Sequence record: PZ862964.1
From: a phage
Length of the DNA stretch: 64,000 nucleotides
Direction: 5' to 3' (one strand)
Part shown: positions 1-64,000 of the stretch, one piece after another
How positions within the stretch are numbered: position 1 is the stretch's first letter
Layout: each line of letters opens with the position of its first letter
Made by a program: the position numbers and the translations under genes
Notes under the pieces: generated by a model
Databases searched by the model: none
What the model was told of the DNA's origin: nothing
Seen by the model: the letters and a program-made list of their open reading frames with translations, nothing else

Positions 1-1393
1 GAATTACATTAAGTTTCCAATGGGTTCACTTGATATTGCTCCATCACGCGAAGCTCTTTCATTAGATGATCGTACTCGTAAAAATATTATTGAACGAGTT
101 AAAGAACTCAGTGAGAAAGCATTTAATGAAGATGTAAAACGATTTAAAGAATCTACATCTCCTCGTCATACATACCGTGAATTGATGAAGATGGGGTATT
201 CTGCTCGAGATTATATGATTAGCAATTCAGTCAAATTCACGACTAAAAATCTGTCATATAAAAAGATGCAGAGCATGTTTGAACCTGACAGTAAGTTATG
301 CAATGCAGGGGTTGTGTATGAAGTAAATCTTGACCCTCGACTGAAGCGCATTAAGCAAAGTCATGAAACTTCAGCCGTTGCATCAAGTTATCGTCTGTTT
401 GGTATTAATACAACAAAAATTAATATCGTTATTGATAATATTAAAAATCGTGTTAATATTGTCCGTGGATTAGCACGTGCGTTAGATGATAGTGAATTTA
501 ATAACACTCTGAATATTCATCATAATGAGCGTCTTCTGTTTATTAATCCAGAAGTAGAATCACAGATTGATTTACTCCCTGATATTATGGCGATGTTTGA
601 AAGTGATGAAGTTAACATTCATTATTTGTCAGAAATTGAAGCTTTAGTTAAAAGCTATATTCCAAAGGTAGTTAAAAGTAAAGCTCCTCGTCCTAAAGCT
701 GCTACAGCATTTAAGTTTGAAATTAAAGATGGGCGATGGGAAAAAGAGGAACTATTTACACTTACGTCAGAAGCAGATGAAATTACTGGTTATGTAGCGT
801 ATATGCATCGTTCTGATATTTTCTCTATGGATGGTACTACATCGCTTTGTCATCCATCTATGAATATTTTGATTCGTATGGCTAATCTTATTGGCATTAA
901 TGAATTTTATGTTATTCGTCCGCTTTTGCAGAAAAAGGTAAAAGAGCTTGGTCAGTGCCAATGTATTTTTGAAGCTTTACGTGATTTATATGTAGATGCT
1001 TTTGATGATGTAGATTATGATAAGTATGTAGGTTATTCAAGTTCAGCTCAACGATATATTGATAAAATTATCAAGCATCCTGAACTAGATTTTATGATGA
1101 AGTACTTCAGTACAGATGAAGTTTCTGAAGAATATACACGACTTGGTAATATGGTTAGTTCATTGCGTGGTGTATATTTTAATGGTGGAAAAGATACCAT
1201 CGGTCATGACATCTGGACAGTAACTAATCTTTTTGATGTATTATCAAATAATGCTTCAAAAAACAGTGATAAAATGGTTGCTGAGTTTACCAAGAAATTC
1301 CGTATTGTTTCCGACTTCATCGGATATCGCAACTCTTTAAGTGATGATGAAGTTTCCCAAATCGCCAAAACTATGAAGGCCCTTGCGGCCTAA
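1..1393 (+). CDS. rIIA: rIIA protein, 3' portion (5' end outside window)
   Basis: Frame open from window edge to stop at 1391-1393; directly upstream of rIIB as in T-even phages; identity by synteny only. Confidence 0.7.
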
Positions 1394-1404
1394 TAAGGAA
1401 AATT

Positions 1405-2343
1405 ATGTACAATATTAAATGCCTGACCAAAAACGAACAAGCTGAAATTGTTAAACTGTATTCAAGTGGTAATTACACTCAGCAGGAATTAGCTTATTGG
1501 AAGGATGTATCGGTTGACACAATCCGTCGTGTTTTGAAAAATGCTGAAGAAGCTAAACGCCCTAAAGTTACTATTAGCGGTGATATTACAGTTAAAGTTA
1601 ATAGCGATGCAGTTATTGCTCCAGTTGCTAAATCTGACATTATTTGGAATGCATCTAAAAAATTCATTTCAATTACCGTTGACGGCGTAACTTATAACGC
1701 AACTCCTAATACTCATTCAAACTTCCAGGAAATTCTTAATCTGCTTGTAGCAGATAAGCTGGAAGAAGCTGCGCAAAAAATTAACGTTCGTCGCGCTGTT
1801 GAAAAATATATTTCCGGTGATGTTCGAATTGAAGGTGGAAGCTTGTTCTATCAAAATATTGAATTGCGGTCTGGTTTGGTTGATCGTATTCTTGACTCGA
1901 TGGAAAAAGGTGAAAACTTTGAATTTTATTTTCCGTTCTTGGAAAATCTGCTGGAAAACCCAAGCCAAAAAGCGGTATCTCGACTCTTTGATTTCTTGGT
2001 AGCAAACGATATTGAAATCACCGAAGATGGTTACTTCTATGCTTGGAAAGTAGTTCGCAGCAATTACTTTGACTGTCACTCAAACACCTTTGATAACAGT
2101 CCGGGTAAAGTAGTTAAAATGCCACGTACTCGTGTGAATGACGATGATACACAAACTTGTTCTCGTGGTCTGCATGTGTGTTCTAAATCTTATATTCGTC
2201 ACTTTGGCAGTTCAACTAGCCGAGTTGTAAAAGTTAAAGTACATCCTCGCGATGTAGTATCAATTCCGATTGATTACAACGACGCTAAAATGCGTACCTG
2301 CCAATACGAAGTAGTTGAAGACGTTACTGAACAATTTAAATAA
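1405..2343 (+). CDS. rIIB: rIIB protein
   Basis: 312-aa ORF with SD AAGGAAAAT upstream; length and N-terminus MYNIKCLTKNEQ agree with recalled T4 rIIB. Confidence 0.85.
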   Translation: MYNIKCLTKNEQAEIVKLYSSGNYTQQELAYWKDVSVDTIRRVLKNAEEAKRPKVTISGDITVKVNSDAVIAPVAKSDIIWNASKKFISITVDGVTYNATPNTHSNFQEILNLLVADKLEEAAQKINVRRAVEKYISGDVRIEGGSLFYQNIELRSGLVDRILDSMEKGENFEFYFPFLENLLENPSQKAVSRLFDFLVANDIEITEDGYFYAWKVVRSNYFDCHSNTFDNSPGKVVKMPRTRVNDDDTQTCSRGLHVCSKSYIRHFGSSTSRVVKVKVHPRDVVSIPIDYNDAKMRTCQYEVVEDVTEQFK

Positions 2344-2374
2344 GGGCTTCGGCCCTTAACTAAGGAAAATTATG
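2329..2374 (+). repeat. direct repeat copy 1 (gene end + hairpin + RBS)
   Basis: ACAATTTAAATAA-GGGCTTCGGCCC-TT..TAAGGAAAATTATG; second copy at 2552-2606. Confidence 0.7.
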
Positions 2375-2566
2375 TTAGGTTATCAAGCACGAGTAAAAGA
2401 AGAATACGATCAATTAATGCTCAAAATTAATGCACTGAGCAAATTTTTAGAAAGCGCAAAGTTTCTAACAGTTAGTGCAGTTGAGCAAGAACTGCTACTT
2501 TCACAGTTCATCTCAATGAAATCTTATGCTGAATGTCTAGAGAAAAGAATTGCACAATTCAAATAA
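2372..2566 (+). CDS. hypothetical protein (64 aa)
   Basis: ORF with SD TAAGGAAAA; bracketed by two copies of a GGGCTTCGGCCC hairpin module. Confidence 0.5.
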   Translation: MLGYQARVKEEYDQLMLKINALSKFLESAKFLTVSAVEQELLLSQFISMKSYAECLEKRIAQFK

Positions 2567-2606
2567 AATAAGGGCTTCGGCCCTTTTGTTTTAAGGAAAA
2601 ATTATG
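2552..2606 (+). repeat. direct repeat copy 2 (gene end + hairpin + RBS)
   Basis: ACAATTCAAATAA-aata-GGGCTTCGGCCC-TT..TAAGGAAAAATTATG. Confidence 0.7.
2570..2592 (+). terminator. intrinsic terminator-like hairpin
   Basis: AAGGGC-TTCG-GCCCTT followed by TTTGTTTT. Confidence 0.55.
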
Positions 2607-2933
2607 ATTTATTGTATGAATATCGGTGATTCCGACATAAAAGAGATTAAACTGCACGGAAATCATCACGCTAATATTGTGTACTGTAATAAATTTGAGT
2701 TTGGTCACGAAAAACTTGGGTTTCTTTACTGTAATGATGTTATAGTCATGGATAAAAAGGAGCTCGATGAACTTGACCGCGAGTCTTTAGATGAAAATGA
2801 CCGAATTTATTATGGCACTCTTAAAGTATATAACGCCTATCTCAGTGGTAAAAAGGAAAGTCTAAATGCAGAAAACGAATCCGGGTTTACAGAGACTATT
2901 TCAGATTCCGACATTTACCCTATCGAACAGTGA
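2604..2933 (+). CDS. hypothetical protein (109 aa)
   Basis: ORF with SD TAAGGAAAAA 7 nt upstream; no recognisable motif. Confidence 0.5.
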   Translation: MIYCMNIGDSDIKEIKLHGNHHANIVYCNKFEFGHEKLGFLYCNDVIVMDKKELDELDRESLDENDRIYYGTLKVYNAYLSGKKESLNAENESGFTETISDSDIYPIEQ

Positions 2934-3423
2934 CTTGACTAGTGAAATGAAGGTCAAAATTGCTGATACAGCAAGATACTCTTTAAAACAAAATCCGAAT
3001 CAGGATAAGGCAGAAGTTATCGAAAGATGCCGTATCGCTGTGTACGCAGAGTTTTTTGTAGCAGATTGGCTAAGCGGATATGTCAATAAAGGCCAAGAGG
3101 ATGTTAATGACCCGTATACATACGCATGGGATGTATTGGCGCATCCAAGATACTGCGGGCTTCGTGTAGAAGTTAAGACACACCAAACTGACTCACGTTG
3201 GATTTCTGTAACAACAGGATGCAGCGGAGAGTATCCATACGGTTCTGGAATAAATCTAGGGCCCATTCTGAATCATCAGGTCGCTGACTGTATAATTATA
3301 TTCAACACTAAAGAAATTCATCCAGGTGTCATCCAGTACACTCCGAAGTTCATTGGTGATAGAGAAGACCTTCGTAAGGTTGTAAGAAAAAGCAACTACA
3401 ACGGATGGTATCTTTCCATTTAA
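2866..3423 (+). CDS. denB: endonuclease IV (DenB)-like protein
   Basis: 185-aa ORF, same length as recalled T4 DenB and in its position next to rIIB; start uncertain (68-nt overlap with upstream ORF). Confidence 0.6.
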   Translation: MQKTNPGLQRLFQIPTFTLSNSDLTSEMKVKIADTARYSLKQNPNQDKAEVIERCRIAVYAEFFVADWLSGYVNKGQEDVNDPYTYAWDVLAHPRYCGLRVEVKTHQTDSRWISVTTGCSGEYPYGSGINLGPILNHQVADCIIIFNTKEIHPGVIQYTPKFIGDREDLRKVVRKSNYNGWYLSI

Positions 3424-3439
3424 AAATTTTCACAAAACG

Positions 3440-3469
3440 GTTTACATACCACAAGGACCGTGGTACTAT
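3440..3469 (+). promoter_or_regulatory. early-type promoter
   Basis: GTTTAC, 18-nt spacer, TACTAT; shares TTTTCACAAAACGGTTTACA and GGTACTATACAACTATC blocks with three other loci. Confidence 0.55.
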
Positions 3470-3496
3470 ACAACTATCAGCTACGGAGGAGTAAAA

Positions 3497-3760
3497 ATGA
3501 AATTTAAATTTTATTACGCTAAACATAAAATTACCGGTGAATTTATTGCATTTACGACTTCAACTACAGGTGAAGGAGATATTTTTACTGCAGTATTTTT
3601 ATCAAAATGGGAATCAGATCAACCTTACTTATCATCATGTGAAGATCTCCAACGATTAGTTAATGGAGAATATAATGATTCATGGTCATATTTAGTCCAT
3701 GATTGTGTTAAAAAGGCAATAAAACAAAAACACTTGGAAATCGTTGAGATTGAACTATGA
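3497..3760 (+). CDS. hypothetical protein (87 aa)
   Basis: ORF preceded by early-type promoter and SD GGAGGAG. Confidence 0.55.
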   Translation: MKFKFYYAKHKITGEFIAFTTSTTGEGDIFTAVFLSKWESDQPYLSSCEDLQRLVNGEYNDSWSYLVHDCVKKAIKQKHLEIVEIEL

Positions 3761-3839
3761 GTTCATTATGGTGGTGTTTTGTTTGGTTAATTAGTATTCC
3801 AGTAATTTGTTTAACATTTACTTTTGTGATGAGGTTATT

Positions 3840-3938
3840 ATGAAAATTTTGAATTCTGTACTTATTGCTTGTGCGTGGTGGGTTGTGCAAGTTTCAGCGG
3901 TAGTAGTTGGTATTCACATTTATTACGAATATTTTTAA
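3840..3938 (+). CDS. hypothetical 32-aa hydrophobic peptide
   Basis: ATG 5 nt after GAGG; MKILNSVLIACAWWVVQVSAVVVGIHIYYEYF; too short for ORF track. Confidence 0.3.
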   Translation: MKILNSVLIACAWWVVQVSAVVVGIHIYYEYF

Positions 3939-3945
3939 AAAAGTT

Positions 3946-3975
3946 GTTTACAAGACTGTTCCTCTGTGGTACTAT
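3946..3975 (+). promoter_or_regulatory. early-type promoter nested in inverted repeat
   Basis: GTTTAC, 18 nt, TACTAT; arms CTGTTCCTC (3956-3964) and GAGGAACAG (3992-4000), the latter containing the SD. Confidence 0.55.
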
Positions 3976-4003
3976 ACAACTATCAACTACGGAGGAACAG
4001 AAA

Positions 4004-4117
4004 ATGAAAAAGATTGTTAAAGCTATATGGAATGTAGTTATAATACTAATAGTTTTGAGTATATTCCCAATCGTTTTAATGATTGATGTATTAAACGTTT
4101 ACTTTGGATTTATGTGA
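4004..4117 (+). CDS. hypothetical 37-aa membrane peptide
   Basis: ATG after SD GGAGGA (3991-3996); the longer ORF-track version crosses the promoter and is unlikely. Confidence 0.5.
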   Translation: MKKIVKAIWNVVIILIVLSIFPIVLMIDVLNVYFGFM

Positions 4118-4124
4118 GGAAAAT

Positions 4125-4322
4125 ATGAAGCGTAAACGCAGTGCTTTTACATTTATTGAATGGTTTTTCGATAATATTTTTCCGGCTTTATTCATTTTCA
4201 TGCTGATTTTTGCCTTAGGTTCAGTTGTAGTTGGAATCTATTTGATGACAGTAGTCGGAATTGATATTCATCAAAATGGTTTAAAATCCGTAGTTGAAAC
4301 AATTTGGAATGGTGTAAAATGA
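4125..4322 (+). CDS. hypothetical 65-aa membrane protein
   Basis: ATG after SD GAGGA; hydrophobic core FPALFIFMLIFALGSVVVGIYLMTVVGI. Confidence 0.5.
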   Translation: MKRKRSAFTFIEWFFDNIFPALFIFMLIFALGSVVVGIYLMTVVGIDIHQNGLKSVVETIWNGVK

Positions 4323-4429
4323 TGAATTTACTAAACATTTGGTTTTATATTCTTATGTTTTACATTGGTGCAAATTTCCCATATTGGATGGGATGGTCAA
4401 CAACTGCATTTGGATTTTATACTCCTTGA
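4319..4429 (+). CDS. hypothetical 36-aa hydrophobic peptide
   Basis: ATGA start/stop overlap with preceding ORF; aromatic-rich hydrophobic sequence. Confidence 0.4.
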   Translation: MMNLLNIWFYILMFYIGANFPYWMGWSTTAFGFYTP

Positions 4430-4437
4430 GGTGAATT

Positions 4438-4653
4438 ATGAAAAGTTTTAAAGATGTAAAAGTTGGTGAAATTTTTTGTTTAGATAACGGTGATCAGTTA
4501 ATTCGTATTTCACCTCTTAAGAGCACTAGCGAGAAACCGACAGTTAATGCTACTTTAGCAAATAATAGTAATGAACGTTTCTGTATTGAAAATGATACTG
4601 AAACTTATACCGTAGAAGAATTCTGGGAATTGAGCGTCGACTGCGACGATTAA
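4438..4653 (+). CDS. hypothetical protein (71 aa)
   Basis: ORF with SD GAGGTGA upstream. Confidence 0.5.
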   Translation: MKSFKDVKVGEIFCLDNGDQLIRISPLKSTSEKPTVNATLANNSNERFCIENDTETYTVEEFWELSVDCDD

Positions 4654-4713
4654 TTTAATGGCCGTGTGTATTCATGCGGCCTTGGAGTAGAAAATAATTT
4701 AGAGGAAATTAAT

Positions 4714-5172
4714 ATGAAATATATGACTGTTACTGATCTGAACAACGCAGGCGCTACCGTTATTGGTACAATCAAGAACGGTGAATGGTTTTTGGGAGTT
4801 CCACATAAAGATATTTTATCTAAACCTGGATTTTACTTTTTAGTGTGTAAATTAGATGGTCGTCCATTTAGTAATCCGTGCGTGTCTGCACGATTTTATG
4901 TAGGTAATCAGCGTTCTAAGCAAGGATTCAGTGCGGTTCTAAGTCATATTCGTCAGCGTCGGTCTCAGCTTGCGCGTACTATTGCAAATAACAATGTTCC
5001 ATACACAGTATTTTATCTGCCTGCTTCTAAGATGAAACCTCTGACGACGGGATTTGGTAAAGGTCAGTTAGCTTTGGCGTTTACTCGTAATCATCATTCC
5101 GAGTATCAAACACTTGAAGAAATGAACCGTATGTTGGCTGATAACTTTAAATTTGTTTTGCAGGCATATTAA
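4714..5172 (+). CDS. ndd: nucleoid disruption protein Ndd
   Basis: 152-aa ORF from [11 protein letters not shown] after SD GAGGAAA; agrees with recalled T4 Ndd; ORF-track start 4666 is an upstream extension. Confidence 0.8.
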
Positions 5173-5252
5173 TGAGTAATTTCCATAACGAACACGTGAT
5201 GCAGTTCTATCGTAACAATCTTAAAACCAAAGGCGTCTTCGGACGCCAGTGA
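5172..5252 (+). CDS. stp: Stp peptide (activator of host PrrC anticodon nuclease)
   Basis: 26-aa [29 protein letters not shown], matching recalled T4 Stp; ATG overlaps ndd stop (TAATG). Confidence 0.8.
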
Positions 5253-5259
5253 GGAAAAT

Positions 5260-5418
5260 ATGAATATTGCAAAATTATTAGGAGTTATTTCATTTATTTG
5301 TTGGATAGTAGCATGTGTTTTAACTATCTGTATTGATGCCAGCAGTGTGTTTTCGCAAGCTTTAGCTCAGGGTATGTGTGCATATTTAACATTTGTGTTG
5401 TTATCTACTAATGATTAA
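5260..5418 (+). CDS. ac: small membrane protein, probable Ac (acridine sensitivity)
   Basis: 52-aa hydrophobic ORF after SD GAGGAAAA; position between stp and gene 52 as in T4. Confidence 0.5.
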   Translation: MNIAKLLGVISFICWIVACVLTICIDASSVFSQALAQGMCAYLTFVLLSTND

Positions 5419-5551
5419 GAAAATCTTGGGCTATTCATTAGCCCTTGCTACTTTATTGGTAGCACTATATTATGGAGTAATGTTCGGATTAATTCAAGTC
5501 GTGCTTTTCATTTCTGATGTTATTATGGCACTACATTCACTAGTATGGTAA
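5411..5551 (+). CDS. hypothetical 46-aa membrane peptide
   Basis: ORF MIKKILGYSLALATLLVALYYGVMFGLIQVV; tight packing just upstream of gene 52. Confidence 0.4.
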   Translation: MIKKILGYSLALATLLVALYYGVMFGLIQVVLFISDVIMALHSLVW

Positions 5552-5555
5552 ATTT

Positions 5556-6884
5556 ATGCAACTGAATAATCGCGATTTAAAAAGTATCATTGATAATGAA
5601 GCATTGGCTTATGCTATGTACACGGTTGAAAATCGTGCTATCCCAAATATGATTGACGGATTTAAGCCAGTTCAACGATTTGTTATTGCTCGAGCTCTTG
5701 ATTTGGCACGAGGAAATAAAGATAAGTTTCACAAACTCGCTTCTATTGCAGGTGGTGTAGCGGACCTTGGATATCATCATGGTGAAAACTCTGCGCAAGA
5801 CGCAGGTGCTTTGATGGCTAATACTTGGAATAATAACTTTCCTTTGTTAGATGGTCAAGGAAACTTTGGTTCTCGTACTGTCCAAAAGGCAGCGGCAAGT
5901 CGTTATATTTTTGCTCGTGTAAGTAAAAATTTCTATAACGTATATAAAGATACTGAATATGCTCCGGTACATCAAGATAAAGAACACATTCCGCCTGCTT
6001 TCTATTTGCCTGTTATTCCTACTGTTCTTCTTAATGGCGTTTCCGGTATTGCAACTGGTTATGCAACTTACATTCTTCCTCATAGTGTTTCTTCTGTCAA
6101 GAAAGCTGTACTACAAGCTCTTCAAGGAAAGAAAGTAACTAAACCGAAGGTAGAATTCCCAGAATTTCGCGGTGAAGTCGTTGAAATTGATGGGCAATAT
6201 GAAATTCGTGGAACATATAAGTTTACTTCACGAACTCAAATGCATATCACTGAGATTCCGTATAAGTATGATCGTGAAACTTACGTGAGTAAAATCTTAG
6301 ACCCGCTTGAAGATAAAGGCTTCATTACATGGGATGATGCTTGCGGTGAGCATGGTTTTGGCTTTAAAATTAAATTCCGCAAAGAATACTCTTTGAGCGA
6401 TAATGAAGAAGAACGCCATGCAAAAATCATGAAAGACTTCGGGTTGATTGAGCGTCGTTCCCAGAATATTACCGTTATTAATGAGAAAGGAAAACTACAA
6501 GTTTACGATAACGTAGTTGATTTAATTAAAGACTTTGTTGAAGTTCGTAAAACTTATGTTCAAAAACGAATTGATAACAAAATTAAAGAAACTGAATCAG
6601 CTTTTCGTTTAGCCTTTGCCAAGGCGCATTTCATTAAGAAAGTAATTTCAGGTGAAATCGTTGTGCAGGGTAAAACTCGTAAAGAACTGACCGAAGAACT
6701 TTCGAAAATCGATATGTATTCTTCTTATGTTGATAAACTAGTTGGAATGAATATTTTTCATATGACTTCCGATGAAGCGAAGAAACTTGCTGAAGAAGCT
6801 AAAGCTAAAAAAGAAGAAAACGAATATTGGAAAACTACTGATGTAGTTACAGAATACACCAAAGATTTAGAGGAAATCAAATGA
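5556..6884 (+). CDS. 52: DNA topoisomerase II medium subunit gp52
   Basis: 442-aa ORF with GyrA/ParC-like N-terminal motif KPVQRFV; length as recalled for T4 gp52. Confidence 0.9.
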   Translation: MQLNNRDLKSIIDNEALAYAMYTVENRAIPNMIDGFKPVQRFVIARALDLARGNKDKFHKLASIAGGVADLGYHHGENSAQDAGALMANTWNNNFPLLDGQGNFGSRTVQKAAASRYIFARVSKNFYNVYKDTEYAPVHQDKEHIPPAFYLPVIPTVLLNGVSGIATGYATYILPHSVSSVKKAVLQALQGKKVTKPKVEFPEFRGEVVEIDGQYEIRGTYKFTSRTQMHITEIPYKYDRETYVSKILDPLEDKGFITWDDACGEHGFGFKIKFRKEYSLSDNEEERHAKIMKDFGLIERRSQNITVINEKGKLQVYDNVVDLIKDFVEVRKTYVQKRIDNKIKETESAFRLAFAKAHFIKKVISGEIVVQGKTRKELTEELSKIDMYSSYVDKLVGMNIFHMTSDEAKKLAEEAKAKKEENEYWKTTDVVTEYTKDLEEIK

Positions 6885-7030
6885 GTCCATTCGTAGGTAT
6901 TACAAGCGCAGCATTAGTATCTGGCGGCATTTTACTAGCGGGGGTAGGTGTTGTTCCAGCCGTAGCAGGAGGTCTTCTTGCTTTTGGTATTCAGCGTGTT
7001 ATCACGATAGTTATCGCGTTTGAACAGTAA
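6881..7030 (+). CDS. hypothetical 49-aa glycine-rich membrane peptide
   Basis: ATGA overlap with gene 52 stop; followed by hairpin terminator. Confidence 0.5.
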   Translation: MSPFVGITSAALVSGGILLAGVGVVPAVAGGLLAFGIQRVITIVIAFEQ

Positions 7031-7035
7031 TTTTT

Positions 7036-7059
7036 GGGGAGCTTCGGCTCCCCTTTTTT
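7036..7059 (+). terminator. intrinsic terminator
   Basis: GGGGAGC-TTCG-GCTCCCC followed by TTTTTT. Confidence 0.7.
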
Positions 7060-7084
7060 ATTTCAAAAATTTTTTCACAAAACG

Positions 7085-7114
7085 GTTTACAACCAAAGCA
7101 TACTGTGGTACTAT
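7085..7114 (+). promoter_or_regulatory. early-type promoter upstream of motA
   Basis: GTTTAC, 18 nt, TACTAT; flanks near-identical to the cassette at 24216-24285. Confidence 0.6.
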
Positions 7115-7155
7115 ACAACTATCAACTACTGATACAGAATTACGGAGATTAGAAA

Positions 7156-7791
7156 ATGTCTAAAGTAACTTACATCATCAAAGCTTCTAACGATGTTCTG
7201 AATGAAAAAACTGCTGCGATTTTAATTACTATTGCTAAGAAAGATTTCATTACAGCTGCAGAAGTTCGTGAGGTGCATCCAGATTTAGGTAACGCAGTAG
7301 TTAATAGTAATATTGGGGTATTGATTAAAAAAGGCCTGGTGGAGAAATCAGGTGATGGATTAATCATCACAGGCGAAGCGCAAGATATTATTTCAAACGC
7401 AGCAACTTTATATGCGCAAGAAAATGCTCCAGAACTTCTGAAAAAACGTGCTACTCGTAAAGCTCGTGAGATTACTTCTGATATGGAAGAAGATAAAGAC
7501 TTCATGTTAAAACTTTTAGATGAAAATGGATTTGTTCTTAAAAAGGTTGAAACTTATCGTAGCAATTATCTTGCCATTTTAGAAAAACGTACACATGGAA
7601 TTCGCAATTTTGAAATTAACAACAATGGAAATATGCGAATTTTTGGATACAAAATGATGGAACATCATATTCAGAAATTTACTGATATCGGAATGTCATG
7701 TAAAATCGCTAAAAACGGTAATGTGTATCTTGACATTAAACGCTCGGAAGAAAACATTGAAGCCGTAATCACTGTAGCATCTGAACTGTGA
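7156..7791 (+). CDS. motA: middle-transcription activator MotA
   Basis: 211-aa ORF MSKVTYIIKASNDVLNEK...; agrees with recalled T4 MotA; preceded by early promoter cassette. Confidence 0.9.
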   Translation: MSKVTYIIKASNDVLNEKTAAILITIAKKDFITAAEVREVHPDLGNAVVNSNIGVLIKKGLVEKSGDGLIITGEAQDIISNAATLYAQENAPELLKKRATRKAREITSDMEEDKDFMLKLLDENGFVLKKVETYRSNYLAILEKRTHGIRNFEINNNGNMRIFGYKMMEHHIQKFTDIGMSCKIAKNGNVYLDIKRSEENIEAVITVASEL

Positions 7792-7801
7792 GGAATAAAT
7801 A

Positions 7802-8131
7802 ATGAACAAGTTAGAAATCGTTAATGAACTTCGTCGTTGTGCAGAACCTACTCAAGAGGGTTGGGACATCTGGTATCATGGAGCTTATCTTGGAACTATC
7901 GTAAAGATTAAGACTGGTAAATACATGATTATTCGTGAAAGTAAAGATGCTCCAGTAGGTATTCGCAATAATTTTATGGCAGCGATAAGTTCCTTTACAG
8001 ATGCAGCTTACGAAATTTACCTTGCTGATTATAAAGAATTCCAGGAATCTCAACCGGTTATTCGTTCAATTGGTGTTAACAAAGCTCAACAGAAAACTTT
8101 GTGGCAACGTATTAAAGGATGGTTTAAATGA
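7802..8131 (+). CDS. hypothetical protein (109 aa)
   Basis: ORF with SD GAGGAATAAATAATG; motA-asiA accessory block. Confidence 0.55.
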
Positions 8132-8589
8132 AAACTTTTAAAGAACGTTTAGCTCTGTTAGATAAAGCTTTGTCGCGTGAGACTCCGGAAAGTCTGGCTG
8201 CTAAATTAGCTTCTTACGGTGGTGAATATACAGAACAAAATGTTTTAGATGAAGTTCCTGAAATCTGTTGGCAGACTGTGTATTGGGATGAAAACCAAAA
8301 GTATCAACGACGAATTGTCTGTGCAGCCAACCGTTTTAAATTAAAAGATGGACGAACTCTTATTATTCCAGGTGCTCGTCATTATTCTAAAGATATGGCA
8401 GAAGTTTTAGATGTAGTTAAACCTCAATTAGTTACTCAACAAGTTTGTAATGATGACCAAGGGTTTATTGACCAATATAGTAATTATTGGACACGTGAAG
8501 AAGCAATGATTATTGCAACTTATGCTGGACAAGTACGTATTGAACGTGGTGGTAATGAAAAAGAACTTTACTCTGAGGACCTTTACTAA
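8128..8589 (+). CDS. hypothetical protein (153 aa)
   Basis: ORF with ATGA overlap to upstream ORF. Confidence 0.55.
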
Positions 8590-8885
8590 TGAATATTAAA
8601 AAGTTTCAAATTGATGGAATTATGAATCAAATCCAGGCACTGGAATATGCTAATAAAATGATGTCAACTAATTGGGGAATTTATACCAATGAGCCGGGAT
8701 TTAAGTTCTGCGATATGGAATTCGCCAAAAAGCTTGTAGGAAAAGATTATGTATGTCCATTTAGTTCTCCAGCAAATGGAATGCTAAAACCTGCTTTACG
8801 CGATCTTTATATTGCGATGAACGAAGAAATGATAAAAGAGTTAAAACGTCAACTGAAGGTGATTCAATTTGGCCAGGGAAATTAA
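8589..8885 (+). CDS. hypothetical protein (98 aa)
   Basis: ORF starting at stop of previous gene (TAATG). Confidence 0.5.
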   Translation: MNIKKFQIDGIMNQIQALEYANKMMSTNWGIYTNEPGFKFCDMEFAKKLVGKDYVCPFSSPANGMLKPALRDLYIAMNEEMIKELKRQLKVIQFGQGN

Positions 8886-9087
8886 TTCAAAATCTGATTA
8901 TTTTAATTCTCTCAATGATAAAGATAAAAATCTAATACGGCATTTTATTGTTGAGATGGGATATACGGATACACGCGATTTAAGAGAACATATATTTGAA
9001 TGTGGTGTAGCTAAAAAGTTTTCATTCACATGCAAATGTTTGAGAGAGGTAATTCAGCACTATGAACAATTTAGTCGCAAAACATAA
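8869..9087 (+). CDS. hypothetical protein (72 aa)
   Basis: ORF overlapping previous by 17 nt; start uncertain. Confidence 0.45.
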   Translation: MAREINSKSDYFNSLNDKDKNLIRHFIVEMGYTDTRDLREHIFECGVAKKFSFTCKCLREVIQHYEQFSRKT

Positions 9088-9170
9088 TTTTAATAAAGCT
9101 TCTGTTCATAAGGATAAGAAGAAAGCGTTTAAAGAATCTAATCGCAAACAGAAACATAAGGGGAAGGTCT

Positions 9171-9449
9171 ATGATTATTGATTCTCAATCCGTGGTTCAA
9201 TACACAATCAAAATTGATATTCTAGAAAAGCTATATAAGTTTCTACCAAATTTATACCACTCAATTGTTAATGAATTAGTTGAAGAACTACATCTTGAGA
9301 ATAACGATTTCTTGATTGGAACTTATAAAGACCTCTCAAAAGCAGGATATTTTTACGTAATTCCAGCTCCAGGAAAAAGTATTGATGATGTATTAAAAAC
9401 TATAATGATTTATGTCCATGATTACGAAATTGAAGATTATTTCGAATGA
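9171..9449 (+). CDS. hypothetical protein (92 aa), possible Arn-like anti-restriction protein
   Basis: SD AAGGGGAAGG upstream; 92 aa, same length as recalled T4 Arn, near asiA; assignment unverified. Confidence 0.5.
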   Translation: MIIDSQSVVQYTIKIDILEKLYKFLPNLYHSIVNELVEELHLENNDFLIGTYKDLSKAGYFYVIPAPGKSIDDVLKTIMIYVHDYEIEDYFE

Positions 9450-9598
9450 GTCATAATCTTGAAAAGGTAATCGAGCATAATGTAGCTCAGGAACGTGAAT
9501 CGTTCAAGGAATTCGTAGAAAAAATTTTTGAAGAAAATAACACAGACCAGTTTACAAATCAAGCGTCTGATGATATTATAACAAAGTCAACTAATTGA
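9446..9598 (+). CDS. hypothetical acidic protein (50 aa)
   Basis: ATG overlapping previous stop (ATGA); too short for ORF track. Confidence 0.4.
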   Translation: MSHNLEKVIEHNVAQERESFKEFVEKIFEENNTDQFTNQASDDIITKSTN

Positions 9599-9610
9599 GT
9601 GGTATAGTTA

Positions 9611-9883
9611 ATGAATAAAAATATTGATACAGTTCGTGAAATTATTACTGTTGCGTCTATTTTGATTAAATTTTCCAGAGAAGATATTGTTGAAAATCGT
9701 GCTAATTTTATTGCATTTCTGAATGAGATTGGAGTAACGCATGAAGGTAGAAAATTAAATCAGAATTCATTCCGTAAAATTGTTTCTGAATTAACTCAAG
9801 AAGATAAGAAAACCCTCATCGACGAATTCAACGAGGGTTTTGAGGGTGTATATCGATATCTAGAGATGTATACGAACAAATAA
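9611..9883 (+). CDS. asiA: anti-sigma70 factor AsiA
   Basis: 90-aa ORF MNKNIDTVREIITVASILIKFSREDIVENRANF...; agrees with recalled T4 AsiA. Confidence 0.9.
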   Translation: MNKNIDTVREIITVASILIKFSREDIVENRANFIAFLNEIGVTHEGRKLNQNSFRKIVSELTQEDKKTLIDEFNEGFEGVYRYLEMYTNK

Positions 9884-10540
9884 TTATTTAGCCCTTCCTA
9901 ATATTCTGGCCGCCTGAGCACATATTGATTCAAGGCGGTCATTACTTATATGATCATTTCTATACCAGTACATGGTTATCGTTCCAGCATAGATATTATC
10001 CAAATTAAAATATGGACAACTGTACATGTAGTTTATTTCGGGAGTAGGCTTTTTAGTTGGTAAAAAAGCAAATTTTGAGTTGGAATAATAATGACGTCCA
10101 TTTAAATGAACTGCATATTCATCCATAGTTTTATCAACAGGATATCCTCCAAGTGATTTTTCACTTATTGTTGAAGGTAATTTTCCTTCATATGCTATAA
10201 TATCAACAAAATAGTTTAAGTTTTTAGGGCGGAAAGAATACACCGCACTAAAGTCTGCCTCAGATGATATATGAACTATCTGGAGTTGTTCCAGGGCGAC
10301 AGATTCAAAGCGTGCATTTCTTTCCTTTTCAATAATTTCACTGTATGTTTCATACTTTGATTGCTTATAGTACTCAAAGAAACTATCTCCCCTATACCAA
10401 ACAATCGCCATCATAAATAAAAGAATTACGACAGCTACCCGGGAAGCAAGAACTTTCCCGGTAGCGTTATCTTTGAACAAGCGATCTAGAACACCAAATA
10501 GAATATCAGAGGGCGAAAATGATATTCTAGGTGCTGCCAT
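9884..10540 (-). CDS. t: holin T
   Basis: 218-aa ORF with N-terminal TM segment (VAVVILLFMMAIVWY) and large periplasmic domain; size and position after gene 38 as in T4. Confidence 0.9.
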   Translation of the reverse strand: MAAPRISFSPSDILFGVLDRLFKDNATGKVLASRVAVVILLFMMAIVWYRGDSFFEYYKQSKYETYSEIIEKERNARFESVALEQLQIVHISSEADFSAVYSFRPKNLNYFVDIIAYEGKLPSTISEKSLGGYPVDKTMDEYAVHLNGRHYYSNSKFAFLPTKKPTPEINYMYSCPYFNLDNIYAGTITMYWYRNDHISNDRLESICAQAARILGRAK

Positions 10541-10571
10541 AGACCCTCCTTTTAAGGATATTTATTCAAAA

Positions 10572-11378
10572 TTATACTCTTGAACCGTATATTGTACCAA
10601 CCTTAGTCCATGTTGGGGCATTTCCGGTAACAGCTTTACCCGCAGCGCCAGCGCCACTAGTTTGAAAGTTTGATGTACGAACAGCAGCGCCACCAGCTGA
10701 GCCAACATTACCACCCGCACCACTCATGTTATTACCATCAACAGTTACTTTACCACCTGCGGCGGTTAACGATGCATTACCACCATTACCTCGACCACCT
10801 CGACCACCAGTACCGAAAGGACGTCCGCCTCCACCACCAGCAACATTACCTAATGTGAAGTTATAATCTACGGACCAACCACCACCGCCACCGCCACCGC
10901 CAGCAATTGCGCCATTATTCGTAATACGTAAGCGTGTACCAATACCATTATTAATCGCTGTACCACCAGCAGTTGCTCGAACTAAAGCATCTCCAGAACC
11001 TCCACTAGATCCAGATCCATTACCTCCTCGGCCATAAACAGTAACGCCAGAGTTAATAATCAATGTCACATATTCATTAGTTAATGAACTAGGAAAATCT
11101 AAGCACGGAATAGTTGAAGAACTAGAAACAATATCTCCTGTTATTGTTACAACAGCAGGAGCTGTTCCAATTGATTTAAGCCAATTAATTAAAGTATCTT
11201 TATTATATGAATGATTTGAGCCAATTGAATAAGCTTTTTCAACTGACTTTCCTGCCATTGAACTCATCCAACCGGGAACTGAAACACGAACTGCTCTCAT
11301 CGCAGCATCCATCCAACGTTGTCCAGTTTCATTCACGGCAGATTCGCCAATCCAGCCAGGAACACCTACAATTGCCAT
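10572..11378 (-). CDS. 38: long tail fibre adhesin gp38 (T2-type, glycine-rich motifs)
   Basis: 268 aa; glycine-rich motifs (GGGGGGGGW, GGGGRPFGTGGRGGRGNGGN) between variable segments; located between gene 37 and t. Confidence 0.8.
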   Translation of the reverse strand: MAIVGVPGWIGESAVNETGQRWMDAAMRAVRVSVPGWMSSMAGKSVEKAYSIGSNHSYNKDTLINWLKSIGTAPAVVTITGDIVSSSSTIPCLDFPSSLTNEYVTLIINSGVTVYGRGGNGSGSSGGSGDALVRATAGGTAINNGIGTRLRITNNGAIAGGGGGGGGWSVDYNFTLGNVAGGGGGRPFGTGGRGGRGNGGNASLTAAGGKVTVDGNNMSGAGGNVGSAGGAAVRTSNFQTSGAGAAGKAVTGNAPTWTKVGTIYGSRV

Positions 11379-11408
11379 TAAAAATCCTTAGAGGGCCGAA
11401 GCCCTCTT

Positions 11409-14400
11409 TTACATAAGTTTAGATTCAAGTTCTTTTACACGAGCAGAAAGTGTTTTCACAGCTTCAACCAGAAGAGCAATCTGGGCTTGAGAAGAAACAG
11501 TGAGTATTTTATTACCCTTACTGTCTTCTGTTTCACGGACAGCTTCTGGTAAAACGTCTTGTAACGTTTGAGCCACAATACCCGCTTCAGTTTCAATTGC
11601 CTCTCCACCGATATATTCAGCTTTATCGTAAATGACACCGTTAAGTTTTTCAACTTTATCAAGTGCATTTTCGATAGGTTTGAAGTTAGATTTTAAACGA
11701 ATATCAGAACGAATATAAACGTTTGGAGCATTTATATTTTTGTATGAGTACAAATCACCGTTTTGGAAACGGAAAGTCTGTACACCATTCGCATATATGT
11801 CTAATAATCCATCGCCATTTTGCTTAATACCAGTGTCATTATCGCCAAACGCTATACTATTTCCACCAAGTGCGTTATTGATGTTAATACCAAATGAATT
11901 CATTTGATTAACACCAGCTACAGTAGCATTATTTACTACAAAGCGATTAGCTCCACCTGGTGTTTTTTCAAAGTAAGCAATATAGTTAGTTTCATCGGCA
12001 ATTTCAATACGGTTACCGCGAGAAGCATCGCCAGCATGAAATATTCTCATATTTCTCGGGTTAGCGCCTGATTTATCAAAGTTAATAGAACCATTATCTT
12101 TGACGTTTATGCTATTATAGAATAAAGCAGCGCTGCGAACAGCTATGCCATTATTCATCATCACTTCGCCGGTTGTTAAGTTAATTGCGAAAGGACGTTT
12201 ACTATTCCAATCGCCATTAACAGTTGCTGCGCCATCGGTGGCATTTTTATCTGTAAACAGAATATAAAAACTACCGCCATCATTTCGTAGCATTGTAGCA
12301 ACAGAACCAGTTTTATCGCTGTTGCTTCTGATACGAATACCGGTTTGGCTATTAATAGCTATTTCAGAATCGGCTTCATAACGCTTAACTTTACCGCGAT
12401 CAACCAAGTTATTAAGAACATTAGCAACTTGACCGTTAACTGCTGTGTCTGGAAGAGCATCTACAGGCGATTGTGTAGATGAGTTAATACCAATAACACT
12501 AACAGTAGCATTTTCGGTACATGACCACTCACAAGCTAATTGATTACAATATGTTCCAGCAGAAACATAAATGTCATATGTATCTCCAGAGACGTTATTA
12601 ACTGCAATATCTTTAAATGCAGCTCCAATTGTTCTTGTGTATAATGCAGCATTTAAGTCAGCAGGTCTTTCATTACTAGTACGTAAAACAATTTCAGCAA
12701 TATTACATTGTGTGAATAATCCGCTATTAAATCCAGAACCTCCAACTATTTTAAAGAAAACTGTCGAAGTGGATTGTGGCATTGTTACTGTTGCAAACTT
12801 ATACCATCCAGAGGTTGCTCCATAAGTAATAAATCCAGAATTAACTTTACGATTTAACGTGGTATTTAAGTTGGCAAAGTTTCCTGAACCATTGGTAATA
12901 TTACCGTCAGTTCCTAGTTGGGCGTTTCTGACTTTAAGAGGCTTAGTAATATCGACAGAATCAGAATTTAATGCAATACCATGTGAATATGTGTAGCTGT
13001 GCATACGAACGACGTTGCCGCCATCGCCAATACCCAAATACCATTTATTCACATCAGCCTTACGTCCTTGAATGAAGTTAGAAGACTCTTGTGTTGGAGC
13101 ATTTATTCTAATAGCATCGCTCGCTGCATTAACTATAATACGTTGACCAGCCGTAGTTCCAGCCACTTCTACTTTAAATCTACCGCCGCCGATATCTACA
13201 TCATGATCCATGGAAACTTTACCAGTACTTAATGTAATATAGAACGGACGTAAATTAGAAATACCACCTGATTCACCAGCATTCTGCGGGGTTGGAATAA
13301 TATAAAGCTTATCTTCAGAACGACGGAAAATTGCACCATATTCAGCATTCCAAATTCTTAATGCATCGGCAGTTCCGCCGATTTTAACTTGTCCAGTAAT
13401 AGAAGAACCACCTTGGACAAACAAACCATTAGACATGGTAACATTACCGACTAAAGTGCTTAATCCATTAACTTTAAAACTTCCGTCAGTAATAATACTT
13501 CCTCTAGCATTAACAGCTCCAGCAAACTGGGTTACAACAGGACCAGTAGTTTCTGAGCCGCTTGGGGCTACGCGTTGGGAATAAAAATAATAACCTTGTC
13601 CGTCAGCTACTTCAAAAACCGTTTCACGATTACGATCGCCAGATGCGTTAAATGAATTACCCCATGCTTTAACAGTTACATAGCTTTTATTCTGCCCAGC
13701 ACGAGTACCGCCTTCCCACAAAATTTGCTTAGTACCATCAATACCTGAAGCTGCTTTAAAAATTAGAGAAGCGTTAGTTCCATCACTATTAAAATATAAT
13801 CCATTATTAAGCTTTAATGTTTGAACAGAAGCGACTGTACCGTCAGCACGCAAACTTAATGTATTTGAAGCAGTTTTAATATCTAAAATTCCTGGTTCAA
13901 CAATAAGTCCTTCGGCCATACTAACGGACATTCTTCCTCTGCCTCTAAAATAATGATAAAATTTACCATTACTATTATAGCCAATATGTGTCTGACTATC
14001 TCCGTTATTATTTTGGTCAACTTCAGTACGAACTGAAAGAAGAGCTGCGTTCTGACCAGGAAGAAGCCACGTACTACCTTGGTCTTCCGAGCGCCCAAAA
14101 ATCGCTTTGCGCGTACTACGGAAACTATCAGGAGTAATAGATGCTAAAGAAAGACCACTAGCAACTAAATCATATACTCCAGTTTTTTTGTATGATAAAC
14201 CTGTTGATGCATCACCGATAACTATATAACATTCGCCCATTGCTCCAGCGGAGCCGTAGTTATTAATGTTTTCATCTGTTGTAATTGTACCAATTGCGAG
14301 TGAGCGTCGTAATACTAAAGCCCCATCATTACGAAGACCCATTTGTTTATTAACGGCTGTATTACCAGTCCACCAAGAAAGTTCATCACTTTTTCCGGTT

Positions 14401-15170
14401 TGCGCAGAAGCGATTTCATGGTAAATGGTTCCGCCTGATTTAGCTCGAACTTTACGAAGGTAATTGATTCCGTTTGTTTCACCGGTTCCAGGATAAACAT
14501 ATTGAACTAATGACTGCGAATCGTATTGTCCGAATGCTTTTGTATCAAAAACTATGGTTTTTGTATTAATCTGTGGAGCAGAAACTATTCCAGTAGCTGA
14601 ATTAATATTACCAGAAGCAGAAATATTACCAGTACGAACTTCAATACTACCAGAGTCTACAATGAAATTGCCGTTTCGATTAAAAGTCCAATATTTTGAA
14701 GTTCCCGATTCGTTGATATAATGAATCTTAAAACTTCCTTCATTTACTAATGTACCAGCTGAAAAAGTTCCATCTTTATAGCGTTGCTTAATGAGTGGAT
14801 GATATTCTGAAACAGAAGTAGTTGAACTTAAATCTGTAAAGATAGGAGCTTTATTTACATGTTGATTTGCCCACGCACCATTACCAGCTGTTTTAGGTAA
14901 AAATTCAATATATTTTCCTGCATAAACAAACTGATTTCCATTGAGATTGTATGTACCGTTCTGTAAATAATCACCAGTTTGAGTAATATTACCACTGATA
15001 TTACCACCAGCAGAAATGCTTAAATCAATGATATTTCCTGAATCATCTTTAGTAAAAATTGTTCTATCTTTTAAGTTTATAGCCAATTCACCTTCGGCTA
15101 ATACTGAAGCAGCAGGACGTGCACCTGCGGTTTTGCTTCTTTTAAATTGTATTTGTTTTAAAGTAGCCAT
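11409..15170 (-). CDS. 37: long tail fibre distal subunit gp37 with C-terminal intramolecular chaperone-like domain
   Basis: 1253-aa ORF in 34-35-36-37-38 order; C-terminal ~98 aa (SDIRLKSNF...GIVAQTLQDVLPEAV...) resemble S74-type self-cleaving chaperone domains. Confidence 0.85.
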   Translation of the reverse strand: MATLKQIQFKRSKTAGARPAASVLAEGELAINLKDRTIFTKDDSGNIIDLSISAGGNISGNITQTGDYLQNGTYNLNGNQFVYAGKYIEFLPKTAGNGAWANQHVNKAPIFTDLSSTTSVSEYHPLIKQRYKDGTFSAGTLVNEGSFKIHYINESGTSKYWTFNRNGNFIVDSGSIEVRTGNISASGNINSATGIVSAPQINTKTIVFDTKAFGQYDSQSLVQYVYPGTGETNGINYLRKVRAKSGGTIYHEIASAQTGKSDELSWWTGNTAVNKQMGLRNDGALVLRRSLAIGTITTDENINNYGSAGAMGECYIVIGDASTGLSYKKTGVYDLVASGLSLASITPDSFRSTRKAIFGRSEDQGSTWLLPGQNAALLSVRTEVDQNNNGDSQTHIGYNSNGKFYHYFRGRGRMSVSMAEGLIVEPGILDIKTASNTLSLRADGTVASVQTLKLNNGLYFNSDGTNASLIFKAASGIDGTKQILWEGGTRAGQNKSYVTVKAWGNSFNASGDRNRETVFEVADGQGYYFYSQRVAPSGSETTGPVVTQFAGAVNARGSIITDGSFKVNGLSTLVGNVTMSNGLFVQGGSSITGQVKIGGTADALRIWNAEYGAIFRRSEDKLYIIPTPQNAGESGGISNLRPFYITLSTGKVSMDHDVDIGGGRFKVEVAGTTAGQRIIVNAASDAIRINAPTQESSNFIQGRKADVNKWYLGIGDGGNVVRMHSYTYSHGIALNSDSVDITKPLKVRNAQLGTDGNITNGSGNFANLNTTLNRKVNSGFITYGATSGWYKFATVTMPQSTSTVFFKIVGGSGFNSGLFTQCNIAEIVLRTSNERPADLNAALYTRTIGAAFKDIAVNNVSGDTYDIYVSAGTYCNQLACEWSCTENATVSVIGINSSTQSPVDALPDTAVNGQVANVLNNLVDRGKVKRYEADSEIAINSQTGIRIRSNSDKTGSVATMLRNDGGSFYILFTDKNATDGAATVNGDWNSKRPFAINLTTGEVMMNNGIAVRSAALFYNSINVKDNGSINFDKSGANPRNMRIFHAGDASRGNRIEIADETNYIAYFEKTPGGANRFVVNNATVAGVNQMNSFGININNALGGNSIAFGDNDTGIKQNGDGLLDIYANGVQTFRFQNGDLYSYKNINAPNVYIRSDIRLKSNFKPIENALDKVEKLNGVIYDKAEYIGGEAIETEAGIVAQTLQDVLPEAVRETEDSKGNKILTVSSQAQIALLVEAVKTLSARVKELESKLM

Positions 15171-15178
15171 AAGTCCTC

Positions 15179-15844
15179 TTAATAATAGCCGAAATCTTGA
15201 ACAGAATCCTTAATTACGATTTGGTCAAATCGTGGAACGTGTGAAGGTTGAGATGCAGGATTCTGCGAGAAAAAGTTTGGCGCTGTTAAATTACCTGTCA
15301 TGGTGTCACCAGACCGTAGCACCCTAGAGTTTGCATTTACCGTAACAGTATTTATTGCTCCATCAACATAGTCCTTTCTAGTAAGGTCATTCGCTGCTAT
15401 AGGAGCGGTAACGTTAGAACGGACGGGTCCGATTGCATAAATACCACCCTTAGTGCTGATATCACCAGTACGAGTGTTAACAACAACAGTTCTACCTGCA
15501 GATCCTTGTGATGATTTAAAACCAATGCCATACCATGAAACAATATCAATATTTGCTGTATCAAAAGTAGCAGCGTCACCATTGCCAGGATAAATACCGC
15601 TTTGGTTTGTATTGTTTATAGCATATGGTATTTGCACGCCACTGTTAAATGTTACCTTTGAAGCGTAAGTACCACCATTAGCTTTAGAAACGAAATCGTT
15701 ATCAGCAGCTTGCGGTTTATTATATTCTGAATATATTTTAAATGATTTATAGAGTACATCGTCACCGGCCGGATTCAATGGAAAATTTCCTTGATGCCAA
15801 ATGACAGAGCCTCCAGTTGTTGAACCTACTTTTAAATCAGCCAT
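15179..15844 (-). CDS. 36: long tail fibre distal connector gp36
   Basis: 221-aa ORF, same size as recalled T4 gp36; preceded by TATAAATA late promoter. Confidence 0.85.
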   Translation of the reverse strand: MADLKVGSTTGGSVIWHQGNFPLNPAGDDVLYKSFKIYSEYNKPQAADNDFVSKANGGTYASKVTFNSGVQIPYAINNTNQSGIYPGNGDAATFDTANIDIVSWYGIGFKSSQGSAGRTVVVNTRTGDISTKGGIYAIGPVRSNVTAPIAANDLTRKDYVDGAINTVTVNANSRVLRSGDTMTGNLTAPNFFSQNPASQPSHVPRFDQIVIKDSVQDFGYY

Positions 15845-15867
15845 TGTATGCCCCTTTATTTTAATAG

Positions 15868-15875
15868 TATTTATA
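15868..15875 (-). promoter_or_regulatory. late promoter (TATAAATA) for gene 36
   Basis: TATAAATA on minus strand about 24 nt upstream of gene 36 ATG. Confidence 0.6.
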
Positions 15876-15883
15876 AAGAAAAA

Positions 15884-15901
15884 GGGAACCCGAAGGCTCC
15901 C
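15884..15901 (-). terminator. terminator-like hairpin between genes 35 and 36
   Basis: Minus strand GGGAGCC-TTCG-GGTTCCC followed by TTTTTCTTT. Confidence 0.55.
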
Positions 15902-15906
15902 TCAAT

Positions 15907-17022
15907 TTATACTTCTCTAAATTCTTGCCCAAACACTTTACCAGTTTTAGACGATGCTTGCGTAGGAAGTACCATTATATCTGGAGGTGAAGCAGATTCA
16001 CAGATATAATTAACACGAATACCGTTGACGCCAAATTCAGCAGGTTTTGAAATACCGCCGTTTCTTGATACTTCAGAAAAGCTTAAATTTCTCATGCCAC
16101 CTTGACCTGCTTGTGCAGTTCTCTGTGCGTATATCGTAAATCCTACTGCGTTTTCTGGAACAACTACATAATCTTCCTTTAATTCCCATGACCCAGCTTG
16201 TCCGGTAAATTCAGCTTGTGTCGAGGAAATATATCCATTTGATGCATTATAAAAACGGATAGATATATTTGTAGTTCCAAGAGCAAGTAAATCAGCATCA
16301 GCATATAACTGAGCTTTAAGATAAAGAACATCACCAGGAATTAAATTATAATCGGATAATTTACTTATAGCAGCTGAAGTTGGCAATCTCGCAATTTCGT
16401 TATTAGTTCCACCAACCGCTGACATGAATTGCTCAACGCTTTCATACGTTCTTCTTGGAAACCCGGTAGCTCCGACGTCTTCTAAACTGTCAAATACAAC
16501 ATCTAAAATAGTTTGATAATCATCTGTACTTTTTCTATTACTCAGTTTAACATGCTCTAATGCAATAGCTCTTTTAGAAGAAGTGTAAAAAGCAGCATAT
16601 GATACGTCGAATCTTGACAATATAGAATCAGATGGAAAGGCAGACGTTCCGGCGGTTCTTAGCCAAGATACTACTTCAGGAGGAAAATTAACCTTTCCGT
16701 TAGTTAATATAGCAACAATTCGATTATTCGTCAAAGAATTCATGAAACTAACAAAAGCAGCTGATGTAGTATCATTTGAAGTCGAAAAAGCATATGACTT
16801 ACTATCAACTAATGCTCCTGTAGAAGGGTCAAAAACTCTTAAATGAAGGCCTGCGCTAAATGTTTGACTTCCAACAGGATTATCTTGAAATTTAACGTAT
16901 GGTCCTGCCGTAGAAAGCGGGCAAGAACCCGCTATACTTATTTTATATCTTACTGAATTACTTTCCGATAAAAATGGCGTTTGGACATATCCTTGTCCAA
17001 ACTCTGCCATAAATTTTTCCAT
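15907..17022 (-). CDS. 35: long tail fibre hinge gp35
   Basis: 371-aa ORF between genes 34 and 36; size close to recalled T4 gp35. Confidence 0.85.
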   Translation of the reverse strand: MEKFMAEFGQGYVQTPFLSESNSVRYKISIAGSCPLSTAGPYVKFQDNPVGSQTFSAGLHLRVFDPSTGALVDSKSYAFSTSNDTTSAAFVSFMNSLTNNRIVAILTNGKVNFPPEVVSWLRTAGTSAFPSDSILSRFDVSYAAFYTSSKRAIALEHVKLSNRKSTDDYQTILDVVFDSLEDVGATGFPRRTYESVEQFMSAVGGTNNEIARLPTSAAISKLSDYNLIPGDVLYLKAQLYADADLLALGTTNISIRFYNASNGYISSTQAEFTGQAGSWELKEDYVVVPENAVGFTIYAQRTAQAGQGGMRNLSFSEVSRNGGISKPAEFGVNGIRVNYICESASPPDIMVLPTQASSKTGKVFGQEFREV

Positions 17023-17030
17023 AATACCTC

Positions 17031-20000
17031 TTATTCAACCCATTCAAATTTAACCGTTTTATTCACTGGGTCAGGAATAATGCGAACATTACCAATTCGT
17101 AAGAAATCACGAATAGTAAGATTCCCCATTGTAGCATTATCAGATGGTAAAGCACCGATATCAGATGGTTGAGGAGGGTTACCTCCATCAAATACCTGAA
17201 CAAAACTTGACCAAGAGTTTTTGGTTTTCTGCCATGTACGTGTCCAGCGAGTGGTACGCGCTTCTGGAGTTGTTGGATAAGTAATCCAATCTTGGTAAAG
17301 TGAATCAAGTGTATTACCAAACTGAGTCAGTGTACCAGGAGATTTAACTTCTTCTCCACGTTCTAAGTATGGAAGCCCAGTCACTTCATTAGTTTTTTCA
17401 ACCATTTTAAAATAACCCGGGAATTGGTTATAAGTAGCTGAATCATTAATATCAATTGACCAGAATCCTACAGTATCAGATGTTGGTGCACGGGTGTATA
17501 AATCAGATGTTTTAGTACCCTGAGAACGAATTCTCGAGTTAACAGTCAAACCGCCTGAATTTATAGTAGCACCTTTGGCAATGATTAAGCTTTCACCAAT
17601 TGTGACTTGGCCAGATGCATTATTAATAGCTAAAGGACGTAATCCATTAAATCCGCCAGTCTGATCACCGGATGCAGTAAGCATAAAATATGTACTGCCG
17701 CCATCATTCCTGATAAAGAATCCATAATCACCGTTTATTGCTCTGAAAGCATTTGCAGACTTGCTAATGAATTCACCATTGGCTGTAACTGAACTACCAA
17801 ATGTTGCTACGCCATTCGCATTCAATGAACCGGAAGCGTTAACATTTATTGGCATCACAGTACCATTAATGCTAAACGTAATATTACCAGCTTTATTACG
17901 TTGAGAATAAAAGTGATTAGATGTTTCATCACCAACTTCAAATACAGTAGAACGCGTTGTATCTGATCCGCCACTAAACTGATTTCCCCAAACTCTGATA
18001 GTCATCGTCTGTGCTGGGTTAGTTCCAGTTTGAGGTCCTTTCTCAAAAATCAGACGAGTTGCTGTTCCAGTATTAGAAATAGTTAATGTACTATTTGCCG
18101 AAACTGAACCACCAAACGTAGCAGTACTAGATGATACAAGAGGGGCACTCAGATTCGTTTGTTGGGTTAAGGTTAGTGAACCATTAACCGTCTGTGCAAT
18201 ATCCCTACGAATGAACTGAGATGAATCTAGACCATCCAATAAATTACTATCTGCAGCTTTTGCTTTTAACGGTAAATAATTTGCTAATACACGGTTTAAT
18301 TCATATGGTGATATTGCATAGCTATTTTTCTCATACAGTTCTAAATCTTGGGTAGAACCGACTGTATCATTACCAACGAACGTAATTGAACCAGATGAAG
18401 TTTTAACAAAACCTCTTACCGCAGTAGTAGCTGCCCAGGTAGGTTCACTCTGCACAATCCATTTTAAATTTTTTGGAGATACAGCAGTATTTGCTGACGT
18501 TCCAGTCACAGTTTCAGACTGAGTTGCAACTTTAATAACACCTTCTTGCGATTCGGTAGATTTAGTACCTAAAAGCTTTTTAGGAGTTATTAAAACATTA
18601 TCTAATGTTCCTGCAGCAGCTTCAACTTGTGTAGCTACACGAAGTGTACCACGCTGTGTCTCATTTGCTTCAAGAATATTAAGGGTATAATGGTCCCAGA
18701 GAGTTCCTGATTCAACTAATCCAGATAGAGCAACAACAGAAGTACGATCAGTACTATTAAATCTGGTTTTAATTTTTAATGGTGTAGAGATACGAGTATC
18801 GTCGACGCCTGCGTCGAATTCAACTTGTGTAGCAATTTCAGCTATACCACTTAAACTTTCAGTTGCTCTACGGTCATTTAAAGTTTTAGGAGTGACTGCA
18901 CGAGTATAATCAGTTCCTGTATTAACTTCACTTTGCGTAGCAATTTCAATTAAACCAATTCTTCCATCAGTTGATGTCTTTTTATGTAACGTTTCTGGCG
19001 TTACAACAGCATTTGCCCATCCTTCTTGACTCTGTCCAGCAATTACTTCACTTTCAACTGCTAAAATTACTGCACCTTGTTGCGTTGGAGTAGCTTTATA
19101 CTGATCCAAAGCTTTAGGTGAAACAACTAAATTATTAGTGTTTTTATTATAAACGTTTGTACCATTTAATTCACGACTAGAAGCTGGAGTAGCGCCTGCG
19201 GTAGATACAAAAGTTACAATACCAGATAATGATTCAGAACCTTGACGAGCTTGAAGCTTTTTAGGAGTGATGATTGTAGTATCATCGGTTCCTGCATTAG
19301 TTTCTTGCTGCGTAGCAATTTCAGCAACACCTCTGCGAGTTTCTGTAGCAGTTCTTTCATTCAGCTTTTTAGGAGTAATGATAAGGTCATCTGCAAAAGA
19401 GAATGTGGTGTTCTGATTCACTTGAGCAGTAGTTGCTATTCTTGCAATACCTCTGCGAGTTTCTGTAGCAGTACGGTTAGCTAATGTTTCTGGAGTAATT
19501 GCTAATTCTTTTTGTGGAGAATTTTCTAAATCGACATTAGCTTGAGCTTGTGTAGCTAAAGCAATTACGCCTAATCTTGCTCTAGTAGAATCATTCAAAG
19601 AGTCTACTCTTTCTACGGTTGGAACGTTTTGTTGTACAACCCAGTATTTTCCATCAGAATCTTCTATATAAGCAAGTTGTAAAACTGGAACATAATTAGT
19701 TTCACCGTTAAAAACTAATTCTTGAACAGTTACCCATTCAGCTTCAGGCGGATATTCTGAACGTTTTGGGAATTGCAGCAATTGAACTGAAGAAGCAATT
19801 TTATCTTCACCGGCAGCTTTGATTTTAACTGTTTGTCCTTTTCTCATGTAATTCATGGAAATTTTAACAGTATCACCAACAGAAATATTAGTTGGAAGCT
19901 GAAGCTCAATTGTTTGAGTTGTTCCGTTATTCGCACCAAATACCATAACTTCTTCGTTTGGACGAATATTAGAATTAGTCGTTATAATGCGTAAACGTGC

Positions 20001-20900
20001 TTTACTATCCCCGTCAAACAATCTCCACAATTTCTCATTATCATCAAACATCAAGAAACCGTCAATCGATGTACGGCCTTCAATAGAATGAGTTCCAACT
20101 TCTTGTACTGAAGTCGTTTCATCGTATGTAGTAACAATTGTATGATAAAGTGGATTCAGTTTATCTAAATCAACGAAATTAATAATATCGCCATGATTAG
20201 CAAATCTTGGAAGTTTAACATTAATTGGTGCAGCAGAAGTAAATCTACGTACGATAAAATCATTTGATTGCGCTTGATAAGTATTCGCTGGTGTTACAAC
20301 TACAGCTTCTCTACTATAATCAGCTACATACATTTGCCACAGACGATTACTAAAAATTAAAACTAGCTGTGACTTTGGATGAGTCATTAGTACTGAACGT
20401 ACCTGTTCACCTCTAAAGTTTACAATACTTTGCACTGGAGCTACAATTAAAACTTGGTTAACTCCAGGTTTTCCTCCAATATCTTGGAGAACGATAGTAT
20501 CGCCATCAATTGGAGAAGATGGTAAAGTAAACGTGATGTCATTTCCAGCTGCGGTGTTAACCGAAATTGCTTCACTGGATTTTAATTGATATGAACCAGA
20601 TGAGACTGTAATCCAGTTAGCATCGGTACGTAATGCTCTCCAGCGTCCGCTATTAAAAGCTCCTGCTGGTTTTGGAATATCATTTATAGCAGCCCAAAAG
20701 CGGTTATCATAAATGATTACAAAATCTTTTAAATATCCACGAGTTGGATCATATTGTTGAACTGTGTTTTCTTGAATTAAGTAATCAACGTTAACACCGT
20801 CAGTTCCTACGGTACGATCAGCTAAAGCTACGTTGATTATTTTATCACCACCTGCGTCCAGACCATCTTCTGCTCTGAACTTTCTTTTAATCTCGGCCAT
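17031..20900 (-). CDS. 34: long tail fibre proximal subunit gp34
   Basis: 1289-aa ORF, same size as recalled T4 gp34; internal ~40-aa repeats; TATAAATA late promoter upstream. Confidence 0.9.
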   Translation of the reverse strand: MAEIKRKFRAEDGLDAGGDKIINVALADRTVGTDGVNVDYLIQENTVQQYDPTRGYLKDFVIIYDNRFWAAINDIPKPAGAFNSGRWRALRTDANWITVSSGSYQLKSSEAISVNTAAGNDITFTLPSSPIDGDTIVLQDIGGKPGVNQVLIVAPVQSIVNFRGEQVRSVLMTHPKSQLVLIFSNRLWQMYVADYSREAVVVTPANTYQAQSNDFIVRRFTSAAPINVKLPRFANHGDIINFVDLDKLNPLYHTIVTTYDETTSVQEVGTHSIEGRTSIDGFLMFDDNEKLWRLFDGDSKARLRIITTNSNIRPNEEVMVFGANNGTTQTIELQLPTNISVGDTVKISMNYMRKGQTVKIKAAGEDKIASSVQLLQFPKRSEYPPEAEWVTVQELVFNGETNYVPVLQLAYIEDSDGKYWVVQQNVPTVERVDSLNDSTRARLGVIALATQAQANVDLENSPQKELAITPETLANRTATETRRGIARIATTAQVNQNTTFSFADDLIITPKKLNERTATETRRGVAEIATQQETNAGTDDTTIITPKKLQARQGSESLSGIVTFVSTAGATPASSRELNGTNVYNKNTNNLVVSPKALDQYKATPTQQGAVILAVESEVIAGQSQEGWANAVVTPETLHKKTSTDGRIGLIEIATQSEVNTGTDYTRAVTPKTLNDRRATESLSGIAEIATQVEFDAGVDDTRISTPLKIKTRFNSTDRTSVVALSGLVESGTLWDHYTLNILEANETQRGTLRVATQVEAAAGTLDNVLITPKKLLGTKSTESQEGVIKVATQSETVTGTSANTAVSPKNLKWIVQSEPTWAATTAVRGFVKTSSGSITFVGNDTVGSTQDLELYEKNSYAISPYELNRVLANYLPLKAKAADSNLLDGLDSSQFIRRDIAQTVNGSLTLTQQTNLSAPLVSSSTATFGGSVSANSTLTISNTGTATRLIFEKGPQTGTNPAQTMTIRVWGNQFSGGSDTTRSTVFEVGDETSNHFYSQRNKAGNITFSINGTVMPINVNASGSLNANGVATFGSSVTANGEFISKSANAFRAINGDYGFFIRNDGGSTYFMLTASGDQTGGFNGLRPLAINNASGQVTIGESLIIAKGATINSGGLTVNSRIRSQGTKTSDLYTRAPTSDTVGFWSIDINDSATYNQFPGYFKMVEKTNEVTGLPYLERGEEVKSPGTLTQFGNTLDSLYQDWITYPTTPEARTTRWTRTWQKTKNSWSSFVQVFDGGNPPQPSDIGALPSDNATMGNLTIRDFLRIGNVRIIPDPVNKTVKFEWVE
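18465..19598 (-). repeat. tandem ~40-aa coding repeats within gp34
   Basis: About 8 repeats of pattern T.E.R.G.A.IAT...TP..L between residues ~435-812. Confidence 0.6.
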
Positions 20901-20934
20901 TCTTCCGGGCTCCTATTGTGTTTTCAATAATAAG

Positions 20935-20942
20935 TATTTATA
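20935..20942 (-). promoter_or_regulatory. late promoter (TATAAATA) for gene 34
   Basis: TATAAATA on minus strand 34 nt upstream of gene 34 ATG. Confidence 0.6.
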
Positions 20943-20945
20943 CTT

Positions 20946-20975
20946 GTTTACTTTAAGATTTGGATGGTATATAAT
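20946..20975 (+). promoter_or_regulatory. early-type promoter for rnh operon
   Basis: GTTTAC, spacer, TGGTATATAAT; divergent from the gene 34 late promoter. Confidence 0.55.
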
Positions 20976-21004
20976 AGAAATCTCACTAATTGAACGAGGT
21001 TCAT

Positions 21005-21922
21005 ATGGATTTAGAAATGATGCTGGATGAAGATTACAAAGAAGGAATTTGCTTAATTGACTTTAGTCAAATTGCGCTTTCAACTGCTTTAGTAAACTTC
21101 CCAGATAAAGAAAAAATTAATTTATCAATGGTTCGTCATTTGATATTGAACTCAATTAAGTTTAATGTCAAAAAAGCAAAAACGCTTGGATACACTAAAA
21201 TTGTACTGTGTATTGATAACGCGAAATCTGGATACTGGCGTCGTGATTTCGCGTATTATTACAAGAAAAACCGTGGAAAAGCACGAGAAGAATCTACTTG
21301 GGACTGGGAAGGTTATTTTGAATCCAGTCATAAAGTTATAGATGAATTGAAAGCTTATATGCCATACATCGTTATGGATATTGATAAGTATGAAGCAGAT
21401 GACCATATTGCTGTTTTGGTTAAAAAGTTCTCTTTAGAAGGACATAAGATTTTAATCATTTCGTCGGATGGTGACTTTACTCAACTTCACAAATACCCAA
21501 ATGTTAAGCAATGGTCACCGATGCACAAGAAATGGGTTAAAATTAAAAGCGGTTCTGCTGAAATTGACTGTATGACTAAAATCCTTAAAGGTGACAAAAA
21601 GGATAACGTTGCTTCAGTTAAAGTACGATCTGACTTCTGGTTTACCAGAGTTGAAGGTGAACGAACTCCTTCAATGAAAACTTCAATCGTTGAAGCTATT
21701 GCTAATGACCGTGAGCAAGCTAAGGTGCTTCTCACTGAATCTGAATATAATCGATATAAAGAAAATTTAGTTCTAATTGATTTTGATTATATTCCTGATA
21801 ATATTGCTTCAAACATTGTGAATTACTATAATTCATATAAATTACCACCGCGTGGCAAAATTTATTCATATTTTGTAAAAGCGGGTCTTTCTAAATTAAC
21901 TAATAGCATTAATGAATTTTGA
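21005..21922 (+). CDS. rnh: RNase H (5'-3' exonuclease)
   Basis: 305-aa ORF from MDLEMMLDEDYKEG after SD GAGG; agrees with recalled T4 RNase H; ORF-track start 20990 is TTG. Confidence 0.9.
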   Translation: MDLEMMLDEDYKEGICLIDFSQIALSTALVNFPDKEKINLSMVRHLILNSIKFNVKKAKTLGYTKIVLCIDNAKSGYWRRDFAYYYKKNRGKAREESTWDWEGYFESSHKVIDELKAYMPYIVMDIDKYEADDHIAVLVKKFSLEGHKILIISSDGDFTQLHKYPNVKQWSPMHKKWVKIKSGSAEIDCMTKILKGDKKDNVASVKVRSDFWFTRVEGERTPSMKTSIVEAIANDREQAKVLLTESEYNRYKENLVLIDFDYIPDNIASNIVNYYNSYKLPPRGKIYSYFVKAGLSKLTNSINEF

Positions 21923-21930
21923 GGTGAATA

Positions 21931-22200
21931 ATGGCTAAAAAAGAAATGGTTGAATTTGATGAAGCTATCCACGGCGAAGACTTGGCTAAATTTATTAAAG
22001 AAGCATCTGATCATAAACTGAAAATTTCTGGTTATAATGAATTGATTAAAGATATTCGAATTCGTGCCAAAGATGAACTTGGCGTTGATGGTAAGATGTT
22101 TAATCGTCTATTAGCTTTGTATCATAAAGATAATCGTGATGTGTTTGAAGCTGAAACTGAAGAGGTAGTTGAACTTTATGACACAGTTTTCTCTAAATGA
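21931..22200 (+). CDS. dsbA: dsDNA-binding protein DsbA
   Basis: 89-aa ORF MAKKEMVEFDEAIHGEDLAKF...; size and position as T4 dsbA. Confidence 0.85.
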   Translation: MAKKEMVEFDEAIHGEDLAKFIKEASDHKLKISGYNELIKDIRIRAKDELGVDGKMFNRLLALYHKDNRDVFEAETEEVVELYDTVFSK

Positions 22201-22516
22201 TATTCGTCCGGTCGATGAGACCGGTCTTTCAGAAAAAGAACTTTCAATTAAGAAAGAAAAGGATGAAATAGCAAAGCTTCTTGACCGCCAAGAAAATGGA
22301 TTTATTATTGAAAAAATGGTAGAAGAGTTTGGAATGAGTTATCTTGAAGCTACAACAGCGTTCTTAGAAGAAAATTCTATTCCTGAAACTCAATTTGCTA
22401 AATTTATTCCTTCGGGTATAATTGAAAAAATTCAGTCAGAAGCTATCGACGAAAATCTTTTACGTCCTTCTGTTGTTCGTTGTGAAAAAACTAATACATT
22501 AGATTTTCTACTATGA
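22178..22516 (+). CDS. 33: late transcription co-activator gp33
   Basis: 112-aa ORF from MTQFSLNDIRPV; overlaps dsbA 3' end; SD GAGG upstream. Confidence 0.8.
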   Translation: MTQFSLNDIRPVDETGLSEKELSIKKEKDEIAKLLDRQENGFIIEKMVEEFGMSYLEATTAFLEENSIPETQFAKFIPSGIIEKIQSEAIDENLLRPSVVRCEKTNTLDFLL

Positions 22517-23166
22517 TTAAACTCCGCATGCCTGCTGGTGGTGAAAGATACATTGATGGTAAATCAGTTTATAAATTATACTTAATGATAAAACAACATA
22601 TGAATGGAAAGTATGATGTAATTAAGTATAATTGGTGCATGCGGGTGTCTGATGCCGCTTATCAAAAGCGAAGGGATAAGTATTTTTTCCAGAAGTTATC
22701 AGAAAAATATAAATTAAAGGAACTTGCTTTAATCTTTATAAGCAATCTTGTTGCTAACCAAGATGCTTGGATTGGTGACATCTCTGACGCTGATGCACTT
22801 GTGTTTTATCGTGAATATATCGGACGCTTAAAGCAAATTAAATTTAAGTTTGAAGAAGATATTCGCAACATTTATTATTTTAGTAAAAAAGTTGAAGTTT
22901 CTGCTTTTAAAGAAATCTTTGAGTATAATCCAAAAGTTCAATCAAGTTATATTTTTAAACTACTTCAATCGAACATAATTTCGTTTGAGACGTTTATCTT
23001 GCTTGATTCGTTTTTAAATATAATCGATAAACATGATGAACAGACTGATAATTTAGTCTGGAATAATTATTCTATAAAGTTAAAGGCTTATAGAAAAATT
23101 TTAAATATTGATTCACAGAAAGCTAAAAGTGTTTTCATTGAAACTGTGAAATCTTGCAAGTATTAA
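22513..23166 (+). CDS. 59: helicase loader gp59
   Basis: 217-aa ORF MIKLRMPAGGERYIDGKSVYKLYLMIKQHMNG; agrees with recalled T4 gp59. Confidence 0.9.
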   Translation: MIKLRMPAGGERYIDGKSVYKLYLMIKQHMNGKYDVIKYNWCMRVSDAAYQKRRDKYFFQKLSEKYKLKELALIFISNLVANQDAWIGDISDADALVFYREYIGRLKQIKFKFEEDIRNIYYFSKKVEVSAFKEIFEYNPKVQSSYIFKLLQSNIISFETFILLDSFLNIIDKHDEQTDNLVWNNYSIKLKAYRKILNIDSQKAKSVFIETVKSCKY

Positions 23167-23174
23167 TTGCTTAT

Positions 23175-23182
23175 TATAAATA
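23175..23182 (+). promoter_or_regulatory. late promoter-like TATAAATA upstream of gene 32
   Basis: TATAAATAGATTATAAT about 85 nt upstream of gene 32 ATG. Confidence 0.45.
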
Positions 23183-23199
23183 GATTATAATTATCTCAC

Positions 23200-23265
23200 T
23201 GACCAGCTATGAGGTCATACATCGTCATAGCACCAACTGTTAATTAAATTAAAAAGGAAATAAAA
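23200..23265 (+). promoter_or_regulatory. gene 32 translational operator (pseudoknot plus A/U-rich leader)
   Basis: Interleaved pairings TGACC/GGTCA and GCTATGA/TCATAGC (23200-23231) followed by TTAATTAAATTAAAAAGGAAATAAAA. Confidence 0.7.
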
Positions 23266-24174
23266 ATGTTTAAACGTAAATCTACTGCTGAACTCGCTGC
23301 ACAAATGGCTAAACTGGCTGGAAATAAAGGTGGTTTTTCTTCTGAAGATAAAGGTGAGTGGAAACTGAAACTCGACAATGCGGGTAACGGTCAAGCAGTA
23401 ATTCGTTTTCTTCCGTCTAAAAATGATGAACAAGCACCATTCGCAATTCTTGTAAATCACGGTTTCAAGAAAAACGGTAAATGGTATATTGAAAACTGTT
23501 CATCTACCCACGGTGATTACGATTCTTGTCCAGTATGTCAGTACATCAGTAAAAATGATTTGTACAATACTGACAATAAAGAGTACGGTCTTGTTAAACG
23601 TAAAACTTCTTACTGGGCTAACATTCTTGTAGTAAAAGACCCAGCTGCTCCAGAAAATGAAGGTAAAGTATTTAAATACCGCTTCGGTAAGAAAATCTGG
23701 GATAAAATCAATGCAATGATTGCAGTTGATGTTGAAATGGGTGAAACTCCGGTTGATGTAACTTGTCCGTGGGAAGGTGCTAACTTTGTACTGAAAGTTA
23801 AACAAGTTTCTGGTTTTAGTAACTACGACGAATCTAAATTCCTGAATCAATCTGCGATTCCAAACATTGATGATGAATCTTTCCAGAAAGAACTGTTCGA
23901 ACAAATGGTTGACCTTTCTGAAATGACTTCTAAAGATAAATTCAAATCGTTTGAAGAACTGAGCACTAAATTCGGTCAAGTTATGGGAACTGCTGTGATG
24001 GGCGGTGCTGCTGCAACTGCTGCTAAGAAAGCTGATAAAGTTGCTGATGATTTGGATGCATTCAATGTTGATGACTTCAATACAAAAACTGAAGATGATT
24101 TTATGAGCTCAAGCTCTGGCAGTTCATCTAGTGCTGATGACACGGACCTGGATGACCTTTTGAATGACCTTTAA
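23266..24174 (+). CDS. 32: ssDNA-binding protein gp32
   Basis: 302-aa ORF with zinc site [14 protein letters not shown] and acidic C-terminus; agrees with recalled T4 gp32. Confidence 0.95.
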
Positions 24175-24196
24175 TAGATTATATTACTAATTAATT

Positions 24197-24221
24197 GGGG
24201 ACCTCTAGGGTCCCCTTTTTT
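24197..24221 (+). terminator. intrinsic terminator after gene 32
   Basis: GGGGACC-TCTA-GGGTCCCC followed by TTTTTT. Confidence 0.7.
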
Positions 24222-24246
24222 ATTTCAAAAATTTTTTCACAAAATG

Positions 24247-24276
24247 GTTTACATCCTTGTCCTTCCATGGTACTAT
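24247..24276 (+). promoter_or_regulatory. early-type promoter
   Basis: GTTTAC, 18 nt, TACTAT; flanks near-identical to the motA cassette. Confidence 0.6.
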
Positions 24277-24319
24277 ACAACTATCGGCAATACTGCTGAT
24301 GATTAAAGAGGAAAATAAT

Positions 24320-24550
24320 ATGGCTAAAGTTGATATTGACATCGTTGATTTTGAATATATCGAAGAAATTATTCGTAATCGTTATCCTGAACTTAGTATC
24401 ACAAGTATTCACGATGATCCCAATTATTGTAATTTTTCTATTGTCATTGAAGGTCCTCTTGAAGACCTCACCCGCTTTATGGCTAATGAATACTGTGATG
24501 GCATGGATTCTGAAGACGCAGAATTTTACATGGGATTGATTGAACAATAA
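24320..24550 (+). CDS. hypothetical acidic protein (76 aa)
   Basis: ATG after SD AAAGAGGAAAA; strongly acidic; ORF-track start 24257 crosses the promoter. Confidence 0.55.
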
Positions 24551-24594
24551 TTATCAAGGGGCTATTACAGCCCCGTTAAAATGAGGAAAACGTA

Positions 24595-24960
24595 ATGTAT
24601 ATCGGCAAAAAGTATGAACTTGTTCCAAGACTTATTGATACATTTATTAATTATCGCCCACGTTCTAATTCATCAATAGTTAAAATTATTCAAGAAAATG
24701 GAGGATGGTTTGAAGTTAAAGAAGCTTTCTTTGTTGATGGATTTAGAGTAATAAAACACATTGAATGCGCAAATGGAAAGCATTTTTACTTTAACGTTTG
24801 TGAAGACGAATTTCATTGTTTTCGTGAGTATAAAGAACCGACTTCTGAAGAAGATGAAGTCAAAGACGAGGTTTATGGCGTAACAAAAATTCACTGCATT
24901 GTTGACGAAAACAATGTAGATGAAATCATTGAACTTTTGCGAAAAACTTTCAAAAAGTAG
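24595..24960 (+). CDS. hypothetical protein (121 aa)
   Basis: ORF with SD GAGGAAAACGTAATG. Confidence 0.55.
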   Translation: MYIGKKYELVPRLIDTFINYRPRSNSSIVKIIQENGGWFEVKEAFFVDGFRVIKHIECANGKHFYFNVCEDEFHCFREYKEPTSEEDEVKDEVYGVTKIHCIVDENNVDEIIELLRKTFKK

Positions 24961-24989
24961 TTTACAGAAGGGTAGTAGTGTGATACTAT
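24960..24989 (+). promoter_or_regulatory. early-type promoter nested in inverted repeat
   Basis: GTTTAC, 18 nt, TACTAT; arms GGGTA (24970-24974) and TACCC (24990-24994). Confidence 0.45.
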
Positions 24990-25019
24990 TACCCTATCAA
25001 AACTAATGGAGAAAAGAAA

Positions 25020-25088
25020 ATGTTCGCACCTTATATTATGGCAGCAGTTATGTTGGTCTGTTTATATCTTTTGATTAAAGCTTGCTAA
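25020..25088 (+). CDS. hypothetical 22-aa hydrophobic peptide
   Basis: MFAPYIMAAVMLVCLYLLIKAC after SD GGAG and an early-type promoter; weak evidence. Confidence 0.3.
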   Translation: MFAPYIMAAVMLVCLYLLIKAC

Positions 25089-25098
25089 GGAGAATAAA

Positions 25099-25341
25099 AT
25101 GAGATTACAACGCCAGAGCATCAAAGATTCAGAAGTTAGAGGTAAATGGTATTTTAATATCATCGGTAAAGATTCTGAACTTGTTGAAAAAGCTGAACAC
25201 CTTTTACGTGGCATGGGATGGGAAGATGAATGTGATGGGTGTCCGCTTTATGAAGACGGTGAAAGCGCAGGATTTTGGATTTATCACTCTGACGTCGAGC
25301 AGTTTAAAGCTGATTGGAAAATTGTGAAAAAGTCTATTTGA
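25099..25341 (+). CDS. hypothetical protein (80 aa)
   Basis: ORF with SD TAAGGAG. Confidence 0.55.
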   Translation: MRLQRQSIKDSEVRGKWYFNIIGKDSELVEKAEHLLRGMGWEDECDGCPLYEDGESAGFWIYHSDVEQFKADWKIVKKSI

Positions 25342-25351
25342 GGAAAATATT

Positions 25352-25684
25352 ATGTCTGACATTCATGTAACTGGAATTTCACAAGTAAACATCCGCTGCC
25401 AATTTAAAACTGTACCTGGGGTGACTCATATTACTTTATCACACGACCCATATTCTCGTGGAAGACAGTTAACTGGTATAATTAAGTTTTTCGGTGGAAT
25501 TGGCGGAAACGAATTTACTATAGGCGATGACGAAATTGTTGGCTGTAAATTAAAAGTTCAGAAGGGCGTGTTAGAACTTTTTAGTGATGAAGTTTTTGAT
25601 GAAATCTCACGAGCAGTTAACAAAGGAATGTTAACGTTAATTAAAATGATTAAAGCTAGCGGATATGTTCCTGATCCTTTTTAA
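25352..25684 (+). CDS. hypothetical protein (110 aa)
   Basis: ORF with SD GAGGAAAATATTATG. Confidence 0.55.
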   Translation: MSDIHVTGISQVNIRCQFKTVPGVTHITLSHDPYSRGRQLTGIIKFFGGIGGNEFTIGDDEIVGCKLKVQKGVLELFSDEVFDEISRAVNKGMLTLIKMIKASGYVPDPF

Positions 25685-25695
25685 TAGGAGATAAT

Positions 25696-26522
<827 letters not shown>

Positions 26523-26541
26523 AATAACGCGTGGCGGAAAT

Positions 26542-26889
26542 ATGAATTTTAATTATTACCCTATTCTATTAGAAAAAGACGTGAAACAACCTAAATGGCA
26601 GGGTCCTCAGTTTATTAAAGGCGTCTATCAATTAGTAGTTCCTAAAGACAAAATTTATAGCAGTTGTTTCACTGAATCCGCTTGCAGTATTTTCGGTAAT
26701 AGTTCTTCGTATTGGAATTTTGACATAAAGCTGGATAGAAATATCGATATTTGGTTGAAAGCTATGGATATTGGTAATATCACGTTTGATGAGAATAATT
26801 ATCATATTATTGGTCGCTTTTCCAAACGCGGTAAAGAATTATATTTCACGCCTGAAATTGAAAGAAAATTTGATGCTAAACCGTATTGA
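26542..26889 (+). CDS. hypothetical protein (115 aa), orphan ORF inserted between frd and td
   Basis: ORF in a ~410-bp segment separating frd and td; no recognisable nuclease or other motif. Confidence 0.5.
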   Translation: MNFNYYPILLEKDVKQPKWQGPQFIKGVYQLVVPKDKIYSSCFTESACSIFGNSSSYWNFDIKLDRNIDIWLKAMDIGNITFDENNYHIIGRFSKRGKELYFTPEIERKFDAKPY

Positions 26890-26934
26890 TTATTCAGCTT
26901 CATAAAATGTATTATAATTTATATAAGGTACTAA

Positions 26935-27795
26935 ATGAAACAATACCAAGATTTAATTAAAGACATTTTTGAAAATGGCTATGAAACCGATGACCGAACA
27001 GGCACAGGAACAATTGCTTTGTTCGGTACTAAATTACGCTGGGATTTAACTAAAGGTTTTCCTGCAGTAACAACTAAGAAGCTCGCCTGGAATGCATGTA
27101 TTGCTGAGCTTCTATGGTTTATTTCCGGTTCTACCAATGTTAATGATTTACGTCTTCGCACTCATGGCAGTCTTATTCAAGGTAAAACTATTTGGGACGA
27201 TAACTATGAAAACCAGGCTAAAGACCTAGGATATCATAGTGGTGAACTTGGTCCTATATACGGTAAACAATGGCGTGATTTCGGTGGTGTGGATCAATTA
27301 GTTGAAACTATTGATCGTATTAAAAAATTACCAACTGATCGACGTCAAATCGTTTCAGCATGGAATCCAGCTGAAATCAATCAAATGGCATTACCGCCCT
27401 GTCATATGTTCTATCAGTTTAATGTGCGTAATGGTTATCTTGATTTACAATGGTACCAAAGAAGTGTAGATGTTTTCTTGGGCTTGCCATTCAACATTGC
27501 CTCGTACGCTGCCTTGACGCATATTGTGGCTAAGATGTGTAATCTTATCCCAGGAGATTTGATATTTTCCGGTGGTAATACTCACATCTATATGAATCAT
27601 ACTGAGCAATGTAAAGAAATTTTACGTCGTGAGCCTAAAGAACTGTGTGAACTTAAAATTGATTGGCCTATAGAGTTTGGAAATTGTGACACCGAAACGC
27701 AGCTTTACTGGTTAACTGAATACATGAAACCGAAAGATTTTATCCTTGAAAATTATGAATCGCATCCAGCAATTAAAGGGAAAATGGCAATATGA
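26935..27795 (+). CDS. td: thymidylate synthase (uninterrupted, no intron)
   Basis: Continuous 286-aa ORF with TS active-site motif LPPCH and N-terminus [15 protein letters not shown]. Confidence 0.95.
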
Positions 27796-28055
27796 TTTTA
27801 CGATTTAAAGATACTTCTGGCGTTGTTCTTTTTACACTTCCTAACCCAAGCGAGTTAGAAGTTCCAGGACCAGAACAGCCTATTACCATTTATGGTAAAA
27901 AATACTATACTCATAAAATGACTCGTGAGTATTTTGATAATAAAATTTCCACAGTTAAAACTTCTTCTGACTGTTACTACGATATTACTGTTTTAACGGA
28001 AAAACAATATGACGAATTATTCCAGCGTGGGCCGTCTATGCCGGGTAGTGAATAA
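27792..28055 (+). CDS. hypothetical protein (87 aa)
   Basis: ORF overlapping td stop (ATGA). Confidence 0.55.
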
Positions 28056-28335
28056 ATACAAATCCGACTTTGATGTTAATATTCACCGCGGTACATTTTG
28101 GGGAAATTACGTCGGTAAAGATGCTGGCAGCCGGGAGGCTGCCATTGAATTATTCAAAAAAGATTTTATACGTCGAATTAAATCCGGAGAAATAACTAAA
28201 GCACATTTAGAGCCTTTACGTGGAATGAGGCTAGGATGCACATGTAAACCAAAGCCGTGTCATGGTGATATAATAGCTCATATAGTTAACCGATTGTTTA
28301 AAGACGATTTTCAAGTTGAGGACTTATGCAATTAA
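28009..28335 (+). CDS. hypothetical protein (108 aa)
   Basis: ORF overlapping previous by 47 nt; Cys/His cluster CTCKPKPCH. Confidence 0.5.
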
Positions 28336-30590
28336 TTAATGTTATCAAAAGTAGTGGTGTTTCTCAGAGCTTTGACCCGCAAAAAATTATTAAAGTTTTA
28401 TCTTGGGCAGCTGAAGGAACATCAGTAGATCCTTATGAATTATATGAAAACATTAAATCTTATCTCCGTGATGGAATGACAACTGATGATATTCAGACTA
28501 TTGTCATTAAGGCCGCTGCGAATTCTATTTCGGTTGAAGAACCTGATTATCAATATGTAGCTGCACGCTGTTTAATGTTCGCTCTTCGTAAGCATGTTTA
28601 TGGGCAGTATGAACCACGTTCATTTATTGACCATATTTCTTACTGTGTAAATGCAGGTAAATACGACCCTGAATTATTGTCAAAATATTCAGCAGAAGAA
28701 ATTACATTTTTAGAATCAAAAATTAAGCACGAACGGGATATGGAATTTACTTATTCCGGGGCGATGCAATTAAAAGAAAAATATCTAGTTAAAGATAAAA
28801 CCACTGGTCAAATTTATGAAACTCCACAGTTTGCATTTATGGCTATTGGAATGGCATTGCATCAAGATGAACCTGTTGATAGATTAAAACATGTTATTCG
28901 TTTTTATGAAGCAGTATCTACTCGACAGATTTCATTGCCAACTCCTATTATGGCTGGTTGCCGTACTCCGACTCGACAGTTTAGTTCATGCGTTGTTATT
29001 GAAGCTGGTGATTCATTGAAGTCAATTAATAAAGCTTCTGCTTCAATTGTTGAATATATTTCTAAACGCGCTGGAATTGGAATTAACGTTGGTATGATTC
29101 GTGCCGAAGGTTCTAAGATTGGCACTGGTGAAGTACGTCATACTGGTGTTATTCCTTTTTGGAAACATTTTCAGACTGCAGTTAAATCATGTTCACAGGG
29201 TGGAATTCGTGGCGGCGCTGCTACTGCTTATTATCCTATTTGGCATTTGGAAGTTGAAAATCTTCTCGTTTTGAAAAATAACAAAGGCGTAGAAGAAAAC
29301 CGCATTCGTCATATGGATTATGGTGTTCAGCTGAATGATTTGATGATGGAACGTTTTGGAAAGAACGATTACATTACTTTGTTCAGTCCACATGAAATGG
29401 GTGGAGAGCTTTATTATTCTTATTTTAAAGACCAAGACCGTTTCCGTGAATTATACGAAGCAGCAGAAAAAGACCCTAATATTCGCAAAAAGCGTATTAA
29501 AGCCCGTGAACTATTTGAATTGCTCATGACTGAACGTTCAGGAACAGCAAGGATTTATGTACAGTTCATTGATAATACGAATAACTATACTCCATTTATT
29601 CGTGAAAAGGCACCTATTCGTCAGAGCAACTTGTGCTGTGAAATTGCTATTCCAACAAATGATGTGAATAGCCCCGATGCTGAAATTGGATTGTGTACTC
29701 TCTCTGCATTCGTACTGGATAATTTTGACTGGCAAGACCAAGATAAAATTAATGAATTGGCAGAAGTCCAAGTTCGTGCTCTTGATAATCTTTTGGATTA
29801 CCAAGGATATCCAGTTCCTGAAGCAGAAAAAGCTAAAAAGCGTCGTAACCTCGGTGTAGGTGTTACCAACTATGCAGCTTGGCTGGCAAGTAACTTTGCT
29901 TCTTATGAAGATGCTAACGATTTAACACATGAACTATTTGAGAGATTACAGTATGGACTCATTAAAGCATCCATTAAGCTCGCCAAAGAAAAAGGACCTT
30001 GCGAATATTATTCAGACACTCGTTGGTCTCGAGGCGAATTACCTATCGACTGGTACAATAAAAAGATTGACCAAATCGCAGCTCCAAAATACGTTTGTGA
30101 CTGGTCGTCGCTGCGGGAAGACCTTAAGCTCTTTGGCATCCGTAATAGCACATTATCAGCACTTATGCCATGTGAGTCATCTTCCCAAGTTTCTAACAGT
30201 ACAAACGGTATCGAGCCTCCACGTGGACCAGTCTCTGTTAAAGAATCAAAAGAGGGCTCCTTTAATCAAGTCGTGCCCAATATTGAGCATAACATAGACC
30301 TCTATGATTATACATGGAAATTAGCTAAGAAAGGTAATAAACCTTATCTTACGCAGGTAGCTATTATGCTGAAATGGGTATGTCAATCAGCTTCAGCGAA
30401 TACATACTATGACCCGCAGATTTTTCCAAAAGGAAAGGTTCCAATGTCAATAATGATTGATGACATGCTATACGGATGGTATTATGGCATTAAAAACTTC
30501 TATTATCATAATACCCGCGATGGTTCTGGTACTGATGATTATGAAATAGAAACTCCAAAAGCTGAAGATTGTTCATCCTGTAAATTATGA
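28326..30590 (+). CDS. nrdA: ribonucleotide reductase large subunit NrdA
   Basis: 754-aa ORF, same size as recalled T4 NrdA; class I RNR features. Confidence 0.95.
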   Translation: MQLINVIKSSGVSQSFDPQKIIKVLSWAAEGTSVDPYELYENIKSYLRDGMTTDDIQTIVIKAAANSISVEEPDYQYVAARCLMFALRKHVYGQYEPRSFIDHISYCVNAGKYDPELLSKYSAEEITFLESKIKHERDMEFTYSGAMQLKEKYLVKDKTTGQIYETPQFAFMAIGMALHQDEPVDRLKHVIRFYEAVSTRQISLPTPIMAGCRTPTRQFSSCVVIEAGDSLKSINKASASIVEYISKRAGIGINVGMIRAEGSKIGTGEVRHTGVIPFWKHFQTAVKSCSQGGIRGGAATAYYPIWHLEVENLLVLKNNKGVEENRIRHMDYGVQLNDLMMERFGKNDYITLFSPHEMGGELYYSYFKDQDRFRELYEAAEKDPNIRKKRIKARELFELLMTERSGTARIYVQFIDNTNNYTPFIREKAPIRQSNLCCEIAIPTNDVNSPDAEIGLCTLSAFVLDNFDWQDQDKINELAEVQVRALDNLLDYQGYPVPEAEKAKKRRNLGVGVTNYAAWLASNFASYEDANDLTHELFERLQYGLIKASIKLAKEKGPCEYYSDTRWSRGELPIDWYNKKIDQIAAPKYVCDWSSLREDLKLFGIRNSTLSALMPCESSSQVSNSTNGIEPPRGPVSVKESKEGSFNQVVPNIEHNIDLYDYTWKLAKKGNKPYLTQVAIMLKWVCQSASANTYYDPQIFPKGKVPMSIMIDDMLYGWYYGIKNFYYHNTRDGSGTDDYEIETPKAEDCSSCKL

Positions 30591-30641
30591 TATAATTTGA
30601 CTCATGGACGAGTCACCAACTATTAACTAAGCGGAAAATTT

Positions 30642-31820
30642 ATGAGCACAGTTTTTAATACAAATCCAGTTGATGTTTTAAAAGAACCTATGTTTTTTGG
30701 TTCAGGTCTTGGTATTGCGCGTTATGATATTCAACGGCATCGAGTATTTGAAGAACTTACAGAGAAGTCCTTATCATTTTTCTGGCGTCCCGAAGAAGTA
30801 AACTTGATGATGGATGCTGCACAGTTTAATAAGCTTCCTCAGTATCAGCAAAATATTTTTACTAATAATCTGAAGTATCAATCACTTTTGGATAGCATTC
30901 AGGGTCGTGCGCCGTCTGCTGTACTTATGTCATTAATTTCAGACCCAAGCCTTGATACATGGGTTGCTACGTGGACTTTTAGTGAAACTATTCACAGCCG
31001 TTCATATACACATATCATGCGAAATCTTTATACTGATCCATCGAAGGTATTTGATGAGATTGTATTAGATGAAGCTATTATGAAACGTGCTGAATCCATT
31101 GGGCGTTATTATGATGATGTTCTGATTAAAACCCGTGAATGGGAAAATGCTAAAGAATTTGTAGAACTAGCTAAAGAATCTCCTGATGCTGTCTTTCGTT
31201 TAAACCGAGCTATTAAACAAGAAGCCGAAGCTAAACGTGCTTTAATGAAATCTCTTTACCTCTGTTTGCATGTAATCAACGCATTGGAAGCTATTCGTTT
31301 TTATGTATCTTTCGCATGTACCTTTAACTTCCATAAAAACATGGAAATCATGGAAGGTAATGCCAAAATTATGAAGTTCATTGCACGTGATGAGCAGCTT
31401 CACCTTAAAGGCACTCAATATATTATTCGTCAACTTCAATCTGGTACTGATGGCGATGAATGGGTTAAAATTGCTCAAGAGTGTGAACAAGAAGCAGTTG
31501 ATATTTTCATGGAAGTTAACCGCCAAGAAAAAGATTGGGCAGTTCATTTATTTAAAGACGGCGATGTTCCTGGATTAAATACAAATAGCATGTGGAGCTT
31601 TATTGATTACTTAACTGTATCTCGTATGAAACAGTGTGGTCTTCCATGCCCAATTACCGATGCTCCGGTTAAACATCCGTATCCTTGGATTCGTGAATAT
31701 CTTAATTCTGATAATGTTCAATCCGCGCCACAAGAAGTAGAACTGTCATCTTATCTTGTAGCACAGATTGATAATGATGTTGATGATAAAGTTATGATGA
31801 GTTTTAAAAAATATTTTTAA
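30642..31820 (+). CDS. nrdB: ribonucleotide reductase small subunit NrdB (uninterrupted, no intron)
   Basis: Continuous 392-aa ORF with di-iron E..H motifs (SETIHSRSY; ARDEQLH). Confidence 0.95.
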   Translation: MSTVFNTNPVDVLKEPMFFGSGLGIARYDIQRHRVFEELTEKSLSFFWRPEEVNLMMDAAQFNKLPQYQQNIFTNNLKYQSLLDSIQGRAPSAVLMSLISDPSLDTWVATWTFSETIHSRSYTHIMRNLYTDPSKVFDEIVLDEAIMKRAESIGRYYDDVLIKTREWENAKEFVELAKESPDAVFRLNRAIKQEAEAKRALMKSLYLCLHVINALEAIRFYVSFACTFNFHKNMEIMEGNAKIMKFIARDEQLHLKGTQYIIRQLQSGTDGDEWVKIAQECEQEAVDIFMEVNRQEKDWAVHLFKDGDVPGLNTNSMWSFIDYLTVSRMKQCGLPCPITDAPVKHPYPWIREYLNSDNVQSAPQEVELSSYLVAQIDNDVDDKVMMSFKKYF

Positions 31821-31847
31821 GGAGTGGGCCGCAAGGCCCATTTTATT

Positions 31848-31850
<3 letters not shown>
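31819..31850 (+). promoter_or_regulatory. possible hairpin-split ribosome-binding site for denA
   Basis: SD AAGGAG 23 nt from ATG, separated by TGGGCC-GCAA-GGCCCA hairpin. Confidence 0.45.
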
Positions 31851-33435
<1,585 letters not shown>

Positions 33436-33438
33436 GCT

Positions 33439-33499
33439 GTTTACAAGTCCCTCGTGTTGTGTTATAGTAGTCTTACTGACACAACATGAGGACTTTATG
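33439..33499 (+). promoter_or_regulatory. promoter/stem-loop cassette upstream of alc (copy 1 of 2)
   Basis: GTTTAC, 18 nt, TATAGT; 13-bp arms 33450-33462 and 33479-33491 enclose the -10 and pair with SD GAGGA. Confidence 0.6.
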
Positions 33500-34003
33500 A
33501 TGGATTTGCAGCTTATTACTACTGAAATGGTCGTTGAAGCATACGGTGATACTACAGATGGGATTTCTGTATTCAAAGGAAATCGTCGAGTTGGATATAT
33601 CACCGATCTTAAGAAAGATTTAGCTAAGCAAGTCAAGCGGAAAACGACCATTAAAGAATATCGAAATCGTCGTCTTGAGCAAGCCCGTGATATGCTTCCT
33701 GATGCGGTTGAGGAGATGAAAGTCTTTTTAGAAAATCAACTCGCTAAGTATGATTGTGAAGTGTTCATTAATCAGACTCAACCTAATGTTCATATCAATA
33801 GCTGTAAATGCTATATCATCGTTAATCCTTTAACGGGAAAACATCGTCTTGGAATTAGTAATCCAAATCGTAGCGCATCGGATATGGCAGAAGATGTTGC
33901 GGCATGCTTTAAAATTTCTAAATCTCCGGCGGAACATCATATTTTAATTAACGGTCTTTCTCAAGACGATATTATAGAGGTTATTAAAACTTTATGCAAT
34001 TAA
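33500..34003 (+). CDS. alc: Alc-like protein (inhibitor of host transcription)
   Basis: 167-aa ORF in the T4 alc position between rnlA and pseT; identity by size and synteny. Confidence 0.65.
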   Translation: MDLQLITTEMVVEAYGDTTDGISVFKGNRRVGYITDLKKDLAKQVKRKTTIKEYRNRRLEQARDMLPDAVEEMKVFLENQLAKYDCEVFINQTQPNVHINSCKCYIIVNPLTGKHRLGISNPNRSASDMAEDVAACFKISKSPAEHHILINGLSQDDIIEVIKTLCN

Positions 34004-34347
34004 GTAATACGACAGCAGGTTTGCTATTACTTGTAATAGTATTTGGCGGAACATCTATTATTTTAAAAAATAAGGTAGAAAGATTAGAAACATCAGTTAC
34101 TGAAATTACAAAAACGGCCAATGAAAACGCCTTAGCATTAAATAATTTGCGAATTCAGTATAATTATATTGATGCGATGAATAATAAAAATCGTGAGGCA
34201 ATTGCTGCTATTGAGCGTGAAAATGAAAAACTGCGCAAAGACGCAAAGAAGGCGGATGTGGTGGCTCATAAGCCAGGATTGGTTGAAAAACAAATCAACA
34301 ACTCCTTCAACAAGTTCGCAGAAGACATCCAGGACCTTTCTAAATGA
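33994..34347 (+). CDS. hypothetical membrane-anchored protein (117 aa)
   Basis: N-terminal TM segment LLLLVIVFGGTSIIL followed by charged helical region. Confidence 0.5.
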   Translation: MQLSNTTAGLLLLVIVFGGTSIILKNKVERLETSVTEITKTANENALALNNLRIQYNYIDAMNNKNREAIAAIERENEKLRKDAKKADVVAHKPGLVEKQINNSFNKFAEDIQDLSK

Positions 34348-34643
34348 TTAAACTATCAGCAGTAATATTATCTATTGGTCTTCTAGTTGGTTGTTCGACA
34401 AAGCCTCTAGAAGTAAATAAAGAAACAGTTCATCCTAATTGGCCTGTGCAAATAAAGTCATATGACGAAGCTAAACTATCTTGGCAAGTTAAAGTTATCG
34501 ATGGTAGAGCTTGGGTCGGTATGCCATTTGAAGATTCCCAGGAATTTCGTATTTGGCTTAATGATGTAAAACGATATGTACATGACCAGAAAACTATGAT
34601 ATGTTATTATCGTCAAGAGCTAAAAGAGGATAAATGTAAATGA
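34344..34643 (+). CDS. hypothetical lipoprotein (99 aa)
   Basis: Signal peptide with lipobox-like LLVGCS (MIKLSAVILSIGLLVGCSTKP). Confidence 0.5.
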   Translation: MIKLSAVILSIGLLVGCSTKPLEVNKETVHPNWPVQIKSYDEAKLSWQVKVIDGRAWVGMPFEDSQEFRIWLNDVKRYVHDQKTMICYYRQELKEDKCK

Positions 34644-34864
34644 TTTCATGGCATCAATTTGAACATCTCAAAGGATTGATTTATGAATCCGAGATGGCTG
34701 CAATGATTTATGGACGCCAGATTCAGCGGTTAGAATCTTTACCTCCAACTAATGATGTTTTATTAGCTCAATCACGTGCTAATCTCAAAAATGAATATCA
34801 AAATAAGTGGGGTAAAGCATCTAAAGACCTACATGATTATATTCAATCATTAGTTGAGAAATAA
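34640..34864 (+). CDS. hypothetical protein (74 aa)
   Basis: ORF with ATGA overlap to upstream ORF. Confidence 0.5.
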   Translation: MISWHQFEHLKGLIYESEMAAMIYGRQIQRLESLPPTNDVLLAQSRANLKNEYQNKWGKASKDLHDYIQSLVEK

Positions 34865-34867
34865 TAA

Positions 34868-36074
<1,207 letters not shown>

Positions 36075-36075
<1 letters not shown>

Positions 36076-36272
36076 TGGCGTGGCATCATGAAACTTGGTC
36101 TATTGTTATTGTAAATAGTGGTTTAGTTGGTACTAGTAATGGGCAATTTTGTGTATTCACCAGTGAAATCAGAGCTTGGGAGGAATGCCTTAAATTAAGA
36201 GAAAAGAATCCTGATGTTGAACTAACAGTAAAGAAAACTAAACTGCCTTTACCATGGAAAACGTATGAATAA
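36075..36272 (+). CDS. hypothetical protein (65 aa)
   Basis: ATG overlapping pseT stop (TAATG). Confidence 0.45.
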
Positions 36273-36465
36273 CCTAGAAAAGATTTATCGTCTTTGTGAT
36301 AAAATTGAAAAAGAAAAGAAATATCTATTTTGTTTATGGCCTATTGTTAATGGAAGAGTAGGTTTAGATGTTCTTGATTATGAAACAGAAGACAAAGTAG
36401 ATGGCGCAACTTTTGATAACGCTTTGGATGTTATTGATTGGCTCGAAGAAAATTATGTGAGGTAA
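36265..36465 (+). CDS. hypothetical protein (66 aa)
   Basis: ORF overlapping previous. Confidence 0.5.
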   Translation: MNNLEKIYRLCDKIEKEKKYLFCLWPIVNGRVGLDVLDYETEDKVDGATFDNALDVIDWLEENYVR

Positions 36466-36467
36466 AT

Positions 36468-36743
36468 ATGTTTCCGACTTATTCTAAAATCGTAGAAGTA
36501 GTGTTTAGCCAAATTATCGCTAATAATATGTTTGAAAAGCTTGATAACGCAGCTGAGCTTCGAATTCATGCTCAAGTGACTCATGTATTGAATACTTTGC
36601 TTCCAGGCCAGGTGGATTCTATTGCAATTACGTTGTATCCAGGTTCAGCACATATCATTGTCGTATTCGGTCTTGATGCTGAGCTAGTCATCAAAGGTGA
36701 TATTCGCTTTGAATCACAGACATCAGAATTCAAAGCAATTTAA
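36468..36743 (+). CDS. hypothetical protein (91 aa)
   Basis: ATG after SD GAGG; ORF-track start 36438 overlaps upstream ORF. Confidence 0.5.
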   Translation: MFPTYSKIVEVVFSQIIANNMFEKLDNAAELRIHAQVTHVLNTLLPGQVDSIAITLYPGSAHIIVVFGLDAELVIKGDIRFESQTSEFKAI

Positions 36744-36745
36744 TA

Positions 36746-36775
36746 GTTTACTTTACGGTAGAGTTGTGATATTAT
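36746..36775 (+). promoter_or_regulatory. early-type promoter nested in inverted repeat
   Basis: GTTTAC, 18 nt, TATTAT; arms GGTAGAG (36757-36763) and CTCTACC (36778-36784). Confidence 0.5.
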
Positions 36776-36805
36776 AGCTCTACCAAAACAAATGAGGAAA
36801 TTGAA

Positions 36806-37333
36806 ATGAGCGAATGGTTTGAAGAAGATAAGGTTTATCGCTTTAAAACTGGGTATAAAGATATTTTTAATGAAACTTGCGGGGCTAATAAACGAATTGC
36901 CCAGTTTATTGGGGAAAATTCATTTAAAGTAAAAATAGATCCTGCGAAGAATGTTATTAGCATTAAACGCGAAATTGATGACTGCTGGTATAAAGCTATT
37001 GATGTAATGGGCGAATCCTATAAAGATAGCCCGTTATTTTCAATTGCTTATATGTTAGAATATTCTTTTTTCGAAGAAGTTCAAAAAGATGATTCTGTCA
37101 GTAAATTTGAAATTAAAGCTGATAAAGAAATTAAGTGGAAAGTAGTAGGTATTACTGGTTGTATGTTTTATATCTATGCTCAAACTGATACGAAGGAAGA
37201 AGCTAAAAAGAAAGCTCTAGAATATCTTGAAGAGCATGAAGAAGGTCCGGTAATGATTACTCAAGATGCTGAATTAGTTTCTGTCAAATTAGTTAAAAAT
37301 GTTGAAAGTAAGGAGCTGGGATCAACATGCTAA
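36806..37333 (+). CDS. hypothetical protein (175 aa)
   Basis: ORF with SD GAGGAAATTGAAATG downstream of an early-type promoter. Confidence 0.55.
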   Translation: MSEWFEEDKVYRFKTGYKDIFNETCGANKRIAQFIGENSFKVKIDPAKNVISIKREIDDCWYKAIDVMGESYKDSPLFSIAYMLEYSFFEEVQKDDSVSKFEIKADKEIKWKVVGITGCMFYIYAQTDTKEEAKKKALEYLEEHEEGPVMITQDAELVSVKLVKNVESKELGSTC

Positions 37334-37563
37334 GTGAAAAACCGATTACTGTTAAAGAATTCCAAGAAAAAGTTAAACTATTTGCACAGGAATTAGTAAA
37401 TAAGGTTTCTGAACGATTTCCTGAAACATCGGTTCGTGTTATTACCGAAACTCCTCGTTCAGTATTAGTAATTGTGAATCCAGGTGATGGCGATCAAATA
37501 TCGCATCTTAAACTGGATTTTGATGGATTAGTTGAAGCACAAAGGGTGTATGGCGTACTATGA
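37327..37563 (+). CDS. hypothetical protein (78 aa)
   Basis: ORF overlapping previous stop. Confidence 0.5.
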   Translation: MLSEKPITVKEFQEKVKLFAQELVNKVSERFPETSVRVITETPRSVLVIVNPGDGDQISHLKLDFDGLVEAQRVYGVL

Positions 37564-37898
37564 TGAATTTAACTGATATAATTGATAATTGTCTTGAAAA
37601 TGATACTGGCGATCATAGAGCGCTTGATTCTGAAACAGCACAGTTCATTAGAATAACTTTAATGAATGACACTCTAGTGAATAGTATTCATCCTTCTGTA
37701 TATGATGCTATTATTGTGACGAAGTATCCAGTTGAGCTTCACAAAAAGATGGTTGGCGCAATTTTTATTGATAAGAAAAACCGCTTTAAAGATGGGCAGA
37801 ATATAATTAGTTCTGTTATTAAAAGTATAACTAAACTTCGTCACGAAATTTATCGTGTTGAAACTGCTAAATCTGCTTATCTGGTGATTATGAAATGA
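37560..37898 (+). CDS. hypothetical protein (112 aa)
   Basis: ORF with ATGA overlap. Confidence 0.5.
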   Translation: MMNLTDIIDNCLENDTGDHRALDSETAQFIRITLMNDTLVNSIHPSVYDAIIVTKYPVELHKKMVGAIFIDKKNRFKDGQNIISSVIKSITKLRHEIYRVETAKSAYLVIMK

Positions 37899-38476
37899 AA
37901 GCGAGTACAGTACTTCAAATTGCATATTTAGTATCACAGGAATCAAAATGTTGCTCCTGGAAGGTAGGAGCAGTAATTGAAAAGAATGGACGTATTATTT
38001 CTACTGGGTATAATGGTTCACCCGCAGGGGGTGTGAACTGTTGTGATTATGCTGCTGAGCAAGGTTGGTTGTTGAATAAGCCTAAACACACTATCATTCA
38101 AGGTCATAAGCCTGAATGCGTATCATTTGGTTCAACTGATCGTTTTGTTTTGGCGAAAGAACATCGTAGCGCTCACTCTGAATGGTCGTCTAAAAATGAA
38201 ATTCATGCTGAACTAAATGCAATTTTGTTTGCTGCACGAAATGGTTCTTCTATTGAAGGTGCTACTATGTATGTAACACTTTCTCCTTGCCCAGATTGTG
38301 CAAAAGCGATAGCTCAATCTGGTATTAAAAAGCTGGTTTATTGCGAAACATACGATAAAAATAAACCTGGCTGGGATGATATTCTGCGAAATGCGGGTAT
38401 TGAAGTGTTTAATGTTCCTAAGAAAAACTTGAATAAGTTAAATTGGGAAAATATCAACGAATTCTGTGGTGAATAA
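37895..38476 (+). CDS. cd: dCMP deaminase
   Basis: 193-aa ORF with cytidine/dCMP deaminase zinc motifs HAE and PCPDC. Confidence 0.9.
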   Translation: MKASTVLQIAYLVSQESKCCSWKVGAVIEKNGRIISTGYNGSPAGGVNCCDYAAEQGWLLNKPKHTIIQGHKPECVSFGSTDRFVLAKEHRSAHSEWSSKNEIHAELNAILFAARNGSSIEGATMYVTLSPCPDCAKAIAQSGIKKLVYCETYDKNKPGWDDILRNAGIEVFNVPKKNLNKLNWENINEFCGE

Positions 38477-38712
38477 TGAAATTTCGTTTGGTAAAGCTCA
38501 CAGCAATTAGTTCTTATTCTAATGAGAACATCTCATTTGCTGTAGAGTATAAGAAATATTTTTTCTCTAAATGGAAACAGTATTATAAAACTGATTGGAC
38601 TAGTATTGATAGACCATATAGTTGGAAATCTGATTTAGAAAAATGCCAAAAATTACTTTCCACCCTTAAAGAACGTGGAACAACTCATATTAAAACTGTA
38701 ATAGGTAAATAA
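38476..38712 (+). CDS. hypothetical protein (78 aa)
   Basis: ORF starting at cd stop. Confidence 0.5.
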   Translation: MKFRLVKLTAISSYSNENISFAVEYKKYFFSKWKQYYKTDWTSIDRPYSWKSDLEKCQKLLSTLKERGTTHIKTVIGK

Positions 38713-39021
38713 ATGAAACTGACAACTGAGCAGAAAGTAGCAATTCGTGAAATTTTGAAAACTAAATTGTCCATGGGTGTTTCAAACGTAGTTTTTGAAA
38801 AGTCTGACGGTACTATTCGTACTATGAAAGGTACTCGTGATGCAGACTTTATGCCAACCATGCAAACTGGTAAATTGACTGAATCTACTCGGAAAGAATC
38901 TACTGACATGATTCCAGTATTTGATGTTGAACTTGGTGCATGGCGAGGTTTTTCTATTGACAAATTGATTTCCGTTAATGGTATGAAAGTTGAGCATTTG
39001 CTCCAATTTATTGGTAAATAA
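38713..39021 (+). CDS. hypothetical protein (102 aa)
   Basis: ORF directly following previous. Confidence 0.5.
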   Translation: MKLTTEQKVAIREILKTKLSMGVSNVVFEKSDGTIRTMKGTRDADFMPTMQTGKLTESTRKESTDMIPVFDVELGAWRGFSIDKLISVNGMKVEHLLQFIGK

Positions 39022-39078
39022 ATGCTTTAAGAATTATTTGTTATTATTAATTCATCTGTTAACAAAAAAGGAAAAACG

Positions 39079-39414
39079 ATGTCTGAAGTACAACAGCTAC
39101 CAATTCGTGCTGTCGGTGAATATGTTATTTTAGTTTCTGAACCTGCACAAGCTGGTGATGAAGAAGTTACAGAATCAGGACTTATTATTGGTAAACGTGT
39201 CCAAGGTGAAGTTCCTGAACTGTGTGTAGTTCACTCTGTTGGTCCTGATGTTCCTAAAGGTTTCTGCGAAGTTGGCGATTTGACTTCTCTTCCAGTTGGT
39301 CAAATTCGAAATGTTCCGCATCCTTTTGTAGCTCTGGGTCTTAAGCAGCCAAAAGAAATTAAACAAAAATTCGTTACTTGTCACTATAAAGCTATTCCGT
39401 GTCTTTATAAGTGA
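39079..39414 (+). CDS. 31: co-chaperonin gp31 (GroES-like)
   Basis: 111-aa [22 protein letters not shown]...; agrees with recalled T4 gp31. Confidence 0.9.
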
Positions 39415-39422
39415 TATAAATA
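39415..39422 (+). promoter_or_regulatory. late promoter-like TATAAATA upstream of rIII
   Basis: TATAAATA immediately after gene 31 stop, 118 nt upstream of rIII ATG. Confidence 0.5.
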
Positions 39423-39540
39423 ATAATATGAATTGAGTTTCAATTCTATGTGGTAGTCTACAACTGAGAGATCTGTCGAAAGAAGATGAAATTCAGAAGA
39501 ACGTGACTACCGAGTTTTAATCTCTAACGAGAATTTTTAA

Positions 39541-39789
39541 ATGATTAAACAATTACAACACGCTCTTGAACTGCAACGAAACGCATGGAATAATGGTCAC
39601 GAAAACTATGGCGCATCTATTGATGTTGAAGCCGAAGCTCTTGAAATCCTGCGTTATTTCAAACATCTGAATCCTGCTCAAACTGCATTAGCTGCTGAGC
39701 TTCAGGAAAAAGATGAACTTAAGTATGCTAAGCCTCTGGCTTCTGCTGCACGAAAAGCAGTTCGTCATTTTGTGGTAACACTGAAGTAA
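39541..39789 (+). CDS. rIII: lysis inhibition accessory protein RIII
   Basis: 82-aa ORF MIKQLQHALELQRNAWNNGHENYG; agrees with recalled T4 rIII. Confidence 0.85.
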   Translation: MIKQLQHALELQRNAWNNGHENYGASIDVEAEALEILRYFKHLNPAQTALAAELQEKDELKYAKPLASAARKAVRHFVVTLK

Positions 39790-39909
39790 TTATGTTGACG
39801 AGGTTTATGGTTATCCTGTCGGTAAATATTCAAAACCTAAGTACCCCCTTGAGGGCTTGCGCAGGCAATGCCAATAAGTCCTGCATTTTCGTTTAAAAGA
39901 GAATTTATA

Positions 39910-40086
39910 ATGGCAAAACAAGTTAAAGCAAAGAAAGCAGTTGAAAAGAAAGTTGGTGATTCTAAACGCGCTGGTTACAAGCGTGGGTCGAACTCTCGTA
40001 TCAATCAAACTGTTGAGAAGATCATGCGCCGAGCACGTGCGGTTCTTCGAGATGATGCTTCTCGTTTTGGTAAGCAGAAAGCATAA
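39910..40086 (+). CDS. hypothetical basic protein (58 aa)
   Basis: ATG after AAGAGA; lysine/arginine rich; followed by strong terminator. Confidence 0.45.
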   Translation: MAKQVKAKKAVEKKVGDSKRAGYKRGSNSRINQTVEKIMRRARAVLRDDASRFGKQKA

Positions 40087-40090
40087 GTTG

Positions 40091-40116
40091 AGGACTCCTT
40101 CGGGAGTCCTTTTTTA
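40091..40116 (+). terminator. intrinsic terminator
   Basis: AGGACTCC-TTCG-GGAGTCCT followed by TTTTTTATTTT. Confidence 0.75.
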
Positions 40117-40139
40117 TTTTCCAAAGATTGCACAAAGTT

Positions 40140-40169
40140 GTTTACAGTACGGTTCCTTTGTGATAGTAT
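40140..40169 (+). promoter_or_regulatory. early-type promoter
   Basis: GTTTAC, 18 nt, TAGTAT; imperfect flanking repeat CCTTTG / CAAAGG overlapping SD. Confidence 0.5.
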
Positions 40170-40196
40170 TATCTTACACAAACAAAGGAGAATAAA

Positions 40197-40529
40197 ATGA
40201 AAACGATTAATCTGAACTCTACAGTTAAAACTAAATGTTTCAATGGTAAATATAATGAAACTATGTGGTTCTTAATGGCAGTTGAAGGTGATATTATTGA
40301 AGTAGAAACAACAGAAGGTATGGGAACAGATTTCACCTTTACAATTCAAGTTCATAATTTCTTTACTGGTTGGATTTATGAATTGAATACAATAATCGTT
40401 GGAAAAATTGAACAAAATGAATTAGGCGAATGGCATTATGTTACAGCTCGCCAACGTGCCGAACGCTTAATTGAGAAGATGAAAAAAGTTGGTAAACTTG
40501 ACATGCAGCATTGGAAAGTAGTAAAATAA
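40197..40529 (+). CDS. hypothetical protein (110 aa)
   Basis: ORF after early-type promoter and SD AAGGAG. Confidence 0.55.
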   Translation: MKTINLNSTVKTKCFNGKYNETMWFLMAVEGDIIEVETTEGMGTDFTFTIQVHNFFTGWIYELNTIIVGKIEQNELGEWHYVTARQRAERLIEKMKKVGKLDMQHWKVVK

Positions 40530-40531
40530 TT

Positions 40532-40560
40532 GTTTACTTTGGTACAAGATATGATATTAT
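40532..40560 (+). promoter_or_regulatory. early-type promoter nested in inverted repeat
   Basis: GTTTAC, 17 nt, TATTAT; arms GGTACAAG (40541-40548) and CTTGTACC (40564-40571). Confidence 0.5.
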
Positions 40561-40596
40561 ATACTTGTACCGCAATTAAACATCTTGGAGAATAAA

Positions 40597-40962
40597 ATGA
40601 ACTACATTAACTTTGAACGTAAATATGTTTCTAATGGTATTGCAGGTTCTATTGATACCATCTGCCTTTGGAAACATCAAAATGGATCAGTATGCGAAAT
40701 TGAACAATATATGACTCCTAATTACGTTTATATGCGATTTGAAAACGGTATCACGGTTTCAATCACGATGGAAGGTTCCAACTTCAAAATCGCTCTGGAT
40801 GATGATTTCCGTCAACGCGATTTAGGGACTCATCCTTGCTGGAATGGCGTTAATCGCAAGCTTTTGGTTAAAACTTGGATTCGTCATATTCTGAGTAACA
40901 GAGCTAAACCTGAGCATCTTGAAGCAATCTTTGATGTAGTTCTTAATGAATTTGATATTTAA
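40597..40962 (+). CDS. hypothetical protein (121 aa)
   Basis: ATG after SD GGAG; ORF-track start 40585 is TTG. Confidence 0.5.
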   Translation: MNYINFERKYVSNGIAGSIDTICLWKHQNGSVCEIEQYMTPNYVYMRFENGITVSITMEGSNFKIALDDDFRQRDLGTHPCWNGVNRKLLVKTWIRHILSNRAKPEHLEAIFDVVLNEFDI

Positions 40963-41002
40963 AATAAAATGGGGGCTTCGGCCCCTTACTGAGGAAAATA
41001 TT

Positions 41003-41290
41003 ATGTTTATGACTACTTATTTTGATACCCGCAAAAATTTCTGCGAAGTGGTTTTCTCAAAGGCGCCTAAAGACCTTCCTGCTCATTTGCAGCCTACCAG
41101 TGAATCGATTAAAAACTACGTTGATGTGGTTTGTCCTTTAGAGTTCCGTACTGTAAATGGGCGCGATACTTTAGCTATCACTAAACTCAATCGCGAAATT
41201 GACATTGACCCTTCAATTGCGCGTGAAATTAACATTTCTGATATTGGCGGCGGTAATGTTAAATCGCACGGTTTTCAGATGAGGTTCTAA
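41003..41290 (+). CDS. hypothetical protein (95 aa)
   Basis: ATG after SD GAGGAAAA; ORF-track N-terminal extension crosses a hairpin. Confidence 0.45.
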   Translation: MFMTTYFDTRKNFCEVVFSKAPKDLPAHLQPTSESIKNYVDVVCPLEFRTVNGRDTLAITKLNREIDIDPSIAREINISDIGGGNVKSHGFQMRF

Positions 41291-41487
41291 TGAAATTCTT
41301 TTTAGGTCAAACTGTTGAATTAAAGGGAGTTGGTATACCTGGATTAATTTCTAAGGTTCTACCTCCATTTAAATGGAGTGGTATTCAAATAAAAGAGGCT
41401 TATATTGTTTCCTGGGTAGATGGAAATGAAGACCTTCGTATGGGTGATGAATTATCTCCTATTTACGGATTAAAGGAATTAGTATGA
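41290..41487 (+). CDS. hypothetical protein (65 aa)
   Basis: ORF with TAATG overlap. Confidence 0.45.
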   Translation: MKFFLGQTVELKGVGIPGLISKVLPPFKWSGIQIKEAYIVSWVDGNEDLRMGDELSPIYGLKELV

Positions 41488-41690
41488 ATATAATTAATAA
41501 GATTTTTGGAATTCAGTACATTAAGGTCACATATAAAGTAACAGATAAAAATCCATATACTGATGAACATGAAGAACCACAAGTTGAGTCTATTATATTA
41601 GAAAAGGACCCTAACTGGCCAGTTGAATTTCGTCTTCCTTGCTATGGTCATTGGGCTGATGTTGAAATTATAAGCATTGAAAATGTCTGA
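41484..41690 (+). CDS. hypothetical protein (68 aa)
   Basis: ORF with ATGA overlap. Confidence 0.45.
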   Translation: MNIINKIFGIQYIKVTYKVTDKNPYTDEHEEPQVESIILEKDPNWPVEFRLPCYGHWADVEIISIENV

Positions 41691-42141
41691 GTTAGAGATT
41701 AGAAGCAATTTTAGATGGCCATCATGTGCATTAAGTAATTTCGCCCATTGGCCTTTCGTTATGGATGGTATTCAATTTGGAGGTCTCGAAGGATTCCTTC
41801 AAGGGTGTAAGGTGAAAAATGTTGAACAACAACGTCGTATATTTGGGTTATCCGGTCTTGCCGCCCAACAAGCTGGAAGGTCTTATGCAAGAGCTCAGGA
41901 CCGTGGGACCCTCTTCTGGCTTGGAGTTCCGTTTTCAAGATACTCCCCAGCGTGGAAAGAATTATACACAAATGCATATTTTGAAGCAGCGATCCAAAAC
42001 AGGGGCTTTCGTGATGCATTACAAGCCTCGAAAGGAAAAGTTTTGAAGCACAGCATGGCTAGTGGTCTAACAAAAGATGATACAATACTAACCGAAGCTG
42101 AATTTATTGATGTGTTAAACCTATTAAGAGACTCTCTATGA
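41677..42141 (+). CDS. hypothetical protein (154 aa), possibly NADAR/YbiA-like
   Basis: Motifs SNF...W/F resembling NADAR-domain proteins (recalled pattern); locally higher GC by eye. Confidence 0.45.
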   Translation: MKMSELEIRSNFRWPSCALSNFAHWPFVMDGIQFGGLEGFLQGCKVKNVEQQRRIFGLSGLAAQQAGRSYARAQDRGTLFWLGVPFSRYSPAWKELYTNAYFEAAIQNRGFRDALQASKGKVLKHSMASGLTKDDTILTEAEFIDVLNLLRDSL

Positions 42142-42974
42142 AGCCTACTATTTTAACTGATATTGATGGAGTATGTTTAAGCTGGCAATCAGGCCTTCCT
42201 TATTTTGCTCAGAAATATAATCTTCCGTTAGAACATATTTTAAAAATGATCCAGGATGAGAAATTTATTTCTCCTGGTAAACTCTTTAACTGTGATGAAG
42301 AACTTGGCGTCAAGTTAATTGAAAAATACAATCGATCAGATTTTATTCGTTACTTGTCTCCATATAAAGATGCTCTGTGTGTAATTAACAAATTAAAAGA
42401 AGATTATAATTTTGTAGCTGTTACAGCATTGGGTGATTCTATTGACGCTCTGTTGAATCGCCAATTTAATTTGAATGCTCTTTTTCCTGGTGCCTTCTCA
42501 GAAGTAATGATGTGTGGTCATGATTCTTCAAAAGAAGAGTTGTTCAAAAAGGCAAAAGAGAAATATAACGTAATTTGTTATATTGACGATCTCGCTCACC
42601 ACTGCGATCATGCGAGTGAAATATTACGTGTTCCTGTGTATTGGATGGCTCGAGGGGAACGTGACAGTATTCCAAAAACCGCTCAGCGAGTTTATACATG
42701 GAACGATGTAGAGAATAAGCTTTTTTCACCGAAGGAAAATAAAGAAAGTTTTGATAGTGAAAAAGCTATAAAAGATGTAATTGAAAAGATGATTAAAAAT
42801 GATTCTTTTCGTTGGAACACTACCTGGAGAACTCCTGGATTTAATCCTTATAATCCATATCATCCATATCAGACGCATCCGTTTCAGACATGGAACTATA
42901 TTAAACCCGGTGGTATAGAGTATTTGTATAATAGACCTACTAGTGGTGATAATATTTTCCAAGGAGCATTCTAA
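42138..42974 (+). CDS. hypothetical protein (278 aa), HAD-like N-terminus
   Basis: N-terminal DIDGV motif typical of HAD-superfamily hydrolases. Confidence 0.5.
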   Translation: MKPTILTDIDGVCLSWQSGLPYFAQKYNLPLEHILKMIQDEKFISPGKLFNCDEELGVKLIEKYNRSDFIRYLSPYKDALCVINKLKEDYNFVAVTALGDSIDALLNRQFNLNALFPGAFSEVMMCGHDSSKEELFKKAKEKYNVICYIDDLAHHCDHASEILRVPVYWMARGERDSIPKTAQRVYTWNDVENKLFSPKENKESFDSEKAIKDVIEKMIKNDSFRWNTTWRTPGFNPYNPYHPYQTHPFQTWNYIKPGGIEYLYNRPTSGDNIFQGAF

Positions 42975-43243
42975 TGTTTGTTGTTCACACTATTTATGAA
43001 AATGAAGGTAATACTACACGTGATTACGGTCACGTAAATCAATTTTTTAGATGCAATCCAGAATTCCGAGCTCAAAAAGACGAACGAATTTTTAAAAAAT
43101 GTGTAGAGCAAGGTTTCATTTACGTCAAGCATTGGATGCAAGGAAATAAAGTTAGAACCACGTACCATAGGTCTTTGACTGAGCTTAATGATGAATTGAT
43201 TTATAATAGAGCTGTAAACCAAACTCTAAAGGATGAACAATGA
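42974..43243 (+). CDS. hypothetical protein (89 aa)
   Basis: ORF with TAATG overlap upstream of ligase. Confidence 0.5.
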   Translation: MFVVHTIYENEGNTTRDYGHVNQFFRCNPEFRAQKDERIFKKCVEQGFIYVKHWMQGNKVRTTYHRSLTELNDELIYNRAVNQTLKDEQ

Positions 43244-44703
43244 TTCTTAAAATTCTGAACGAAATAGCATCTATTGGTTCAACTAAGCAGAAGCAAGCAA
43301 TTCTTGAAAAGAATAAAGATAATGAATTGCTCAAACGAGTATATCGTCTGACTTATTCTCGTGGGTTACAGTATTATATAAAGAAATGGCCTAAACCCGG
43401 TATTGCTACCCAGAGTTTTGGGATGCTGACTATTACCGATATGCTCGATTTTATTGAATTCACGTTAGCTACTCGGAAATTAACTGGAAATGCAGCAATT
43501 GAGGAATTAATCGGATATATCACCGATGGTAAAAAAGATGATGTTGAAGTATTACGTCGAGTAATGATGCGAGACCTTGAATGTGGTGCTTCTGTATCTA
43601 TTGCAAACAAAGTTTGGCCAGGTTTAATTCCTGAACAACCTCAAATGCTCGCAAGTTCTTATGATGAAAAAGGCATTAGTAAGAATATCAAATTTCCAGC
43701 CTTTGCCCAGTTAAAAGCTGATGGAGCTCGGTGTTTTGCTGAAGTTAGAGGTGATGAATTAGATGATGTTCGTCTTTTATCACGAGCTGGTAATGAATAT
43801 CTAGGATTAGATCTTCTTAAAGAAGAGTTAATCAAAATGACCGCTGAAGCCCGCCAGATTCATCCAGAAGGTGTGTTAATTGATGGCGAATTGGTATACC
43901 ATGAGCAAGTTAAAAAGGAGCCAGAAGGCCTAGATTTTCTTTTTGATGCTTATCCTGAAATTAGTAAAGCTAAAGAGTTTGCTGAAGTAGCTGAATCACG
44001 TACTACTTCTAATGGAATCGCTAATAAATCTTTAAAGGGAACTATTTCAGAAAAAGAAGCTCAATGCATGAAGTTTCAGGTCTGGGATTATGTTCCGTTG
44101 GTAGAAATATACGGTCTTCCAGCATTTCGTTTAAAATATGATGTACGTTTTTCTAAATTAGAACAAATGACATCAGGATATGATAAAGTAATTTTAATTG
44201 AAAACCAAGTAGTAAATAACCTAGATGAAGCTAAGGTAATTTATAAAAAGTATATTGACCAAGGTCTTGAAGGTATTATTCTCAAAAATATTGATGGATT
44301 ATGGGAAAATGCTCGTTCAAAAAATCTCTATAAATTTAAAGAAGTAATTGATGTTGATTTAAAAATTGTAGGAATTTATCCTCACCGTAAAGACCCTACT
44401 AAAGCAGGTGGATTTATTCTTGAGTCAGAGTGTGGAAAAATTAAGGTAAATGCTGGTTCAGGCTTAAAAGATAAAGCCGGCGTAAAATCACATGAACTTG
44501 ACCGTACTCGCATTATGGAAAACCAAAATTATTATATTGGAAAAATTCTAGAGTGCGAATGCAACGGTTGGTTAAAATCCGATGGCCGCACTGATTACGT
44601 TAAATTATTTCTTCCGATTGCGATTCGTTTACGCGAAGATAAAACTAAAGCTAATACGTTCGAAGATGTATTTGGTGATTTTCATGAGGTAACTGGTTTA
44701 TGA
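43240..44703 (+). CDS. 30: ATP-dependent DNA ligase gp30
   Basis: 487-aa ORF with adenylylation motif KADGAR; agrees with recalled T4 ligase. Confidence 0.95.
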   Translation: MILKILNEIASIGSTKQKQAILEKNKDNELLKRVYRLTYSRGLQYYIKKWPKPGIATQSFGMLTITDMLDFIEFTLATRKLTGNAAIEELIGYITDGKKDDVEVLRRVMMRDLECGASVSIANKVWPGLIPEQPQMLASSYDEKGISKNIKFPAFAQLKADGARCFAEVRGDELDDVRLLSRAGNEYLGLDLLKEELIKMTAEARQIHPEGVLIDGELVYHEQVKKEPEGLDFLFDAYPEISKAKEFAEVAESRTTSNGIANKSLKGTISEKEAQCMKFQVWDYVPLVEIYGLPAFRLKYDVRFSKLEQMTSGYDKVILIENQVVNNLDEAKVIYKKYIDQGLEGIILKNIDGLWENARSKNLYKFKEVIDVDLKIVGIYPHRKDPTKAGGFILESECGKIKVNAGSGLKDKAGVKSHELDRTRIMENQNYYIGKILECECNGWLKSDGRTDYVKLFLPIAIRLREDKTKANTFEDVFGDFHEVTGL

Positions 44704-44888
44704 AAGCTTACTTAGAAACAATTGTCGTGGCTCAAAAAGAAGGTGGAGATGTTTCTACTTCTGTATCACAAATCATGATTGAATTTATCGATGCATATGC
44801 TTATAATAAATTCACAGAAACTTTTGATGCTTATGAAAAAGGTCCAAAGTTTGAAATATATCGTACTCTCTTACCTATAGATTATTAA
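44700..44888 (+). CDS. hypothetical protein (62 aa)
   Basis: ORF with ATGA overlap to ligase stop; followed by terminator. Confidence 0.5.
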   Translation: MKAYLETIVVAQKEGGDVSTSVSQIMIEFIDAYAYNKFTETFDAYEKGPKFEIYRTLLPIDY

Positions 44889-44910
44889 AGGCCTTCGGGC
44901 CTTTAATTTT
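44887..44910 (+). terminator. terminator-like hairpin
   Basis: AAAGGCC-TTCG-GGCCTTT followed by AATTTT. Confidence 0.55.
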
Positions 44911-44917
44911 ATAAATA
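44910..44917 (+). promoter_or_regulatory. late promoter (TATAAATA) upstream of alt
   Basis: TATAAATA 23 nt upstream of alt ATG. Confidence 0.55.
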
Positions 44918-44940
44918 GAATAAACACTAGAGAGGATATG

Positions 44941-47034
44941 ATGGAACTCATTACAGAATTATTTGACGAAGATACTACTCTTCCGATTACAAACTTAAAT
45001 CCAAAGAAGAAAATACCACAAATTTTTTCAGTTCATGTTGATGATGCAATTGAACAACCAGGCTTTCGTTTATGTACCTATACGTCTGGAGGTGATACTA
45101 ATCGTGATTTAAAGATGGGCGATAAAATGATGCATATTGTTCCTTTTACATTAACTGCTAAAGGTTCAATTGCTAAATTAAAAGGTCTTGGTCCAAGCCC
45201 AATTAATTATATCAATTCAGTTTTTACTGTTGCAATGCAAACAATGCGTCAGTATAAAATTGATGCTTGTATGCTCCGTATTCTTAAGTCTAAAACTGCT
45301 GGTCAAGCTAGACAAATTCAAGTTATTGCTGATAGACTTATCCGTAGTCGTTCAGGTGGCAGATACGTCCTTCTTAAGGAACTCTGGGATTACGATAAAA
45401 AGTATGCATATATTCTTATACATCGCAAAAATGTATCACTAGAAGACATTCCAGGAGTTCCGGAAATTAGTACCGAGCTCTTTACTAAAGTTGAATCGAA
45501 GGTCGGTGATGTTTATATCAATAAAGATACTGGAGCTCAAGTAACTAAAAATGAGGCAATTGCAGCATCTATTGCACAAGAAAATGATAAACGTTCTGAC
45601 CAAGCTGTAATCGTTAAAGTTAAAATTTCCCGTAGAGCAATTGCGCAAAGTCAATCGTTAGAGTCTTCTAGATTTGAAAGTGAATTATTCCAGAAGTATG
45701 AATCTACAGCAGCTAATTTTAATAAACCTGCTACCGCTCCTTTAATTCCCGAAGCAGAAGAAATGAAGCTTGGAATTAATTCATTAGCTTCTAAAACCAA
45801 GGCAGCAAAAATTATTGCCGAAGGAACTGCAGATGAACTTCATTATGACTATAAATTCTTTTCAAAAAGTGAGGTTAATGAAGTTTCTGAAAAAATTAAA
45901 GATGTAATTCTTAATGCGATTAAAAATGAACCAACTACTTCAATAAAATGTTTAGAGAAATACGCAGCAGCTGTTAATCAACTCTTTGAAGAATATAAAG
46001 ATAATTGGCTTGATAAACATAATAAAACTCGTAAAGGGCAGCCAGATGAAGTCTGGGAAGAAATGACTAAAAATTCCTGGAACGCAGCAAAAACTAAATT
46101 CCTCAAAAGAATGATTTATAGTTTTTCTGGAATTGGTGCAGGTCCAATGATTGATATTACTATTGCCCGTGATGGTTCTAAATATACTCCATCACAAAAG
46201 CGCGGCATTAGAGAGTATTGTGGTTCAGGATATACTGACATCAATAATCTTCTTTTAGGTCGTTACAATCCAGAACGATATGATGTAATGAGTGAAAAAG
46301 AAATTGAATCTGCTATAACTAATTTAGATTCAGCTTTTGAAAATGGTGACCGCATACCGGAAGGCATTACAGTTTATCGTGCTCAAAGTATGACTGCTCC
46401 TATATACGAAGCGCTAGTTAAAAATAAAGTGTTCTACTTCAGAAATTTTGTATCTACTTCTTTAACTCCTATCATTTTTGGACGTTTTGGAATTACACAT
46501 GCTGGTATTGGTCTTTTAGAACCAGAATCTCGCAATGAATTAACAGTTGATAAAAATGAAGAAGGAATAACTATTAATCCAAACGAAATAAGAGCGTATA
46601 AAGAAAATCCTGAATACGTTAAAGTTCAAATAGGATGGGCAATTGATGGAGCTCATAAAGTTAATGTTGTATATCCAGGAAGTCTCGGAATAGCAACAGA
46701 AGCTGAAGTTATTCTACCGCGTGGATTGATGGTCAAAGTTAATAAAATAACTGATGCTTCTAATAATGACGGAACAACATCTAATAATACAAAACTCATT
46801 CAAGCTGAAGTTATGACCACGGAAGAGCTCACCGAATCGGTAATCTATGATGGAGACCATTTAATGGAAACTGGTGAATTGGTTGCAATGACAGGTGATA
46901 TTGAAATAGAAGACAGAGTTGACTTTGCATCATTTGTTTCATCAAATGTTAAACAGAAAGTAGAATCATCTCTTGGAATTATTGCGTCTTGCATAGATAT
47001 TACAAACATGCCTTACAAGTTCGTTCAAGGATAA
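44941..47034 (+). CDS. alt: Alt-like ADP-ribosyltransferase (paralog 1)
   Basis: 697-aa ORF MELITELFDEDTTLP; C-terminal R-S-E motif series (VYRAQS, FVSTS, EAEVILPRG); TATAAATA late promoter upstream. Confidence 0.85.
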   Translation: MELITELFDEDTTLPITNLNPKKKIPQIFSVHVDDAIEQPGFRLCTYTSGGDTNRDLKMGDKMMHIVPFTLTAKGSIAKLKGLGPSPINYINSVFTVAMQTMRQYKIDACMLRILKSKTAGQARQIQVIADRLIRSRSGGRYVLLKELWDYDKKYAYILIHRKNVSLEDIPGVPEISTELFTKVESKVGDVYINKDTGAQVTKNEAIAASIAQENDKRSDQAVIVKVKISRRAIAQSQSLESSRFESELFQKYESTAANFNKPATAPLIPEAEEMKLGINSLASKTKAAKIIAEGTADELHYDYKFFSKSEVNEVSEKIKDVILNAIKNEPTTSIKCLEKYAAAVNQLFEEYKDNWLDKHNKTRKGQPDEVWEEMTKNSWNAAKTKFLKRMIYSFSGIGAGPMIDITIARDGSKYTPSQKRGIREYCGSGYTDINNLLLGRYNPERYDVMSEKEIESAITNLDSAFENGDRIPEGITVYRAQSMTAPIYEALVKNKVFYFRNFVSTSLTPIIFGRFGITHAGIGLLEPESRNELTVDKNEEGITINPNEIRAYKENPEYVKVQIGWAIDGAHKVNVVYPGSLGIATEAEVILPRGLMVKVNKITDASNNDGTTSNNTKLIQAEVMTTEELTESVIYDGDHLMETGELVAMTGDIEIEDRVDFASFVSSNVKQKVESSLGIIASCIDITNMPYKFVQG

Positions 47035-47037
47035 ATC

Positions 47038-49095
47038 ATGGAACTTATTACAGAATTATTTGACGGCGCTTCGGCGCCGGTTGTTAACTTAAATCCTAAG
47101 CATAAAATACCTCAAATTTTTGCTATTCAAGCCGGTGAAGAAAGTGTGCTTCCTGGATTTAGATTTTGTACATACACCTCTGGTGGTGATACAAATAAAA
47201 ACGTTAAGCCAGGCGATAAAATGATGCATATCGTAATGATAGGTGTCAACGAGAAATTATCGCTGGTTAAGCTTAGAAACTTGGGTGGAAATCCAATTGG
47301 CGTCATTAATGCTGTTTTTGATACTGCTCTTCAAACAATGAAGCAGTACAAAATTGACGCGTGCTTATTCCGTGTACTAAAGAGTAAAACAAATGGCGCA
47401 GCTCGTCAAATGCAAGTTATTGCTGACCGTTTAGTACGTACTAAAGGAGCAGGTCGATATGTTCTTTTAAAGGAAATCTGGGACTATGATAAAAAGTATG
47501 CATATATTATGGTTTACCGTAAAAATGCCAATTTAGAAGACATTCCAGGTGTACCTCCTATTTCAACTGAGTTATTCACAAAAGTTGAATCAAAGGTTGG
47601 TGATGTTTATGTAGACGTTAAAACAGGTAATGCTGTTCCTAAAGCTGTCGCTGTTGCTGCTTCTATTGCTTTAGAAAATGATAAGCGCACTGATCAAGCT
47701 GTTATTCAGAAAACTAAAATTAGTCGTCGATTAGCAGCACAAGCTCAATATTCTACTGTTGATGCTTCACTTCAGGGCGATAGCTTCGCTGCCAAGAAAT
47801 ATCAAGAGTTTGAATCTAAAGTTCCGGTATATAAAGCAGAAGGACCAATGAACTCTGGCGTTATCCAGATTGGTTCAAACTTCAGCAAAGGAGCTATCGG
47901 TGGTATGAGAAGTGCTTCTCGTTTTAAATCTAATGATTATGAACTAGAAAGTTTCCGAAATCATATTGCATTAGCTCATGCACGTTTACGCGATCCATCT
48001 ATCAAGCTGCAGAGCGATATAACATATCAAGGTTCTCAAGAATATTTAAAGAATAAAGAATTTTTTGATTATAAAACTGATAAAATTTTAAGCGATCTTG
48101 CTGACATTAATATTTCTAATAGCTTTGATGTTATTAAGAAAATTATCAATGATTTAGTTAAAGGTTCTAAAGCTACATCAGATGAAAAGACAGCTATTAT
48201 TCAATTTGTAATGAATGGCATTTATAAATTGATTAATGAATCTGCTGCTCAGGCATATGAATACGCAAGCACCGAAGTAACTCCAAAAGGATTAACTCAA
48301 GCTGAATCTGATGTAATTGAAGATTATTGTGCAGATTCATATGTTGAAATGAACTCGTTCCTTTTGGGTAAACCAGATTCTACCCGTGAAGAATATATGG
48401 AACGAGCTATTAAACATATTGAGACGCTGGATTCTGCATTCGCCAAAGGATCAGTTCTTCCTCCAGGAACTACACTTTACCGTGGACAAGAAGTTACCTT
48501 TAAAACTTTGCGTCATAACATTGAAAATAAAATGTTCTATTTCAAGAACTTCGTATCGACATCACTTAAACCAAATATCTTCGGTGAGCATGGTAAAAAC
48601 TATATGGCTCTAGATGATTCCGGCGCAGTATTTTCTGGCGAAGGAGAAGGTTCCGTTGATGCAGAAGATTTAATGCATATGGGTAGTCATTCTACATATG
48701 CCAATGAAGATGCTGAAACTAGCGTGGGTATGGTAATTAAAGGAGCTGAGCGAATCAAAGTTATCGTTCCAGGTCATTTATCAGGATTTCCATCAGAAGC
48801 TGAAGTTATTCTACCGCGTGGAATTTTACTGAAGATTAATAAAGTAAGTACGTACTTTATGAAAGAAACTGCTTATAACAAGTATCTAATCGAAGGTACA
48901 ATCGTTCCTCCTTCTGAACAATTAGAAGAATCAGTATATGATGGAGACCATCTAATGGAAACTGGTGAAGTTCGTCCAATGGCTGGATTTAATCAATTCC
49001 TTGTAGAAGAATCAAAAGAAGAGGAAAACGAAGTTTCTCAAATCTTAGCTTCTTTGGTTAACATCAACGGAATGTCTAAAAAGTTCAAGATGTAG
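47038..49095 (+). CDS. Alt-like ADP-ribosyltransferase (paralog 2)
   Basis: 685-aa ORF MELITELFDGASAPV; same N-terminal block and R-S-E motifs (LYRGQE, FVSTS, EAEVILPRG); divergent middle. Confidence 0.8.
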   Translation: MELITELFDGASAPVVNLNPKHKIPQIFAIQAGEESVLPGFRFCTYTSGGDTNKNVKPGDKMMHIVMIGVNEKLSLVKLRNLGGNPIGVINAVFDTALQTMKQYKIDACLFRVLKSKTNGAARQMQVIADRLVRTKGAGRYVLLKEIWDYDKKYAYIMVYRKNANLEDIPGVPPISTELFTKVESKVGDVYVDVKTGNAVPKAVAVAASIALENDKRTDQAVIQKTKISRRLAAQAQYSTVDASLQGDSFAAKKYQEFESKVPVYKAEGPMNSGVIQIGSNFSKGAIGGMRSASRFKSNDYELESFRNHIALAHARLRDPSIKLQSDITYQGSQEYLKNKEFFDYKTDKILSDLADINISNSFDVIKKIINDLVKGSKATSDEKTAIIQFVMNGIYKLINESAAQAYEYASTEVTPKGLTQAESDVIEDYCADSYVEMNSFLLGKPDSTREEYMERAIKHIETLDSAFAKGSVLPPGTTLYRGQEVTFKTLRHNIENKMFYFKNFVSTSLKPNIFGEHGKNYMALDDSGAVFSGEGEGSVDAEDLMHMGSHSTYANEDAETSVGMVIKGAERIKVIVPGHLSGFPSEAEVILPRGILLKINKVSTYFMKETAYNKYLIEGTIVPPSEQLEESVYDGDHLMETGEVRPMAGFNQFLVEESKEEENEVSQILASLVNINGMSKKFKM

Positions 49096-49155
49096 TTTAC
49101 AAGTTCCTTATGTTGTGTTATAGTAGTCTTACTGACATAACATGAGGAACACAAA
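49095..49155 (+). promoter_or_regulatory. promoter/stem-loop cassette (copy 2 of 2)
   Basis: GTTTAC, 18 nt, TATAGT; 13-bp arms 49106-49118 and 49135-49147 with compensatory changes relative to copy 1. Confidence 0.6.
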
Positions 49156-49446
49156 ATGAAATCTTCTTTACGCTTTTTAGGTCAAGAACTTGTAGTTGAA
49201 GGCGTTATTCCTGCTGATAATGCTTTTAATGAAGCAGTTTATGATGAATTTATCAAAATTTTTGGAACAGATAAAAAGTTCGGAATTTTTCCTTCTGAAA
49301 ATTTTTCAAAGCCAGAACAGACTGAAAGTATTTTTCAGGGTGTAGTAACAGGTAAATTTGAGTCAGAAGCTCCGGTAAAAATTGAAGTTTATATTGAAGA
49401 CAGTTTAGTTGCTTCAGTTGCTGCTTTCATTTCATTCCGTAAATAA
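49156..49446 (+). CDS. hypothetical protein (96 aa)
   Basis: ORF with SD GAGGA behind an early-type promoter/hairpin cassette. Confidence 0.55.
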   Translation: MKSSLRFLGQELVVEGVIPADNAFNEAVYDEFIKIFGTDKKFGIFPSENFSKPEQTESIFQGVVTGKFESEAPVKIEVYIEDSLVASVAAFISFRK

Positions 49447-49452
49447 AAATAT

Positions 49453-49470
49453 GGGGACCGAAAGGTCCCC
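49453..49470. terminator. bidirectional terminator-like hairpin
   Basis: GGGGACC-GAAA-GGTCCCC with A-run on one side and T-rich tract on the other, between convergent genes. Confidence 0.6.
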
Positions 49471-49474
49471 ATTG

Positions 49475-50440
49475 TTATATTGCTCCTAATATTTTACTCT
49501 GCGAATTGACAATTCCTGTCATAGTATTAATGTTTGAAATGCTTCCTGCAGTTCCTCCTAATCTACTAAGTCGTGAAAGCGAATTAGATAGTCCAGTAAC
49601 ACCTCCACTATTTCCGAGAACGCTTTGAATACCATTTATAGCAGCAGATTCAAGCCATTCAAGCGCAGCTTGCCTATCAACTGCTCCAGCCTGCATCACT
49701 CTGTACGCAAAAGTAACATCAAATGTAGTTATTTGGTTATCTCCATCATATGATAACTCAGGAGCGCTCACCGACACCGGAATGCATCCAGTGAACATCA
49801 CCGCAGTATGAGGCAATCCATTACGAGCATGAAGATTAACTTGAATATCTGCTTCAACATCTTGTGGTAAAGCACGTAATCCAGTTACTGGGTCTTGAAC
49901 AGCGTTAACCCAGTCTTGCATTGCACGATAGTTACATGCTTCTGAATCCATCCTAAATGAAATAACCAAAGGGTCTAATTCTCTCCCAGTTATACGAATA
50001 TTAGGGGAATTATAGTTCCAGTCAGTTTCGTAGGATAATCTATTCTCTGGCATTTTTACAGAATATATCATCAATCCAGATGAGTTATATGCCATGTTAA
50101 AGAAGTCAATTAAATATGTACCAACTGTAAATGAGCCTAATAAACTTTGAACTGTACGTTGACTCATGGCACCAATAAGATATTTACTAACCCCTGATTT
50201 TCTTATCAGTTTTTGTGTGCCAGCTGTAATTAGCGTAGTAATTCCCTGATTAATATCACCTTGAGTTAATCCTAACCAATCTGAATTTAGGCCCAAGTTA
50301 TTATAAGAAAAGTTGCTAATTGAACTTATCAACGAAGAGCTTTTAGTTGATGGAGTTGTTGCAAAAACGCAGCTAAACATATTATTACGTTGGAAATCTG
50401 CGTTTATTGCTTGATTATTAAATTCCTCTAAAGAATACAT
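49475..50440 (-). CDS. 54: baseplate tail-tube initiator gp54
   Basis: 321-aa ORF at the position and size of T4 gp54. Confidence 0.8.
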   Translation of the reverse strand: MYSLEEFNNQAINADFQRNNMFSCVFATTPSTKSSSLISSISNFSYNNLGLNSDWLGLTQGDINQGITTLITAGTQKLIRKSGVSKYLIGAMSQRTVQSLLGSFTVGTYLIDFFNMAYNSSGLMIYSVKMPENRLSYETDWNYNSPNIRITGRELDPLVISFRMDSEACNYRAMQDWVNAVQDPVTGLRALPQDVEADIQVNLHARNGLPHTAVMFTGCIPVSVSAPELSYDGDNQITTFDVTFAYRVMQAGAVDRQAALEWLESAAINGIQSVLGNSGGVTGLSNSLSRLSRLGGTAGSISNINTMTGIVNSQSKILGAI

Positions 50441-51534
50441 TAAAAAGTCCCCGCATATAAAGAAGCACGGTTTAACGTGATAATTTCTCTCATAGTAATC
50501 TCGAGAGTAAATGTACTAGGGAGGTTTGGAGCAATAGCTAATCCGTTAAAGTTACCATTAGGTGTTTTATCAAATCTAATGCTCTGTATTTGGCATGGAC
50601 CAAATATTTCCGTTTTTCCATCAAACTTAGATGTTGCACCAAAGTTTTTCACCATCCAAATTGTCGGGTTTGAAACTACAAGAACGTTCGTTAAACTTGC
50701 TGTCATTTTCTCAAATAGTGTTTTATTTTTAGCTGCGTCTTCCGGAGATAAAGGTTCAATTAACGTAGAACGATACCAATCATCTAAATACCCCTTTATT
50801 TCAGCAGCGTATTGAGATTTACCTGTTTCACCATAAGAAAAATAGTTAAAATACTGATAGATATTAATAATAGCCATTAAATCTTCTGTTGAACGTGGAG
50901 TCAAATCCCATGTAAACACTTTAGTTCTATTTTCAGCACCACCGTACATACTTCTGGCTGTCGTATAAATCTGCTCATTATTATCAGCCATTATACCTTG
51001 TGTTATACTTTCCAGTGCCCCAAATACTGCGGTTGAAGCAATATTACTTAGCACACCAGTAGCAGTACCTCCGCCTCTACTAATAAGGCTTTCTTGAACA
51101 TCATTAAATCTATGTGATGATGTGTCAACATCAGATTTAGATCTCGGTAAAAGAATGTTTGCGACAGGAGCTTTACTTATTGTTCCTGAATTATTATTTG
51201 ATATTAATCCATTTGATAGTTTTGATACTGTACTACTAATAGTGTTTCTAGCTGTACTTAAAATACTCGAAGATGAAGAAGAGTAGTTAGATCTCATCGA
51301 TCTAAGACTTCCAGAATCCCTAGATGACATATTGTATGCAGTAAATAATAATCCATTCTTATATAGATCTGTTACCTGGAAGTCCCCTGTAGTGTCATTA
51401 CCACTAGCACGCCCAGTTGGAAACTGGGCAGTGTATGTTTTAGTTACTACTTCTGATTTAGTGCTCTGTCCGGCTGAAATTTTCTCACCGGACTTTTTAA
51501 TTAAATCAGCAGTTATTTCTTTAACAATTGCCAT
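50440..51534 (-). CDS. 48: baseplate tail-tube cap gp48
   Basis: 364-aa ORF, size and position as T4 gp48. Confidence 0.8.
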   Translation of the reverse strand: MAIVKEITADLIKKSGEKISAGQSTKSEVVTKTYTAQFPTGRASGNDTTGDFQVTDLYKNGLLFTAYNMSSRDSGSLRSMRSNYSSSSSSILSTARNTISSTVSKLSNGLISNNNSGTISKAPVANILLPRSKSDVDTSSHRFNDVQESLISRGGGTATGVLSNIASTAVFGALESITQGIMADNNEQIYTTARSMYGGAENRTKVFTWDLTPRSTEDLMAIINIYQYFNYFSYGETGKSQYAAEIKGYLDDWYRSTLIEPLSPEDAAKNKTLFEKMTASLTNVLVVSNPTIWMVKNFGATSKFDGKTEIFGPCQIQSIRFDKTPNGNFNGLAIAPNLPSTFTLEITMREIITLNRASLYAGTF

Positions 51535-51542
51535 ATTATTCC

Positions 51543-53315
51543 TTAATTAACTCCAGTCGCATCAAATACACCAGGAGCAGTCGTGCTCGTTACGGGTGTC
51601 ATATTATGAACGACAGTATTTTTCTTAATAACATTATTAGTATTATTGATTGAAGGAGATGCTTGTTGAACAGGAGCTTGCTGTGCTTTGTTCTTTTCAA
51701 TCACCTGGACTTGTTTCGCTTCTGGTGATTTAGCAGAAGTTTCAGGTTTGGCATTAGGCTGATTTTTCTTGAGCTCTTGATAAGTAGCATCAATTTTAGA
51801 AAATCTAGCAGCAAGTTCTTTTTTAACTGCCGGTGAATTATTTAAATCCGGGTCATCCATCCGTTTTTTAAGGTCTTCATAGGCAGCTTCAACTGATTTA
51901 ACCGTTGAGTCTTTACTCATATCAGCTGAATCAGCATATTTTTCAAAACGATTCATAGCAGCACGAGCTTCATTAGCTTTCATTAAAGCAATTTTAGCTT
52001 CCTCTGGAGAAAGCTGCTTTAATTTTTCTTCTTCCTCTGCTCTCTCTTCATCAGTTGTTAGTGCTTCTTTATTATCTACACCACGAATCCAGTTAGATGC
52101 ACGAGTTTTCCAGTTCGCAATTTTGTCTAATCCTTTTGCTATCGGGCCAAGGTCTCCATTCATTCTTTTGTACTGATAATTTGCAACTTTTTCCTGGTCT
52201 TCTTTATTGAGAGATGCTCCAGTAGTATTTTGGAAATTTTCCAGTGCTCTTCCTTCTACTTCATCAGCAGTGTCTTTCATGCCAGGAATGACTCGAAGAA
52301 TTGCAGCAGATAATTTAGCCATGCCTAATTGAATAAGCTCTCCTAAATTAAAAAGAACACTTCCGAGTCCTTCTATGATAGCTGCCGTCAATCCGCCCCA
52401 GTCTCCCTTTTCCCAAAATTGTTGAATTTTATCAATAGAACCAAAGATGCTCTGTAATAAAGGACCCCATGTTCCGGTTTCGCTAGAGAATTTAGTAAAG
52501 TTTGCACTAAACAAGTCCCAGGCTTGTGAAAATTTACCTGACCAGTATTTAAAGTGAACCATCAAAAGGTCTATTCCAACAACAACAGCCAGTATCATTG
52601 CAGTCATTTTAGCAGCTTCAATAGCAGCACTGACGGTGTACTTAAATAGCATGCTTGATATTTTATCAGTAATTGAAATAGATTTCTTAAATCCAAAATC
52701 AACTGTCTTTGTTAATTTATCTAAAGCTTGAGATAATTTTAAGTTAAATGCTTCTTTTTTCTGTTTTTCTTCTGGTGATTCTTGCTTTGGCTCAACTGGC
52801 TGAGGGGTCGGGAAAAAATCAGCATCAGGATCATTATTAACTGCTTCAGGAGTCGGTAATAAAGGACCCACAGATTCAGCAGTATCATCCTCAACGACTT
52901 TAACAGGAATAGCGCTTTCAACTGTGGCTAAACTAGTTCCAGTCTGTTGAATTCCAGCTGTCTGAATTTTTTGCTCTAGTAAACTTGTTAATTTATCTAA
53001 TTTGCTTCCGAGTGATTCACCGATTTCTTTATTAATATTGTTGCCAATTTCGACAGTTTCAGCAATTAACTCAGAACCGGCAGTAGTATCACTCACTGCG
53101 CTTTCTACGTTACCAATTGCTCCAACTATTTCATTCGATTTTTCTTCGACAGTTTGAGCTATTAATTCAGAAGCAGCTTGAGCATCATCCAATTTCGTAG
53201 ATATATCATTAAGTCCAGATAAAGTGTTAGAAGCGGATTTAGCCGCTTCCTGTGTTGGTTTATTATCTGAAATAACTTTTCTACGCATCGTTTGCATTTC
53301 TTGTGGCTTTTTCAT
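51543..53315 (-). CDS. 29: tail tube length determinant gp29
   Basis: 590-aa ORF, helical and charged, size as T4 gp29. Confidence 0.8.
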   Translation of the reverse strand: MKKPQEMQTMRRKVISDNKPTQEAAKSASNTLSGLNDISTKLDDAQAASELIAQTVEEKSNEIVGAIGNVESAVSDTTAGSELIAETVEIGNNINKEIGESLGSKLDKLTSLLEQKIQTAGIQQTGTSLATVESAIPVKVVEDDTAESVGPLLPTPEAVNNDPDADFFPTPQPVEPKQESPEEKQKKEAFNLKLSQALDKLTKTVDFGFKKSISITDKISSMLFKYTVSAAIEAAKMTAMILAVVVGIDLLMVHFKYWSGKFSQAWDLFSANFTKFSSETGTWGPLLQSIFGSIDKIQQFWEKGDWGGLTAAIIEGLGSVLFNLGELIQLGMAKLSAAILRVIPGMKDTADEVEGRALENFQNTTGASLNKEDQEKVANYQYKRMNGDLGPIAKGLDKIANWKTRASNWIRGVDNKEALTTDEERAEEEEKLKQLSPEEAKIALMKANEARAAMNRFEKYADSADMSKDSTVKSVEAAYEDLKKRMDDPDLNNSPAVKKELAARFSKIDATYQELKKNQPNAKPETSAKSPEAKQVQVIEKNKAQQAPVQQASPSINNTNNVIKKNTVVHNMTPVTSTTAPGVFDATGVN

Positions 53316-53845
53316 TCAAATAATCCAATAATATTGCCAATTCCAGTTATTGGACCATTAGGGCCAGGAATTGCTAAAGTTGTAAAAATATCATTTGCCC
53401 ATTTTAAAACGAATGCTGGCATCTCAAGAAAATTAATTTCTTTAACTTCATCGTTGACCCTAAGTAAGCATTTAGATAACATATCGCTCACCGTTAAAAA
53501 TTGTTCAAATTTTCCAGGAGGTCTAAAATAAAATGTATTTCCTTGGTATTGAAATTCCAATCTTTGGCATACATAAACATCATTAATGTCATAAGTATAA
53601 CCATCTATTTCTTTACGAGATTTAATCTTTCCATTAAATTCCAATAAATGAATAGAAACGAAATCAACTTCTGCCGGTGATAAATTCGGACAAATAGAAT
53701 CAATAAGAAGTTTTAAATTTTCATCAGGACCTTTAACATCTTTTAAAATGTTATAATGTTTAAGACCCATTTTAGGAATAGAAACTTCTTTATTGCTTAT
53801 TGGAAGAACTACTTTCTTCAGTGGTAGTATCAGATTTAAATTCAT
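53312..53845 (-). CDS. 28: baseplate hub distal subunit gp28
   Basis: 177-aa ORF, size and position as T4 gp28; start may be internal. Confidence 0.75.
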
Positions 53846-54965
53846 TTTTAACCTTAACTGGGTCTATTGTTTCCAGTTTCGTTGCATTAGTGAACATATA
53901 TAGATGAGTTACTGAATTATTATTGGATAATTCATGGATAACTTCATCAACGTAAAATTCTGTTTTAAATTGGTTTTTACTATCATTAAAAATAATTTTA
54001 ACACCAGGAGTCAAGTTAAAATTACCGACAGTAGAACATTTAGCATAGCCGTCATATTGTGCCATAGTTTGAAGACGAATAGCTTCTTCATATCCATTCC
54101 TATAAGTCATTTCAGAATAAGCACCTGACCTTGACACTACAATAGAGTTTTCACCCTTTCCTGTAGTAATCATTGGCAATGAAGAATCTAAAAATGAATG
54201 AGCATAGATAGTAGCATTTTTCATTGGGTCACGTTTGTGAGGATTCGATTTAGTCAACCAAACGAAATCATATGCTAATGGATATTTTAATTCTTGGACA
54301 AATTGACCTATTAAAGATGGCTCACCGACAATCATTGGATATGGTTCTTGATTTATCATCATATCATAGTCCATCATGTTAACTCCCATGATGTCTTGCC
54401 ATACAAATACAAATTTGTCGCTTCCTACAGCTAGAGCAACTTCTCTTACATATGACAAATAGTTTTCAAATGTGCTAGTCCATGGAATATCAGGAACATA
54501 AGCATTTATAGCATTTATTGCTGGAGTTAATAATGTGCGATCCTGATAAATGACACCAAGCATTTCTTTTATAGATTCACCTGCATCAGGGAAAAATGGT
54601 CGACCAAATTTAAGATTTTCTATAGAATGAATAGTTCCCAATTCAATAGCAATGATGTTATCACCTTTTGAATCTACTGACACGGAAAAATGCTTACACC
54701 CATAAATTCGTGTTTTAACATTATTAATATCATTTGCATTAGCTACAGAAATCTGAATTATTTCATTTCCATCCATTTTTGTGTGGATATTTTTAGAATC
54801 ATAAAACTGCAGCATTCCTTCATTTCGGCCATAAAGAGAATCCCGCATAGTTAATGTGGTAATAGTAGCAGCTAATTCAACAAATCTATTATTACTCCAA
54901 GCGTCGTAGCTATCAAATAATTTAACGCTGAGATTTGGATATCCGGGGCGTTGCAACATACTCAT
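53790..54965 (-). CDS. 27: baseplate hub subunit gp27
   Basis: 391-aa ORF, size and position as T4 gp27. Confidence 0.8.
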
Positions 54966-55714
54966 TATTGTTTATCCTTCTCAATCAGTTTTAATACGAA
55001 TCCGCGCTCAGCAGGAATCATTTTCATTATTGAATTTAAGCTATAATTACTTTTTACGAGTGTGTGATTAATTTGATAAAAAGTAAATATCTCATCCGGG
55101 TTAACTAATAGCTTAAACACGTCTACTATATCAGTGTATTTTTTAATGTACTTATTACAACATGACATATGTAAAGTTAAATTAATAGGATTCATTGCAT
55201 CGAGAATTTTTTCTAATGTTTCTATCTCGATGGCATCAACAAGTTCTATTTGGCTTGATTCACTAATTTCCTTCCAATCATACCAAATTTCATCTACTTG
55301 AACAGAATGAATATTTTCAGTAATCATCTTTGCTTTATTTTCATAAAACTCAGAAGGAAACTTTAATTTAATTTTAACATTAGCTACATCAAAAACAGGT
55401 TCCTTTAATTCTTTTTGATATATTTCAAATGGAACTGTCTTTTCTTTTTTACATTTTGGACATACAAATGTGACCGGTACTTTAGTTTTACCTATCGACC
55501 CTACAAATACCTGCAAAAATATAAATGGTTGCCAAGTCTTCGGATAGTCTCCAAAATAATCATCAATTAAATCAGTAATTATTTCTTTTTGTTCTTGTGG
55601 TGACCGATGTTCTATATCGTTTCGAACTAACAAAAAATCTCGATAATCTTCTACCGTAAATGGTTTAAAACGATGAACACCATCTGGTAATTTACAACGA
55701 ATAATGTTTGCCAT
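54965..55714 (-). CDS. 51: baseplate hub assembly protein gp51
   Basis: 249-aa ORF with SD AAGGAG; size and position as T4 gp51. Confidence 0.8.
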
Positions 55715-55731
55715 AGATGCTCCTTTTATTC

Positions 55732-55743
55732 TATTTATAAATA
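55732..55743. promoter_or_regulatory. overlapping divergent late promoters for genes 51 and 26
   Basis: TATTTATAAATA reads TATAAATA on both strands in the 50-bp gap between gene 51 and gene 26. Confidence 0.6.
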
Positions 55744-55764
55744 TGATAAATAAAGGAGCTAAAT

Positions 55765-56391
55765 ATGTATGAATACAAATTTGATGTGAGAGTTGGTTCT
55801 AAAATAATCAATTGTCGCGCATTCACGCTTAAAGAATATCTAGAACTTATTACTGCCAAAAATAATGGTTCCGTAGAAGTAATTGTTAAAAAGCTAATCA
55901 AAGACTGCACAAATGCAAAAGATTTAAACCGCCAAGAATCAGAACTATTGCTGATTCATTTATGGGCACATTCTCTTGGCGAAGTTAATCACGAAAACTC
56001 CTGGAAGTGCACCTGTGGAACTGAAATACCAACCCATATAAATCTATTACATACACAAATAGATGCACCAGAAGACCTCTGGTATACACTGGGTGACATT
56101 AAAATTAAATTCCGATACCCTAAAATTTTTGATGATAAAAATATAGCACACATGATAGTATCATGCATAGAAACGATTCATGCTAACGGGGAAAGCATTC
56201 CAGTTGAAGACTTAAATGAAAAAGAACTGGAAGATTTATATTCTATCATCACAGAGTCAGATATTGTAGCTATAAAAGATATGCTTTTAAAACCTACTGT
56301 TTATTTGGCTGTTCCAATTAAGTGTCCAGAGTGTGGAAAAACCCATGCTCACGTAATAAGAGGCCTCAAAGAGTTCTTTGAGTTACTATAA
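55765..56391 (+). CDS. 26: baseplate hub subunit gp26
   Basis: 208-aa ORF with SD AAAGGAG behind a TATAAATA late promoter. Confidence 0.8.
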
Positions 56392-56393
56392 TG
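56359..56393 (+). promoter_or_regulatory. hairpin-split ribosome-binding site of gene 25
   Basis: SD AGAGG 27 nt from ATG, separated by CTCAAAG-AGTT-CTTTGAG hairpin. Confidence 0.55.
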
Positions 56394-56789
56394 TCAAATA
56401 TTAATAAGCTTTATTCTGACATTGACCCGGAAATGAAAATGGATTGGAACAAAGACGTTTCCAGATCGCTTGGATTAAGGTCAATTAAAAACAGTCTTTT
56501 GGGAATTATTACAACAAGAAAAGGTTCAAGACCGTTTGACCCTGAATTTGGATGTGATTTATCAGACCAGCTTTTTGAAAATATGACTCCTCTTACTGCT
56601 GACACAGTTGAGCGCAATATCGAAAGCGCAGTAAGAAACTATGAGCCACGTATTGATAAATTAGCAGTTAATGTGATACCAGTTTATGATGATTATACTC
56701 TGATAGTAGAAATACGCTTTTCGGTCATCGATAATCCTGATGATATTGAGCAGATAAAACTGCAACTGGCTTCCAGTAATAGAGTATAA
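56391..56789 (+). CDS. 25: baseplate wedge protein gp25
   Basis: 132-aa ORF, size as T4 gp25; SD separated from ATG by a hairpin. Confidence 0.85.
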   Translation: MSNINKLYSDIDPEMKMDWNKDVSRSLGLRSIKNSLLGIITTRKGSRPFDPEFGCDLSDQLFENMTPLTADTVERNIESAVRNYEPRIDKLAVNVIPVYDDYTLIVEIRFSVIDNPDDIEQIKLQLASSNRV

Positions 56790-56815
56790 TGCTTCACGTA
56801 TAAACGTGGTATAAT
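56787..56815 (+). promoter_or_regulatory. MotA-dependent middle promoter upstream of uvsY
   Basis: MotA-box-like TAATGCTTCA, 13 nt, extended -10 TGGTATAAT. Confidence 0.6.
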
Positions 56816-56855
56816 GAATCTAAGTCCATCCAATAACAATTGAATAGAGAACAAT

Positions 56856-57269
56856 ATGAGATTAGAAGATCTTCAAGAAGAATTGAAGAAAGATGTGTTT
56901 ATAGATTCGACTAAATTGCAGTATGAAGCAGCTAATAATGTGATGTTATATAGTAAATGGCTTAATAAGCATTCAAGTATTAAAAAGGAAATGCTTAGAA
57001 TTGATGCACAGAAAAAAGTTGCTCTTAAAGCTAGATTAGACTACTACTCGGGACGAGGAGATGGTGATGAATTTAGTATGGATCGTTACGAGAAATCAGA
57101 AATGAAAACAGTTCTATCAGCTGATAAGGATGTTTTAAAGGTTGATACCTCGTTACAGTATTGGGGGATTTTATTGGATTTCTGTAGCGGAGCTCTTGAT
57201 GCTATTAAATCACGTGGATTTGCTATTAAGCATATTCAAGACATGCGAGCATTTGAGGCTGGAAAATAA
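56856..57269 (+). CDS. uvsY: recombination mediator UvsY
   Basis: 137-aa ORF MRLEDLQEELKKDVFIDSTKLQYEAANN; agrees with recalled T4 UvsY; MotA-box promoter upstream. Confidence 0.9.
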   Translation: MRLEDLQEELKKDVFIDSTKLQYEAANNVMLYSKWLNKHSSIKKEMLRIDAQKKVALKARLDYYSGRGDGDEFSMDRYEKSEMKTVLSADKDVLKVDTSLQYWGILLDFCSGALDAIKSRGFAIKHIQDMRAFEAGK

Positions 57270-57493
57270 TGAGATATAGCATTGATGATGCTTTTAATTA
57301 TGAAGAAGAATTTGAAACTGAGATTCAATTCTTAATGAAAAAGCATAATCTTAAGCGTCAGGATATTCGTATCCTGGCCGACCACCCGTGTGGTGAAGAT
57401 GTCCTTTATATTAAAGGAAAATTTTCCGGATATCTTGATGAATATTTTTATTCTAAAGATATGGGCATTGATATGCATATGAGAGTTGTATAA
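57269..57493 (+). CDS. hypothetical protein (74 aa)
   Basis: ORF starting at uvsY stop (TAATG). Confidence 0.55.
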   Translation: MRYSIDDAFNYEEEFETEIQFLMKKHNLKRQDIRILADHPCGEDVLYIKGKFSGYLDEYFYSKDMGIDMHMRVV

Positions 57494-57496
57494 ATA
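57489..57496 (+). promoter_or_regulatory. late promoter-like TATAAATA
   Basis: TATAAATAGATATATAAT 26 nt upstream of the 55-aa ORF at 57522. Confidence 0.45.
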
Positions 57497-57521
57497 GATA
57501 TATAATTCAGAGGAGACAATC

Positions 57522-57689
57522 ATGTCAGATAAGATTTGTGTTGTCTGTAAAACTCCAATCGATTCTGCATTGGTTGTTGAAACAGACAAAGGTCCTGTAC
57601 ATCCTGGGCCTTGCTATAATTACATTAAAGAACTACCAGTTTCAGAAAGTTCGGAAGAACAATTAAATGAAACACAACTTTTGCTATAG
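57522..57689 (+). CDS. hypothetical 55-aa Cys-containing protein
   Basis: ATG after SD AGGAG; CVVC...GPC cluster; too short for ORF track. Confidence 0.45.
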   Translation: MSDKICVVCKTPIDSALVVETDKGPVHPGPCYNYIKELPVSESSEEQLNETQLLL

Positions 57690-57712
57690 TGTGACCTTTA
57701 GTCTATAGTTTT

Positions 57713-57742
57713 GGCCCTTCCTTTTTGGTTGGGCCTTTTTTA
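57713..57742. terminator. bidirectional terminator-like hairpin
   Basis: GGCCC...GGGCC stem followed by TTTTTTAA between convergent genes. Confidence 0.5.
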
Positions 57743-57744
57743 AT

Positions 57745-57975
57745 TTAAAAGCTTTCTTCTACTTCATCGTCTGAATCTTCTAATTCAGCTCTTTTTCCTG
57801 CCAAAGCATCTCTCACAGAGATGTCATCAGTATCTTTTAATTCAGTTTCTTTAACTCTTTTCTTATAATAAGCTTCAAGTTCTTCTAAACCTTCTAATGT
57901 TTGACAAGAGGCAATTTTACCCATAAATTCATCAATAGAAGCTTCATAAAGAAATTGTTTAAATTCTAGTAACAT
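57745..57975 (-). CDS. small acidic protein UvsW.1-like
   Basis: 76-aa ORF from MLLEF after SD GGAG (minus strand), immediately downstream of uvsW. Confidence 0.6.
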   Translation of the reverse strand: MLLEFKQFLYEASIDEFMGKIASCQTLEGLEELEAYYKKRVKETELKDTDDISVRDALAGKRAELEDSDDEVEESF

Positions 57976-58000
57976 CTTTTTCTCCAAAGGGCCGAAGCCC

Positions 58001-59512
58001 TTATAAATTAACTGTTTTCATTACGTAATTGAATTTTTCATCTGCGTAGCGCTGAATACGATCAATGCCGTGTTTTAAAAGATAGTTCAAATGAACATAT
58101 TTCTTTTTCGTATTAGCAGATTTTGGCTTAACACCACAATCATCTATGAGGTCCCAGACTGTTGCTATTGTCTTAGAACCATGCTTACGTAATACACGAC
58201 CGATTGTTTGTAATACAATGATTTTTGATTTAACACCGTGCGCTAAAACAACGTGATGCAGATTTTTAACTGAAATACCAGTAGAAAATACGCCATAACT
58301 CGCTACTATAATTATTCCTTTACCATTTTCAGCTAAGGTTTTCATTATATTGCGGGTTTCGGTATCAACTTCCCCTGATACGTAATAAACTTTATCATAT
58401 TCATTTTTAATTAAATCGAAAATAGCTTTACCATGCGATACATGTTTAAACATGACAAAAGCGTTTTCATCTTTTTGCGCAAGCTTAATAGCTAATTTAG
58501 CGATCCATTTATTTCTTTTACTGAGCCCAGTAATAATTTTTATTTCTTCTTGGTAAGTTTTTCCCTTTAATTTAGTAGTGAACTCATCGGGATAGCGAAG
58601 AAAAATACTATTAATTTTTAGCTCAGTTACTTGTCCATCTTCCATTAATTTAGAAGTCGTTACTGGTTTAAATATTTCACCAAACATTCCAACATACTGC
58701 ATGATATTGGCTTTGCCATCACGTAATGAACCTGATAGACCAAATTTAAACATGCAGTTATTTAAACCTGATATGATAGATGAAATACTTTTTCCTGTAG
58801 CAAGATGGCATTCATCATTCATCATCATTCCAAACTGTGAGAACCATTCTTTTGGTTGTTTTACTACAGTTTGCCATGTACCAACAACGACTGGTGCATC
58901 ATTTTTATATTTATCATCTTTTGATGCTCCGCCACCAATTTTCTTTATCATTGCATGACTGAATAAACGATAGTCAACAAAGTCATCAGCCATCTGAGTT
59001 GTTAGAGCAGTTGTTGGAACAATGATAAGAATTTTACCTTCATAATTTTCCAAATAATATCGCGCAAGCAAAGCTTGAATTAAAGATTTACCTGCAGATG
59101 TTGGAAGATTAAGAATTCTACGACGATTAACTAATCCTTCGAACACTGCATCTTTTTGATACCAGTGCGGTTCAATTCTTTTATTTCCTGAATAGATTTC
59201 TAATTTAGAAAGCCATTCATCAAAATCTTTTCTTGATAATTCTTCTTTTTCGTTAATTTGTGGATCAATCCAGGCTTTATAGCCAAAATTATCACAGAAC
59301 TTTTTAATTTGCCCGACTAAGCCGAATGGAAGAAGACGATTATAATCTAAAAGACGGATTCGTCCATCCCAGTGGCCATATTTGTATTTCGGATTAAAAC
59401 GATACCCATCAGCTTCAAAGCTAAAGAAATCACGGAGTTCATGAAATGTACTTTCTTCACAATCAATTCTCACGTGACTAAAATCATAAAAATGTACTTT
59501 AATGTCAGTCAT
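58001..59512 (-). CDS. uvsW: DNA helicase UvsW
   Basis: 503-aa ORF with helicase motifs TSAGKS and DECH; TATAAATA late promoter upstream. Confidence 0.9.
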   Translation of the reverse strand: MTDIKVHFYDFSHVRIDCEESTFHELRDFFSFEADGYRFNPKYKYGHWDGRIRLLDYNRLLPFGLVGQIKKFCDNFGYKAWIDPQINEKEELSRKDFDEWLSKLEIYSGNKRIEPHWYQKDAVFEGLVNRRRILNLPTSAGKSLIQALLARYYLENYEGKILIIVPTTALTTQMADDFVDYRLFSHAMIKKIGGGASKDDKYKNDAPVVVGTWQTVVKQPKEWFSQFGMMMNDECHLATGKSISSIISGLNNCMFKFGLSGSLRDGKANIMQYVGMFGEIFKPVTTSKLMEDGQVTELKINSIFLRYPDEFTTKLKGKTYQEEIKIITGLSKRNKWIAKLAIKLAQKDENAFVMFKHVSHGKAIFDLIKNEYDKVYYVSGEVDTETRNIMKTLAENGKGIIIVASYGVFSTGISVKNLHHVVLAHGVKSKIIVLQTIGRVLRKHGSKTIATVWDLIDDCGVKPKSANTKKKYVHLNYLLKHGIDRIQRYADEKFNYVMKTVNL

Positions 59513-59541
59513 GTCTAAATACCATGTAATAAATATATCTA

Positions 59542-59549
59542 TATTTATA
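59542..59549 (-). promoter_or_regulatory. late promoter (TATAAATA) for uvsW
   Basis: TATAAATA on minus strand 30 nt upstream of uvsW ATG. Confidence 0.55.
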
Positions 59550-59562
59550 CTGAGGAAATATT

Positions 59563-60243
59563 ATGATAGATAAAGATTATATTGCAGAGCTGAAGGCTCT
59601 TGATGATAATAAAGAAGCTAAAGCTAAATTAGCTGAATATGCTGAACAGTTTGGTATAAAGGTCAAAAAGAATAAATCTTTTGATAATATCGTTGTTGAT
59701 ATTGAAGAAGCCCTCCAGAAGCTCGCTAGTGAACCTATGCCGGAGACTGATGGGTTATCTATTAAAGACTTAATTGATGCTGCTGATGCTGCAGAGGGGT
59801 TAAAATATGACGATGAAGAAGTCAATCCAGAAGCAGCACTTCTGATTGATTCTCCGGTTAAATCTGACATTAAAATTGAAGTAGTAGAAACGGATAAAAT
59901 TCCTGAAAATACCGATGTTTTGATTGAAGATACTCCTTTTGTTGAAGAAAAATTTGAACAGGCTGTAGCTGAGATTATTGAATCTGAAAAGCCGTCTGTA
60001 TTTACTCTTCCAGAAAACTTTAGTCCGAATCTTCAACTGATTGGAAAAAATCCAGGATTCTGTACTGTTCCTTGGTGGATTTATCAATGGATTGCTGAAA
60101 CTCCGGATTGGAAATCTCATCCAACAAGTTTTGAGCATGCGTCAGCACACCAAACTTTATTTAGCTTAATTTATTACATTAATCGTGATGGATCAGTTTT
60201 AATTCGTGAAACACGCAATTCTTCTTTCGTAACATTAAAATAA
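59563..60243 (+). CDS. inh: Inh-like protein (possible prohead protease inhibitor)
   Basis: 226-aa acidic ORF immediately upstream of hoc; identity by synteny and size only. Confidence 0.5.
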   Translation: MIDKDYIAELKALDDNKEAKAKLAEYAEQFGIKVKKNKSFDNIVVDIEEALQKLASEPMPETDGLSIKDLIDAADAAEGLKYDDEEVNPEAALLIDSPVKSDIKIEVVETDKIPENTDVLIEDTPFVEEKFEQAVAEIIESEKPSVFTLPENFSPNLQLIGKNPGFCTVPWWIYQWIAETPDWKSHPTSFEHASAHQTLFSLIYYINRDGSVLIRETRNSSFVTLK

Positions 60244-60252
60244 GGATAACTT

Positions 60253-61671
60253 ATGGCTTTTACAGTTGATATAACTCCTAAAACACCGACAGGGGTTATT
60301 GATGAAACTAAGCAGTTTACTGCTACACCCAGTGGTGAAACTGGAGGCGGAACTATTACATATGCTTGGACTGTAGATGATGCTCCACAAGATGGAGCTG
60401 AAGCAACTTTTGATTATGTATTAAAAGGACCTGCTGGACAAAAGACTATTAAAGTAGTTGCAACAAATACAGTTCCAGAAGCTGAAGCTGAAACAGCAGA
60501 AGCTTCTACAACTATCACAGTTCAAAATAAGACACAAACGACTACCTTAGCTGTAACTCCTAATAGCCCTGACACTGGAGTAATCGGAACATCTATTGAA
60601 TTTACTGCCGCTTTAGCTTCGCAGCCATCGGGCGCAAACGCTACTTATCAATGGTATGTAGATGATTCTCCTGTTGGAGAAGCAACTTCTGCTACATTCA
60701 ATTACACTCCTGCCGAAAGCGGGGTAAAAAGAATTAAGTGTGTGGCTCAAGTAACCGCAACAGATTATGATGCACTAAGCGTTACTTCTAATGAAGTGTC
60801 ACTGACTGTTAATAAAAAGACACAGACAACTACTTTGGCAGTAACTCCCGATAGTCCTTCAGCTGGAGTAATTGGAACCCCAGTTCAATTTACTGCTGCC
60901 TTAGCTTCTCAACCAGTTGGAGCGTCTGCTACGTATCAGTGGTATGTAGATGATTCACAGGTTGGTGGAGAAACTAACTCTACATTTAGCTATACTCCAA
61001 CTACAAGTGGAGTAAAAAGAATTAAATGCGTAGCCCAAGTAACCGCGACAGATTATGATGCAAAGGAAGTTACTTCGAATGAAGTATCATTAACGGTTAA
61101 TAAGAAGACAATGAATCCACAGGTTACATTGACTCCTCCTTCTATTAACGTGCAGCAAGATGCTTTGGCTACATTTACTGCTAATGTCACTGATGCTCCA
61201 GAGGAAGCACAAATCGAATACTCATGGAAGAAAGATTCTTCTCCAGTAGAAGGGTCAACTAATGTATACACTGTTGATACATCATCTATTGGAAGTCAAA
61301 CTATTGAAGTTACTGCAACTGTTACTGCTACTGATTATGATAGCAAAACTATCACAGCAGAAGGTCAAGTTCAGGTAACTGATAAAGTTGCTCCAGAACC
61401 AGAAGGTGAATTGCCTTATGTTCATCCTCTTCCACATCGCACTTCAGCTTACATCTGGTGCGGTTGGTGGGTTATGGATGAAATCCAAAAAATGACCGAA
61501 GAAGGTAAAGATTGGAAAACTGACGATCCAGATAGTAAATACTACCTGCATCGTTACACTCTTCAGAAGATGATGAAAGACTATCCAGAAGTTGATGTCC
61601 AAGAATCGCGTAATGGATACATCATTCATAAAACTGCTTTAGAAACTGGTATCATCTATACCTATCCATAA
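60253..61671 (+). CDS. hoc: outer capsid protein Hoc with an extra tandem Ig-like domain
   Basis: 472-aa ORF MAFTVDITPKTPTGVIDE; two adjacent 96-aa repeats about 81 percent identical; conserved C-terminal region. Confidence 0.85.
   Translation: MAFTVDITPKTPTGVIDETKQFTATPSGETGGGTITYAWTVDDAPQDGAEATFDYVLKGPAGQKTIKVVATNTVPEAEAETAEASTTITVQNKTQTTTLAVTPNSPDTGVIGTSIEFTAALASQPSGANATYQWYVDDSPVGEATSATFNYTPAESGVKRIKCVAQVTATDYDALSVTSNEVSLTVNKKTQTTTLAVTPDSPSAGVIGTPVQFTAALASQPVGASATYQWYVDDSQVGGETNSTFSYTPTTSGVKRIKCVAQVTATDYDAKEVTSNEVSLTVNKKTMNPQVTLTPPSINVQQDALATFTANVTDAPEEAQIEYSWKKDSSPVEGSTNVYTVDTSSIGSQTIEVTATVTATDYDSKTITAEGQVQVTDKVAPEPEGELPYVHPLPHRTSAYIWCGWWVMDEIQKMTEEGKDWKTDDPDSKYYLHRYTLQKMMKDYPEVDVQESRNGYIIHKTALETGIIYTYP
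60529..61104 (+). repeat. tandem 288-bp coding duplication inside hoc
   Basis: Units 60529-60816 and 60817-61104 each encode KTQTTTLAVTP...VKRIKCVAQVTATDYDA..VTSNEVSLTVNK. Confidence 0.85.
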
Positions 61672-61676
61672 TCATA

Positions 61677-61704
61677 AGGGGCTTCGGCCCCTTTCTTCAT
61701 TTTT
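61677..61704 (+). terminator. intrinsic terminator after hoc
   Basis: AGGGGC-TTCG-GCCCCT followed by TTCTTCATTTTT. Confidence 0.65.
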
Positions 61705-61760
61705 AAAGCACGCAAAACACAATCAGAAAATGATGTATATAATGGCACCAACTCGATAAC

Positions 61761-61976
61761 ATGAGATTGATTATGAGAACTGAGGTTGTGGTGTTTACTC
61801 TTCATGAGTCTGGAAAGTCATTCATTGAAATTGCTCGTGAATTAAACTTACAGGCAAAAGAAGTGGCTGTATTATGGGCTCGAGCTATGACTGCTAAGAA
61901 TAAATTTGAAACTCGAGAAAAAGTTGTCTATAGAAAAAGACATATTAATAAAAAGGTGAAAAATGGAACAGTATGA
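61761..61976 (+). CDS. hypothetical protein (71 aa)
   Basis: ORF downstream of hoc terminator; start may be 61773. Confidence 0.45.
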   Translation: MRLIMRTEVVVFTLHESGKSFIEIARELNLQAKEVAVLWARAMTAKNKFETREKVVYRKRHINKKVKNGTV

Positions 61977-62241
61977 TCTTTATGAAAATGAATCTTTTGC
62001 TAATCAATTACGCGAAAAAGCATTCAAAAGTAAACAGTTTAAGCTAGAGTGTTTTATTAAAGATTTTTCGGAACTTGCTAATAAAGCAGCTGAACAGGGT
62101 AAAACACATTTTAATTATTATTGTATTGCTCGTGATAAATTGATTACTGAAGAAATTGGTGATTGGCTGAGAAAAGAAGGATTCAGCTTTAAAGTTAATA
62201 GTGATCAGCGTGATGGTGATTGGTTAGAAATTACATTTTGA
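61963..62241 (+). CDS. hypothetical protein (92 aa)
   Basis: ORF overlapping previous by 14 nt. Confidence 0.5.
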   Translation: MEQYDLYENESFANQLREKAFKSKQFKLECFIKDFSELANKAAEQGKTHFNYYCIARDKLITEEIGDWLRKEGFSFKVNSDQRDGDWLEITF

Positions 62242-62250
62242 GGATTAATT

Positions 62251-63255
62251 ATGTTTAAAAAGTATAGCAGTCTTGAAAATCATTACAACTCTAAATTTAT
62301 TGAAAAACTTTATAGCTTGGGATTGACTGGTGGGGAGTGGGTAGCTCGTGAAAAGATTCACGGCACAAATTTCTCATTGATTATTGAGCGTGATAAAGTA
62401 ACTTGCGCTAAACGTACTGGTCCTATTCTTCCTGCTGAAGATTTCTTTGGGTATGAAATTATTTTAAAGAATTACGCTGATTCCATTAAAGCAGTACAAG
62501 ATATTATGGAAACCTCAGCGGTTGTATCTTATCAAGTCTTTGGCGAATTCGCTGGACCTGGCATTCAGAAGAATGTCGATTATGGTGATAAAGATTTTTA
62601 TGTATTTGACATTATTGTCACTACAGAAAGTGGCGATGTGACTTATGTCGACGATTATATGATGGAATCATTCTGCAATACATTTAAATTTAAAATGGCT
62701 CCACTTTTAGGTCGCGGTAAATTTGAAGAGCTTATTAAATTGCCAAATGATTTAGATTCTGTCGTCCAAGATTATAATTTTACAGTAGACCATGCTGGAT
62801 TAGTTGATGCAAATAAATGCGTTTGGAATGCCGAAGCAAAAGGCGAAGTATTTACCGCTGAAGGATATGTATTGAAACCTTGTTATCCTTCTTGGCTGCC
62901 TAATCGCAATCGTGTAGCGATTAAATGCAAGAATTCCAAATTTAGTGAAAAGAAAAAGTCTGATAAGCCTATTAAAGCTAAAGTTGAACTATCAGAAGCT
63001 GATAACAAATTGGTGGGAATTTTAGCTTGTTACGTTACACTGAACCGGGTAAATAACGTTATTTCTAAAATTGGCGAAATTGGTCCAAAGGATTTTGGAA
63101 AGGTGATGGGGCTAACTGTTCAAGATATTTTGGAAGAAACTTCTCGTGAAGGTATTATTCTAACTCAAGCGGATAATCCTTCTTTGATTAAGAAGGAATT
63201 AGTTAAAATGGTACAAGATGTACTTCGTCCGGCTTGGATTGAATTGGTAAGTTAA
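62251..63255 (+). CDS. rnlB: RNA ligase 2
   Basis: 334-aa ORF with adenylylation motif EKIHGTN; agrees with recalled T4 Rnl2. Confidence 0.9.
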
Positions 63256-63261
63256 ATAAAA

Positions 63262-63279
63262 AGGGACCTTTCGGTCCCT
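63262..63279. terminator. bidirectional terminator-like hairpin
   Basis: AGGGACC-TTTC-GGTCCCT between convergent rnlB and gene 24. Confidence 0.6.
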
Positions 63280-63284
63280 TTGCT

Positions 63285-64000
63285 TTATTCATCAATAATA
63301 ATTTTTGGTAATTTAACACCTAATAAAACAGACAAATCTGAACGACCTGCCATTTTATCCATGTCTCCACCGTCAATTATTCTTGCTTCTTTTTCATCTT
63401 TTGCTACAGTATAAGGATTTGCTGATAAAGCATATCTAACTAATAAACCGATAGACGGTTGTAAGCTTTCTGGATCAACAACAACTTTAAATGCACCCAC
63501 ATGTTCAGGGTCATCTAAGTCAAGACCTTCTGTATACGGAGCATAGAAAATTGAACCAACAATTTCTTTTTCACCGATATTTTCTACTACGCCAACGATT
63601 ACATAATCTAATGGGCTGTTGGTATCGCAATAAAGCGGTAAACCATTAGCTAAGAACCCGTAGGCATTTTGTGAAAGATATTTATCATCTTCTGGTTTAT
63701 GTTTTAACCAACCTGATGCAGCAAGAATCGCAGCGGCACGAGCTGAAGCAACACAGAACGTTGCTGTATAAGTTGATTCTTTTTGGATATGCGAAACCAT
63801 TTCACATACCATTCGGTATAATGAACGACCAGCTTCAGGAGCAGATGCATAACTCAAATCGATGAATCCACTATCAGTAATTCCTGTAACTTTATAGCGT
63901 TTTGACACTGTAATCAAAGACTGTAGAATATCTTTATTGATTTCATCTGCCATTTCAGTTGCAAGCAAATCTTCCAAGAAATTAGGAGCATCGAATCCAT
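63285..64000 (-). CDS. 24: head vertex protein gp24, 3' portion (5' end outside window)
   Basis: Frame runs from stop at 63285 to the window edge; convergent with rnlB as in T4; identity by synteny. Confidence 0.6.
   Translation of the reverse strand, partial: GFDAPNFLEDLLATEMADEINKDILQSLITVSKRYKVTGITDSGFIDLSYASAPEAGRSLYRMVCEMVSHIQKESTYTATFCVASARAAAILAASGWLKHKPEDDKYLSQNAYGFLANGLPLYCDTNSPLDYVIVGVVENIGEKEIVGSIFYAPYTEGLDLDDPEHVGAFKVVVDPESLQPSIGLLVRYALSANPYTVAKDEKEARIIDGGDMDKMAGRSDLSVLLGVKLPKIIIDE

Follow-up and report, generated by a model that had tools for sequence, protein, structure and literature searches.

The closest described systems to the two loci analysed here are the T4 genes e, soc, 49 and I-TevI, in which a helix in the long transcript sequesters the SD sequence and/or the AUG (PMC3014915, section 29). 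A promoter within the region of the 5' strand of this helix yields a short transcript without that strand, which is translated (PMC3014915, section 29). For T4 lysozyme synthesis a 100-fold fall by RBS masking has been reported (PMC3014915). Genes alc and alt.-3 are not among the masked genes given in PMC3014915. A second related type are the promoter-early stem-loop (PeSL) cassettes of T4-like phages (Arbiol et al. 2010; Comeau et al. 2014). Nested-promoter RBS masking and recombining promoter/stem-loop cassettes are both already known in T4-like phages, and the loci described here do not represent a new kind of system; the useful additions are covariation across genera and a copy event from alc to alt.-3. 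The literature searched, which does not include the older T4 papers, contained neither a T4 start map nor an account of both hairpins, and an earlier description is possible. An earlier reading of this DNA, made without database searches (the sequence-only reading), had named e and soc as analogous systems, and did so correctly.

The window, i.e. the whole stretch of DNA that was analysed (64,000 nt; PZ862964.1), is from a Tequatrovirus (T4-like) and shows 97-99% identity to hundreds of T4-type genomes. Its plus strand corresponds to the T4 early (minus) strand. As the sequence-only reading had reported, it contains two near-identical cassettes, cassette 1 (33439-33495) between rnlA and alc and cassette 2 (49095-49150) between an alt-like gene and alt.-3, with 50 of 54 nt identical. 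A degenerate 54-nt pattern matched exactly twice in the window, with 0 matches expected (100 shuffles). The intergenic spaces holding the cassettes are only ~60 nt long, and the genes that border them are:

32311 to 33435, plus strand: rnlA (gp63), the gene upstream of cassette 1 and proposed source of read-through RNA
33497 to 34003, plus strand: alc (Pfam ALC, E = 4.8e-91)
47038 to 49095, plus strand: full-length Alt-like ADP-ribosyltransferase gene, the upstream neighbour of cassette 2
49156 to 49446, plus strand: alt.-3 (96 aa, Pfam DUF5498)

Two ATG codons, at 33497 and 33500, are candidates for the start of alc, and the T4 annotation uses 33500. The cassettes differ at four positions, not three as previously counted for the stem: 33449/49105 (C/T), 33453/49109 (C/T), 33454/49110 (G/A) and 33482/49138 (C/T). 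At the last of these, the T4-type sequence has a bulged or mismatched C, which is replaced in copy 2 by a U that pairs with A. Both cassettes are also present in T4 (AF158101), where a single loop base distinguishes them within the shared 54 nt.

Both cassettes contain a promoter with TTTACA, a 17-nt spacer, an extended -10 TG and TATAGT, matching the sigma-70 consensus at 10 of 12 positions. This fits sigma-70 better than the GTTTAC with an 18-nt spacer proposed before; GTTTAC is the T4 early -35 consensus (PMC1524935). The promoter elements are:

33440 to 33445, plus strand: -35 box TTTACA of the early promoter of alc; with G33439 in front, it reads as the T4-type GTTTAC
33463 to 33468, plus strand: -10 box TATAGT of the alc early promoter, with TG at -15/-14, extending from the stem top into the loop
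49096 to 49101, plus strand: -35 box TTTACA of the alt.-3 early promoter, adjoining the TAG of the alt-like gene that ends at 49095
49119 to 49124, plus strand: -10 box TATAGT of the alt.-3 early promoter with extended TG

From sigma-70 geometry, transcription would start 7 nt past the -10 box, at about A33475 for alc and about 49131 for alt.-3. The annotation of one deposited genome predicts an early promoter at the same place. An A/T-rich run (33385-33420) lies upstream of copy 1, and the late promoter motif TATAAATA is absent from both cassettes. Scans of IMG/VR and of metagenomes that required the exact loop 15-mer revealed no third genomic location for the T4-type cassette. The true copies (7 in the IMG/VR scan, 5 in the metagenome collection) all precede alc or alt.-3, and the remaining loop 15-mer matches in these scans are due to chance. 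A search of Rfam detected no family, only chance miRNA-precursor matches of 18-19 bits against thresholds of 95-135.

Folding of the two loci gave stable hairpins of -26.3 kcal/mol (copy 1) and -25.7 kcal/mol (copy 2), with z = -5.8 and -6.3 respectively and 0 of 200 shuffles equally stable, as the sequence-only reading had anticipated. Their parts are:

33445 to 33463, plus strand: 5' arm of hairpin 1, which is the promoter spacer, with C33451 bulged, in MFE and centroid structures
33466 to 33477, plus strand: apical 4-bp stem and tetraloop of hairpin 1, with the predicted start inside
33478 to 33495, plus strand: 3' arm of hairpin 1, with the SD GAGGA at 33488-33492
49103 to 49119, plus strand: 5' arm of hairpin 2, 17 nt without a bulge
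49134 to 49150, plus strand: 3' arm of hairpin 2, with the SD GAGGA at 49144-49148

The outer stem measures about 16-18 bp (18 pairs and one bulged C in copy 1, 17 pairs in copy 2), and a 4-bp apical stem is present in each. The earlier description of two 13-nt arms including the SD holds for the SD, which lies wholly in the 3' arm, while the helix is longer than 13 bp. The same helix was recovered when the cassettes were folded in 141-nt read-through contexts, in the MFE as well as the centroid structure. GAGGA is entirely base-paired in both types of structure, for the 64-nt and for the 141-nt RNAs, and it pairs with the 5-7 nt at the outer end of the 5' arm. RNAs that begin at the predicted nested start came out as unstructured (z = +0.8 and +1.6). 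The computed cost of opening the SD is 7.1 kcal/mol for alc and 12-14 kcal/mol for alt.-3 in the long RNA, and 0.7-1.9 kcal/mol in the RNA from the nested promoter, so that the hairpin raises it by 5-12 kcal/mol relative to the nested-start RNA.

The cassettes resemble e, soc, 49 and I-TevI in that the SD is paired in the longer transcript; they also agree in the type of phage, in their compact intergenic arrangement and in how large an effect is predicted. In contrast to those genes, where the nested promoter is the late TATAAATA, the cassette promoter is of the early sigma-70 type (TTTACA, 17 nt, TATAGT), and the promoter spacer itself forms the 5' arm. Because an early promoter takes the place of a late one, the temporal logic is reversed, and an early gene is predicted to be silent on middle or late read-through RNA. 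A further difference is that masking at alc and alt.-3 is a prediction from sequence and folding. On the modelled structures, the mechanistic membership of the cassettes in the e/soc/49/I-TevI type stands, with inverted temporal logic.

We slightly favour the reading that an early promoter nested in an SD-masking hairpin limits translation of alc and alt.-3 to their own early transcripts. In each cassette, a strong sigma-70 early promoter and an RNA hairpin would occupy the same sequence, the promoter spacer serving as the 5' arm and the first part of the 5' UTR, including the SD, as the 3' arm. RNA from the cassette's own promoter would begin in the loop (~33475, ~49131) without the 5' arm and with a free SD, and alc or alt.-3 could be translated from it immediately after infection. 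RNA arriving from upstream would contain both arms, fold and mask the SD. The candidate sources of such read-through RNA are defined by the following elements:

32259 to 32284, plus strand: putative MotA-type middle promoter of rnlA (TGCTTCC, 13 nt, TACTAT), recognised with the consensus from PMC1524935
44910 to 44917, plus strand: late promoter TATAAATA, which precedes alt (44938), with a terminator upstream of the promoter
49451 to 49472, no strand assigned: hairpin separating alt.-3 from gene 54, with a terminator score on either strand

For alc, read-through RNA would be rnlA RNA from the middle promoter or from earlier promoters; the middle promoter would supply it once the early promoters are shut off. 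For alt.-3, the source would be transcripts of alt and the alt-like gene that start at the late promoter at 44910. In the scanned stretch from 48900 onwards no terminator motif was seen until 49451, which together with the late promoter at alt makes this a likely late read-through source into alt.-3, the final early gene ahead of the convergent late gene 54. The hairpin at 49451-49472 is the real end of the alt.-3 transcription unit.

Published time courses list alc, alt.-3 and 30.8 with early RNA and early protein (PMC9697503, main text, supplementary files 4 and 6), rnlA with early RNA and late protein, and alt as late (PMC9697503). If true, the favoured mechanism would explain how some immediate-early T4-type proteins (Alc, the DUF5498 protein Alt.-3) stay strictly early although their genes sit downstream of middle- or late-transcribed genes without an intervening terminator, and it would extend the principle of e and soc, that transcript length decides translatability, to early promoters. 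The advantage of blocking late synthesis of Alc or Alt.-3 is not obvious.

Another related type are the coupling hairpins of MS2/Qbeta, in which the downstream SD is likewise buried in a long-range or local helix of a polycistronic RNA. In a coupling device, a ribosome ending at the upstream stop codon might melt the base of the stem and make the output of alc or alt.-3 proportional to that of the upstream gene. The rnlA stop codon (33433-33435) is separated by only 9 nt from the first paired base of hairpin 1, and the TAG of the alt-like gene (49093-49095) by 7 nt from that of hairpin 2. The SD partners at the outer end of the 5' arm would be within reach of a terminating ribosome, and the spacing between stop codon and arm is set by the intervening -35 box in all genera. 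However, no part of the 5' arm precedes the stop codon or belongs to the upstream coding region, so elongating ribosomes never cross it, upstream translation should not open the hairpin, and a ribosome at the stop codon reaches at most the first few pairs of the 17-22 bp helix. Unlike in the MS2/Qbeta type, it is an internal promoter that supplies the unmasked form of the cassette, and the late rnlA protein contrasts with the early Alc protein in the omics data cited above (PMC9697503), which speaks against a coupled output. We consider coupling very unlikely.

The sequence-only reading had taken the pairing-preserving differences between the two copies as a sign of selection on RNA structure. 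Three of them do keep pairing; they are, however, one-sided wobble transitions via G-U and not compensatory changes. Since roughly half of the transitions in such a stem keep pairing, the copy-to-copy stem differences by themselves are weak evidence for an RNA structure. We sampled Tequatrovirus copies more widely from IMG/VR, metagenomes and GenBank. Seven of the eight stem substitutions found keep or improve pairing, one of them being the C-to-U change in the alt.-3 cassette of the window (C.A to U-A). The exception, a G-C to A.C change in RB18 alt.-3, breaks a pair, a type of change that the earlier reading had named as counting against it. With about P = 0.04 under a 50% null, this distribution is suggestive, no more. 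Otherwise, variation within Tequatrovirus lies mostly in the loop, between the -10 box and the start.

Comparison across genera, which had also been proposed as a check, revealed double-sided changes at alc. A tblastn search with Alc detected 1137 phage records, and we examined the alc upstream regions of 11 other genera and 49 IMG/VR loci. The same layout with different arm sequences was found in about 10 alc lineages (Tequatro-, Karam-, Gelderland-, Jiaoda-, Dhaka- and Winklervirus and several lineages of IMG/VR contigs). It consists of GTTTACA, a 5' arm that begins at once in the spacer, the -10 box in the loop and a 3' arm ending in the SD. Examples of 5'/3' arm pairs are TCTCCGTTTAGTT/AACTAAACGGAGA and CCTCTCGTTTTTG/CAAAAACGAGAGG; further pairs are TCCTCATCAG/CTGATGAGGA and TCCCCATTTTGTTGTGT/ACACTAACAAAATGGGGA. 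The 5' arm opens with an anti-SD (TCCTC, TCTCC, CCTCTC or TCCCC) matched to each SD variant. Spacers paired with their own 3' region gave a median duplex energy of -19.4 kcal/mol, compared with -9.1 kcal/mol for non-cognate combinations.

A plain MAFFT alignment placed the 3' arms in inconsistent registers and was not used to count pairs. Counts were taken from a model-based alignment, for which a gapless 10-sequence seed was turned into a covariance model; the model recovers the element in all of the about 10 lineages that keep the layout. In the resulting alignment, which is fitted to the structure of the model, 95.9% of the cells are standard pairs, compared with 69.7 +/- 1.1% in shuffles (0 of 500 reaching this value) and 40-51% when the partners are slid, and 12 of 13 pairs are altered on both sides (covariation score 0.598 vs 0.170). 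For the alc sense-strand rows alone the values are 95.1% paired and 9 of 13 pairs altered on both sides. A position table based on promoter geometry, and independent of the fitted alignment, showed 2-4 Watson-Crick pair types at spacer positions 7-16. These sequences provide strong evidence that the alc hairpin is kept across many genera via true double-sided changes.

The same data bear on a protein operator, i.e. a dimeric DNA-binding repressor of phage or host that would shut off both early promoters together. The -10 box lies at the centre of the inverted repeat, two T4 promoters share this repeat almost exactly, and the shut-off of T4 early promoters is described as not completely understood (PMC3014915). 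The arms, however, are 13-18 nt long, contiguous, fully complementary and wholly different between genera, their separation varies, G.T pairs are tolerated and the stem covaries freely. This covariation pattern fits nucleic-acid pairing and not a protein half-site, and the operator, which we regard as highly improbable, was rejected.

The repeat might also act at the level of DNA, as a recombination hot spot, a cruciform, a product of quasipalindrome correction or a spacer that tunes promoter strength, with no role for the RNA hairpin. Template-switch (quasipalindrome) mutation can keep the arms of an inverted repeat complementary even when there is no selection on RNA. The cassette was evidently copied between loci 15.6 kb apart, and PeSLs are documented as recombination sites (PMC2839356). 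We compared the strands, since G.U pairs in the Tequatrovirus stem are A.C mismatches on the opposite strand. In Tequatrovirus the sense strand folds with -24 to -26 kcal/mol and the antisense strand with -15 to -22 kcal/mol, which speaks against a pure DNA feature. Across genera the picture is mixed, the sense strand being more stable in 30 of 46 cassettes, and A.C mismatches, which would be G.U pairs if the other strand were read, occur in L118, L120 and RB18. We have not used this asymmetry as proof of a sense-RNA function because it is clear in Tequatrovirus and mixed across genera. A DNA-level role would not predict the consistent inclusion of the SD or the way in which the 5' arm tracks the SD variant, and the arms are wholly different between genera with a fixed geometry. 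A DNA-level or mutational origin appears very improbable to us.

The layout with a masked SD is not found in all lineages. In Tegunavirus, Kanagawavirus and three lineages of Acinetobacter phages, a strong hairpin surrounds the -10 box of the alc promoter, but its 3' arm ends 2-13 nt before the SD; Mosigvirus, Gaprivervirus, Tulanevirus and two other lineages show no such hairpin upstream of alc. The feature with the widest distribution is therefore the hairpin across the -10 box, and not SD masking. Judged from the sequences compared, SD masking is the commonest elaboration at alc and not universal. The earlier proposal that the SD is hidden in read-through RNA and free in RNA from the nested start agrees with fold and accessibility in the window, but does not extend to every genus.

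The cassettes also resemble PeSLs. Like these, they are intergenic composites of ~60-100 nt, with a strong early promoter, a stem-loop containing G-T pairs and a 3' SD with start codon, and the strong sigma-70-like promoter in the intergenic space is preceded by an AT-rich region. They match the subclass "overlapping the -10 box" (PMC2839356). PeSLs are also repeated in the genome with recombining copies, a behaviour with which the probable copy from alc to alt.-3 would agree. In contrast to the cassettes, PeSLs are described as terminator/attenuator and recombination modules and not as SD masks, those of PST/T4 are shown with a stem-loop that immediately precedes the promoter (PMC4122927, Fig. 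3 legend), and PeSLs are enriched in hyperplastic regions beside ORFans, whereas alc is a conserved gene. In the cassettes, the stem spans the -10 box and extends through the SD.

An element of the PeSL type could act mainly on the upstream message, by stopping or attenuating rnlA or alt transcription or by forming a protective 3' stem-loop after processing. The promoter inside the hairpin would then save intergenic space, and pairing of the SD would be a by-product. This is the main rival of the favoured reading, and we regard it as possible, though doubtful. In the work of Arbiol et al., one such stem-loop was as effective as the rrnB T1 terminator in lowering lacZ downstream. The short intergenic spaces would agree with this explanation, as would the hairpins that cover the -10 box and leave the SD free, at alc in the genera named above and also in the window at 36747, 24961 and 40533. 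Like intrinsic terminators, the cassettes have a stable, GC-containing hairpin in the intergenic space immediately behind a stop codon. They differ in that the loop of at least 18 nt holds the -10 box and in the lack of a U-tract: none is present 3' of either hairpin (following sequences GGACUUUAUG and GGAACACAAAAUG; tails CUUUAUGAUG and ACACAAAAUG). The terminator scanner called no terminator at either cassette hairpin. Identity as intrinsic terminators was rejected because of the missing U-tract. An upstream-acting element is further at odds with the terminator of the alt.-3 unit at 49451-49472, with a stem that runs exactly to and through the SD in about 10 lineages, and with an anti-SD right after the -35 box that tracks the SD variant. 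If nested-promoter masking holds, it would give a functional reason for the odd placement of the stem-loop over the -10 box in PeSL-type cassettes.

At alt.-3, a promoter of a different type was found outside Tequatrovirus. The early promoter that precedes alt.-3 in Gelderland-, Dhaka-, Karam-, Mosig-, Gapriver- and Marfavirus carries a small hairpin within its spacer (e.g. CGCCAAGGATGGTG), and the SD is free. From the SD onwards the sequence in these genera (GAGGAAAACAAAATGAAA) is homologous to T4 alt.-3. The T4 alt.-3 cassette is thus lineage-specific. From GTTTACA to CATGAGGA, the T4-type alt.-3 cassette corresponds to the alc cassette, and these two end stretches are exactly those common to both ancestral promoters. 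The T4 alt.-3 cassette is probably a copy of the alc cassette, made by recombination at GTTTACA and (A)CATGAGGA. A promoter-to-SD segment of ~46 nt would have replaced the older alt.-3 promoter by recombination or gene conversion in the Tequatrovirus lineage. No indel is associated with either of the two cassettes, and recombinational replacement is the behaviour described for PeSL cassettes (PMC2839356; PMC4122927). The near-identity of the copies is attributed to a recent copy or gene conversion and not to independent selection. Since Mosigvirus alc has the spacer-hairpin type, exchange may have run both ways.

Covariance model matches in the window start at 33440 and 49096 and also at 3947 and 40141. 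The latter two are further SD-masking cassettes (3947-4006, z = -7.1; 40141-40199, z = -2.6). A 'cross-pair' shuffle test applied to all promoter-like sites was a poor statistic for weak stems and is used descriptively only.

With at least four such cassettes in the window (33440, 49096, 3947 and 40141), one may tentatively ask for a wider role, which we think unlikely as it stands: the cassettes could be a family-wide, portable 'reverse temporal gate', a module of ~46 nt that confers strong immediate-early expression and a later block of read-through translation. Masked, untranslated RNA would perhaps also trigger Rho-dependent polarity. Gene conversion would move the module between distant genes, from alc to alt.-3 and possibly in reverse in Mosigvirus, and a single step would transfer a complete temporal programme.

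The window also contains a second family of repeated promoters. In practical terms, 54 nt would suffice to join a promoter to a translational insulator against read-through in one compact part, and the T4 RNA-seq and proteomics time courses that already exist could be re-analysed with the cassette as a clean test case backed by covariation.

Two further stretches of the window carry an early promoter nested in a hairpin whose 3' arm is predicted to pair with a Shine-Dalgarno sequence (SD).

3947-4006, + strand: third early-promoter-in-hairpin cassette, unrelated in sequence to the other cassettes
40141-40199, + strand: weaker cassette of the same kind, preceding a 30.8-like ORF (40197-40529)

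The stem at 3947-4006 comprises 15 bp (arms CTGTTCCTCTGTGGT and ACTACGGAGGAACAG; fold of -23.2 kcal/mol, z = -7.1 against shuffled sequences) and would mask the SD GGAGG of a 37-aa ORF (4004-4117) located in the denB-ndd hyperplastic region. In the 40141-40199 cassette, which lies downstream of rIII (late promoter at 39415), a 9-bp stem is predicted to pair AAGGAG with the promoter spacer (z = -2.6). The block GTGGTACTATACAACTATC, spanning the -10 box and the initial transcribed region, is common to four early promoters on the + strand (3441, 3947, 7086 and 24248), which form a second repeated family.

Among the Tequatrovirus copies inspected, a sole pair-breaking substitution was seen, in the alt.-3 cassette of RB18 (L162), where a mid-stem G-C pair is changed to A.C and the fold is weakened to -17.2 kcal/mol.

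Other early promoters displayed hairpins of 12-14 bp enclosing the -10 box (z = -3.2 to -4.3).

36747-36808, + strand: early promoter with -10-enclosing hairpin
24961-25022, + strand: early promoter with -10-enclosing hairpin
40533-40599, + strand: early promoter with -10-enclosing hairpin

These hairpins stop 10-25 nt short of the SD, and hairpins of this class are also present at alc in Teguna-, Kanagawa- and Acinetobacter phages. SD masking leaves the function of such hairpins unexplained.

In T4-like phages, numerous early and middle promoters contain a small hairpin within the spacer, immediately 5' of the -10 box (CCAC/CACA...GGA...GTGG/TGTG); this was noted at loci L101-L106 and L094 and in the window.

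32259-32290, + strand: rnlA promoter CCACATGGAATGTGG, with spacer hairpin

Six other genera provide further examples in their alt.-3 promoters, and Mosigvirus alc shows this type in place of the SD-masking one.

The window holds two full-length tandem alt paralogues; in T4, alt precedes two short remnants, alt.-1 and alt.-2.

44938-47034, + strand: alt paralogue, 698 aa
47038-49095, + strand: alt paralogue, 685 aa

The covariance model built from the cassettes also matched an inverted repeat (E = 0.025) between two divergent late genes.

54965-55714, - strand: gene 51
55765-56391, + strand: gene 26

Their SDs (GCTCCTTT and AAAGGAGC; both strands of 55715-55764) are mutually reverse-complementary, and between them lie late promoters that overlap and are palindromic (TATAAATA, 55732-55743). 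The inverted repeat folds with -13 kcal/mol (z = -3.0).

Follow-up and report, generated by a model that had tools for sequence, protein, structure and literature searches.

Does a T-even phage that carries two adjacent Alt-like genes encode two working ADP-ribosyltransferases, and if so, does the second repeat the work of the first? T4 is the textbook model of phage ADP-ribosylation and is usually credited with three such enzymes. The locus studied here lies in a 64,000-nucleotide stretch of sequence record PZ862964.1 (the window), whose source is a T2-like Tequatrovirus phage, and comprises two genes on the same strand:

44941..47034, + strand: alt (ORF1), 697 aa, packaged ADP-ribosyltransferase Alt, T2-type allele
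47038..49095, + strand: alt.-2, also called Alt2 (ORF2), 685 aa, a further Alt paralog whose domains follow the order of ORF1

Only 3 nt separate the stop codon of alt from the start codon of alt.-2, while the start of ORF1 can be placed at either of two adjacent ATGs in the ORF list (44938 or 44941, giving 698 or 697 aa). The original prediction, made from the sequence letters, described adjacent Alt-like ORFs of 697 and 685 aa that share their ends and differ through the middle, and this description is borne out by the ORF list and by BLASTP. The two proteins are 40% identical over their full length (E = 4e-158), so that their similarity is far beyond chance, and every string that had been quoted is present (MELITELFD, KIDAC, LKSKT, QVIADRL, GRYVLLKE, WDYDKKYAYI, YR, FVSTS and EAEVILPRG). 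By region, identity amounts to 66% for residues 7-238, 19% for residues 239-410, 34% for the ADP-ribosyltransferase domain (residues 411-630) and 65% around the YDGDHLMETGE block. Pairwise alignment over the full length likewise establishes both genes as Alt homologues, with 70% identity to T4 Alt for ORF1 and 41% for ORF2, and the matches to PHROG 802 extend over the whole length of both; an NCBIfam search gave no match for either ORF.

ORF1 and T4 alt are the same gene, with a common synteny of ligase, alt.1 and alt. Residues 1-246 and the last ~100 residues are nearly identical, whereas region 247-410 is 28% and the ADP-ribosyltransferase domain 59% identical, and in this part ORF1 is closer to alt of Dhakavirus JS10 than to that of T4. 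Orthologs of ORF2 have also been annotated before, under the names alt.-2 (RB32) and “Alt2” (the BASEL phages Bas37, Bas39, Bas42, Bas44 and Bas45), and an unnamed second gene of T2 is a further ortholog; all have the same length (685 aa), with few and mostly synonymous differences and nothing of substance to set them apart. A tblastn search returned Alt2 at 90% protein identity or more in 403 phage records, the matches listed having 97-99.9% identity, and at the DNA level seven Tequatrovirus orthologs each differ from ORF2 by 1-22 nonsynonymous changes. The position of alt.-2 between alt and alt.-3 was confirmed in RB32, T2, WL-3, BP32, bov10K1, SH-2, JK1 and four BASEL phages, and Alt2 is present in approximately three quarters of the Tequatrovirus sequence records covered by the search. 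The tandem alt/alt.-2 arrangement is already known, being annotated in hundreds of public genomes, and the pair is in this respect ordinary, the window adding no discovery. The original prediction had named a known two-gene arrangement with shown redundancy as a case against it; the pair is known, but not as a redundant one.

The catalytic residues of the two proteins are located as follows:

46378..46380, + strand: ORF1 Arg480 (YR motif), catalytic, in an invariant alignment column
46453..46461, + strand: ORF1 Ser505-Thr506-Ser507 (STS motif), from the alignment and motif table
46699..46707, + strand: ORF1 Glu587-Ala-Glu589 (ExE motif, ARTT loop), from the alignment and motif table
48481..48483, + strand: ORF2 Arg482, catalytic, in an invariant alignment column
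48556..48564, + strand: ORF2 Ser507-Thr508-Ser509, from the alignment and motif table
48787..48804, + strand: ORF2 ARTT loop Phe584-Pro-Ser-Glu587-Ala-Glu589, from sequence comparison of the clades

Inactivating substitutions in the R-S-E residues were looked for, and the catalytic set, which is that of arginine-specific mono-ADP-ribosyltransferases, is intact in both copies. Across 21 homologues the columns of the Arg, both Ser and both Glu are invariant, and that of the Thr is conserved in at least 90%. Both ORFs match the Pfam family PF03496 (ADPrib_exo_Tox) well above its curated cut-off of 23.4 bits, ORF1 with 127.1 bits (E 6.9e-37) and ORF2 with 72.0 bits (E 5.4e-20), and structural models of medium confidence, built on the shallow 21-sequence alignment, predict an ADP-ribosyltransferase fold for both. 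A sequence search of the PDB yielded only weak CDTa/iota-like matches for ORF1 and no match for ORF2. ORF1 is laid out as a propeptide MELITE (residues 1-6), a basic N-terminal domain (7-238), a helical variable region (239-410) and the ADP-ribosyltransferase domain (~411-630), followed by the motif LTE, which ends at residue 632, and an acidic propeptide. In catalytic fold and in the motifs R, STS and ExE the Alts agree with the arginine-specific R-S-E toxins (Vis, iota toxin Ia, CDTa, C2I and VIP2) and with the C3 exoenzymes, at ~17-25% sequence identity. Unlike the toxins, however, the Alts possess a basic N-terminal domain of phage-specific type, along with a helical region and propeptides removed by a protease, and the second ADP-ribosyltransferase-like adaptor domain sought as the mark of a two-domain binary toxin is absent from them. 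The T4 ADP-ribosyltransferases ModA and ModB, which belong to the same R-S-E group and act on proteins of host transcription and translation (PMC5512222, PMC10468400), differ from the Alts in being small, made early and unpackaged, and have neither the N-terminal domain nor propeptides; a further ability of ModB is to attach NAD-capped RNA to proteins.

Whether T4 has a second full-length copy had been left unverified. It has none, and instead keeps a frameshifted and deleted remnant of 358 nt, annotated as alt.-1 and alt.-2 (61 and 67 aa), the first ~340 nt of which are nearly identical to ORF2. The remnant arose through a 1-nt frameshift together with a 1,699-nt deletion, for which the corresponding sites in the window are:

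47197..47201, + strand: A-run, one base shorter in T4, the frameshift dividing the remnant into alt.-1 and alt.-2
47377..47385, + strand: left 9-nt microhomology CTAAAGAGT of the T4 deletion junction, from sequence comparison with T4
49076..49084, + strand: right microhomology copy CTAAAAAGT; the 1,699 nt between the copies are missing in T4

The T4 annotation explains alt.-1 and alt.-2 by duplication of the initial part of alt. Since the full-length gene is found in the window, sequence comparison identifies them rather as what is left of a complete paralog, and the PHROG families based on T4 alt.-1 and alt.-2 indeed fit ORF2 better than ORF1. Alt2 would be a fourth predicted ADP-ribosyltransferase in most relatives of T4, lost in T4 itself. 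The type of alt allele was considered as a predictor of Alt2 and rejected, because T4-type and T2-type alleles both occur with and without it; the full Alt2 accompanies a T4-type alt in 118 records and a T2-type alt in 278.

The deletion junction is found in 91 phage records, and the remnant in T4 and 90 other records could be taken as a sign that Alt2, as a duplicate, is decaying or has lost catalysis and is heading toward the T4 state. This is highly improbable and already contradicted by the selection and motif data: the alt.-2 reading frame is intact in all eight orthologs examined, the R, STS and ExE residues are invariant, and the gene is retained in the 403 records mentioned above. In 28 pairwise comparisons of eight orthologs, with dS of 0.14-0.19 for both genes, the ratio of mean dN to mean dS is 0.044 for alt.-2 and 0.056 for alt, such that both are under strong purifying selection. 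We favor, with a probability of roughly 60%, the reading that both genes of the locus are functional and represent paralogs of Alt, the phage head protein. To judge from its sequence, Alt2 is most likely a second packaged and injected arginine ADP-ribosyltransferase with targets differing from those of Alt.

Related pairs indicate how old the division is. Between DNA ligase and gp54, as in the window, Dhakavirus JS10 carries two Alt copies, PSD2002 three and Aeromonas phage 31.2 two. The Dhakavirus and Aeromonas copies share ~48-50% protein identity with the Alt2 of the window and have genus-specific N-terminal domains, and the pair of Aeromonas phage 31.2 appears to be a separate duplication. 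The synteny of JS10 is identical to that of the window, and its copies 1 and 2 correspond to the Alt and Alt2 catalytic clades, respectively. In trees of the catalytic parts, JS10 copy 1 and T4 Alt fall together with the Alt of the window, and JS10 copy 2 and PSD2002 copy 3 with its Alt2, which places the split of the catalytic halves before the separation of Tequatrovirus and Dhakavirus. The N-terminal domains, unlike the catalytic parts, group by phage genus, and four proteins (P0003-P0006) are chimeras in which Alt2 bears an Alt-type N-terminus, joined at four different crossover points. We propose that the N-terminal domain is an exchangeable packaging module that gene conversion may have homogenised between the copies.

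Alt2 could alternatively be a redundant dosage copy that shares the host targets of Alt, among them RNA polymerase alpha, and does no more than boost or back up the injected activity. The domain order, the catalytic motifs and the predicted processing sites are alike in both proteins, T4 has lost Alt2 without obvious cost, and either alt allele does with or without it. Yet the ADP-ribosyltransferase domains are just 34% identical and the regions preceding them 19%, and a dN/dS of ~0.04 over such a time is unexpected for redundancy. The retention of two old catalytic lineages as a pair in a second genus, together with the purifying selection on both genes, also supports distinct targets. So does the ARTT loop, where the Alt2 clade has an aromatic residue at the substrate-recognition position (-3 from the first Glu) and the Alt clade I, P, Q or H. 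The fitness of transposon insertions is unequal as well: in a Bas37 library Alt2 was classed as ‘Intermediate’, with 116 of 164 TA sites hit and a mean count of 44.5, and Alt as ‘Non-essential’, with 164 of 179 sites hit and a mean count of 203.6 (supplement, bioRxiv 10.1101/2025.11.20.689424). These published data suggest that Alt and Alt2 are not equivalent, although toxicity of truncated Alt2 products or a bias of insertion, instead of lost function, could explain the lower counts of this gene. Redundancy is for these reasons unlikely, and from such indirect evidence we infer that the targets of Alt and Alt2 probably differ. Specificity is likely to be set by the variable helical region, by an acidic insert that follows the STS motif, and by the ARTT loop.

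Packaging of Alt2 is suggested by its predicted sites for the prohead protease gp21. In T4 about 40 copies of Alt are packaged per head, trimmed by gp21 and injected, and RNA polymerase alpha is among the host proteins that the enzyme ADP-ribosylates (PMC9958956, PMC5694885); the gp21 sites of T4 Alt, including LTE-619, have been mapped experimentally (PMC5694885). The motifs in the window are:

46828..46836, + strand: ORF1 Leu-Thr-Glu 630-632, equivalent of the T4 Alt gp21 site LTE-619
47047..47055, + strand: ORF2 Ile-Thr-Glu 4-6, N-terminal gp21 motif, the same as in Alt
48922..48930, + strand: ORF2 Leu-Glu-Glu 629-631, predicted C-terminal gp21 site, with the conserved SVYDGDHLMETGE block next to it

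Both ORFs thus carry an ITE that ends at residue 6 and an L-x-E lying ~55-65 residues before the C-terminus, and cutting T4 Alt in silico at the equivalent motifs gives 68.2 kDa, which equals its published mature mass. An active Alt2 that is not injected, either working late in the producing cell or serving mainly the structure or assembly of the prohead core via its N-terminal domain, would fit an N-terminal domain that evolves in step with the phage genus, and the ‘Intermediate’ fitness class on a laboratory host would suit an assembly-related cost; the searched literature on virion proteomics contains no report of Alt2 in virions either. Against this stand the N-terminal propeptide MELITE, which is the same as that of Alt, the conserved C-terminal L-x-E site and YDGDHLMETGE block, the natural Alt/Alt2 chimeras, which show that the N-terminal domains are interchangeable, and the normal assembly of phages such as T4 that lack Alt2, all of which make a non-injected Alt2 improbable.

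For two packaged and injected enzymes with different targets the following course can be envisaged. Both genes would be expressed late from one transcript, the common basic N-terminal domain and the propeptides would direct Alt and Alt2 to the prohead core, and gp21 would trim both to ~69-70 kDa. After injection with the DNA, each would use NAD+ to mono-ADP-ribosylate arginines on its own set of host proteins, which for Alt would be RNA polymerase alpha and its other known targets. Literature searches found no published activity, virion presence, injection or target of Alt2. On laboratory hosts Alt2 is dispensable, since T4 and ~90 other records do without it, and none of three HIDEN-SEQ host comparisons revealed a host-specific depletion of Alt2 (log2 fold changes 0.11, 0.19 and 0.00). 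As a conserved and selected protein that is probably injected at the onset of infection, Alt2 may reasonably be considered a candidate effector of host takeover or anti-defence.

A more tentative reading, possible but on balance doubtful, treats the alt locus as a cassette system, in which a genus-specific packaging module bears one to three interchangeable ‘warheads’ and Alt2 is an injected counter-defence enzyme. Gene conversion may here keep the N-terminal packaging module uniform, and Alt2 may disable a host immunity or stress protein other than the targets of Alt. If true, the loss of Alt2 in T4 would explain some of the host-range differences among T-even phages. Precedents for such a role are the action of Alt on MazF and the Alt-dependent evasion of Mokosh type I, against which T4 Alt and Bas37 Alt are not interchangeable (bioRxiv 10.1101/2025.11.20.689424).

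Signals that may bear on the late expression proposed for both genes lie around the pair:

44887..44904, + strand: hairpin AAAGGCC-TTCG-GGCCTTT, then AATTTT, directly after the alt.1 stop codon, read by eye
44910..44917, + strand: TATAAATA, consensus of T4-type late promoters, 24 nt before the start codon of alt
49096..49124, + strand: sigma-70-like promoter (TTTACA, 17-nt spacer, TATAGT), serving the next gene, alt.-3

The hairpin was not called by a consensus terminator scan, but is probably the terminator dividing the early ligase/alt.1 transcript from alt, and a terminator upstream of alt is reported to be conserved across T4-like genomes (PMC1524935). The promoter consensus occurs once near alt and alt.-2 on the + strand; because the whole window contains 10 occurrences against 9.7 expected, and thus no enrichment, the argument for a late promoter rests on position, not rarity. 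A sequence scan found no second promoter consensus between alt and alt.-2, and their spacing by itself leads us to infer co-transcription. The ribosome-binding sequence of alt.-2, AAGGA, lies within the final codons of alt, and the promoter at 49096..49124 marks the downstream boundary of the alt/alt.-2 unit.

The tandem alt/alt.-2 pair lies in a portion of a Tequatrovirus (T2/RB32-like) genome, and the 25-kb stretch around it shares ~97% identity with slur07, phiD1 and AndreasVesalius phages. From the DNA ligase gene onward the gene order is that of T4, with genes 54, 48 and 29 following alt.-3 on the opposite strand. The start codon of alt.1 overlaps the stop codon of the ligase gene.

Features of the alt region in the window
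43240-44703, DNA ligase gene
44700-44888, + strand, alt.1, 62 aa, matching Pfam PF24647 'Phage blade protein' (E = 7.5e-29)
44887-44904, GC-rich hairpin just past the alt.1 stop codon
44910-44917, T4 late-promoter consensus TATAAATA, right after the hairpin and 24 nt upstream of the alt start codon
44941-47034, + strand, ORF1 (alt), encoding Alt, 697 aa
47038-49095, + strand, ORF2 (alt.-2), encoding Alt2, 685 aa
47197-47201, A-run with one A fewer in T4, resulting in a frameshift
47377-47385 (CTAAAGAGT) and 49076-49084 (CTAAAAAGT), ends of a deletion; the 1,699 nt between them are missing from T4
49096-49124, sigma-70-like promoter-like site downstream of alt.-2, assigned to alt.-3
49156-49446, + strand, alt.-3, 96 aa, Pfam DUF5498, directly downstream of alt.-2

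The two proteins align over their full length with 40% identity (E = 4e-158), and both match PF03496 (Pfam) well over the cut-off. The catalytic Arg, Ser-Thr-Ser and Glu-x-Glu are intact in each, and an alignment of 21 homologues shows no variation at the Arg, Ser and Glu positions and conservation of at least 90% at the Thr. The original prediction of adjacent Alt-like ADP-ribosyltransferase genes with R-S-E motifs is thus borne out, and all sequence strings that it quoted are present in ORF1 and ORF2. Its description of a shared N-terminus and a diverged middle also agrees with the regional identities, which are 66% for residues 7-238 versus 19% for residues 239-410; the ADP-ribosyltransferase domain (residues 411-630) shows 34%, and a short YDGDHLMETGE block 65%. 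AlphaFold models of medium confidence (pLDDT 74.5 and 73.2) give Alt and Alt2 a common layout, in which a disordered N-terminal peptide is followed by an alpha/beta domain up to residue ~225, a long helical region up to ~470, the ADP-ribosyltransferase domain, whose insert behind the STS motif is modelled with low confidence, and a disordered C-terminal tail. The reading frames of both genes are intact in eight Tequatrovirus orthologs, with ratios of mean dN to mean dS of 0.056 for alt and 0.044 for alt.-2 (28 pairs; dS 0.14-0.19), and both genes are under strong purifying selection.

The gene pair itself is not new, but a common arrangement that has been annotated before, and alt duplications in T4-like genomes were noted as early as 2006 (Nolan et al., 2006; PMC1524935). 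The 4.9-kb region finds matches in 545 phage records, 354 of which cover at least 80% of it, and in a translated search 403 records encode a protein at least 90% identical to ORF2. The second gene is annotated as alt.-2, 'similar to alt', in RB32 and as 'ADP-ribosyltransferase Alt2' in the BASEL phages Bas37, Bas39, Bas42, Bas44 and Bas45, while RefSeq labels both genes 'Alt-like RNA polymerase ADP-ribosyltransferase'. The final 238 nt (31935-32172) of a 32-kb record of Staphylococcus phage SAJK-IND (MG010123.1) share 95% identity with the 3' part of Alt2, which looks like contamination or misassembly of the record rather than biology. The pair is real and was interpreted correctly.

Whether T4 carries a second full-length copy had been left unverified. 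It does not: its alt (682 aa) precedes two small ORFs of 61 aa (alt.-1) and 67 aa (alt.-2), which together align almost unchanged to the first ~340 nt of ORF2, and the frameshift and deletion leave a remnant of 358 nt, compared with 2,058 nt for alt.-2 of the window. A probe spanning the T4 junction was fully covered in 91 records, so that the deletion looks like a single event now found in a minority of genomes. T4 is the exception and not the rule, and what its annotation calls a 'duplication of the first part of alt' is better understood as the leftover of a complete paralog.

The catalytic half (residues 239-631) and the N-terminal domain give conflicting trees. The catalytic half separates an Alt clade, comprising Alt of the window, T2 and T4, copy 1 of Dhakavirus JS10, copy 2 of PSD2002 and a Mosigvirus Alt, from an Alt2 clade with Alt2 of the window and T2, JS10 copy 2, PSD2002 copy 3, several metagenomic proteins and a Klebsiella phage Alt, whereas the N-terminal domains group by phage genus. 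JS10 has the same tandem pair at the same position and Escherichia phage PSD2002 (Dhakavirus) carries three tandem paralogs at this locus (631, 693 and 707 aa; 1012-7124 of the retrieved locus), indicating that the duplication predates the split between Tequatrovirus and Dhakavirus. Aeromonas phage 31.2 also has two Alt paralogs, apparently from an independent duplication. The database proteins P0003-P0006 are Alt2 proteins with an Alt-type N-terminus (equivalent to 47038-47700 of the window) and crossovers near residues 47, 106, 190 and 222, which shows that gene conversion has probably occurred repeatedly within the tandem pair. Such exchange agrees with an N-terminal module that can be swapped between copies and is matched to the phage's own head. 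Alt itself exists as two old alleles, a T2-type (ORF1) and a T4-type. Through residue 246 and again at the C-terminus ORF1 and T4 Alt are near-identical, with 28% identity in residues 247-410 and 59% in the catalytic domain. Over the helical and catalytic parts (residues 247-600) ORF1 resembles JS10 alt (80% DNA identity) more than T4 alt, implying exchange of the catalytic cassette between genera. The alt allele does not predict the presence of Alt2, as the two assort freely (T4-type with Alt2 in 118 records, T2-type with Alt2 in 278).

Only 3 nt separate the alt stop codon from the alt.-2 start codon, and an AAGGA lies within the end of alt; the simplest reading would be late co-transcription of both genes. 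The prohead protease gp21 cuts T4 Alt at ITE-6 and LTE-619, taking off six residues at the N-terminus and 63 at the C-terminus and leaving a mature protein of 68.2 kDa (PMC5694885). Applied to the T4 Alt sequence, these motifs reproduce the 68.2 kDa exactly. Each of the window proteins begins with MELITE and has an equivalent C-terminal L-x-E followed by S-V (LTE-632 in ORF1, LEE-631 in ORF2), with predicted mature masses of 70.1 and 69.2 kDa, respectively. In both, the N-terminal domain is basic (pI ~9.5) and the tail predicted to be removed is acidic. The shared motifs and domain charges point to Alt2 being packaged and processed as Alt is.

The ARTT loop ahead of the Q/E-x-E motif contributes to substrate recognition in C3 and iota-type toxins. 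At the third position before the first Glu, proteins of the Alt2 clade have an aromatic residue (F, Y or W) and those of the Alt clade I, P, Q or H; conservation is also lowest in the helical region and in the acidic insert that follows the STS motif. Judged from sequence, these differences are consistent with different substrates for Alt and Alt2, short of proof. Bas37, which has the same gene pair, was the subject of a 2025 phage transposon-sequencing preprint (bioRxiv 10.1101/2025.11.20.689424). Its reference library on E. coli K-12 had insertions at 116/164 TA sites of Alt2 (bas37_0032; mean count 44.5, 'Intermediate') and at 164/179 of Alt (bas37_0033; mean count 203.6, 'Non-essential'), with no further host-specific depletion of Alt2 in the three host comparisons considered; according to the main text, T4 Alt helps to evade the Mokosh type I defence, a role in which Bas37 Alt cannot replace it. 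Alt variants thus do not all function alike, and in the transposon assay Alt and Alt2 are not equivalent. The low counts reported there for Alt2 could alternatively be caused by toxic truncated products or insertion bias. No enzymatic study, virion proteome or identified target of Alt2 turned up in the literature searched. The best-supported mechanism, to which we assign a probability of roughly 60% as a whole chain, is that Alt2 would be a second arginine mono-ADP-ribosyltransferase that is expressed late, packaged into the capsid, processed by gp21 and injected, with targets of its own.

Downstream of the pair, alt.-3 is preceded by its own sigma-70-like promoter. Mutations extending the C-terminus of T4 Alt.-3 escape the CmdTAC defence system (PMC11618068), and the Bas37 transposon data show depletion of the alt.-3 ortholog bas37_0031 (log2 fold change -2.70, adjusted p = 0.02) on strain CFT073. 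Between the convergent alt.-3 and 54 lies a GC-rich hairpin with a 9-bp stem (49451-49472), which a terminator scan called on both strands.

Follow-up and report, generated by a model that had tools for sequence, protein, structure and literature searches.

That Hoc, the outer capsid protein of T4-like phages, varies in its number of Ig-like domains is already stated in the literature. Hoc homologues consist of strings of 1-10 Ig-like domains, and close relatives of T4 vary greatly in these (PMC10385173). Domain numbers have likewise been reported to differ among T4-like phages (PMC11150434), and a three-domain variant has been characterised (PMC11853027). T4 Hoc itself (PDB 5vf3, 8t1x, 8t9r) is a protein of 376 aa, described in PMC10385173 as a fibre of ~180 Å. 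The Hoc proteins of RB49 (3SHS) and of Serratia phage Muldoon (PMC10385173) are built like the protein studied here, with Ig-like domains strung in a line on a conserved capsid-binding domain, but both are distant in sequence and differ in the number of domains, which is 10 in Muldoon.

Here we report on the hoc gene in a stretch of phage DNA of 64,000 nt (sequence record PZ862964.1), referred to below as the window. An original prediction, made from the letters of the window, had described a Hoc of 472 aa with two consecutive 288-bp units encoding similar 96-aa segments, and had proposed that the longer surface fibre could alter adherence or immunogenicity and that the repeat might be recombinationally unstable. 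Our main reading, to which we give a probability of about 0.9, is that the window derives from a T4-like (Tequatrovirus-like) coliphage and carries a hoc of the common D1-(D2)x2-D3-capsid-binding class, in which an ancient duplication of D2 has been kept and whose arrays vary by unequal recombination.

The hoc locus and its tandem repeat

The gene lies between inh and 24.3/24.2/rnlB as in T4, and the order uvsW - inh(hoc.1) - hoc - 24.3 - 24.2 - rnlB is the one annotated in RB27, R5505 and AndreasVesalius. Its neighbourhood consists of a 503-aa helicase on the minus strand, the 226-aa inh, hoc itself and then ORFs of 71, 92 and 334 aa. The inh gene equals in length and position the annotated inh of RB27, UGKSEcP1 and AndreasVesalius, and a terminator is annotated in R5505 at the position equivalent to the hairpin found in the window at 61676-61693 (Table 1). 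In T4, the homing endonuclease gene segE is located upstream of the hoc region (KJ477684.1, locus 1-497); it appears to be missing from the window (58001-59512) and from close relatives, in which uvsW is followed directly by inh.

The identification of the gene as hoc was confirmed by this canonical locus order and by phmmer, in which T4 Hoc (5vf3_Z) was the only PDB match to the window protein (E = 1.9e-220). The alignment falls into two blocks, residues 1-106 being aligned to T4 1-106 and residues 189-472 to T4 93-376. Together with the length of the hoc CDS in the T4 record (1131 nt), this indicates that the window protein is T4 Hoc plus exactly one 96-aa unit. As had been predicted from the 376 aa of T4 Hoc, the difference is thus one Ig-like domain, of D2 type, in agreement with the T4 alignment, Pfam, AlphaFold2 and Foldseek: T4 has one D2-type domain where the window has two, whereas D1, unit 2, D3 and the capsid-binding domain all have close T4 counterparts (Table 1). 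In Pfam, window Hoc matched PKD with 39 bits against a cut-off of 23.5, and Ig_2, Ig_3 and I-set gave sub-threshold hints.

Table 1. Coordinates of hoc, its domains and its flanking features in the window
Feature	Position	Strand	Basis
hoc, 472-aa highly immunogenic outer capsid (head decoration) protein	60253..61671, stop codon included	+	ORF; PDB match to T4 Hoc; 96.6% nt identity to an annotated Tequatrovirus hoc
Ig-like domain D1, aa 1-92	60253..60528	+	86% aa identity to T4 Hoc 1-92; beta-sandwich, pLDDT ~90
D2-type unit 1 ('type A' cassette, first unit in multi-copy Hocs), aa 93-188	60529..60816	+	Tandem Repeats Finder and repeat finder; DNA matches to other first units
D2-type unit 2 ('type B' cassette, counterpart of T4 Hoc domain 2), aa 189-284	60817..61104	+	93% nt and 95% aa identity to T4 D2; best Pfam PKD stretch at aa 195-253
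Ig-like domain D3, aa 285-378	61105..61386	+	85% aa identity to T4 D3; Pfam Ig_3/I-set stretch at aa 289-373; pLDDT ~90
C-terminal capsid-binding domain, aa 379-472	61387..61668	+	Near-identity to T4 Hoc 283-376
Terminator-like GC-rich hairpin (AAGGGGCTTCGGCCCCTT) followed by a T run, 5 nt past the hoc stop	61676..61693	+	Consensus scan
inh (hoc.1), prohead protease inhibitor, upstream neighbour fixing the synteny	59563..60243	+	681-nt ORF

Tandem Repeats Finder reported one array at 60529-61110 (period 288, 2.0 copies, 77% matches, score 689), and an ungapped repeat finder returned two 288-nt copies spaced 288 nt. The two units align in frame and without indels, with 218 of 288 nt (75.7%) and 78 of 96 aa (81%) identical, a similarity far above chance. 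The 70 nucleotide differences are distributed 15/11/44 over codon positions 1/2/3, and the longest identical run shared by the units is 17 nt. An HMM of the unit scored 196 and 195.5 bits on window Hoc, at aa 93-188 and 189-284, respectively. By direct comparison, the coordinates of the units, their length of 288 bp, the identity of ~81% at the protein level and the total of 472 aa were all correct in the original prediction.

Fold and likely reach of the fibre

The AlphaFold2 model of window Hoc, built on an alignment of 33 sequences (alignment A1), contains four successive beta-sandwich domains in residues 1-378 (pLDDT ~90), and units 1 and 2 have an identical strand pattern in it. Foldseek against the PDB matched the model to strings of four Ig domains (Dscam, Sidekick, ICAM-5) and to the RB49 Hoc crystal structure 3shs at E = 1e-9. 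The C-terminal domain was modelled poorly (pLDDT <50), probably because A1 is shallow and nearly invariant there, and it was therefore assigned by its sequence identity with the T4 domain, whose structure is solved. The hallmark of the T4 Hoc family, a capsid-binding domain homologous to T4 Hoc 281-376, is present: residues Y389, H391, W405, W406 and E451-S-R-N-G455 of window Hoc are Y293, H295, W309, W310 and ESRNG 355-359 of T4 (shift +96), and all of them are invariant in A1. In T4, Tyr293, His295, Trp309, Trp310 and ESRNG also contact gp23*, and they are highly conserved among Hoc-like proteins (PMC10385173).

Given the near-identity of this domain to that of T4, window Hoc would be expected to occupy the 155 gp23* hexamers of a capsid with one monomer each, anchored at the hexamer centre by its C-terminal domain, with the four Ig-like domains probably projecting as a flexible fibre. 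Since the four-domain T4 Hoc measures ~180 Å, one more domain should add roughly 4-5 nm to T4's ~18 nm. The extra domain would also provide a second surface of D2 type, a type implicated in mucin binding in one relative; in PNJ-9 Hoc, S183-L184-T185 in D2 is required for MUC2 binding (PMC11853027). The SLT triplet occurs twice in window Hoc, at 183-185 and at 279-281, so that a second surface for binding can be envisaged. Mapping in PNJ-6 Hoc placed mucin binding in D1 and not in D2 (PMC11150434), and an adaptive change in T4 Hoc maps to D3; any specific role of the additional D2 is thus a matter of speculation. In the light of the literature, it is plausible that a longer Hoc alters adherence or immunogenicity, as had been proposed, and we infer effects of the extra domain on fibre length, avidity and antigenicity. 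Rather than a new function, the additional domain would bring a change in reach and avidity.

Frequency of the two-unit form

When window hoc was searched by megablast against 50,697 phage records, full-length 1419-bp matches of 93-97% identity were obtained, and those listed include ECO95 1-6-1 (96.6%), KarlGJung (96.3%), teqskov, moskry, SHFML-11 and Yersinia phage PST. The moskry record annotates a repeat_region within its hoc. No record identical over the full gene was present among the matches listed from this phage collection (best 96.6%), which suggests that the window's own genome lies outside it. One record outside the matches listed matches part of the hoc query at no less than 99% identity, and this is probably a partial match. 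The 472-aa Hocs of other Tequatrovirus phages (RB27, PP01, AndreasVesalius, KarlGJung, teqskov and ECO95 1-6-1) have the same architecture and length as window Hoc, are 93-97% identical in nucleotide sequence and carry positionally matching units, and they differ from it by point differences only.

The protein database gave a similar picture, with 81 proteins of 376 aa among the best 120 relatives, 29 of 472 aa, 8 of 568 or 570 aa, one of 468 aa and one of 377 aa. The 472-aa Hocs belong to many database clusters, several of which have 58-167 members. Strong matches to the unit HMM numbered one in every 376-aa, two in every 472-aa and three in every 568- or 570-aa Hoc tested, always in register from residue 93 (95 in the 570-aa protein), and the two-unit coordinates, aa 93-188 and 189-284, are common to the window and all 29 database proteins of 472 aa. 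Longer forms are found in UGKSEcP1 and A6-6 (568 aa), UGKSEcP2 (570 aa) and slur14 (664 aa, four units in a hoc CDS of 1995 nt). They share with window Hoc D1, D3, the C-terminal domain and a 96-aa D2-type cassette in register, but have one or two more cassettes, including a last unit of 'type C' that the window lacks.

The share of phages with more than one unit was estimated in three independent ways. The unit 1 query matched 892 places in 617 records, with at least two places in 24 of 60 evenly spaced rows; a query of 80 nt over the unit 1/unit 2 junction had a single-piece match in 19 of 40 evenly spaced rows; and about 11 of 26 Tequatrovirus-like rows in the tblastn spread were full-length single-piece matches. 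Taken together, two or more units are present in ~40% of ~600 Tequatrovirus-like records. For the junction query, only the single-piece rows of the even sample were used; its headline of 394 records at 80% coverage or more was set aside, since it is inflated by genes with a single copy whose two half-matches were joined as one 'place'. Similarly, the 597 records with at least 80% coverage in the whole-gene query are uninformative, since a single-copy gene covers 79.7%.

A Hoc of 472 aa is thus ordinary, being present in roughly four of ten T4-like coliphage genomes. The original prediction implied that it was novel, and had named related Hoc proteins of 472 aa as what would speak against this. 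Hundreds of such proteins exist, in addition to the forms of 568/570 and 664 aa, and the implied novelty is therefore refuted. As a standard allele that occurs in hundreds of sequenced T4-like phages and is already annotated, window Hoc matters little by itself. In practice, the 376-aa Hoc of T4 is not the family norm for annotation, for the design of Hoc display or for the planning of phage therapy. Moreover, the number of D2 units, from one to four, makes the length of Hoc a natural trait that is simple to score and that could be compared with mucus adherence or immunogenicity. Our literature search returned general statements, with no explicit description of the series of one to four D2 units in Tequatrovirus, although an earlier explicit mention is possible; PMC10580926 was not relevant to the number of Hoc domains.

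Age of the duplication and changes in copy number

Between units 1 and 2 of the window, dN is 0.136 and dS is 1.2 (dN/dS = 0.11), and the same unit compared between phages gives a dS of 0.07-0.48 and a dN/dS of 0.04-0.38. Unit 1 is 84-96% identical in nucleotide sequence to the first units of moskry, A6-6, AndreasVesalius, slur14, UGKSEcP1 and RB27, versus 73-80% to the downstream units of those six multi-unit genes, and unit 2 is 86-97% identical to the second units of moskry, AndreasVesalius, RB27, slur14 and A6-6 and 93% identical to the single unit of T4. Units at the same position are therefore 84-97% identical across phages, versus 73-80% within one gene. In a clustering of 167 protein units, the first-unit (A), second-unit (B) and third- or last-unit (C) types were separated, and core residues are invariant in both units of alignment A1. 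The high dS between units and the positional matching argue that the duplication predates the divergence of these phages. The duplication is old, and purifying selection has acted on both copies, which show no homogenisation.

The proposal that the repeat is recombinationally unstable held in part. Short-term instability should be low, since the longest identical run is only 17 nt; the units have diverged by 24% and stay distinct across many phages. It is a general property of T4 recombination that it drops steeply below a few tens of identical bases. On the other side, copy number differs within a species and chimeric units are found. Over 24 kb, the closest relatives of the window (97% identity) include phages with a single unit (Ozark, R5505, TB37, Sf22 and PhiZZ6, in which the match is ~289 nt shorter and in two pieces) as well as phages with two units (AndreasVesalius, Solly and teqsoen). 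R5505 with one unit and AndreasVesalius with two belong to the same ICTV species, Tequatrovirus teqdroes. The composition of units was followed by DNA 'painting' at the 70 sites that differ between the two window units. The single unit of R5505 is of unit-1 type over most of its length (middle) and of unit-2 type at the last 13 informative sites, and the switch falls at unit positions 219-231, in an 11-nt stretch identical in both window units. It is a chimera with the 5' part of unit 1 and the 3' part of unit 2, the product expected from an unequal crossover.

Single-unit proteins more generally contain both types of cassette. By clustering, 60 of the 83 analysed were A-like and 23 B-like, while signatures of the unit middle and tail gave an A middle with an A tail in 27/83, a chimeric combination of A middle and B tail in 24/83, and a B middle with a B tail (AKE, EKE or AKT) in 16/83. 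The unit of T4 is of B type, with A-type sequence confined to a few sites at its 5' end and a short patch at the 'ALS' codons. The 5' third is mosaic in all units and the cassette types are blurred there, so that the argument for chimeras rests mainly on the middle and 3' parts. Strict A/B diagnostic positions in the protein were also tried; because the units are mosaic, just three qualified, and they were replaced by the DNA painting and the middle and tail signatures. We propose that the two 288-bp units derive from an ancient tandem duplication of a D2-type Ig-like (PKD-like) domain with purifying selection acting on both, and that the array across T4-like phages comprises one to four diverged cassettes of mosaic sequence. 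Copy number probably changes now and then by unequal homologous recombination of misaligned units, either within a genome or between co-infecting phages.

Two simpler origins of the repeat were considered. The units lie side by side in one frame, each spanning exactly one domain, and the textbook reference T4 has one unit only, as would be expected if a recent duplication specific to the window phage had produced an unusual Hoc. This is hardly credible with a dS of ~1.2, near saturation, with 75.7% DNA identity between the copies and with positionally matching two-unit genes in hundreds of records, including RB27, PP01 and AR1. Tandem repeats are also known to cause assembly errors, and the array might have been a spurious expansion of that kind. 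Such an artefact is very unlikely, since the units are kept distinct, the reading frame is intact and the 70 differences in 288 nt, which are mostly synonymous, go beyond what an assembler would invent. Moreover, near-identical 1419-bp genes are found in many independently sequenced phages (96.6% identity in ECO95 1-6-1, 96.3% in KarlGJung).

The history of the array itself would fit either a two-copy ancestor with repeated deletions or a single-copy ancestor, in which diverged A- and B-type alleles were joined in tandem by unequal recombination at co-infection. We regard the latter as possible but rather unlikely. T4-type phages recombine readily, single-copy Hocs exist in both flavours (A-like 60/83, B-like 23/83) and the units of an array are as diverged as alleles are; against this, many single-copy units look like A/B chimeras, that is, deletion products, and the four Ig-like domains of RB69 Hoc, two of them D2-like, suggest that multi-D2 arrays are old. 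The two histories are not mutually exclusive, and the window gene is an ordinary member of its class either way. Another question is whether the extra domain is a neutral spacer, kept because Hoc is non-essential and tolerant of length. Hoc is indeed dispensable in the laboratory (PMC10385173), one to four units all occur in nature and at least one two-unit hoc, that of FriedrichMiescher, is apparently split by a frameshift. A neutral insert would be expected to decay or to be lost, whereas the invariant core residues are kept in both units and dN/dS points to purifying selection (0.11 between units, 0.04-0.38 for the same unit across phages), so that we consider a mere spacer quite improbable.

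A more tentative reading, and one that we hold to be unlikely on present data, is that the D2 array of Tequatrovirus, with its types A, B and C in one to four copies, is an actively maintained polymorphism of length and antigenicity. If this were the case, mucus layers or host antibodies would select fibre lengths or combinations of cassettes, and unequal recombination at co-infection would be the switching mechanism. The polymorphism would be a balanced one, so far without explicit description and comparable to the variation of repeat number in bacterial surface adhesins, and the window gene would be one of its alleles. The cassette polymorphism at the level of populations is mildly interesting, although it is not specific to the window.

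Outside Tequatrovirus, the Hoc of the Mosigvirus RB69 (471 aa; AY303349, an early AY-series accession) also has four Ig-like domains and a capsid-binding domain, with 58.6% aa identity to window Hoc over its full length. The two domains in the middle of RB69 Hoc share only 41% identity with each other and 38-55% with the Tequatrovirus units. This pair represents a much older or a separate duplication, and the four-domain Hoc of RB69 favours old multi-domain arrays. Two records classed as Mosigvirus (species mar005p1), moskry (MN850651.1, locus 501-1919) and OZ035759.1, have a hoc with 95% nucleotide identity to that of the window; set against the 58.6% protein identity of RB69, this suggests that hoc has moved between genera or that the genome is mosaic. 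For the two-unit hoc of FriedrichMiescher (MZ501066.1, 13298-14714), the annotation gives 'Hoc part 1' and 'Hoc part 2', and the match consists of three pieces. A frameshift apparently divides the gene, which may point to a natural Hoc-defective phage or to a sequencing error.

The Hoc proteins of Klebsiella phages KP1 (Jiaodavirus, 468 aa; hoc at locus 301-1707) and Marfa (471 aa; hoc at locus 301-1716) likewise equal T4 Hoc plus one domain gained by tandem duplication of an Ig-like domain, but here it is the D3-type domain that is duplicated, the copies being 79% identical at the aa level in KP1. For comparison, the 377-aa Hoc of the Dhakavirus IME08 (hoc at locus 559-1692) has a single D3-type copy. 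The D3 duplication in Jiaodavirus and Marfavirus phages is an independent event. IME08 (NC_014260.1) also carries a second gene annotated as 'Hoc-like head decoration', located on the minus strand at locus 1725-2283, directly downstream of hoc.
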